Below the pieces are notes generated by a model, which was not told the DNA's origin, ran no database searches, and saw nothing but the letters and a program-made list of their open reading frames with translations. This document shows, in pieces, positions 1 to 25,524 of a DNA stretch of 25,524 nt; position 1 is the first letter of the stretch, and each line of letters begins with the position of its first letter. The DNA comes from a virus (Duplodnaviria > Caudoviricetes). The position numbers were made by a program, and so were the translations under genes. The stretch lies in IMG/VR virus record IMGVR_UViG_3300005805_000437, positions 1-25,524 of that record, one strand, 5' to 3'.

Positions 1-330
1 CTTTGGATCTACGTTAGGCGTAGCCTGGTTTGCTTGAGTTTCCACACCGAATACATCGGCATAGTCTTCAAGCCATTTTGATACAGACTCTTCAGTTGGG
101 TCTATATCCTGTGGGATAAATGCAGCAATTTTGCCGTTTACCCCGCGACTAGCGAGGGCGTCTTTGATTGCTCTGTCTCTATTTTGTTTTGCAATAGAAT
201 CAAACTGAGCCTTTAGTTCAGCCAGTTCTTTTTCTTTTTGCTTGTTTGCTTTACGCAACTGTTTGACGAGATCGTTACCATCATTTGATGGTGTATCAAA
301 GTCGTCTTCTTCGTAGTCGTAGTTGGACAT
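1..330 (-). CDS. Probable capsid scaffolding protein, truncated by window edge
   Basis: Not in ORF track. Translated by hand from ATG at 330: MSNYDYEEDDFDTPSNDGNDLVKQLRKANKQKEKELAELKAQF...; open to the edge. AAGGGAG SD upstream; acidic N-terminus plus coiled coil. Function is inferred. Confidence 0.65.
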   Translation of the reverse strand, partial: MSNYDYEEDDFDTPSNDGNDLVKQLRKANKQKEKELAELKAQFDSIAKQNRDRAIKDALASRGVNGKIAAFIPQDIDPTEESVSKWLEDYADVFGVETQANQATPNVDPK

Positions 331-359
331 AGGTCCATCTCCCTTATTTAGTAGTTGTC

Positions 360-443
360 GCAGGCCTCATACAGTTTGGGGGACGCTGTATGGCTCCTAC
401 TGCCGGTCTTGATATCTCTCTAACGGGCCGGTAGTTCCGTTAG
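360..443 (-). promoter_or_regulatory. Structured intergenic leader upstream of the scaffold gene
   Basis: Two perfect 7-bp stems: 420-426/437-443 and 368-374/386-392. Confidence 0.5.
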
Positions 444-448
444 CAGGT

Positions 449-1654
449 CTAGAATGCGCCAGCTCTGTCGCGGGCTAATGCGCCACCAGTTGTTCCAGCC
501 TGACCAGAGAATGATGCTTGCTCTAGTTGGCTCAACTTACGACGCTTGGTTGCTGCTTCTGCAGCACCTGGTACATTGAATACTTCTTGTTCTGCTGTTG
601 CTTGTGTATATGCTCCAAGTCCTTGTTCTGAATAGATATCTCCAAGGAATGAAGCTCTAGGTAGAGTCTCAGCAACTGCTCTGTAACCTTGCTGTGCTTG
701 GTCTTTAGTTACTCCATAACGAGCCAAGTACTCAGCATCAGTTACGTTAGTTGCTAGTCCAAGTTGAACAGCAGTAGAACCAATTTCAGCAGCAGTAATT
801 CTGCGCTTTATTTGTGCAAGTCCTTGCTCTGGGTCTAAAGCATAAGCGAGTAAGTCGCCATTACTTATATCTGGGTAGAATGTCTTTAGTGCAATACCAA
901 CTTCTGGATTAGCATAAAGGATTCTATTTTGAGCAGTCGCAATACGATCTTCAAGTTCTGCTGCAGATACATCTCCAGCAATGAACTTCTCAAAACCTTT
1001 TTGTATAGGTATTCCAGTTGTTGGGTCGATGCTTTGTGCATAGTAAGAAGCAGGTAAACCATATCTACGCATTACATTTTGATACTGGTCTTCAAGACCT
1101 ATGTATGTAGCCTCATCCAAAGCTGTAAGTCCTCTAGCTATTCTTTGAGTATTGGCAGCAAACCTATTCTTGTATGCGGGAGATTCGCGTAATCTAATAG
1201 TAAACTCAGAAGCTGGGACACCTTTTAGGATTAGTTCCTTTAGTGGTGTAACTAAGGCACTTAGGCCATATTTGCTAAACTCTTCATATAGCAAGTCATA
1301 GGCAGATTGGCGTTCTGCTTGCTTTTCCTGTTCAACAGTTCCTTTTTGAATAACCGCTGTAGTGCCGTCATCATACACAGCAATAACATTGCCAGTTTTA
1401 GGATCGGTGTAGGTATTTACAATAGTCTTTTGGGTAGTTCCCTTTTGAATAATCTCCGTAGTGCCATCGTCATATACCGCAATAGTATTTCCTTTTGCGT
1501 CTTTATATGTAGTTACAACTTTTTTCTCAGGCTTGACAGGAGTCCTAGGCATATTCAATTCTGCCAAAGTTTTTTCCATAGGCTTACCAGTGGCTTGCTC
1601 AATAGCGCTTGCCATTCTGCGGAATTCAAACTGCGTATAACTATCAATAGCCAT
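449..1654 (-). CDS. Putative internal virion protein with N-terminal tandem repeat
   Basis: 401 aa ORF in the virion operon, Ala/Gln-rich helical C-terminus; function from context only. Confidence 0.55.
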   Translation of the reverse strand: MAIDSYTQFEFRRMASAIEQATGKPMEKTLAELNMPRTPVKPEKKVVTTYKDAKGNTIAVYDDGTTEIIQKGTTQKTIVNTYTDPKTGNVIAVYDDGTTAVIQKGTVEQEKQAERQSAYDLLYEEFSKYGLSALVTPLKELILKGVPASEFTIRLRESPAYKNRFAANTQRIARGLTALDEATYIGLEDQYQNVMRRYGLPASYYAQSIDPTTGIPIQKGFEKFIAGDVSAAELEDRIATAQNRILYANPEVGIALKTFYPDISNGDLLAYALDPEQGLAQIKRRITAAEIGSTAVQLGLATNVTDAEYLARYGVTKDQAQQGYRAVAETLPRASFLGDIYSEQGLGAYTQATAEQEVFNVPGAAEAATKRRKLSQLEQASFSGQAGTTGGALARDRAGAF

Positions 1655-1656
1655 TT

Positions 1657-3264
1657 TTACCCCTGGAATCCAAAGTCACGAAGGACTCTTAGTACGGAAT
1701 CGGAAACTTCTGTACGAGCATTGTTTGTGTATTGCCAACGAGAGTCTTGACGTAAGGCTCTCTCAAAGTCATACAGGTTCATATCACCCTCTTTGCTAAT
1801 ACCCATACGAAGTGTTGGGTCTGTTAGCGAAATGGTATTTGGGTCTAGTTCTAGAACTGTAGCCATACGCTGTTTATAGGGTGAATAGATATTCTCAAGG
1901 TCGTAACCTTGACCAAGTAAATCTTTTACATAATCAGGTTGACCAATGGCAGCAAGTTTACGAACATCTTGTGCTATACGGTTGATATCTAGTTTACCTA
2001 AAGCCAACTGCTCAAGAGTACCTTCTGCGGTCATTGTTTGACCCATAGCATCTCTTGGTAAAATGTCTTGTATCTTGAATCCGTTTGCTTTAGCAATAGC
2101 CTGCAACTGTTGATAGTCTTGAAGAGCTTGCCCACCATAACCAATGGTTGCTCTTCCGCCAATCATTCCAGCAGTTGGGCGAATATACTGAACAAGTCTT
2201 TCAGTTAGAACTGCAGGGTCATTATCAAGATTGAAGATATAAAGGTCTTTAGCAAGTAACTTGGCTTGGTCATCAGGAATCTCTACGCCATTTAGTTCTC
2301 TTGCTTTAGCCTGAATATTACGGGTAATACGAGCAAGTTGTTGCTCATAATCGGTAGTTCCAGCAGCACGACCAGCCTTTACTAAATCATCATAGTTGAA
2401 CTGTTGGACATAACGAGCTTTGATTTCAGCAGAGTTACTGCGATACCAAGGATCATTTTGAATCTCAAGCAAGAATTGCTTGTCAGTTAGTTTGTCATCA
2501 ACATATCTCTTGAGTAAGGCGCCAAGGCTTGGCACATTCTTGAAGATAATATCCGGCATATTGTACTTAGACATTGCAGTTGCGATTGCATCTGCATAGC
2601 GCTCTTCTGAGGTGCGCTTATCTTTAGTACCTTTAGTACCTTTACCGCCAGTACCACTACTAACTATTTTGCCACCAGTACCGCCGCCAGTAATTCCACC
2701 AGTTGTACTACCTGTAGTGGTTTCTAAAGCAGGCTTACCTTCTACGAATTCAGCAGGAGTTGTTCTTCTCTCGCGTGCAGCGGATCTTCCTCTTTCAGCC
2801 GCTGATTGAGCTTGCGAGATTGGGGCAGCCAAAGTTGAAACTGGTGTAACTCTCTTTGTAGAACCAGACTTTTGATAAGCATTGTTTAGTTTTACTACTT
2901 CAGCATTTACTCTATCAGCAAGTGTTTGCGCTTCTTCGCTTGTCTTGTCTATAACAAGATCATATTGGCCTTTGAGACGCTCATAGTTAGACTGAATTTC
3001 AACAGATTCTTTTCTGCCCTGCTCCTGGCTAACCTCTTTTTCAAGTTTTGCCACTGCTTTACGGGCATTTGCAACTTCGTTCTGAAGAGTCTCGTATTTT
3101 GCTCTTGCCTCACTACGGCGCTTTGAGTTTTCATCTGGATTCTCAGCAATTTTACGAGCAACCTCAGCATCGCTGATTTTGTTTTGTAAGTTTGACTTCT
3201 CGCGTCGAAGTTGTGAGCGGAGGCGCTGTTCTTTTTGTCTAAGTTCTTTTTCTGTATCTGCCAT
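1657..3264 (-). CDS. Putative internal virion protein (coiled coil, Gly/Thr linker, helical domain)
   Basis: 535 aa ORF, TAATG-coupled to the upstream gene; function from context only. Confidence 0.55.
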   Translation of the reverse strand: MADTEKELRQKEQRLRSQLRREKSNLQNKISDAEVARKIAENPDENSKRRSEARAKYETLQNEVANARKAVAKLEKEVSQEQGRKESVEIQSNYERLKGQYDLVIDKTSEEAQTLADRVNAEVVKLNNAYQKSGSTKRVTPVSTLAAPISQAQSAAERGRSAARERRTTPAEFVEGKPALETTTGSTTGGITGGGTGGKIVSSGTGGKGTKGTKDKRTSEERYADAIATAMSKYNMPDIIFKNVPSLGALLKRYVDDKLTDKQFLLEIQNDPWYRSNSAEIKARYVQQFNYDDLVKAGRAAGTTDYEQQLARITRNIQAKARELNGVEIPDDQAKLLAKDLYIFNLDNDPAVLTERLVQYIRPTAGMIGGRATIGYGGQALQDYQQLQAIAKANGFKIQDILPRDAMGQTMTAEGTLEQLALGKLDINRIAQDVRKLAAIGQPDYVKDLLGQGYDLENIYSPYKQRMATVLELDPNTISLTDPTLRMGISKEGDMNLYDFERALRQDSRWQYTNNARTEVSDSVLRVLRDFGFQG

Positions 3265-3851
3265 TAGCGCAGACCTCCAAGTGATCTCATCAACAAGTCA
3301 TAACCTTGTAGAGTCTTATTAGCTCGTGCTTCATCGCTATTAGATATTTCTTCAATAAAGAATTGAGTAGGAGTCATACCTCCGCCAGTAGTCTGGCGAA
3401 ATGAACCATCTCCACTATAAGATGTAGTAGTATCAAATTCCCCTGCTGCTTCTTTAGCAATATACTTTCTAGCAAGTTTTTCTTTTGCTGCAGTTGGCAA
3501 CTCTCTACCAAAGTACTCACGAGTGACTGCATCAACTTCATCAAATAATGCTTCAGGTGAGGATATAGTTCTAGAAGTAACAGTCTCTGCGCCACCTGCC
3601 CCACCTCTACCTTCTGAGGCAAGGTCATCAATAAAACTAAGTCTTTCGATTGGACCGGTAACTGCAACTAATTGGACGCGCTTCTTTTCTGCTTCAGTAA
3701 GGGCATCATATAAAGCATTATTGAACTTCTTAGATGTGTCACCTTTGTATAAACCAGCTCGTTTTAGTTGGTTTGCTATCTTCAGACGTGTCTCTTCAGG
3801 AGACTGTGCGATTGATTTCACAAAGTCTGTAAAGGTTACTTCTTCTGCCAC
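3264..3851 (-). CDS. Hypothetical virion-module protein
   Basis: 195 aa ORF abutting both neighbours on the coding strand. Confidence 0.6.
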   Translation of the reverse strand: MAEEVTFTDFVKSIAQSPEETRLKIANQLKRAGLYKGDTSKKFNNALYDALTEAEKKRVQLVAVTGPIERLSFIDDLASEGRGGAGGAETVTSRTISSPEALFDEVDAVTREYFGRELPTAAKEKLARKYIAKEAAGEFDTTTSYSGDGSFRQTTGGGMTPTQFFIEEISNSDEARANKTLQGYDLLMRSLGGLR

Positions 3852-3852
3852 T

Positions 3853-6800
3853 TTAGTCTCCTAGTAGTCTTCCGAACAGCAAGTTATACGCATTCATTGT
3901 GTTCTCGTTGAACTGAGATAGTTCTCTCAACCTAACGATAGTGCTTTCTTTTTCCCATTGAGCAAGAGTTGAACCACCGCTAACCAAACTTAGTTGGTCA
4001 GAAGTCTTCTTGTATTGATAGTAAAGATTAGTCATCTCACGTAACTTAGCTACAGTCTCTGGCGCTACCTTGTCAGCCGCACCGCTATCTAGCATAGACT
4101 TCAAATCATTGAGAGCATTGAGTCTTTCAACAGCCTTACGTCCACCTTGTGCAAGTTCTTCCTGAACTAATGGACGTCCAGCCTTGAATAGCGTTGCCCA
4201 TTGAGTCCATTCAGACCTTAGTTGTTGACGTTCAAAATCTGTACCGACTTTTTCTAAAGAAGCCTCGTATTGGTTCTTTTGGTCATAATAAGTCTGCATA
4301 TCAGCAGCAGTTTGTACTTCTCTTAGGAAGTCATCTACCTGCTTATTTTGACGAAGACCCATATCGGTCATTGTGCGGTAAGCATCCCAAGAATAACCAG
4401 CCTTATGTGGAATCAAGAAAGCCGCTGCTTGTTTATATTTTTTGAATAGGTCTTGGTTTTCTTCTACGAATTTACCAGACTCTTCGGCATATCTAAAGTA
4501 TGCAACGGTTGAGCGATCTGATTCAGATACCGTAAATGGCATTTGGTCTGGGAATAAACGAACCCACTCTGCATAAGCATCATCTGGATTTCCTATTTTA
4601 TCTTGAAGTCCATACCAGACTTGCTTGAATGATGCCTCACCATTGTCACGAACCCAGTCAGCCATATCGCTCTTGAGTTGAACTTGCGGTGATGCTGGTG
4701 CAACAAAACCATATACAACGCGAAGACCAAGAATACCAAGAGTAATATTCTTTACTCTGCGTCTATATTCTTCTAGTTCTCCAGCCTCAAAAGGAATGGG
4801 AACTTGATTACCTAATTCATCTGTTGCGTACTTTTGTTGTAAGCCATTACCTGATGCTTCAAGATAAGTAACTGCTTTACGCCAAGCGCTGGCATACTGA
4901 CCATCTCGGTCATTTTGGTTCATTGCTGCATAAACACGGTTTACGTGTGCTGGCAAGAAGGCAGAAACCATAGGTTGACCTTCAGCATACTTACCAAGAG
5001 TTACACGGGTAATGGTATCTGCGGCACCTGGTGCAAATATACCTACAAGATTTGACACTACTTTGATAGATACACCAGATAACGGACCAGCAAGTGTAGG
5101 AACTACAGAATCTGAGTTCAAAGATGGGGTAATCATCTTGAGTTTTGCACCAAACTCGACAGGAAGTGGCGCCTTGAACTCTGCTGGTACACCTAAAGCT
5201 GTCATTGCAGTCTGAACTGCACGATAAACATATTGAACTCCAGGGTAAATGAAGTAATCTTCACCCTGATCGTCCTTCTGAACCCAACCTGAGTGGGTTA
5301 CGCCTTCATAGGTAAGCGCTGCACGTGCTAATGATTCTGGGTTATAGCGTACTGCACGGTAAAAACGGCGATAAAAGTCTTCAGTTGCACGATAGAAACG
5401 AGCAAAGTTACGAATAGAGAATGCCATCTGACTTTGAACTGCTGGGTTGTCTACATATGCAAGTACTTGTAGACGCGCTCTATCTTCAGCAATCTCTGCT
5501 AATTTACGACGAGCAGCTAATTCAGCCTTTTCTATAGCCTTTGGTTCTGTAATGCCCTTTTTATATGAAGCAATGAAGGCATCTTCAAACTTTGTTTGAC
5601 GGAATTGCTTACGAATCTTTATCATCTCAGCAAGAACCATAGGCTCTCTAGAGAATCGAGCGTTAGCGTTTCCTAACCAATCCCAACCCCACTCCATAAT
5701 AGATGAGGCGTAGTTGTCTGAGTCAGATACTGGTATAAGTGATGGGCCAACAATGAATTCTGGCATATTGGCATCTACATTTGGTAGGTCGTCTAGGCTT
5801 AGATCTCCACTAATTCTAAATTCGCCAGTTGCCTCATCGATTGTTCTGACTTTATTTAGTAATTCGTTGTTTAGTTTGCCATCTCTCTTCACGAAAAGTT
5901 GTTTTGCTGCATCATAGATGCGTTGAGCGTGTTCTTGCTTAGAGATTCCGTTTTCTTCTAGACGGAAGGCAGCTACCAGATTAGCATTTTCTGGGTCATC
6001 TAACCATTGAAAAATCTTTGTAACTGCAGCGGCTTCGCCTGCTACGTCATCCGTTAGGTTTGCTACAGCAATAGCACCTAAACGGTCATTTGAATAGTAA
6101 CCAATGCGCATCAGCCAAGCAACGAGAGTTGATTCATCTGCTGTGGTGGGTACCATTTCCTTGAAACGACCACCACGGGCGCGACGGAAGTTAGATGGAA
6201 TAGTGTAACTCAACTCTGTTGAGCGAACTTTGTTCTTACGGGTAAAACTAATTGTGCGATTATATGAATCAATACCAGTGAAGGATTGCTTTCCACCTTC
6301 TACAACATCTGCAAGGGCATTATCTAAATCACCATAACGAATTTGCTCGGCAAGTAATTCTGAATCAGCCTTTGTAAGTTTAGATAGACCAGTCCTTTGA
6401 TTGAACCTGGCTAACTTACCTTCATTTAGAGCAGTGGCAAGAATTTCACGAATCTTAGTTATATCGCCTTCAGCGGCTTCAACCATTGCGCCGTATCGCT
6501 TTGCTTCTTTACGATTTACAAAACGCATTACTCCACCAAGTGGATTAGCAGCAACCTTCTCCATACCGGAGAGTCCTTTTTCAACTTGGCGTGCTGTACG
6601 CAGACGTGTAGATAAAGCACGTCCCTGCACTAAGCCCCAAGGAGATTCACCGATAGCAAGGTGAACCATCAAATCTTCTGCTGCGTTACGAACTGCATAA
6701 CGAGGACCAGCGAGTGTCAAGAAAGACCAAGCGGAGGTCATCTTTTCAACCCACTGAGATGAACCAACACCAAGCATTCTTTGAATTAGACCAGATCTAG

Positions 6801-8544
6801 CAGCAGCTCTGTCTAAATCACGAAGGCTTAGAGTTGAAATATAGTTTGAGTTATCTGAAAGAATAAGGGCTACAGATTCGCCATTAGGTAAAACAGATGG
6901 ATTATATCCATCAGCATTACGGGCTGCGTGTATAGGTTTTACTCTGCCTGATAATTCATCAACAATCGTCTTACCCTCTTTGGTCACATTCAAACCACGA
7001 ATCTCAGCGATTGTAGTCTGTAGACCACCAAAGATTTCTTTTCTCTTGCCTTGTCCTTGTGCCGCTTCAAAGGCTTCAGAGATTAGTTTGGATTCTCTTT
7101 GTGGTAAAACTAAACGCGCTAGTTGATAAACCTTTGTCTTAGCATCCTTTGACATAACATCAAACTGGTTATCTTCAAAGAATGGGATACGTTCAAATTT
7201 AGCCTTGAATCTATCTAGGCGCTTTTGAATCATAGCCGTTGAAAAACGAGCTACGCCTTTTGCTGACTCATTGCCAGTAACCTGTTCAACAATCTCTTTA
7301 CGACCATTGATTAGTTTTTCAGCAATACCATCAGTAGTTGCCGCTCCACCAAAGAACAAGTCATCTACAAACTTAGAACCCATACGGTCTAAATTGAATA
7401 CTTTATTAGCTGTAGTTACAGTAGTGATACGCGCTCTGCGTAGTGGGTCTAGCCTTGGAATCAAAACTCTTTTACGACCAATAGCGCCACTAAACATTTC
7501 ATCTACTTGTTTAGCATTAGCGAAGAAAGCCTTAGCGGTAAGAGCATTTTCAACAGGAACATCTGCCTTTAGAAACGAATTTACTACCGCAGGTCCAAAC
7601 TCAGGAGCCATAGCCTTTAGATTATTAGCTGCTGCAAGCATTTCGTTTGCATTGCCTGATGTTCTAGCGTCTTTTAGACGCTTTAGGTTGGCACCGTATT
7701 GATCCCAGAAATTTACAACTTGTGGATTGGCAAATACTTCATCAACTTTATTACCACCAACTACAACATCTACAGCGTACTTACTTACATCATAAAGACG
7801 TTTTGCTTTACCAGCAATAAGTGTTGGGTCTGTAAGGACTCTATAGGCAGCATCTGTAAAACCAGATATAGCGCGATATAAAAGACCAGAACCTTCAAGG
7901 CTACCTGGAAGTAATAAGTTTGCTAACTGACGACCTGGAGAATATTTGGCTGCTTGTACAGCATCTAGTGCATCTTGGAAGATACCAGCATCCATAGTGC
8001 CGTCTTGTAACTTTACGCCAACCTGTGCAGTTCTTGCTGCTTGCTTTTCTTCTTCAGAACCTGTAGCAATAATGTCTGATAACTTCTCGCCTTTTGCTAC
8101 ACGCATAGCAACGCTTACGGTTGCATTTCCAAATTTCTTTCGGGCATTATCAATTCGTACTTGATTGAATACTAAATCACCTTTATCATTTGCTTCATCC
8201 CAGGCAAAGCCAATCTCTCCACGAGATAATGGGATAGCAGCAGCGCGATAAGCGCGAGTAGTCAAGTCTGACAATTCTGTCATTACATTGATAGCGCCAC
8301 CAATAGTGTAATGCCAAGCAGTACCTAGCCAACCACGGTTTGGCGCTGGCTCAGTTCCGGCAAAATTAGTTAGAGCCTTTTGCTGTTCTGGCGTTTTACT
8401 ATTGAATGCTTGCTTTGCTGTATTCGCTGGAAGATTTGATAATTCTCTATGAGTCGCAATCGTCTTGCTTAGATCATTTATACGCTTACGCTCTTCGGGG
8501 GTCAAACCAGCAGCGGCTGCAGCCGCAGTAAGTTTGTCAGCCAC
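3853..8544 (-). CDS. Large putative internal virion/ejection protein
   Basis: 1563 aa, Ala-rich and helical-looking, size and context like podovirus core proteins; no catalytic motif recognised. Confidence 0.6.
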   Translation of the reverse strand: MADKLTAAAAAAGLTPEERKRINDLSKTIATHRELSNLPANTAKQAFNSKTPEQQKALTNFAGTEPAPNRGWLGTAWHYTIGGAINVMTELSDLTTRAYRAAAIPLSRGEIGFAWDEANDKGDLVFNQVRIDNARKKFGNATVSVAMRVAKGEKLSDIIATGSEEEKQAARTAQVGVKLQDGTMDAGIFQDALDAVQAAKYSPGRQLANLLLPGSLEGSGLLYRAISGFTDAAYRVLTDPTLIAGKAKRLYDVSKYAVDVVVGGNKVDEVFANPQVVNFWDQYGANLKRLKDARTSGNANEMLAAANNLKAMAPEFGPAVVNSFLKADVPVENALTAKAFFANAKQVDEMFSGAIGRKRVLIPRLDPLRRARITTVTTANKVFNLDRMGSKFVDDLFFGGAATTDGIAEKLINGRKEIVEQVTGNESAKGVARFSTAMIQKRLDRFKAKFERIPFFEDNQFDVMSKDAKTKVYQLARLVLPQRESKLISEAFEAAQGQGKRKEIFGGLQTTIAEIRGLNVTKEGKTIVDELSGRVKPIHAARNADGYNPSVLPNGESVALILSDNSNYISTLSLRDLDRAAARSGLIQRMLGVGSSQWVEKMTSAWSFLTLAGPRYAVRNAAEDLMVHLAIGESPWGLVQGRALSTRLRTARQVEKGLSGMEKVAANPLGGVMRFVNRKEAKRYGAMVEAAEGDITKIREILATALNEGKLARFNQRTGLSKLTKADSELLAEQIRYGDLDNALADVVEGGKQSFTGIDSYNRTISFTRKNKVRSTELSYTIPSNFRRARGGRFKEMVPTTADESTLVAWLMRIGYYSNDRLGAIAVANLTDDVAGEAAAVTKIFQWLDDPENANLVAAFRLEENGISKQEHAQRIYDAAKQLFVKRDGKLNNELLNKVRTIDEATGEFRISGDLSLDDLPNVDANMPEFIVGPSLIPVSDSDNYASSIMEWGWDWLGNANARFSREPMVLAEMIKIRKQFRQTKFEDAFIASYKKGITEPKAIEKAELAARRKLAEIAEDRARLQVLAYVDNPAVQSQMAFSIRNFARFYRATEDFYRRFYRAVRYNPESLARAALTYEGVTHSGWVQKDDQGEDYFIYPGVQYVYRAVQTAMTALGVPAEFKAPLPVEFGAKLKMITPSLNSDSVVPTLAGPLSGVSIKVVSNLVGIFAPGAADTITRVTLGKYAEGQPMVSAFLPAHVNRVYAAMNQNDRDGQYASAWRKAVTYLEASGNGLQQKYATDELGNQVPIPFEAGELEEYRRRVKNITLGILGLRVVYGFVAPASPQVQLKSDMADWVRDNGEASFKQVWYGLQDKIGNPDDAYAEWVRLFPDQMPFTVSESDRSTVAYFRYAEESGKFVEENQDLFKKYKQAAAFLIPHKAGYSWDAYRTMTDMGLRQNKQVDDFLREVQTAADMQTYYDQKNQYEASLEKVGTDFERQQLRSEWTQWATLFKAGRPLVQEELAQGGRKAVERLNALNDLKSMLDSGAADKVAPETVAKLREMTNLYYQYKKTSDQLSLVSGGSTLAQWEKESTIVRLRELSQFNENTMNAYNLLFGRLLGD

Positions 8545-8960
8545 TAATCACCTCGTGCTAAGGCTTGCTGGTAAAGAATTGTAATCTCTCCAGTTGTGTC
8601 AAAAGGAATCATCTTTGCTAGTGCATCTGAAGTTTTTTGATTCTGAGGCAAGTTATTTATGCCAAGAACTTCAGGACCTGCTCCTGGACCACGAGCTATA
8701 CCGGTTGTTATCGGTTCATCTTTTCGCTCAGTTGGTGCATATAAAGGAGTTATTGGTGCTTGTGATGCGGCGGCTCTAACTTCAGAAGCTGGCATACCTC
8801 TAACACTTGCTGTTTTAGCAAGTTTAGCGCCTTGCTTTATTGCTTGAGTTTCTTTACCTTCACCGTATGAAGTTGAACCCATACGTAATTGGTCGTCTCT
8901 AACCGTAAATGGTCCTGGACCTGGGTAACCAGCTAGTGGATTCATAGGCGTTCTAGCCAT
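8544..8960 (-). CDS. Hypothetical Pro/Gly-rich virion-module protein
   Basis: 138 aa ORF, GGAGG SD, overlaps both neighbours. Confidence 0.7.
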   Translation of the reverse strand: MARTPMNPLAGYPGPGPFTVRDDQLRMGSTSYGEGKETQAIKQGAKLAKTASVRGMPASEVRAAASQAPITPLYAPTERKDEPITTGIARGPGAGPEVLGINNLPQNQKTSDALAKMIPFDTTGEITILYQQALARGD

Positions 8961-9171
8961 TACCGTCCTCCATTGTCTCTAAATCTTCTGTAAATTGTTC
9001 CCAAGCCTCATTGACTTGGTTTTCTCTGATTGCGTTATATGTTGCTATTTCTAAAATCTCATCTGTTAGCGTATGAACTGCTGAAACTATATTATGAAAA
9101 AATCCTGCTAGTACTAAAAGAAAATCAGCGAGTCGGATAGGGCGTGGAACATAATCTTGTTTTCTTTTCAC
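8953..9171 (-). CDS. Hypothetical protein
   Basis: 72 aa ORF, GTG start with GAGAGGA SD, fills the operon gap. Confidence 0.65.
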   Translation of the reverse strand: MKRKQDYVPRPIRLADFLLVLAGFFHNIVSAVHTLTDEILEIATYNAIRENQVNEAWEQFTEDLETMEDGNG

Positions 9172-9198
9172 ACCCTATCCTCTCGATAAGTTTATTAC

Positions 9199-9330
9199 TT
9201 AGGCCTTCTTGCCCTTACGTCCGGCAGGGGCATATCCGAATTTCACTTCTCCGCCTTTTGGCTTTGATGTGTCCTTCTTACCTTCTGTTGGCTTCTGCAT
9301 TGGAGCAGCAGCACGTCCACCTTTTTTCAT
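9199..9330 (-). CDS. Small basic Lys/Gly-rich protein (43 aa)
   Basis: Not in ORF track. MKKGGRAAAPMQKPTEGKKDTSKPKGGEVKFGYAPAGRKGKKA, preceded by a strong AAGGAGGT SD. Confidence 0.8.
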   Translation of the reverse strand: MKKGGRAAAPMQKPTEGKKDTSKPKGGEVKFGYAPAGRKGKKA

Positions 9331-9352
9331 TTAGCACCTCCTTCGGCTATGC

Positions 9353-11101
9353 TCAACCTGCGATTTGCGCGAGCAAACTTGCTATATCGGGACGAGGACC
9401 AGCAGCAGGGGCCGCACCAGTCGTCATTTCTGGAGTTGGCTGCGAGGCAGGAACTGGGGCCATACCTGCCGCTGGAACTTGTTGACCCATCATTTCTTCT
9501 GGGACTTCTGGAGCAAATACTTCATCAACTATTGTTTCGATTGCTTTGCCTTTTTGCCGGCCTTTGATAACTTCCGCAATTCGGGTAACGATTTGAGAAG
9601 GATCTTGACCTTGTGCCGCAAGCGCGGGGATAGCTTGAGCATACTGAGCCATAGCAACACGAAGAGAATCACGCATCTCTTCAATGTCCACACGTTGTTC
9701 TTCTTGGGTGACATTTAGCTCCATTGGTATTTCGCGTCTTACATAATCTCTTGAAACTAATTTATCGCTACGCATCTGTAGCAAAGCAATGATTGCACGG
9801 TTAGGGTCCATACCGGACATAATTCCGTAGCGTACATCTACTCCATATTCGCCAGCAATAGCCTTTGATGGGATGTACTTCATTGAGAATGGTGTGCCAT
9901 CTTCGCTTCCGCGAATCTCTTTGGTCATACCACCGAAAATCTTTTCATCAACTTCAAAGCAAAGCGCTACAAGTTCTGTAAACAAACGAGCAAACTGTGC
10001 TTGAGCCGAGCGAATCTGTGTATCGAATCCAGCCTGTAGAGCCTGAACTCCACGACCAGTTACAACAGAAGCATCAAGATTACCGGAACGTACTTCTGGA
10101 TATCTTGCACCTAAGCGTAATTCTCTTTCAAGAACACCGGACTCTGTAAATACTCCAGGAGGAAGTTCCAGCGGTACACGTCGAATCGCTTGTGGATTGG
10201 CAGAACGCATAATTGAATCCGGTCCAAGGGCCAGCTCTTGCACATCTTGCGGGATCGCAATGGGAGCTTGGATAGATTTTTCTGCCGCTTGGATTTGCAA
10301 AACAGCAAAACGGGCGCGAGCTAGTTGTACCGCTAGAACATCATCAAACTGACCACGTGCTTCGCCATCAATAGATGAGCGAACAGCAACAGAAGCCAGA
10401 CATCTTCCGACTGGATTTTGAGTCTGCGATAAAATGAGGTTGTTGCGTTCTGGGATAAAAATAATATCTTGGTCTTTGTCGTGATAACGAACCAAGGTTA
10501 CATATGGAGTATTGCTTGGCATACGGTTGAGCGGATAGCCAACATTGTTCTTGCCAAGAATCTCATTATAGAACTCAGGGTATTGAGCGGCTAAGGATTC
10601 AGCATCGCTTTCTACAATCTGAGTCAAAGAAATCGTGCGACCAAATCTGTCAATCTCTGGGTATACACCAAATGGATTTAGCAAGCGGATGCGTGGATTG
10701 TTATTTGTGTAATCCATCTCAACGATTGCTGGCAACATACCGTAGGTATTGAACCAGTCAGCACCGGTGTACATCTGAATCTGTAGGTCTGAACCTGAAA
10801 CGTAATAGTTTGCAATGCGGGTTCTAGTATCAGCGGCTTTGCGTGCTGAATCTGAAACCATATTGGTAGCAGAACATTCAAAGGAAGGTAGTGGTGCCAT
10901 TGCTTCTGCAAGGTCACGAGCAGCAACGTCAATGAAGTTAGCGACTAGAGGTTTCGGATATTCTTCCGTGAACATAGCAGGGTAGACCTTGGAGATATCT
11001 CCTTGGCGTACAGAAAGTACGCTACGCATACGCTGGTCGCGTGCTGCGTACTTGGTCTTGAGTCTGTCGACTTTAGCGACGACTTCTTTGGCTGATAACA
11101 C
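9353..11101 (-). CDS. Portal (head-tail connector) protein
   Basis: 582 aa directly after terminase; GGAGG SD; low-complexity Pro/Ala/Gln tail typical of podovirus portals. Confidence 0.85.
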   Translation of the reverse strand: MLSAKEVVAKVDRLKTKYAARDQRMRSVLSVRQGDISKVYPAMFTEEYPKPLVANFIDVAARDLAEAMAPLPSFECSATNMVSDSARKAADTRTRIANYYVSGSDLQIQMYTGADWFNTYGMLPAIVEMDYTNNNPRIRLLNPFGVYPEIDRFGRTISLTQIVESDAESLAAQYPEFYNEILGKNNVGYPLNRMPSNTPYVTLVRYHDKDQDIIFIPERNNLILSQTQNPVGRCLASVAVRSSIDGEARGQFDDVLAVQLARARFAVLQIQAAEKSIQAPIAIPQDVQELALGPDSIMRSANPQAIRRVPLELPPGVFTESGVLERELRLGARYPEVRSGNLDASVVTGRGVQALQAGFDTQIRSAQAQFARLFTELVALCFEVDEKIFGGMTKEIRGSEDGTPFSMKYIPSKAIAGEYGVDVRYGIMSGMDPNRAIIALLQMRSDKLVSRDYVRREIPMELNVTQEEQRVDIEEMRDSLRVAMAQYAQAIPALAAQGQDPSQIVTRIAEVIKGRQKGKAIETIVDEVFAPEVPEEMMGQQVPAAGMAPVPASQPTPEMTTGAAPAAGPRPDIASLLAQIAG

Positions 11102-11110
11102 TTAGCCTCC

Positions 11111-12985
11111 CTAAATGAACTGACGTTCCTTGTCCTGCAGTAGTTGGTCGATATTGACCACAACTTGTCGCCTTCGCTCATTATGATTGAGGAAGGGGTT
11201 ATTCATATGTGTCTTTTGATTGATTCCTACGTTTAGCATTTCTCTGGCGCGAATCTCGCAGAACCAAAGAGCCATAACCATATCGGTCTTACCTTTGGTC
11301 GTTGGGGACCAAGTAATAAGCTGCTCGATAATACTCTTGATATTTTCTGTCTGATCTGATGGAAGATGAATCAGATTATCTCTGTGGTGCTTTCCATCGG
11401 CTTGCTTAGTTCCAAACAAGGTGGACATAGAAGCCACACCGAACCCTGCATCCCATTTGTTATTGCCAGTATGGTGTTCTCTAAGAACTGTACCTTTAGA
11501 TGCTAGGAAGTTTCTAATACCTTCATCCTGCGTCAAGAAGGACTGGAAAGCGTTTCGTTCAACTATCCACTCAGACGGCGCGTAGACGTTGGTCCAATCC
11601 GTGATAAGTTGTCTAATCTGAGCAGGTGTTGGACGCGTAATCTTGATAGCATCCACGATATATCTCTTATGACTAACGCGGTCAATAGCGTAACAGACAG
11701 CGGCAGTATCACCGACCATTGCAGGATCGAGGCCACAGATAAAGCTAAAGCCGTTGAGGTCACGAGGATGTCCAGGAGATCCTGGGCTAAGGCGACCCGC
11801 CTTGCGCATTCCGTCAATGCTACCCTTGACGCATACTGGGTCAAAGATGGCGTCATCTGAAATATCTTGCTGCTGATAGATAAGCGCCCACGTGGACGCA
11901 TCCATCGCTTGTCGCTCCGCGAAAAGGTGCTTTCCATTCCAGCGGGGGTAAAGTCCTTCTTCTGTCTTATGCTCATCTGTCTGCCCATCGAACGGTTGGT
12001 CTGAGTAGGGCCAGAGTGTAACCCACTTTTCTGGATCTTCGTGGGTTTCGAGAAGGGCTGGCATTGCTAGATACGTCCAAGGGACAACGCCACCTGGGTA
12101 TCTATCTGGGTTTCGTAATTCTTTATATAGGTCTACAGCAGCTACGCGGGTACCTACAACGATAAGTTTACCGGTAGGGTTTAGACGAGATCGTACATCT
12201 TGCTGTAGCCACTTGATTTGCTTTTCAAAGTCATTGGCATTAGATAGGGTAACTGCGTCATCTATGATAATCATATCTGCACGCTTACCGTAAATCTGAC
12301 CACCGATACCTACGGCTTCTAGGTTCGGGTCCTTCTCAGAAGATTCTCTAAGCTCATCACCGAAGGTGACGCGGGTGGCCTGCCAAGAGGCCGACTTGGT
12401 ATTGAAGCCGATTCCTGCGGCATAGGCCTGCTGGAGTTCCTCATACATCGGGTGAGTCAAGCGCTGCTTGATAGCGTATAAAAAGTCTGCGGCAAGTCGC
12501 TGGGTTTGAGAAACTATCAGAACTCTGAAGTTCGGGTTATTAACAATCTTGTAGGTGACATAGTCAACGGTTACTGTGATGGACTTGGCGTGGTTAGGCG
12601 GGATATTTAGAAGGATGCGGTTTTCAGCCAAGCCGCGTTCAAACTTCATCGACGGATGGAACCAGGATGGGTCGCGTCCTTCGATTACATCTATCAGATT
12701 CTTCTGATGACCGAAGGTATCTTGGTGGAGGTACTTCTTTCGCCAGGTGACGAAGTCTAAATCCCTAGCTGAGGCTTCCGTAAAATTCTTCTCTAAAGAC
12801 CCTAGCCTAGTTCTGTCAAGTAAGTTCTTAAAGGCCGGATCTGAGCGGCGGTAATACTCATAGGTCTTGATAGATTTACCTGCAGCTTTGCAGGCTTCCT
12901 CAATAGTCTCCCCTTGGGCAACGAGCTGGAGGATAATCTGTTTAGCCTTATCAGCCCGTTCAATGTTTTTCAAATTCTGTGGCAA
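11111..12985 (-). CDS. terL: Terminase large subunit with N-terminal HTH extension
   Basis: Walker A-like NIPPNHAKS, GKRAD then Walker B IIIDD, VVGTR coupling motif, YQQ, nuclease GLDPA and C-terminal DMVMA. Confidence 0.93.
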   Translation of the reverse strand: MPQNLKNIERADKAKQIILQLVAQGETIEEACKAAGKSIKTYEYYRRSDPAFKNLLDRTRLGSLEKNFTEASARDLDFVTWRKKYLHQDTFGHQKNLIDVIEGRDPSWFHPSMKFERGLAENRILLNIPPNHAKSITVTVDYVTYKIVNNPNFRVLIVSQTQRLAADFLYAIKQRLTHPMYEELQQAYAAGIGFNTKSASWQATRVTFGDELRESSEKDPNLEAVGIGGQIYGKRADMIIIDDAVTLSNANDFEKQIKWLQQDVRSRLNPTGKLIVVGTRVAAVDLYKELRNPDRYPGGVVPWTYLAMPALLETHEDPEKWVTLWPYSDQPFDGQTDEHKTEEGLYPRWNGKHLFAERQAMDASTWALIYQQQDISDDAIFDPVCVKGSIDGMRKAGRLSPGSPGHPRDLNGFSFICGLDPAMVGDTAAVCYAIDRVSHKRYIVDAIKITRPTPAQIRQLITDWTNVYAPSEWIVERNAFQSFLTQDEGIRNFLASKGTVLREHHTGNNKWDAGFGVASMSTLFGTKQADGKHHRDNLIHLPSDQTENIKSIIEQLITWSPTTKGKTDMVMALWFCEIRAREMLNVGINQKTHMNNPFLNHNERRRQVVVNIDQLLQDKERQFI

Positions 12986-13060
12986 GGGGCGTAATCCTTT
13001 TTATCATCGGGATGAGGAATTGGATCTACCAGCGGATAGATAGACCTCACCCCACTAAAA

Positions 13061-13213
13061 GTGGTGGGAACCACCACACTCGGGCTTGAGCGCCCGAGGC
13101 GACCACAGGAGCCGAGGGGTAAGTCGGTTACTGTAACTAGGGGCGCTTAGAGCGCCCACCGTAGGCGCCATAGGCGCCTCTGGTCGCAAATGCTAAGGGG
13201 CGCTCGCATTTGC
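13061..13213. repeat. GC-rich hairpin array (element A)
   Basis: Perfect stems at 13061-13077, 13079-13098, 13141-13157, 13163-13179 and 13186-13213; 10/11 long-range pairing 13099-13109 with 13177-13187. Confidence 0.8.
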
Positions 13214-13280
13214 TCCCTATACTGTACTAAGGCAGAAAAAATAACGCATTTCCCGTTTTTACAGAAAAAATCTTTGTTTT

Positions 13281-13296
13281 TGTTACCAACGTCACA
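13281..13296. promoter_or_regulatory. CRP/GlxR-like site
   Basis: TGTTA-N6-TCACA, one mismatch to TGTGA-N6-TCACA. Confidence 0.45.
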
Positions 13297-13400
13297 TACA
13301 TAATATATCAAATCGGACATATCAGACAGTGTGTGAGTTAGTGCAAATATTTTGTTGGGGAGTATACACACACCCCACCGCAGATTTAGCAACGTGGGGT

Positions 13401-13448
13401 CTTTGTCCCGCTCTGTCCGGCTTTATCCGGTCTGTCCGGTCTGTCCGT
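13401..13448 (+). repeat. Five degenerate 9-10 bp tandem repeats (core TGTCCG)
   Basis: ctttgtcccg/ctctgtccgg/ctttatccgg/tctgtccgg/tctgtccgt. Confidence 0.8.
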
Positions 13449-13534
13449 ATTGCCTGATTCCCGTAAAGAATTGGAGGGCAGACTCCACCTCCGGCACTCC
13501 CTCGCCCCTATCCCTAACCCTGAACAAATAAACA

Positions 13535-13581
13535 ACCGACCCAACCTGACTTGACCTGACCGACCCGACCAACTCTGACCC
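13535..13581 (+). repeat. Degenerate ~5 bp repeats (CCGAC/CTGAC/CCAAC)
   Basis: accgacccaacctgacttgacctgaccgacccgaccaactctgaccc. Confidence 0.65.
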
Positions 13582-13591
13582 GTGCTGAAGC

Positions 13592-13619
13592 TCTCAGATA
13601 ATTCTCAAAAAGATCTCAA
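13592..13619 (+). promoter_or_regulatory. Triple TCTCAR hexamer with 11-bp period (MprA-box-like)
   Basis: TCTCAG-N5-TCTCAA-N5-TCTCAA; mycobacterial MprA binds TCTCAG-N5-TCTCAG. Confidence 0.55.
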
Positions 13620-13640
13620 GTTACCAGGCAGTAATAAAGT

Positions 13641-13670
13641 TGTGGATAAGTCAGGGGAAGCTGTGGATAA
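13641..13670 (-). promoter_or_regulatory. Two perfect DnaA boxes
   Basis: TGTGGATAA (reverse complement TTATCCACA) at 13641-13649 and 13662-13670, 21 bp apart. Confidence 0.75.
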
Positions 13671-13673
13671 CTT

Positions 13674-13690
13674 CGTTATCAAATCGTTAT
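13674..13690 (+). promoter_or_regulatory. OmpR-family (MtrA/GlnR-like) direct repeat
   Basis: CGTTAT-N5-CGTTAT, 11-bp period, resembles GTnAC-N6-GTnAC. Confidence 0.45.
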
Positions 13691-13711
13691 ACAGCTTTTT
13701 GGTGTTCTGCC

Positions 13712-13740
13712 TTGTTTACTAGGGGAGACGCACCTATACT
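13712..13740 (+). promoter_or_regulatory. Early sigma-70-type promoter 1
   Basis: TTGTTT-N17-TATACT, 50 nt upstream of the first early gene. Confidence 0.7.
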
Positions 13741-13790
13741 TCTGCCTATCGGCAACAATGTCGAACGAACCGAGAAGGGGCAACAAAGAA

Positions 13791-13946
13791 ATGACACGCA
13801 AAGATTATGAACTGATAGCACGAGTCATTGACCGCGCAAAGTTCAACAATATTGACCAACTCGCTAGAGACTTGGCGACTGAACTAGAGAAAGAAAACCC
13901 ACGCTTTGACCGCGCTCGATTTCTCTCCGCTTGTGGGGTGAAATAA
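13791..13946 (+). CDS. Small early protein
   Basis: MTRKDYELIA...NPRFDRARFLSACGVK; start moved to ATG 13791 after the GAAGGGG SD. Confidence 0.8.
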   Translation: MTRKDYELIARVIDRAKFNNIDQLARDLATELEKENPRFDRARFLSACGVK

Positions 13947-14185
13947 TGACCACTCTTCATCTAGGCGACTGCGCAAATAGTTGCGCCACTTGTGCTGATA
14001 ACTATCATTCCAACTTCATTGGAACAAACTGCGACACCTGCCACGAGTATATCTTGGAAGATGAGACGGCAACCTGCCAACTATGCGGTGGCGAAATCAA
14101 GGACATCAACACCGCCGGAGTTGTCCTACCTTGGGGCGACACCTGCCAAACCTGCCTAACTGAAATCTACGGGGAGAAAAAATGA
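13946..14185 (+). CDS. Cys-rich zinc-binding early protein
   Basis: TAATG-coupled start at 13946; four CxxC pairs. Confidence 0.7.
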   Translation: MTTLHLGDCANSCATCADNYHSNFIGTNCDTCHEYILEDETATCQLCGGEIKDINTAGVVLPWGDTCQTCLTEIYGEKK

Positions 14186-14346
14186 AAAGAGAACTTAGCA
14201 AGAGCCAACAGATAGAACTCGGACGCGAACTAGGAGAGGAGATAGGCGCGACATCACTAGACCGCGCCCTATCGGTGCTTATTGAGTGGGGCATTATTGA
14301 GGCAGACCTCGCCTCTGAAATTATGGGCGAGAAGGTGGGCGCATAA
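14182..14346 (+). CDS. Small early protein (54 aa)
   Basis: Not in track. MKRELSKSQQIELGRELGEEIG...MGEKVGA; ATGA overlap and GGGGAG SD. Confidence 0.75.
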   Translation: MKRELSKSQQIELGRELGEEIGATSLDRALSVLIEWGIIEADLASEIMGEKVGA

Positions 14347-14492
14347 TGAACCGAGCAAAGGTCGAGGCAGTTCTAGCGCAGTTGCGCCAATGGCACGAGC
14401 ATAACGCGGCCGAGTGTAGGCGAGAGGGAGAGGAGGAGGCGCGAGCTTTTCACTTGGAAGCAGCTGAAGCCCTAAAAAAGATCGGTGCGTGA
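14346..14492 (+). CDS. Small early protein (48 aa)
   Basis: Not in track. MNRAKVEAVLAQLRQWHEH...LKKIGA; TAATG coupling. Confidence 0.7.
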   Translation: MNRAKVEAVLAQLRQWHEHNAAECRREGEEEARAFHLEAAEALKKIGA

Positions 14493-14497
14493 GGTGC

Positions 14498-14526
14498 TTG
14501 CCTTTCCTCTAGGGGAGATATACCCT
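14498..14526 (+). promoter_or_regulatory. Early sigma-70-type promoter 2, overlapped by an inverted repeat
   Basis: TTGCCT-N17-TACCCT; cctctaggg/ccctagagg inverted repeat spans the -10 element. Confidence 0.5.
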
Positions 14527-14568
14527 AGAGGGAGGGGAGGAACTTCCTCCAATAAAGAAAGGGAAAAG

Positions 14569-14727
14569 ATGAACAGTAAAGAGGTTATTAAGTATCTTGA
14601 AATAGTAATGGCTAGTTTTGACCCTAAAACCGCACCGCGTTTTGATAAAGATAAAATTGAGGGAGAGCGCAACAAGGCAAGAGAGGCTCTAACAGTAGCC
14701 ATAAATAATCTAAAGGTGGGCGCATAA
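14569..14727 (+). CDS. Small early protein (52 aa)
   Basis: Start moved to ATG 14569 after the GAAAGGGA SD; MNSKEVIKY...NLKVGA. Confidence 0.7.
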   Translation: MNSKEVIKYLEIVMASFDPKTAPRFDKDKIEGERNKAREALTVAINNLKVGA

Positions 14728-15038
14728 TGAGCGAACTAGATACAAGAAAGGTAATTGCTGAGCAGTTCGCCGAAGAGTGGTTGCTGGTCGCTATGAACGA
14801 CCACGACACTTACCGCGAACTTATGAGAGAGGCAGGAGAGGGCGACACGATAACCCTTGCTGATAAGTTGCGTGATGAGTGGGAACAATTAGCCGAGCAA
14901 GTGACGGAACTAGTGGCGGAGAAGATTAGCCCTACCGCTTCACTCTTTATCGGTCAATGGCTACAAGGTCAAGGGCAACTACCTTTTGACCTGATAGCGC
15001 GAGAGGTTATGGCTCGCAAGGAAGAGGTGACCGCGTGA
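14727..15038 (+). CDS. Acidic early protein
   Basis: 103 aa, TAATG-coupled. Confidence 0.75.
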   Translation: MSELDTRKVIAEQFAEEWLLVAMNDHDTYRELMREAGEGDTITLADKLRDEWEQLAEQVTELVAEKISPTASLFIGQWLQGQGQLPFDLIAREVMARKEEVTA

Positions 15039-15184
15039 AGCTAACGAGAAAGGGAAAGATAGTGCTAGGCGTAGTTCTGGCGGTGCTGATTTATCTAGTC
15101 GCCACCCGTCTATGGTGGGTGGGAGACGGCTTTTGTTTTGATGTAATGGAGAAGTGCTTACCAATGGAAGGGGAAGGGAAATGA
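15035..15184 (+). CDS. Small single-pass membrane protein (49 aa)
   Basis: Not in track. MKLTRKGKIVLGVVLAVLIYLVATRLWWVGDGFCFDVMEKC...; GTGA overlap and GAGG SD. Confidence 0.75.
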   Translation: MKLTRKGKIVLGVVLAVLIYLVATRLWWVGDGFCFDVMEKCLPMEGEGK

Positions 15185-15423
15185 AAATAGTATCGGCAGG
15201 GCAGGAAGAAACCCGCGCTTACACTAAGCGTTATCGTATAGAAGAGGGCGGGATAAATTATGCGGTAGTCGTATCGTGGAATGAGTATTACGGATATGAG
15301 ACATATTGGTATGAGGGAAATAACATAGTGCCAACCCCGCAGTCTATCCAAGAAGCCGCAGATCGTGAAGAGATTCCGGTTGGTTGGCTCATTGAGCTAG
15401 AAGAGGAGAAAGCTAATGCCTAA
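15181..15423 (+). CDS. Hypothetical early protein
   Basis: Start moved to ATG 15181 (ATGA overlap, GGAAGGG SD). Confidence 0.7.
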   Translation: MKIVSAGQEETRAYTKRYRIEEGGINYAVVVSWNEYYGYETYWYEGNNIVPTPQSIQEAADREEIPVGWLIELEEEKANA

Positions 15424-15556
15424 AGTATGGAAGTGCGCTAATTGTGGCGGGCTATTGGAGAGGTTGATAGACGGCGAGGAGTGGATAACCCCAGACGGGG
15501 CTATCTTCTGCTCTGTTACTGATGAGATACACGCAAGGGAGATAGTCAATGCCTAA
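15416..15556 (+). CDS. Small zinc-binding protein (46 aa)
   Basis: Not in track. MPKVWKCANCGG...FCSVTDEIH...; GAGGAG SD. Confidence 0.7.
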   Translation: MPKVWKCANCGGLLERLIDGEEWITPDGAIFCSVTDEIHAREIVNA

Positions 15557-15728
15557 ATGCGGATCGTGCGGTTGGAGCTTTTCAGAGAGAACGCTGGCCA
15601 AGCACGCTGAGACGGCGTGCGGTGAGGAAGATAGCAAGGCAGGGGCGAAGCCCTATGCGCCTGAAATAGATGACATCATCAGACAAATAGAAGAAGGAGA
15701 AGGGAAGGATTATGAGCAAGCCAACTAA
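15549..15728 (+). CDS. Small C2HC zinc-finger protein (59 aa)
   Basis: Not in track. MPKCGSCGWSFSERTLAKHAETACG...; AGGGAG SD. Confidence 0.7.
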   Translation: MPKCGSCGWSFSERTLAKHAETACGEEDSKAGAKPYAPEIDDIIRQIEEGEGKDYEQAN

Positions 15729-15894
15729 GGAATACTACAAGGCAAAGGCAGAACTCTGCCAAAAGACAGCTATCAAACAGATATTAGAGGGCAATAGCGG
15801 CGAGGGTGCTAAGAACCTGATTCGTATGATGAACGCTATGAGTGAAATCAACGCAATAGATTACAAGAGGGAGAGGGCAAATGAAAACCATTGA
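15712..15894 (+). CDS. Hypothetical early protein
   Basis: 60 aa ORF, purine-rich SD, overlapping chain. Confidence 0.7.
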   Translation: MSKPTKEYYKAKAELCQKTAIKQILEGNSGEGAKNLIRMMNAMSEINAIDYKRERANENH

Positions 15895-16108
15895 CATATT
15901 GACGGCACTAGATAGAACACTAGAGCCTAAGTTTAGGGAATACGCAACCAATAAAACCAAAGTGCGTGTCACTTTCCTAAGTGGAAGGAATAAGTGGGGT
16001 TGGGTTCATAGCTACGAGGGAAAGTGGTGGCTAACTAGAGGGAATCGCGTCGGGTTCTCCCTTGATACCGCCATAAAAATTGAACCAATAAAAGGAGAAA
16101 GCAAGTGA
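15881..16108 (+). CDS. Hypothetical early protein
   Basis: 75 aa ORF, GAGGAGAGG SD. Confidence 0.7.
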   Translation: MKTIDILTALDRTLEPKFREYATNKTKVRVTFLSGRNKWGWVHSYEGKWWLTRGNRVGFSLDTAIKIEPIKGESK

Positions 16109-16368
16109 AACTAACGAAGTTCTATGAAGTGATGGACGCTGAATCCGATATCTTATGGGGAGGGGAGAGCGCATACGAGGCGGTGGAGTGGTTTAGAAGG
16201 ACGCCCAATGCCAAAGTCCAGGTATCGGTATGGAATACAGAGAGCGAGGAGGACTATCGCTTGGTGGATAGTCCTATCAGGGTAGAAGATCTGATTACAG
16301 CTACCCTTTTACAGAAACCCTTTGACCCAAAGAACGATACAAAGAGAAGGTTTTGGGTGGTGAGATGA
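16105..16368 (+). CDS. Hypothetical early protein
   Basis: 87 aa ORF, AAGGAG SD, GTGA overlap. Confidence 0.7.
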   Translation: MKLTKFYEVMDAESDILWGGESAYEAVEWFRRTPNAKVQVSVWNTESEEDYRLVDSPIRVEDLITATLLQKPFDPKNDTKRRFWVVR

Positions 16369-16448
16369 TACTTATAGGGGTGATAGCGGTATGCTTGCTG
16401 GCTTACCTACTGATCTGCTTGGAGGATAAACTAAATGGGCGCGGTTGA
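16365..16448 (+). CDS. Hydrophobic mini-protein (27 aa)
   Basis: Not in track. MILIGVIAVCLLAYLLICLEDKLNGRG; ATGA overlap; fills the gap exactly. Confidence 0.55.
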   Translation: MILIGVIAVCLLAYLLICLEDKLNGRG

Positions 16449-16728
16449 GAGAAGAATAGATACCGCAACTAGGCACGCCGTAAGGCAACGCAACTACCGA
16501 AGGGTGAGAGACCGAGCTTTGACTAGGTTAGCCAACCTCTACCCAAACCTATACAAAGAACTCTTAGAGGAAGAGAGGGCGAAAGATGAGGCTGAGGGCA
16601 AAGTTTGGCTTGATATTGGTGGGCGTACTAACGCTGGTGTGGATAAAACCTCACCCAACAGGAACTCCAAAGCTCCCAAACGATCTCGTTATCGAATCAA
16701 GGCACGCAACTTGGGAAGAAAAAAATGA
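16435..16728 (+). CDS. Basic hypothetical protein
   Basis: 97 aa, GGAGG SD; 3' half overlaps the transglycosylase gene. Confidence 0.7.
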   Translation: MGAVERRIDTATRHAVRQRNYRRVRDRALTRLANLYPNLYKELLEEERAKDEAEGKVWLDIGGRTNAGVDKTSPNRNSKAPKRSRYRIKARNLGRKK

Positions 16729-17002
16729 CAACAGAAGAATCGCCAAGGCTTACGCTTCTGCGGGGTGGGGGTGGAGAGGAAGAGAGTGGTTCTGCCTCCA
16801 CGATTTATGGACCAGTGAGAGCAGGTTTGACCACACCGCAACCAACCAACAAGGTAGTTCAGCTTTCGGAATCGCTCAACTTCTTGGAGAGAGAAGTCCA
16901 AACCCTAGAATCCAGATTCTACGAGGTCTGCGTTACATTGAATCTCGTTATGGGACTCCTTGTCGAGCGAAAGCTCATTGGGACAAGTATAGATTTTACT
17001 GA
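16586..17002 (+). CDS. Membrane-anchored lytic transglycosylase (SLT/lysozyme-like fold)
   Basis: N-terminal hydrophobic anchor; CLHDLWTSESRF (catalytic Glu), SSAFGIAQ, YIESRYGTPC motifs of actinobacterial-type transglycosylases. Confidence 0.85.
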   Translation: MRLRAKFGLILVGVLTLVWIKPHPTGTPKLPNDLVIESRHATWEEKNDNRRIAKAYASAGWGWRGREWFCLHDLWTSESRFDHTATNQQGSSAFGIAQLLGERSPNPRIQILRGLRYIESRYGTPCRAKAHWDKYRFY

Positions 17003-17011
17003 GGAGGAAGA

Positions 17012-17629
17012 GTGCTAACAGGCGTATCACTATTCGCTGGTGTCGGCGGCTTTGACCTAGCTATGGAACGCAACGGGGTAAAGGTTGTAGCCACAGTTGA
17101 GATAGATAAGAAGTGTAATGAAGTGTTAGCGAAACAGTTTCCTAACGCTAAACAATTTACTGATGTAAAGACAGTCACAGGAAAGGAACTAATAGATGTC
17201 GGATTCAATCCAGCAAATGGAATTATTACCGGAGGATTCCCCTGCCAAGATCTCAGCGTGGCTGGAAAACGCGCTGGTCTTGCTGGCGAAAGAAGCGGGT
17301 TATTCTGGGAGATTAGAAGACTTGTGGAAGAGACGCAAGCAGAGTGGTTCATCCTCGAAAATGTCCCTGGTTTATTATCCTCTAATGGAGGGAAGGACTT
17401 TGGAATCGTTCTCGGGGAGATGGCCGACCTCGGGTATAGTATCGGGTGGCGAGTGCTTGATGCTCAGTACTTTGGAGTACCCCAGCGAAGGCGCAGAGTC
17501 TTCATCGTTGGCAACCGTTCTGGAAACCCAGAACGTATCCTCAAAGTATTATTTGAGCGCAAAGGCGTGCGAAGGAATACTACGCAGGACCAACAGGCGA
17601 GGCAAGAGTTTGCCGGAAGCATTGAATAA
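17012..17629 (+). CDS. C5-cytosine DNA methyltransferase, catalytic part (motifs I-VIII)
   Basis: LFAGVGG, GFPCQD, ENV, QRRRRVF; GAGGAGG SD. Confidence 0.93.
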   Translation: MLTGVSLFAGVGGFDLAMERNGVKVVATVEIDKKCNEVLAKQFPNAKQFTDVKTVTGKELIDVGFNPANGIITGGFPCQDLSVAGKRAGLAGERSGLFWEIRRLVEETQAEWFILENVPGLLSSNGGKDFGIVLGEMADLGYSIGWRVLDAQYFGVPQRRRRVFIVGNRSGNPERILKVLFERKGVRRNTTQDQQARQEFAGSIE

Positions 17630-17666
17630 TGCTTTGGTTCAACAAGTCGCGCAGGGCGCAAACTGA
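17196..17666 (+). CDS. Alternative-frame methyltransferase subunit (M.EcoHK31I beta-like)
   Basis: 156 aa ORF nested in another frame, own AAGGA SD 8 nt before ATG, KYYLSAKACEGILRR motif. Confidence 0.7.
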   Translation: MSDSIQQMELLPEDSPAKISAWLENALVLLAKEAGYSGRLEDLWKRRKQSGSSSKMSLVYYPLMEGRTLESFSGRWPTSGIVSGGECLMLSTLEYPSEGAESSSLATVLETQNVSSKYYLSAKACEGILRRTNRRGKSLPEALNNALVQQVAQGAN

Positions 17667-18144
17667 AACTGACTTTGAGACTTGGGTGGAAGGTGGAGTT
17701 GTGCCAACGCTAAATGCTTTTGATAATGGAGATGTAAGGGCTACAACAATAGTATTTCACCCTCACAGAACTGATGGTGTAAGACTACAAGGTGAAACCA
17801 TAAATACTTTGACAGCTTTTATGGGTACAGGAGGATTGAATACGCCAATGGTAGCAAGTATTCAGAACACAGTTATAGGTAGGTCAGACACCGCTGGGCC
17901 ACAAGGCAAGGGCTACTCAGAAGAAGGAGAGCCTATGTTTACTATAGATACTACAAGCCCTCACGCAGTAGTTAGTGATTCTTCAGTAAGAAGACTTACA
18001 CCTACCGAGTGTGAAAGGTTACAAGGATTTCCTGATGGATGGACAGAGGGACAGAGCGACACTCACAGATATAAACAAATGGGTAATGCCGTAGCTGTGC
18101 CTGTTGTAGAGTGGCTAGTATCTGGTATAGTTGAGAATTGCTAG
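17629..18144 (+). CDS. C5 methyltransferase C-terminal part (TRD region plus motifs IX-X)
   Basis: RRLTPTECERLQGFP and YKQMGNAVAVPV; TAATG-coupled to the catalytic part. Confidence 0.9.
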   Translation: MLWFNKSRRAQTETDFETWVEGGVVPTLNAFDNGDVRATTIVFHPHRTDGVRLQGETINTLTAFMGTGGLNTPMVASIQNTVIGRSDTAGPQGKGYSEEGEPMFTIDTTSPHAVVSDSSVRRLTPTECERLQGFPDGWTEGQSDTHRYKQMGNAVAVPVVEWLVSGIVENC

Positions 18145-18171
18145 GGATTTCATACCTTTTCACCTAGTAAT

Positions 18172-18216
18172 AATAACCCCGCAGGTCAAGAGTGCTAACT
18201 GCGGGGTTATTTATTT
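18172..18216. terminator. Probable bidirectional intrinsic terminator
   Basis: 13-bp perfect stem 18172-18184/18199-18211 with A/T-rich flanks, between convergent operons. Confidence 0.8.
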
Positions 18217-18390
18217 ATCTGTCGAATAGAATCCGTTGCCCTTGAAGTGGATGGAAGGAGAGATCCACTTGCGAGATAGGGTGGTCCCGCATTGAGGGGT
18301 AGGGCAGTCGTATTCCACTTCGATCTCGTGGATACTGCGGATAACGGAGAGGATATTGCCGCAGTTTGGACATTCATATTCATACTTCAT
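18211..18390 (-). CDS. FmdB-family zinc ribbon protein (59 aa)
   Basis: Not in track. MKYEYECPNCG...CPTPQCG...IHFKGNGFYSTDK. Confidence 0.85.
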   Translation of the reverse strand: MKYEYECPNCGNILSVIRSIHEIEVEYDCPTPQCGTTLSRKWISPSIHFKGNGFYSTDK

Positions 18391-18764
18391 AGTGGTAAAC
18401 CATAATCTAAATGAAGGAATCCAACGAGCTTCATAATCTTTCTAGTGTCAGTAAACTCAGTAGTCGCTGGCATTCTACGCTCAGTCCAGGTTGGTTCAGG
18501 CACTCTTGATAAATCAAAACCCCATATACCTTGCGGTGTGGAGTTGATGTAGTACGGAGTCAATGGTCCAGCTTGGTTGATTAGCCTGCGATACTTCATC
18601 TCTTCTATCAGCAGGTCAGGGTAGTGGGTATGCCTACACTTTAACTCTATATATAAACCTTTACCTATTGTAGTACAGTCAAAGGAATCGTAAGACCCTT
18701 CACTCTTCTCTAAATCGGGGAAGTGTTTGTCTTTTAGGTAGTCGAATAACTCTTGTTCTTTCAT
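18387..18764 (-). CDS. PD-(D/E)XK-superfamily nuclease-like protein
   Basis: FDC...YIELKCR motif; start moved to ATG 18764 (ATGA overlap). Confidence 0.7.
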   Translation of the reverse strand: MKEQELFDYLKDKHFPDLEKSEGSYDSFDCTTIGKGLYIELKCRHTHYPDLLIEEMKYRRLINQAGPLTPYYINSTPQGIWGFDLSRVPEPTWTERRMPATTEFTDTRKIMKLVGFLHLDYGLPL

Positions 18765-19243
18765 ACCCACACACCTGGTTTGACTAGTTCAAGATATGTT
18801 ATGGCATTTTTCAGTAAACCTATATCATCTTTTAGATTACCAATTCCAGAGTTACAAGAGGTACACAGTAGGCCACGCAGACATTTACCACAGGACATTT
18901 CTCCAGGGCAACAAGAGTGGTCGTGGTCTATAGCTAGATTCTTGTTAAAATTTTTACCCAAACATATAGCACAAGATCCATTTTGTTCTTCTAATTTTCT
19001 AGCATATGCTTCTAAAGTAATCTTATGACGTTTGCGTAAATCATATCTTCTATACTTATCGGGATTATTTACTCTATCTATCTTTCTAGATGCGGCCCTT
19101 CTAGCTTTCAGCTTAGAATCTTTTCTACTTCTCTCGTTGTAACAACTCTTACATTCATAATAATAATATCTTTTATCTCTAGCCAATCTATTTCTAAAGG
19201 AAGAAAGTGTTTGTTCAACTAAACAGATGCGGCAGGTTCGCAT
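18761..19243 (-). CDS. Endonuclease VII-family (His-Me finger) endonuclease
   Basis: CAIC...IDHDH...RGLLCTSCNSGIG; N-terminal CxxC...CxxC. Confidence 0.9.
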   Translation of the reverse strand: MRTCRICLVEQTLSSFRNRLARDKRYYYYECKSCYNERSRKDSKLKARRAASRKIDRVNNPDKYRRYDLRKRHKITLEAYARKLEEQNGSCAICLGKNFNKNLAIDHDHSCCPGEMSCGKCLRGLLCTSCNSGIGNLKDDIGLLKNAITYLELVKPGVWV

Positions 19244-19875
19244 TAGTTATACGGACTCTCTCCGCCGATATTATTCTGTAGTTTGCGAAGAGAATTATTG
19301 ACTCTTCTATCGGCAGTAGATACAGCACACTCTAAGTATTCAGCTATATGTTGAAGCGTTACATTCTCATAATAGCGAAGGCTAAGAATCTCTTGGTCTT
19401 CCTTATCTAACTTCTGATAAGCCTTCTTTATATCTACAAGGGTAGCCAATAAGTTGCCCCCTTCAGCAGGAGCAGACTGCTTGCGCGGTTGGCCATCATT
19501 GAGTAGGACTTGGCTCTGCTCTAATGCAGTATCTAAAGCAACAGACTTGATGACAAAGGGTAATAGTTGAGCGATAGTAGTAGTGTCATAGAAGGCTTCA
19601 TCGGCAGTCTTATAGCCAGACTTATTAGCCTTCTCTTTACGAGCATAACGTTCAGCGTGGCGCTTCATCTGCCAGGCTATACGCCTTTCATTAGCCATCC
19701 TTCTAAGCGCATTCTCTTCATTGAGTTGCTCAACAAGTGAAGCATTTCTAGAAGTAGCCCAGAGATAACACTCTTGAAGTACATCTTCCTTCTCTACATA
19801 ACCTCTATACCTACGATAGATGGCAGTTGCTACACCTGGCGCTATCTCAGTAAGGGTTGGATGTAGCTCAGTCAT
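19243..19875 (-). CDS. Phage RNA polymerase sigma factor (ECF-like, regions 2 and 4)
   Basis: EDVLQECYLW (region 2); LDKEDQEILSLRYYENVTLQHIAEYL...STADRR (region 4 HTH). Confidence 0.85.
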   Translation of the reverse strand: MTELHPTLTEIAPGVATAIYRRYRGYVEKEDVLQECYLWATSRNASLVEQLNEENALRRMANERRIAWQMKRHAERYARKEKANKSGYKTADEAFYDTTTIAQLLPFVIKSVALDTALEQSQVLLNDGQPRKQSAPAEGGNLLATLVDIKKAYQKLDKEDQEILSLRYYENVTLQHIAEYLECAVSTADRRVNNSLRKLQNNIGGESPYN

Positions 19876-20030
19876 TGAAGTTCTTTCTCAATAATCTGAA
19901 TGGTTGGACAGGGGTAAAACTTTTTATCGTGTCTACATTGTTGAGGTGTGATGTTGCCTTCAGGTGTGTGTAACTTGACGATTTCAAGTAAGGCTCCATC
20001 AGTCTTAGCAAGTAGTTCAGTGTGTGTCAT
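19872..20030 (-). CDS. Small hypothetical protein
   Basis: MTHTELLAK...LHTP...CRHD...YPCPTI; start moved to ATG 20030. Confidence 0.65.
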   Translation of the reverse strand: MTHTELLAKTDGALLEIVKLHTPEGNITPQQCRHDKKFYPCPTIQIIEKELQ

Positions 20031-20439
20031 CCGGTAGTTCAGGCCAGTTCTTATCAAGAACCATAATTGCTATGGCGCTGTAGTTGAGTAGGTCTACAAA
20101 GGAATCTCTAAGTGATTCATTAGATGGCTTGACGCCACTATCAAGTAGGTTATTTATCCTTGCTACCTTGTCCCACATACGAACACGTAGTCCATTGAGT
20201 GGGCCACCAGGTGAGCGAGCCACGTTTAGGGGTCCATAATCTTTATGCTTTCGTAACAAAAGAGTTCCTGCGGTATCAAATACCCGCCACATATCTTCTA
20301 CAAACTTATCATCTATCTTCTTATTGGCATTGGTTTGCAGGTTATTGTCCCACTCTTGTAATCTATCGAGACTATTATCATCCCCATATCCGTCAATAAT
20401 ACTGCTGCCTCTTGAAGATCCTTTTTCTTGCTCACTCAC
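20017..20439 (-). CDS. DUF1599 / nucleotide modification associated domain 1 protein
   Basis: KHKDYG...RMWDKVARINNL...ESLRDSFVDLLNYS pattern. Confidence 0.8.
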   Translation of the reverse strand: MSEQEKGSSRGSSIIDGYGDDNSLDRLQEWDNNLQTNANKKIDDKFVEDMWRVFDTAGTLLLRKHKDYGPLNVARSPGGPLNGLRVRMWDKVARINNLLDSGVKPSNESLRDSFVDLLNYSAIAIMVLDKNWPELPDDTH

Positions 20440-21080
20440 TTTGCTCCCCCTACTAGGTTGGCTAATTGTTCTCTACCCTCTGCCAGGTAAAAGTCCGTTA
20501 TGTCCATACCTGGTGGTAATTGTACTATTTGTGAGTTTAGTACCTCACTTGCGACACGCCGAGCAAAGTCTGCTCCAGGATTAGTGTCTTTATCTTCTCT
20601 TGTGTCGTTATCTCCGATGACATAGATGACATCAAAGCCAGTAAATAACTTGGCATAGAAAGGTTTCCAAGCTGCTACTCCTGGTACACCAACAGCAGGA
20701 ATACCTATCTCATTCATAACGATTGAATCAAACTCACCCTCGCAAATAACTATACGATAACTATTCTCCATTGTGGCTGTGACATTGTAGAGATGGCTCT
20801 TCTGACCTATCGGTGCGCCATACTTAGGCTTGCCTTCATCAAGTCTTCGGAACTTAAAGCCAACACACATATCTAAAGCTGTAAAATATGGAATAGATAT
20901 CCAACCTTCATAACCTTGATGGCCTTCTATTGGATCTGTAATAACTCCAAGCCTGTACTTTGCAGCAGCAGCCTCAGATATTCCACGTCCTTCTAGATAT
21001 GCTAGAGCCTCTGCGCTTATGCTTTGACTGTACCTTTCCGCCGCCTCGTTCAACGATTTCGACTGCGTAGTTGAGAGCAT
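20436..21080 (-). CDS. DNA primase, Toprim catalytic part
   Basis: YLEGRGI, KPKY, ICEGEFD, GDND, DITD. Confidence 0.9.
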   Translation of the reverse strand: MLSTTQSKSLNEAAERYSQSISAEALAYLEGRGISEAAAAKYRLGVITDPIEGHQGYEGWISIPYFTALDMCVGFKFRRLDEGKPKYGAPIGQKSHLYNVTATMENSYRIVICEGEFDSIVMNEIGIPAVGVPGVAAWKPFYAKLFTGFDVIYVIGDNDTREDKDTNPGADFARRVASEVLNSQIVQLPPGMDITDFYLAEGREQLANLVGGAK

Positions 21081-21351
21081 CCTTAAACCCCATCTCCTCG
21101 TTCGCCATTACTACATCTACTGCTGAACCACCCTTACCGCAAGTGTGACAGTAATATAAATTGTTATATGTATCTATCACTGCGCTACGCCTAGAGTCAT
21201 CGTGCATACAACACTTGACTGATAGGTTTGAACCATACTTCACTTCACCAGCGTAATGCTGGACTATCAAGTCTATGGGGATTGCGTTTGCATCAGAGGC
21301 GCCTTTGCGTTTCGACTTACGAACCACCCTGGACCAGTCTTGTGCTGGCAT
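20974..21351 (-). CDS. DNA primase CHC2 zinc-finger part
   Basis: CCMHDDSRRS...YYCHTCGKGG; probable start ATG 21351 after the AAGGAG SD. Confidence 0.85.
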   Translation of the reverse strand: MPAQDWSRVVRKSKRKGASDANAIPIDLIVQHYAGEVKYGSNLSVKCCMHDDSRRSAVIDTYNNLYYCHTCGKGGSAVDVVMANEEMGFKDALNYAVEIVERGGGKVQSKHKRRGSSISRRTWNI

Positions 21352-21449
21352 CCACAATCTCCTTTGCAGTAGCCGTGAAGTTCTTCAGCTTTATCGTAGC
21401 TGCCTCGGAGATTAAAGTCTCCAGCAACTTGACATTCATTGCAGATCAT
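21273..21449 (-). CDS. Small Cys/His-rich protein (58 aa)
   Basis: Not in track. MICNECQVAG...HGYCKGDCGCQHK...; ATGA overlap with the resolvase stop. Confidence 0.65.
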   Translation of the reverse strand: MICNECQVAGDFNLRGSYDKAEELHGYCKGDCGCQHKTGPGWFVSRNAKAPLMQTQSP

Positions 21450-21561
21450 CTTCTCGCTCTTCTTCTTGTTTTTCTACTTCGCTTGGATCCTCCGGTAGTG
21501 GAGGTTCTGCTTGTGGATTCATCATCTCGCTTGTTGTTATTTGTCCCTGTGGTACTGGCAT
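21436..21561 (-). CDS. Acidic Pro-rich mini-protein (41 aa) overlapping the resolvase tail
   Basis: Not in track. MPVPQGQITTSEMMNPQAEPPLPEDPSEVEKQEEEREDDLQ with AAGGAG SD. Confidence 0.6.
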   Translation of the reverse strand: MPVPQGQITTSEMMNPQAEPPLPEDPSEVEKQEEEREDDLQ

Positions 21562-21898
21562 CTATCCACTCCTTTAGTGGTTGTATCACCCAAGCATCTT
21601 CAACAGATGCGTTCCTTCTCTTGACTATGACAAAGGCCGGAGGCTCGACGGAAAGACCTCTAGCCTTTGCATAGTTGGCTGCCTCAGTCTGAGCTTCCGC
21701 CCAGAACTGTGGAAGATTCATAGCCTTGCGATTCTTGCATTCCAAAATATAGGTCTGACCTGCGATTATGGTAACAATGTCACCTTCATCATTGGCTCCT
21801 GCCTTAGCAAGACGTTCAGCAAAGTGACCAAGTGAGCGGATGTATTTCATTACATCGGACTCAAACTTAGTTCCCTTTTGTTTATTGTAACTACTCAT
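21446..21898 (-). CDS. Holliday junction resolvase (Hjc-like PD-(D/E)XK)
   Basis: KQKGTKFE...GDI...ILECKN. Confidence 0.85.
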   Translation of the reverse strand: MSSYNKQKGTKFESDVMKYIRSLGHFAERLAKAGANDEGDIVTIIAGQTYILECKNRKAMNLPQFWAEAQTEAANYAKARGLSVEPPAFVIVKRRNASVEDAWVIQPLKEWIDASTTGTNNNKRDDESTSRTSTTGGSKRSRKTRRRARR

Positions 21899-22725
21899 AC
21901 ACTCCTTGGGTTTGAGTTCAATATCATACGACCATAAGAGTCAGAGTCTCCTATCTGACAAGCCGAATAGTTTGTAAACAAACCTATGTAATCTCCTCCG
22001 TCAGCGGTATGCCTACCGAATCTATTTTTTACTGCTGCAACTCTGAGTGTATTTGCATACGGATCATACCCAAGAGTTAGTATTAAAGCTGGTAACTGAC
22101 TCACCTTTCCGTGGATTGATCTACGTGCTGGTGGTTCAAAGGTAGTTCCATATTCAGTTTGCTCTGATACGTGATGTAGCACCATCACACAGGCTTCGGT
22201 TTTCCTAGCCATATCGTGTAGCTCTACCATAATTGCTCTAAGTCCTGCCCATTCATTATCAGTCTCAGCAACTACATTCATCAGGTTATCTATAACTATT
22301 AACTTAGGCGCTACACCGAAGAGTTCTATGTAAGCCTTGACCTCTGCTTCAATGTCATCAAGTGATGGACTTGAATCAAAGACCCATTGGATATGGCCCA
22401 TCATCTCTAAGTCTTTTTCATAATGAGATGGGTTAGCCCTGATGTTGTTCTCAACAGTCACTTGTGTATGACCTGATAGATGTGCTGCTGCCCTAATCAT
22501 TACAGTAGCTGTATCAGTGTCAGCCGAAAAGAAAAGAGTTGGTACCTGAGCCTTGATTGCATATATCAAAGCAAACATAGACTTTCCGACGTTAGGTGCA
22601 GCGGCAACCATACACACTTGACCGCGCCGGAAAGTTATGTCCTTACTCTTTAGATCTTTCCAGACCAAAGGTAAAGGTTCAGCGTTACTGTGCGAACTAT
22701 GCCAAGCTCTATCTAATCTAAGCAC
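21895..22725 (-). CDS. DnaB-like (SF4) helicase, ATPase domain only
   Basis: AAPNVGKS Walker A, IVIDNL Walker B, VKNRFG; 276 aa. Confidence 0.9.
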   Translation of the reverse strand: MLRLDRAWHSSHSNAEPLPLVWKDLKSKDITFRRGQVCMVAAAPNVGKSMFALIYAIKAQVPTLFFSADTDTATVMIRAAAHLSGHTQVTVENNIRANPSHYEKDLEMMGHIQWVFDSSPSLDDIEAEVKAYIELFGVAPKLIVIDNLMNVVAETDNEWAGLRAIMVELHDMARKTEACVMVLHHVSEQTEYGTTFEPPARRSIHGKVSQLPALILTLGYDPYANTLRVAAVKNRFGRHTADGGDYIGLFTNYSACQIGDSDSYGRMILNSNPRSV

Positions 22726-22987
22726 AGTCCTCTCGTTTCTCTATTGGTATTTTTAGTTTTCTTTTACCACGGATTTTCTTTCTTTCGGCAGCGGTTAATC
22801 CACCCCATACTCCGTGTCGTTCATAGGTAATACCCCATTCAGCGCATTCAAGTCTATGGGTACATAAAGAACATAGTTCTTTTGCCAAACGTAATCCTCT
22901 TGGATTACCTCTCTGCTTCTCTGGGAACCAGAGATCTCCGTCGACCTGCGCACATAGCGGAGCCTCGTATTGACGTGGCTCACGCAT
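22718..22987 (-). CDS. whiB: WhiB-family Fe-S transcription factor
   Basis: C...WFPE...CxxC-x5-C and GVWGGL followed by a basic tail. Confidence 0.95.
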   Translation of the reverse strand: MREPRQYEAPLCAQVDGDLWFPEKQRGNPRGLRLAKELCSLCTHRLECAEWGITYERHGVWGGLTAAERKKIRGKRKLKIPIEKREDCA

Positions 22988-22991
22988 AGAG

Positions 22992-23354
22992 TCATCTAAC
23001 CCAGATAGTGTCGCACTTGTCCGTTGCTCCCTTTGGAGCAGCGCACATATATCCTTTCCAAGGTCCCTTGGCTCCGACGCCTTCTCTAAAGCTCATTGTT
23101 CCGTGCTTGCAACCTGGCGTCTCACCTTGTGGTGCCGCTGGTGCTGATGATCGTGGAACGAAATTATTTCGTACGGGCGCAGCAGAAGCAGCGCCTCCGA
23201 AAGATTGGCTAACGCTTCCAATGAGGGTGGAAAAGTCTTGCGCTGCAGTTAGCAACGCTTCTAGTTCCTCCTTGCTGGATGCGTATAGATTGATAAGAGT
23301 TCCATCGGGTGATTTGAAGTTCACCTGGAACTTAGTTGATTCCGGTGCAGCCAT
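22992..23354 (-). CDS. Hypothetical protein with C-terminal zinc ribbon
   Basis: 120 aa; CKHG...WKGYMC...KC; GGAGG SD; next to the exonuclease. Confidence 0.75.
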   Translation of the reverse strand: MAAPESTKFQVNFKSPDGTLINLYASSKEELEALLTAAQDFSTLIGSVSQSFGGAASAAPVRNNFVPRSSAPAAPQGETPGCKHGTMSFREGVGAKGPWKGYMCAAPKGATDKCDTIWVR

Positions 23355-24301
23355 TATTTGTTTCCTCCAGTTTGTTTGACTGTTACTCTGATTGTTTCTT
23401 TTCCTTCTTTGCCAGGAAGATAGCCAAGTTTTTCCTTGACTTCATCCTTGTCCACAATGAAAGAACCTTTCACTGCAGATGTCTGAACTTGGATGCCAGA
23501 CTTGGTGATACCGAGTAATCCAGTAAGCCCATCCCTAAGAGCGTCCTTTCGTTCGGATAACTCCTTTATCTTGGCATCCAGTTGCAGATACTCCAAAGCA
23601 GATTTATCCGCTTCAGAATCTTCTATCACTGGTAATTCAGTTTTTGTAAGTCCTTTTTTTAGACCAACGCATCCCATCTCGCCAGAGGCGTCATAGTATT
23701 TGCAATAAAATTTACAATAGCTCTCGTCCCTTTCAGGATCAGGAGCCGTGTCCGATAACTTTATCGCTTCTAACCAGTTGAGCGCCTCTAGCGCAATGGA
23801 CTCGTCATAGTCTTCGGTATGTACAAGTACATCCCTCTCATCACCATCACGAGGTATGGCTACTAAACTGACAGTCTGAACCTTCCCCAATCCAGACTTA
23901 TCAATCAAATATCCATACACCTGTACCTGCCAGCGTTGCTGCTGGCTAGGAAAGTAAGATAGGTTCTTAGCCTTTACTGTCTTCCAATCTACGACAGCGC
24001 CAATAGATGGAATGAAGCAATCTACGTGAGCCTTCATCCCGTTGTGTTCAACGGTCTGCTCAAGTAACACATCCTTGTTGCTCGATAGAGCGTTCTCAAT
24101 AGCACCGTGAATAGCGGTACCCATAATCGCTGCGAGCTTTAGTTCATTGTCATTGGTTTCAGGTTGGTTATTCAAGCGATACCAAACCTTACGACGGCAA
24201 CCACCCAATTCTGATGGGCCAATCTGTACCTGTGTACTTCTGCTTCGCCTGTTCTCAACATCGTGCAGAGCCTTGACTAGCAATTCTTTTATATCAATCA
24301 T
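23354..24301 (-). CDS. Cas4-like / PD-(D/E)XK exonuclease
   Basis: GPSELGGCRRK, GTAIH, HVD...VVDWKT, QVQVY, CKFYCKY...C. Confidence 0.88.
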   Translation of the reverse strand: MIDIKELLVKALHDVENRRSRSTQVQIGPSELGGCRRKVWYRLNNQPETNDNELKLAAIMGTAIHGAIENALSSNKDVLLEQTVEHNGMKAHVDCFIPSIGAVVDWKTVKAKNLSYFPSQQQRWQVQVYGYLIDKSGLGKVQTVSLVAIPRDGDERDVLVHTEDYDESIALEALNWLEAIKLSDTAPDPERDESYCKFYCKYYDASGEMGCVGLKKGLTKTELPVIEDSEADKSALEYLQLDAKIKELSERKDALRDGLTGLLGITKSGIQVQTSAVKGSFIVDKDEVKEKLGYLPGKEGKETIRVTVKQTGGNK

Positions 24302-24491
24302 TCGGGAAGTACTCTCCTGTATTCCAATAGACTATCGTTATTCTAAAGAATATCAGACCTATCTGACAAATCTTCGCAATGACATCATCGGGAGTATCTC
24401 CACATTCTTCGTAATAGTCAAGACCCAAAGACCAGTTATAGACATAACTGCGACTTGTCGTAACCGACAATCGCTTGAAGTCTTTTCTCAC
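24294..24491 (-). CDS. Hypothetical protein
   Basis: 65 aa ORF, GTGA overlap, GGGAG SD. Confidence 0.6.
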   Translation of the reverse strand: MRKDFKRLSVTTSRSYVYNWSLGLDYYEECGDTPDDVIAKICQIGLIFFRITIVYWNTGEYFPND

Positions 24492-25054
24492 CTGCGCTCC
24501 CTCTCTTGAGAAACCAACTGTATAGGTGGATTGGTATTGACATCAAGCACCGACGCGATTTCAATAGCTTTCTTGGCGTGTTGCTCTGGCTTTAGAGCAA
24601 GGCTAGAAGCATTGATACCACTAAGGTAACCAAGAGCAAACTGCCCACCAGAGCCAAGACCGTAGACACCGAGTTTGTTCTGGATGAACGAGAGGTCGAC
24701 CGCAACGTGGAAGAGATTGCCAGCAAACGCAATAAGGTAATCGAATCCTGCTTCTTTTTCTTTTGTCGCTTCATACGGATCATATCCATTCTCTTTGAAG
24801 GCGCGTAATATGGACGGCAAGACTTTCTTTCCCATCCACTGCACTGGGTCTGAGCTTTTATATATCGGCGGAGTCCAGTTATAGGCAAGGATATCTCCAG
24901 GCCTAGAGTCGCCTACGATACCCAGCAAGTACTTACCAACGGAGACTATCTTCGGAGTAGCTGTGCTTATCGTCCTAAGATTATCTTCAGTTACTTGGCT
25001 ATCCGCTGCTAATATACAGCGGTCCTCTAGTTGTAAACCAATTAGCGTTGTCAT
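24488..25054 (-). CDS. HslV/proteasome-beta-like Ntn protease
   Basis: MTT start (N-terminal Thr nucleophile), AADSQ, KI, GSGG. Confidence 0.85.
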   Translation of the reverse strand: MTTLIGLQLEDRCILAADSQVTEDNLRTISTATPKIVSVGKYLLGIVGDSRPGDILAYNWTPPIYKSSDPVQWMGKKVLPSILRAFKENGYDPYEATKEKEAGFDYLIAFAGNLFHVAVDLSFIQNKLGVYGLGSGGQFALGYLSGINASSLALKPEQHAKKAIEIASVLDVNTNPPIQLVSQERERR

Positions 25055-25063
25055 AGTTGGAAA

Positions 25064-25119
25064 ATCTTATACCTCCTACGGCGTGTCGCTTCTGCGACAC
25101 TCCCATCGGTTATTAAAAT
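25064..25119. promoter_or_regulatory. Back-to-back promoters, each GACAC-N13-(-10)
   Basis: Minus: GACAC 25087-25083 then TAAGAT 25069-25064. Plus: GACAC 25096-25100 then TAAAAT 25114-25119. Confidence 0.65.
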
Positions 25120-25124
25120 ATGAG

Positions 25125-25217
25125 CGATAGCGAATAAGCAGTAGGCGCCAGCTATCGACGGCGCCGTACGGTGGCGGCGCTGAAAGCGCCGAGGCGACTG
25201 ACCACAGGAAGGAGCCG
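25125..25217 (+). repeat. GC-rich hairpin element B, homologous to element A
   Basis: Stems 25144-25165 and 25175-25191; shares AGCGCC.GAGGCGAC..CACAGGA..GCCG and GTAGGCGCCA with element A. Confidence 0.7.
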
Positions 25218-25226
25218 TCCAGAGCA

Positions 25227-25448
25227 ATGCGGTTCCGTCTACGTATCCTGTCGAAAAACAGTATACCAATCCAAGCTACAGATTTGCGGTCATTAGGACC
25301 GACGCATCAATGCGTCTGCGGATCTACAGTATTTAATTGCTTTGTTCAGTTTGAAGATTACGATATCTGCTGGTGGGCTTTAGATGCCCAATGTGCAAGC
25401 TGTGGGAACCTTGTAAAAGTACCTTGTCCTATCGATAAACCAGAGTAA
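25227..25448 (+). CDS. Zinc-ribbon protein
   Basis: 73 aa; CVCG...CASCG; AAGGAG SD. Confidence 0.75.
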   Translation: MRFRLRILSKNSIPIQATDLRSLGPTHQCVCGSTVFNCFVQFEDYDICWWALDAQCASCGNLVKVPCPIDKPE

Positions 25449-25524
25449 ACAAAAGTAAATGGGGTGGGAGTTCAGCCCCGCAAATTATTTCCCTAGGCAA
25501 TCACCTTACCCCCCTGCTGAAAAC

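Follow-up and report, generated by a model that had tools for sequence, protein, structure and literature searches.

Here, we describe a phage locus that probably specifies one orphan C5 cytosine methyltransferase (MTase) from three genes, whose products would assemble into a single enzyme with a likely role in multi-sequence anti-restriction methylation. We put the probability of this reading, which draws on sequence comparison and structure modelling, at roughly two in three. It is the best explanation for what is seen at the locus and in its relatives, namely open frames, conservation, selection on the nested gene, shuffling of modules and insertion as an accessory element. The locus lies in a 25,524-nucleotide stretch of DNA (the window), a virus record of 25.5 kb with an estimated completeness of 64%. 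The window contains genes for terminase, primase, DnaB, RusA and WhiB, and because it encodes WhiB we infer an actinobacterial host. The sequencing runs that match the window best are mainly lake and freshwater metagenomes. In RNA runs (X18-X20) the locus occurs as mere contig fragments, mostly from relatives, and these runs are hence uninformative on expression.

Three genes in three frames

A first reading of the DNA (the sequence-only reading) had proposed one cytosine MTase written over three frames, as a catalytic chain (A), a nested chain (B) and a third chain (C). This layout was recovered in the frames and at the coordinates claimed (Table 1). The placement of motifs I-VIII in gene A holds as well, since A matches PF00145 over positions 2-169 (E 5e-56); its profile also matches residues 15-174 of M.HhaI (E 1e-37), and the catalytic PCQ occupies residues 77-79. 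Across A and C together the features of a C5 MTase (PF00145) are present, with motifs I-X, the catalytic PC, ENV, QxRxR and the invariant columns. In one related contig (L004:2551 and L012:2735) a stop follows in A right after the catalytic PC, so that either this copy is broken or its sequence contains an error.

Table 1. Features of the three-gene locus in the window
Feature	Position	Strand	Basis or remarks
Shine-Dalgarno (SD) of gene A, GAGGAGG	17001..17007	+	sequence; duplex -10.9 kcal/mol vs generic anti-SD
Gene A, catalytic chain, motifs I-VIII	17012..17629	+	GTG start, 205 aa, short variable tail
SD of gene B, AAGGA, internal to A	17183..17187	+	8 nt upstream of B ATG
Gene B, nested chain	17196..17666	+	ATG, 156 aa, +1 frame vs A
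TAATG stop/start overlap, A to C	17627..17631	+	sequence; contigs of X1, X3 and X4 bridge
Gene C	17629..18144	+	ATG, 171 aa, +2 vs A; PF00145 256-321, E 2e-15
Putative target-recognition modules in C, three in tandem	about residues 1-42, 43-76, 77-115	+	module census
Motifs IX and X in C	IX from R121, X at N153	+	invariant columns
13-bp perfect hairpin between converging genes	18172..18211	.	inverted repeat I4; likely bidirectional terminator

The TAATG at which A ends and C begins had been named as a possible assembly error. Gap-free contigs of two studies exclude this. Contigs of X1 (17456-17877) and X3 (17456-17678) span the junction with 0 differences, and those of X4 (17503-17707) span it with 6 substitutions and no gap; X1 and X3 belong to one study, which is possibly the source of the window itself, and X4 belongs to a second. 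The break is real. The same type of junction, TAATG or TGATG, is found in three relatives (L030, L031 and L073).

The wider comparison used 92 loci, the window and 91 from IMG/VR, of which 85 have a usable A core (the other seven were dropped) and 62 are non-redundant at 97% identity. Among these 62 viral loci, window included, A and C are separate genes in 52 and fused in four, B and C are fused in one, and five end before motif IX. The start of C falls within -60 to +15 nt of the A stop in 48 of the 52 split loci, and the remaining four look broken. The frame offset of C against A is +1 in 39 split loci, +2 in 11 and 0 in two, and it differs even between the close relatives L030 and L034. 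This variable offset argues for re-initiation over one programmed frameshift; in the window, C would be translated by coupling at TAATG. A tree made by a quick method interleaves fused with split forms, and likewise the two offsets (the fused L059 groups with L069 at an SH-aLRT of 97), so the boundary between A and C is labile. The three-gene layout occurs in an isolated phage too, the mycobacteriophage Beem, as gp123, gp124 and an unannotated B.

The nested gene and its predicted place in the enzyme

Gene B, which extends 37 nt beyond the A stop in the window, has conserved features at W76-G80 and E94-P96 and three conserved C-terminal helices. It has no match in Pfam or NCBIfam, no useful match in the PDB by sequence or profile, and zero Foldseek matches with its model at E <= 0.001; in the ESM Atlas only viral clusters without names were recovered, with recognition under its mark. 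Weak matches link B to PHROG 16143 (E 1.5e-7) and 1008 (E 7e-7), both labelled DNA methyltransferase.

The sequence-only reading had counted a closed nested frame in homologs as evidence against itself. The +1 frame is instead open in 91 of 91 loci, 80 of them collected using A and not B, and encodes 153-253 codons. In 61 aligned sequences this frame contains 0 stops over A codons 71-192, whereas 420 are found upstream and the +2 frame contains 327. When the synonymous codons of A were resampled, the frame stayed open in 5 of 20,000 trials, so its openness exceeds chance. Some open +1 windows (3/49) occur in one of six control genes, and in single-chain MTases the +1 frame is closed by 11-13 stops.

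Selection acts on the same frame. From 512 pairs of 60 sequences, which are not independent of one another, dNN/dNS in the B frame is 0.17 (bootstrap CI 0.09-0.31), and the controls gave 1.86 for the region upstream of B and 1.55 for the +2 frame; L054 was excluded from the codon alignment and one further gapped row from this test. Changes that affect both A and B are depleted within the set of A-altering changes, and the ratio is lowest over A codons 166-192 (0.07), a variable part of A. The suppression of synonymous variation that had been proposed as a check was found, with A-synonymous changes that alter B down from 0.55 to 0.24. The A frame itself has a dNN/dSN of 0.09 within the overlap. 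The start of B varies between ATG, GTG and TTG among relatives and the SD shifts with it. A candidate start with a duplex energy of <= -4 is present in 62 of 62 loci and in 35% of 107 control starts, a comparison biased towards B because the best candidate per locus was taken. As judged by these comparisons B is a real, conserved gene whose own frame is subject to purifying selection, and the claim of a nested 156-aa reading frame with its own SD stands. B would be translated from this internal SD.

The family is large. A profile of B collects 6,488 protein clusters at 50% identity, and by tblastn 177 records of phages and 531 of plasmids contain B. In 80 GTDB loci, which had been selected by a B pattern, the +1-frame B shares the region of motif VIII with A in 80 of 80; motifs I-X lie on one chain in 47, two are split, one is rearranged and 30 have no detected C. 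This suggests that the nested gene is the constant part and the A/C split an addition at the level of lineages. SpSL1 cds15 contains an intact nested B with an SD (E 9e-24). According to the accessible part of PMC6755750 this gene methylates phage DNA at 102 of 113 sites, with the motif given as RCGRC in the text and as RCRGC in the table and in GenBank. Thus, a gene that bears B has, as a whole, been reported active. In phage P1, dmt (record MH445381, L092:2261-2758) harbors an intact, unannotated B-family ORF that spans 165 codons of the +1 frame. The Faecalibacterium phage Toutatis (L098:2260-3552) shows an apparent motif I-like sequence after motif X, as in a circular permutation, and an apparent frameshift in its MTase ORF joins motifs IV-VI to B.

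B has no motif IX. Folded alone, only its C-terminal helices form, and most of the N-terminal 100 residues are of low confidence. Residues 101-131 of B align weakly with the segment that follows motif VIII in a single-chain MTase (hhalign E 0.007, probability 5.6%), and the E value against a second such enzyme was 0.11. A comparison covered 43 MTases, taken from plasmids and from a sample of genomes, some of the genomes having been chosen for having B. An in-frame pattern for the post-motif-VIII segment, defined after the sequences had been viewed, is present in none of nine MTases with B, whereas 18 of the 34 that lack B have it (Fisher p 0.006); by HMM score the separation is weaker (1/9 and 8/34). 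B likely supplies the segment which single-chain enzymes carry directly after motif VIII, and in this position it may connect the large domain with the part of the enzyme that holds the recognition domain and motif IX.

Natural fusions connect B to the rest of the enzyme. B is fused to motifs IX-X in L007 and P0035, and among the best 150 family members nine proteins consist of B and motif IX without motif X. These fusions tie B to the enzyme; the fold of the L007 fusion, at a pLDDT of 40, was set aside. The three-chain modelling that had been suggested passes, with an ipSAE of 0.83 for A, B and C against 0.11 for the best of three controls, a contact agreement between runs of at least 82% and a partner pLDDT of at least 74. 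The ipSAE mark was passed by 116 of 157 solved pairs and by 2 of 215 mismatched pairs, rates that apply only roughly in this case. The predicted contacts place B78-81 against A145-148, where B might bind the edge strand of the catalytic domain, and also bring B to the N-terminus and motif IX of C. Since the score may recall solved single-chain MTases, it shows likeness and not binding in a cell. Assembly of A, B and C into one enzyme is thus a prediction of the model.

Known systems and competing explanations

Overlapping and divided C5 MTases have been described before. M.EcoHK31I is an alpha/beta enzyme (YGGCCR; PMC2836561, PMC3404938) whose nested beta chain carries motif IX and is needed for activity (PMC2836561). 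The locus resembles it in having a second chain, written in an alternative frame, that lies entirely or for the most part within the catalytic gene, and the family members composed of B and motif IX match the beta layout. As far as the accessible parts of these papers go, M.EcoHK31I has its recognition region and motif X on alpha and motif IX on beta, whereas here all of these lie on the third chain C. With motif IX on C and the post-motif-VIII segment on B, B is not the beta chain in content. A search of the plasmid collection did not recover M.EcoHK31I, and the plasmid hit H146, considered as a candidate for it, proved to be a single-chain MTase. M.AquI (CYCGRG) is a two-chain enzyme with motifs I-VIII split from IX-X (PMC3404938), and the locus likewise has I-VIII on one gene and a variable region with IX-X on the next. 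In contrast, the accessible description of M.AquI contains no nested chain, and C of the window carries tandem shuffled modules at a labile A/C boundary; the window adds a selected third gene that is predicted to bind both chains.

The sequence-only reading had seen a combination of both architectures in a heterotrimer. The nested frame and the split genes are indeed combined, and three genes with a predicted A-B-C complex fit a heterotrimer; the equation of the nested chain with M.EcoHK31I beta did not hold as regards content. The combination of nested-chain and split-gene layouts appears to be new, lacking one defining feature of M.EcoHK31I and going beyond M.AquI. The nested overlap as such is already in print for MM1, Tn5252, the S. 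thermophilus phages and M.EcoHK31I, to judge from the accessible parts of the sources. In the 5093 group of S. thermophilus phages a total two-frame overlap in C5 MTase genes was reported, with reference to MM1 and Tn5252 (PMC5601072), and the part of that paper available gives no role for the nested products. The pneumococcal phage MM1 (ORF13/ORF14) and P0092 possess a nested +1 gene of the B family (E 2e-30 for MM1 ORF14 against the B profile, and E 7e-27 for the P0092 nested gene) but differ in having motifs I-X on one chain and two genes in all. Split methylases are also described from mycobacteriophages. Corndog genes 6 and 7 form one in which an N-terminal methylase gene precedes a gene with C-terminal helices and coding potential in the overlap was noted; two products, a frameshift or a hop were left open, and mass spectrometry did not detect the methylase products (PMC4351075). 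Compared by description alone, Corndog differs in that the accessible part of this paper describes no third chain. The insertion with an out-of-frame HNH in ShiLan (PMC11855218) is a different phenomenon. A three-chain C5 MTase was not found in the literature covered, which included the accessible parts of PMC11855218 and PMC2884959 and reached subscription papers poorly; the papers found cite two natural multi-chain C5 methyltransferases, with two chains each.

Other explanations of the locus have to be weighed. A and C might form an M.AquI-like two-chain enzyme, with B a real but accessory protein (a regulator, inhibitor or chaperone) that is dispensable for catalysis. All ten motifs are found in A and C, the N-terminal 100 residues of B fold with mostly low confidence alone, and 47 of the 80 genome loci have motifs I-X in one ORF. 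In addition, the purified methylase polypeptide of Tn5252 is reportedly active in vitro, from which the nested product could be dispensable. Against this stand the B-bearing enzymes without an in-frame post-motif-VIII segment, the natural fusions of B to motif IX or IX-X, and, as far as PMC2836561 could be consulted, the need of M.EcoHK31I for its nested chain. We consider an accessory B unlikely, at about one chance in six.

A joining of A and C by programmed frameshifting or slippage, which would leave an enzyme of two chains (AC and B), seems less probable still. In 39 of the 52 split loci the two genes share about 20 nt, the SD of C is weak (-3.5), fused AC forms stand beside split ones in the tree, and a frameshift was among the options for Corndog (PMC4351075, accessible part). 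However, the offset varies, even between L030 and L034, no conserved slippery run was seen at the A/C junction, and the +2 loci, the window among them, have a stop-start overlap with an ATG. That the TAATG reflects an assembly error or pseudogenisation, with B a by-product of the codon structure of A, is largely refuted and highly improbable. Some relatives are broken (L004/L012, L006, L033, L080 and L081) and one control gene has open +1 windows, but the break is bridged by contigs of two studies, 48 loci have three clean genes, the B frame is under selection that peaks over the variable part of A, and the +1 frames of single-chain MTases are closed. We thus prefer one enzyme assembled from the products of three genes.

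A more far-reaching version of this three-gene reading has about even odds in our view: the enzyme would be the first natural three-chain cytosine MTase, B would be an obligatory structural subunit in a very large family of phage and mobile-element enzymes that are annotated as single genes and include P1 Dmt, and a free module chain would allow specificities to be exchanged at the level of proteins, between phages in a co-infection or by way of additional cassettes. Should B prove essential, the annotation as single-chain enzymes would be wrong for thousands of MTases in phages and prophages, P1 dmt would conceal a further gene, and cloning or codon-optimising such MTases would silently abolish activity. 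The locus is a large natural case of stable dual-frame coding over a catalytic core, and as a 1.1-kb system it is suited to module-to-sequence mapping and split-methyltransferase engineering.

Recognition modules, the cassette and restriction

As predicted, the gene joined to A by TAATG carries motifs IX-X, and its proposed TRD (target-recognition domain) consists of three putative modules in tandem, each of about 35-40 aa. A census by motif patterns found 46 combinations in 57 loci, with number and order of modules varying, and by these patterns the modules are shuffled at the DNA level. C5 MTases of Bacillus phages (SPR, H2 and others) are orphan enzymes whose tandem TRDs confer several specificities and protect against several restriction systems (PMC8936443, PMC12707154, accessible parts). 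By analogy with these enzymes, each module of C may act as a TRD that recognises a DNA target. The enzyme would then methylate several sequences and shield the phage DNA from host restriction. Unlike the Bacillus enzymes, which are described as single polypeptides, modules of the window type are spread over two chains family-wide: at least one lies on the tail of A in 37 of the 52 split loci, and in the window all detected modules are on C. C is hence not a pure specificity subunit. Of the proposed exchangeable specificity subunit, the exchange is supported by the reshuffled modules; the separate subunit is qualified by the modules on A and by the fusion of A and C in some relatives. K-mer depletion in the window revealed no target sequences.

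Judging by gene content in relatives, the MTase forms an accessory cassette, with a transglycosylase-like gene on one side and a terminator on the other. The comparison covered 30 relatives of the upstream gene; the MTase is present in six and absent in 19, and five are too short to tell. The empty allele L272 (59-72) lacks only 17016-18133 and joins 17015 to 18134 via about 12 other bases; other relatives have different inserts or none at this site. The downstream hairpin, which was not called by a terminator scan, is present in L272 and thus lies outside the inserted cassette. Neighbours of the cassette are the transglycosylase-like gene, a Zn-ribbon gene, a 127-aa gene without an assigned family and endonuclease VII. 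By Pfam and PHROG profile matches no restriction gene was recognised among them, and since the flanking genes persist in relatives without the MTase, none is the cognate restriction gene. The earlier claim that no such gene is adjacent is upheld, and the co-inherited cognate endonuclease of a type II restriction-modification system is absent here.

An exact 12-nt direct repeat occurs at 17008-17019, over the A start, and at 18188-18199, in the loop of the downstream hairpin; its 9-nt core is found twice in 5 of 91 related loci. An insertion scar was considered and rejected, because L272 keeps the terminator copy and has its junction elsewhere. The repeat resembles half of the CIRCE operator.

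The window strongly avoids restriction-type palindromes, which fits restriction pressure. CATG is missing (0 against about 72 expected), TTAA occurs 13 times against about 97 and GATC 46 times against about 112 (both-strand counts halved), and AGCT and GGCC are at about half of expectation.

Two further overlaps were seen in the window. A 97-codon ORF (16725-17018, +), without a family match in Pfam and PHROG-type profile searches, overlaps the transglycosylase-like gene (16586-17002) out of frame and ends over the A start. The primase (20436-21357, -) is present as two overlapping ORFs, one of 127 aa that matches primase profiles in their N-terminal part and one of 214 aa that matches the core.
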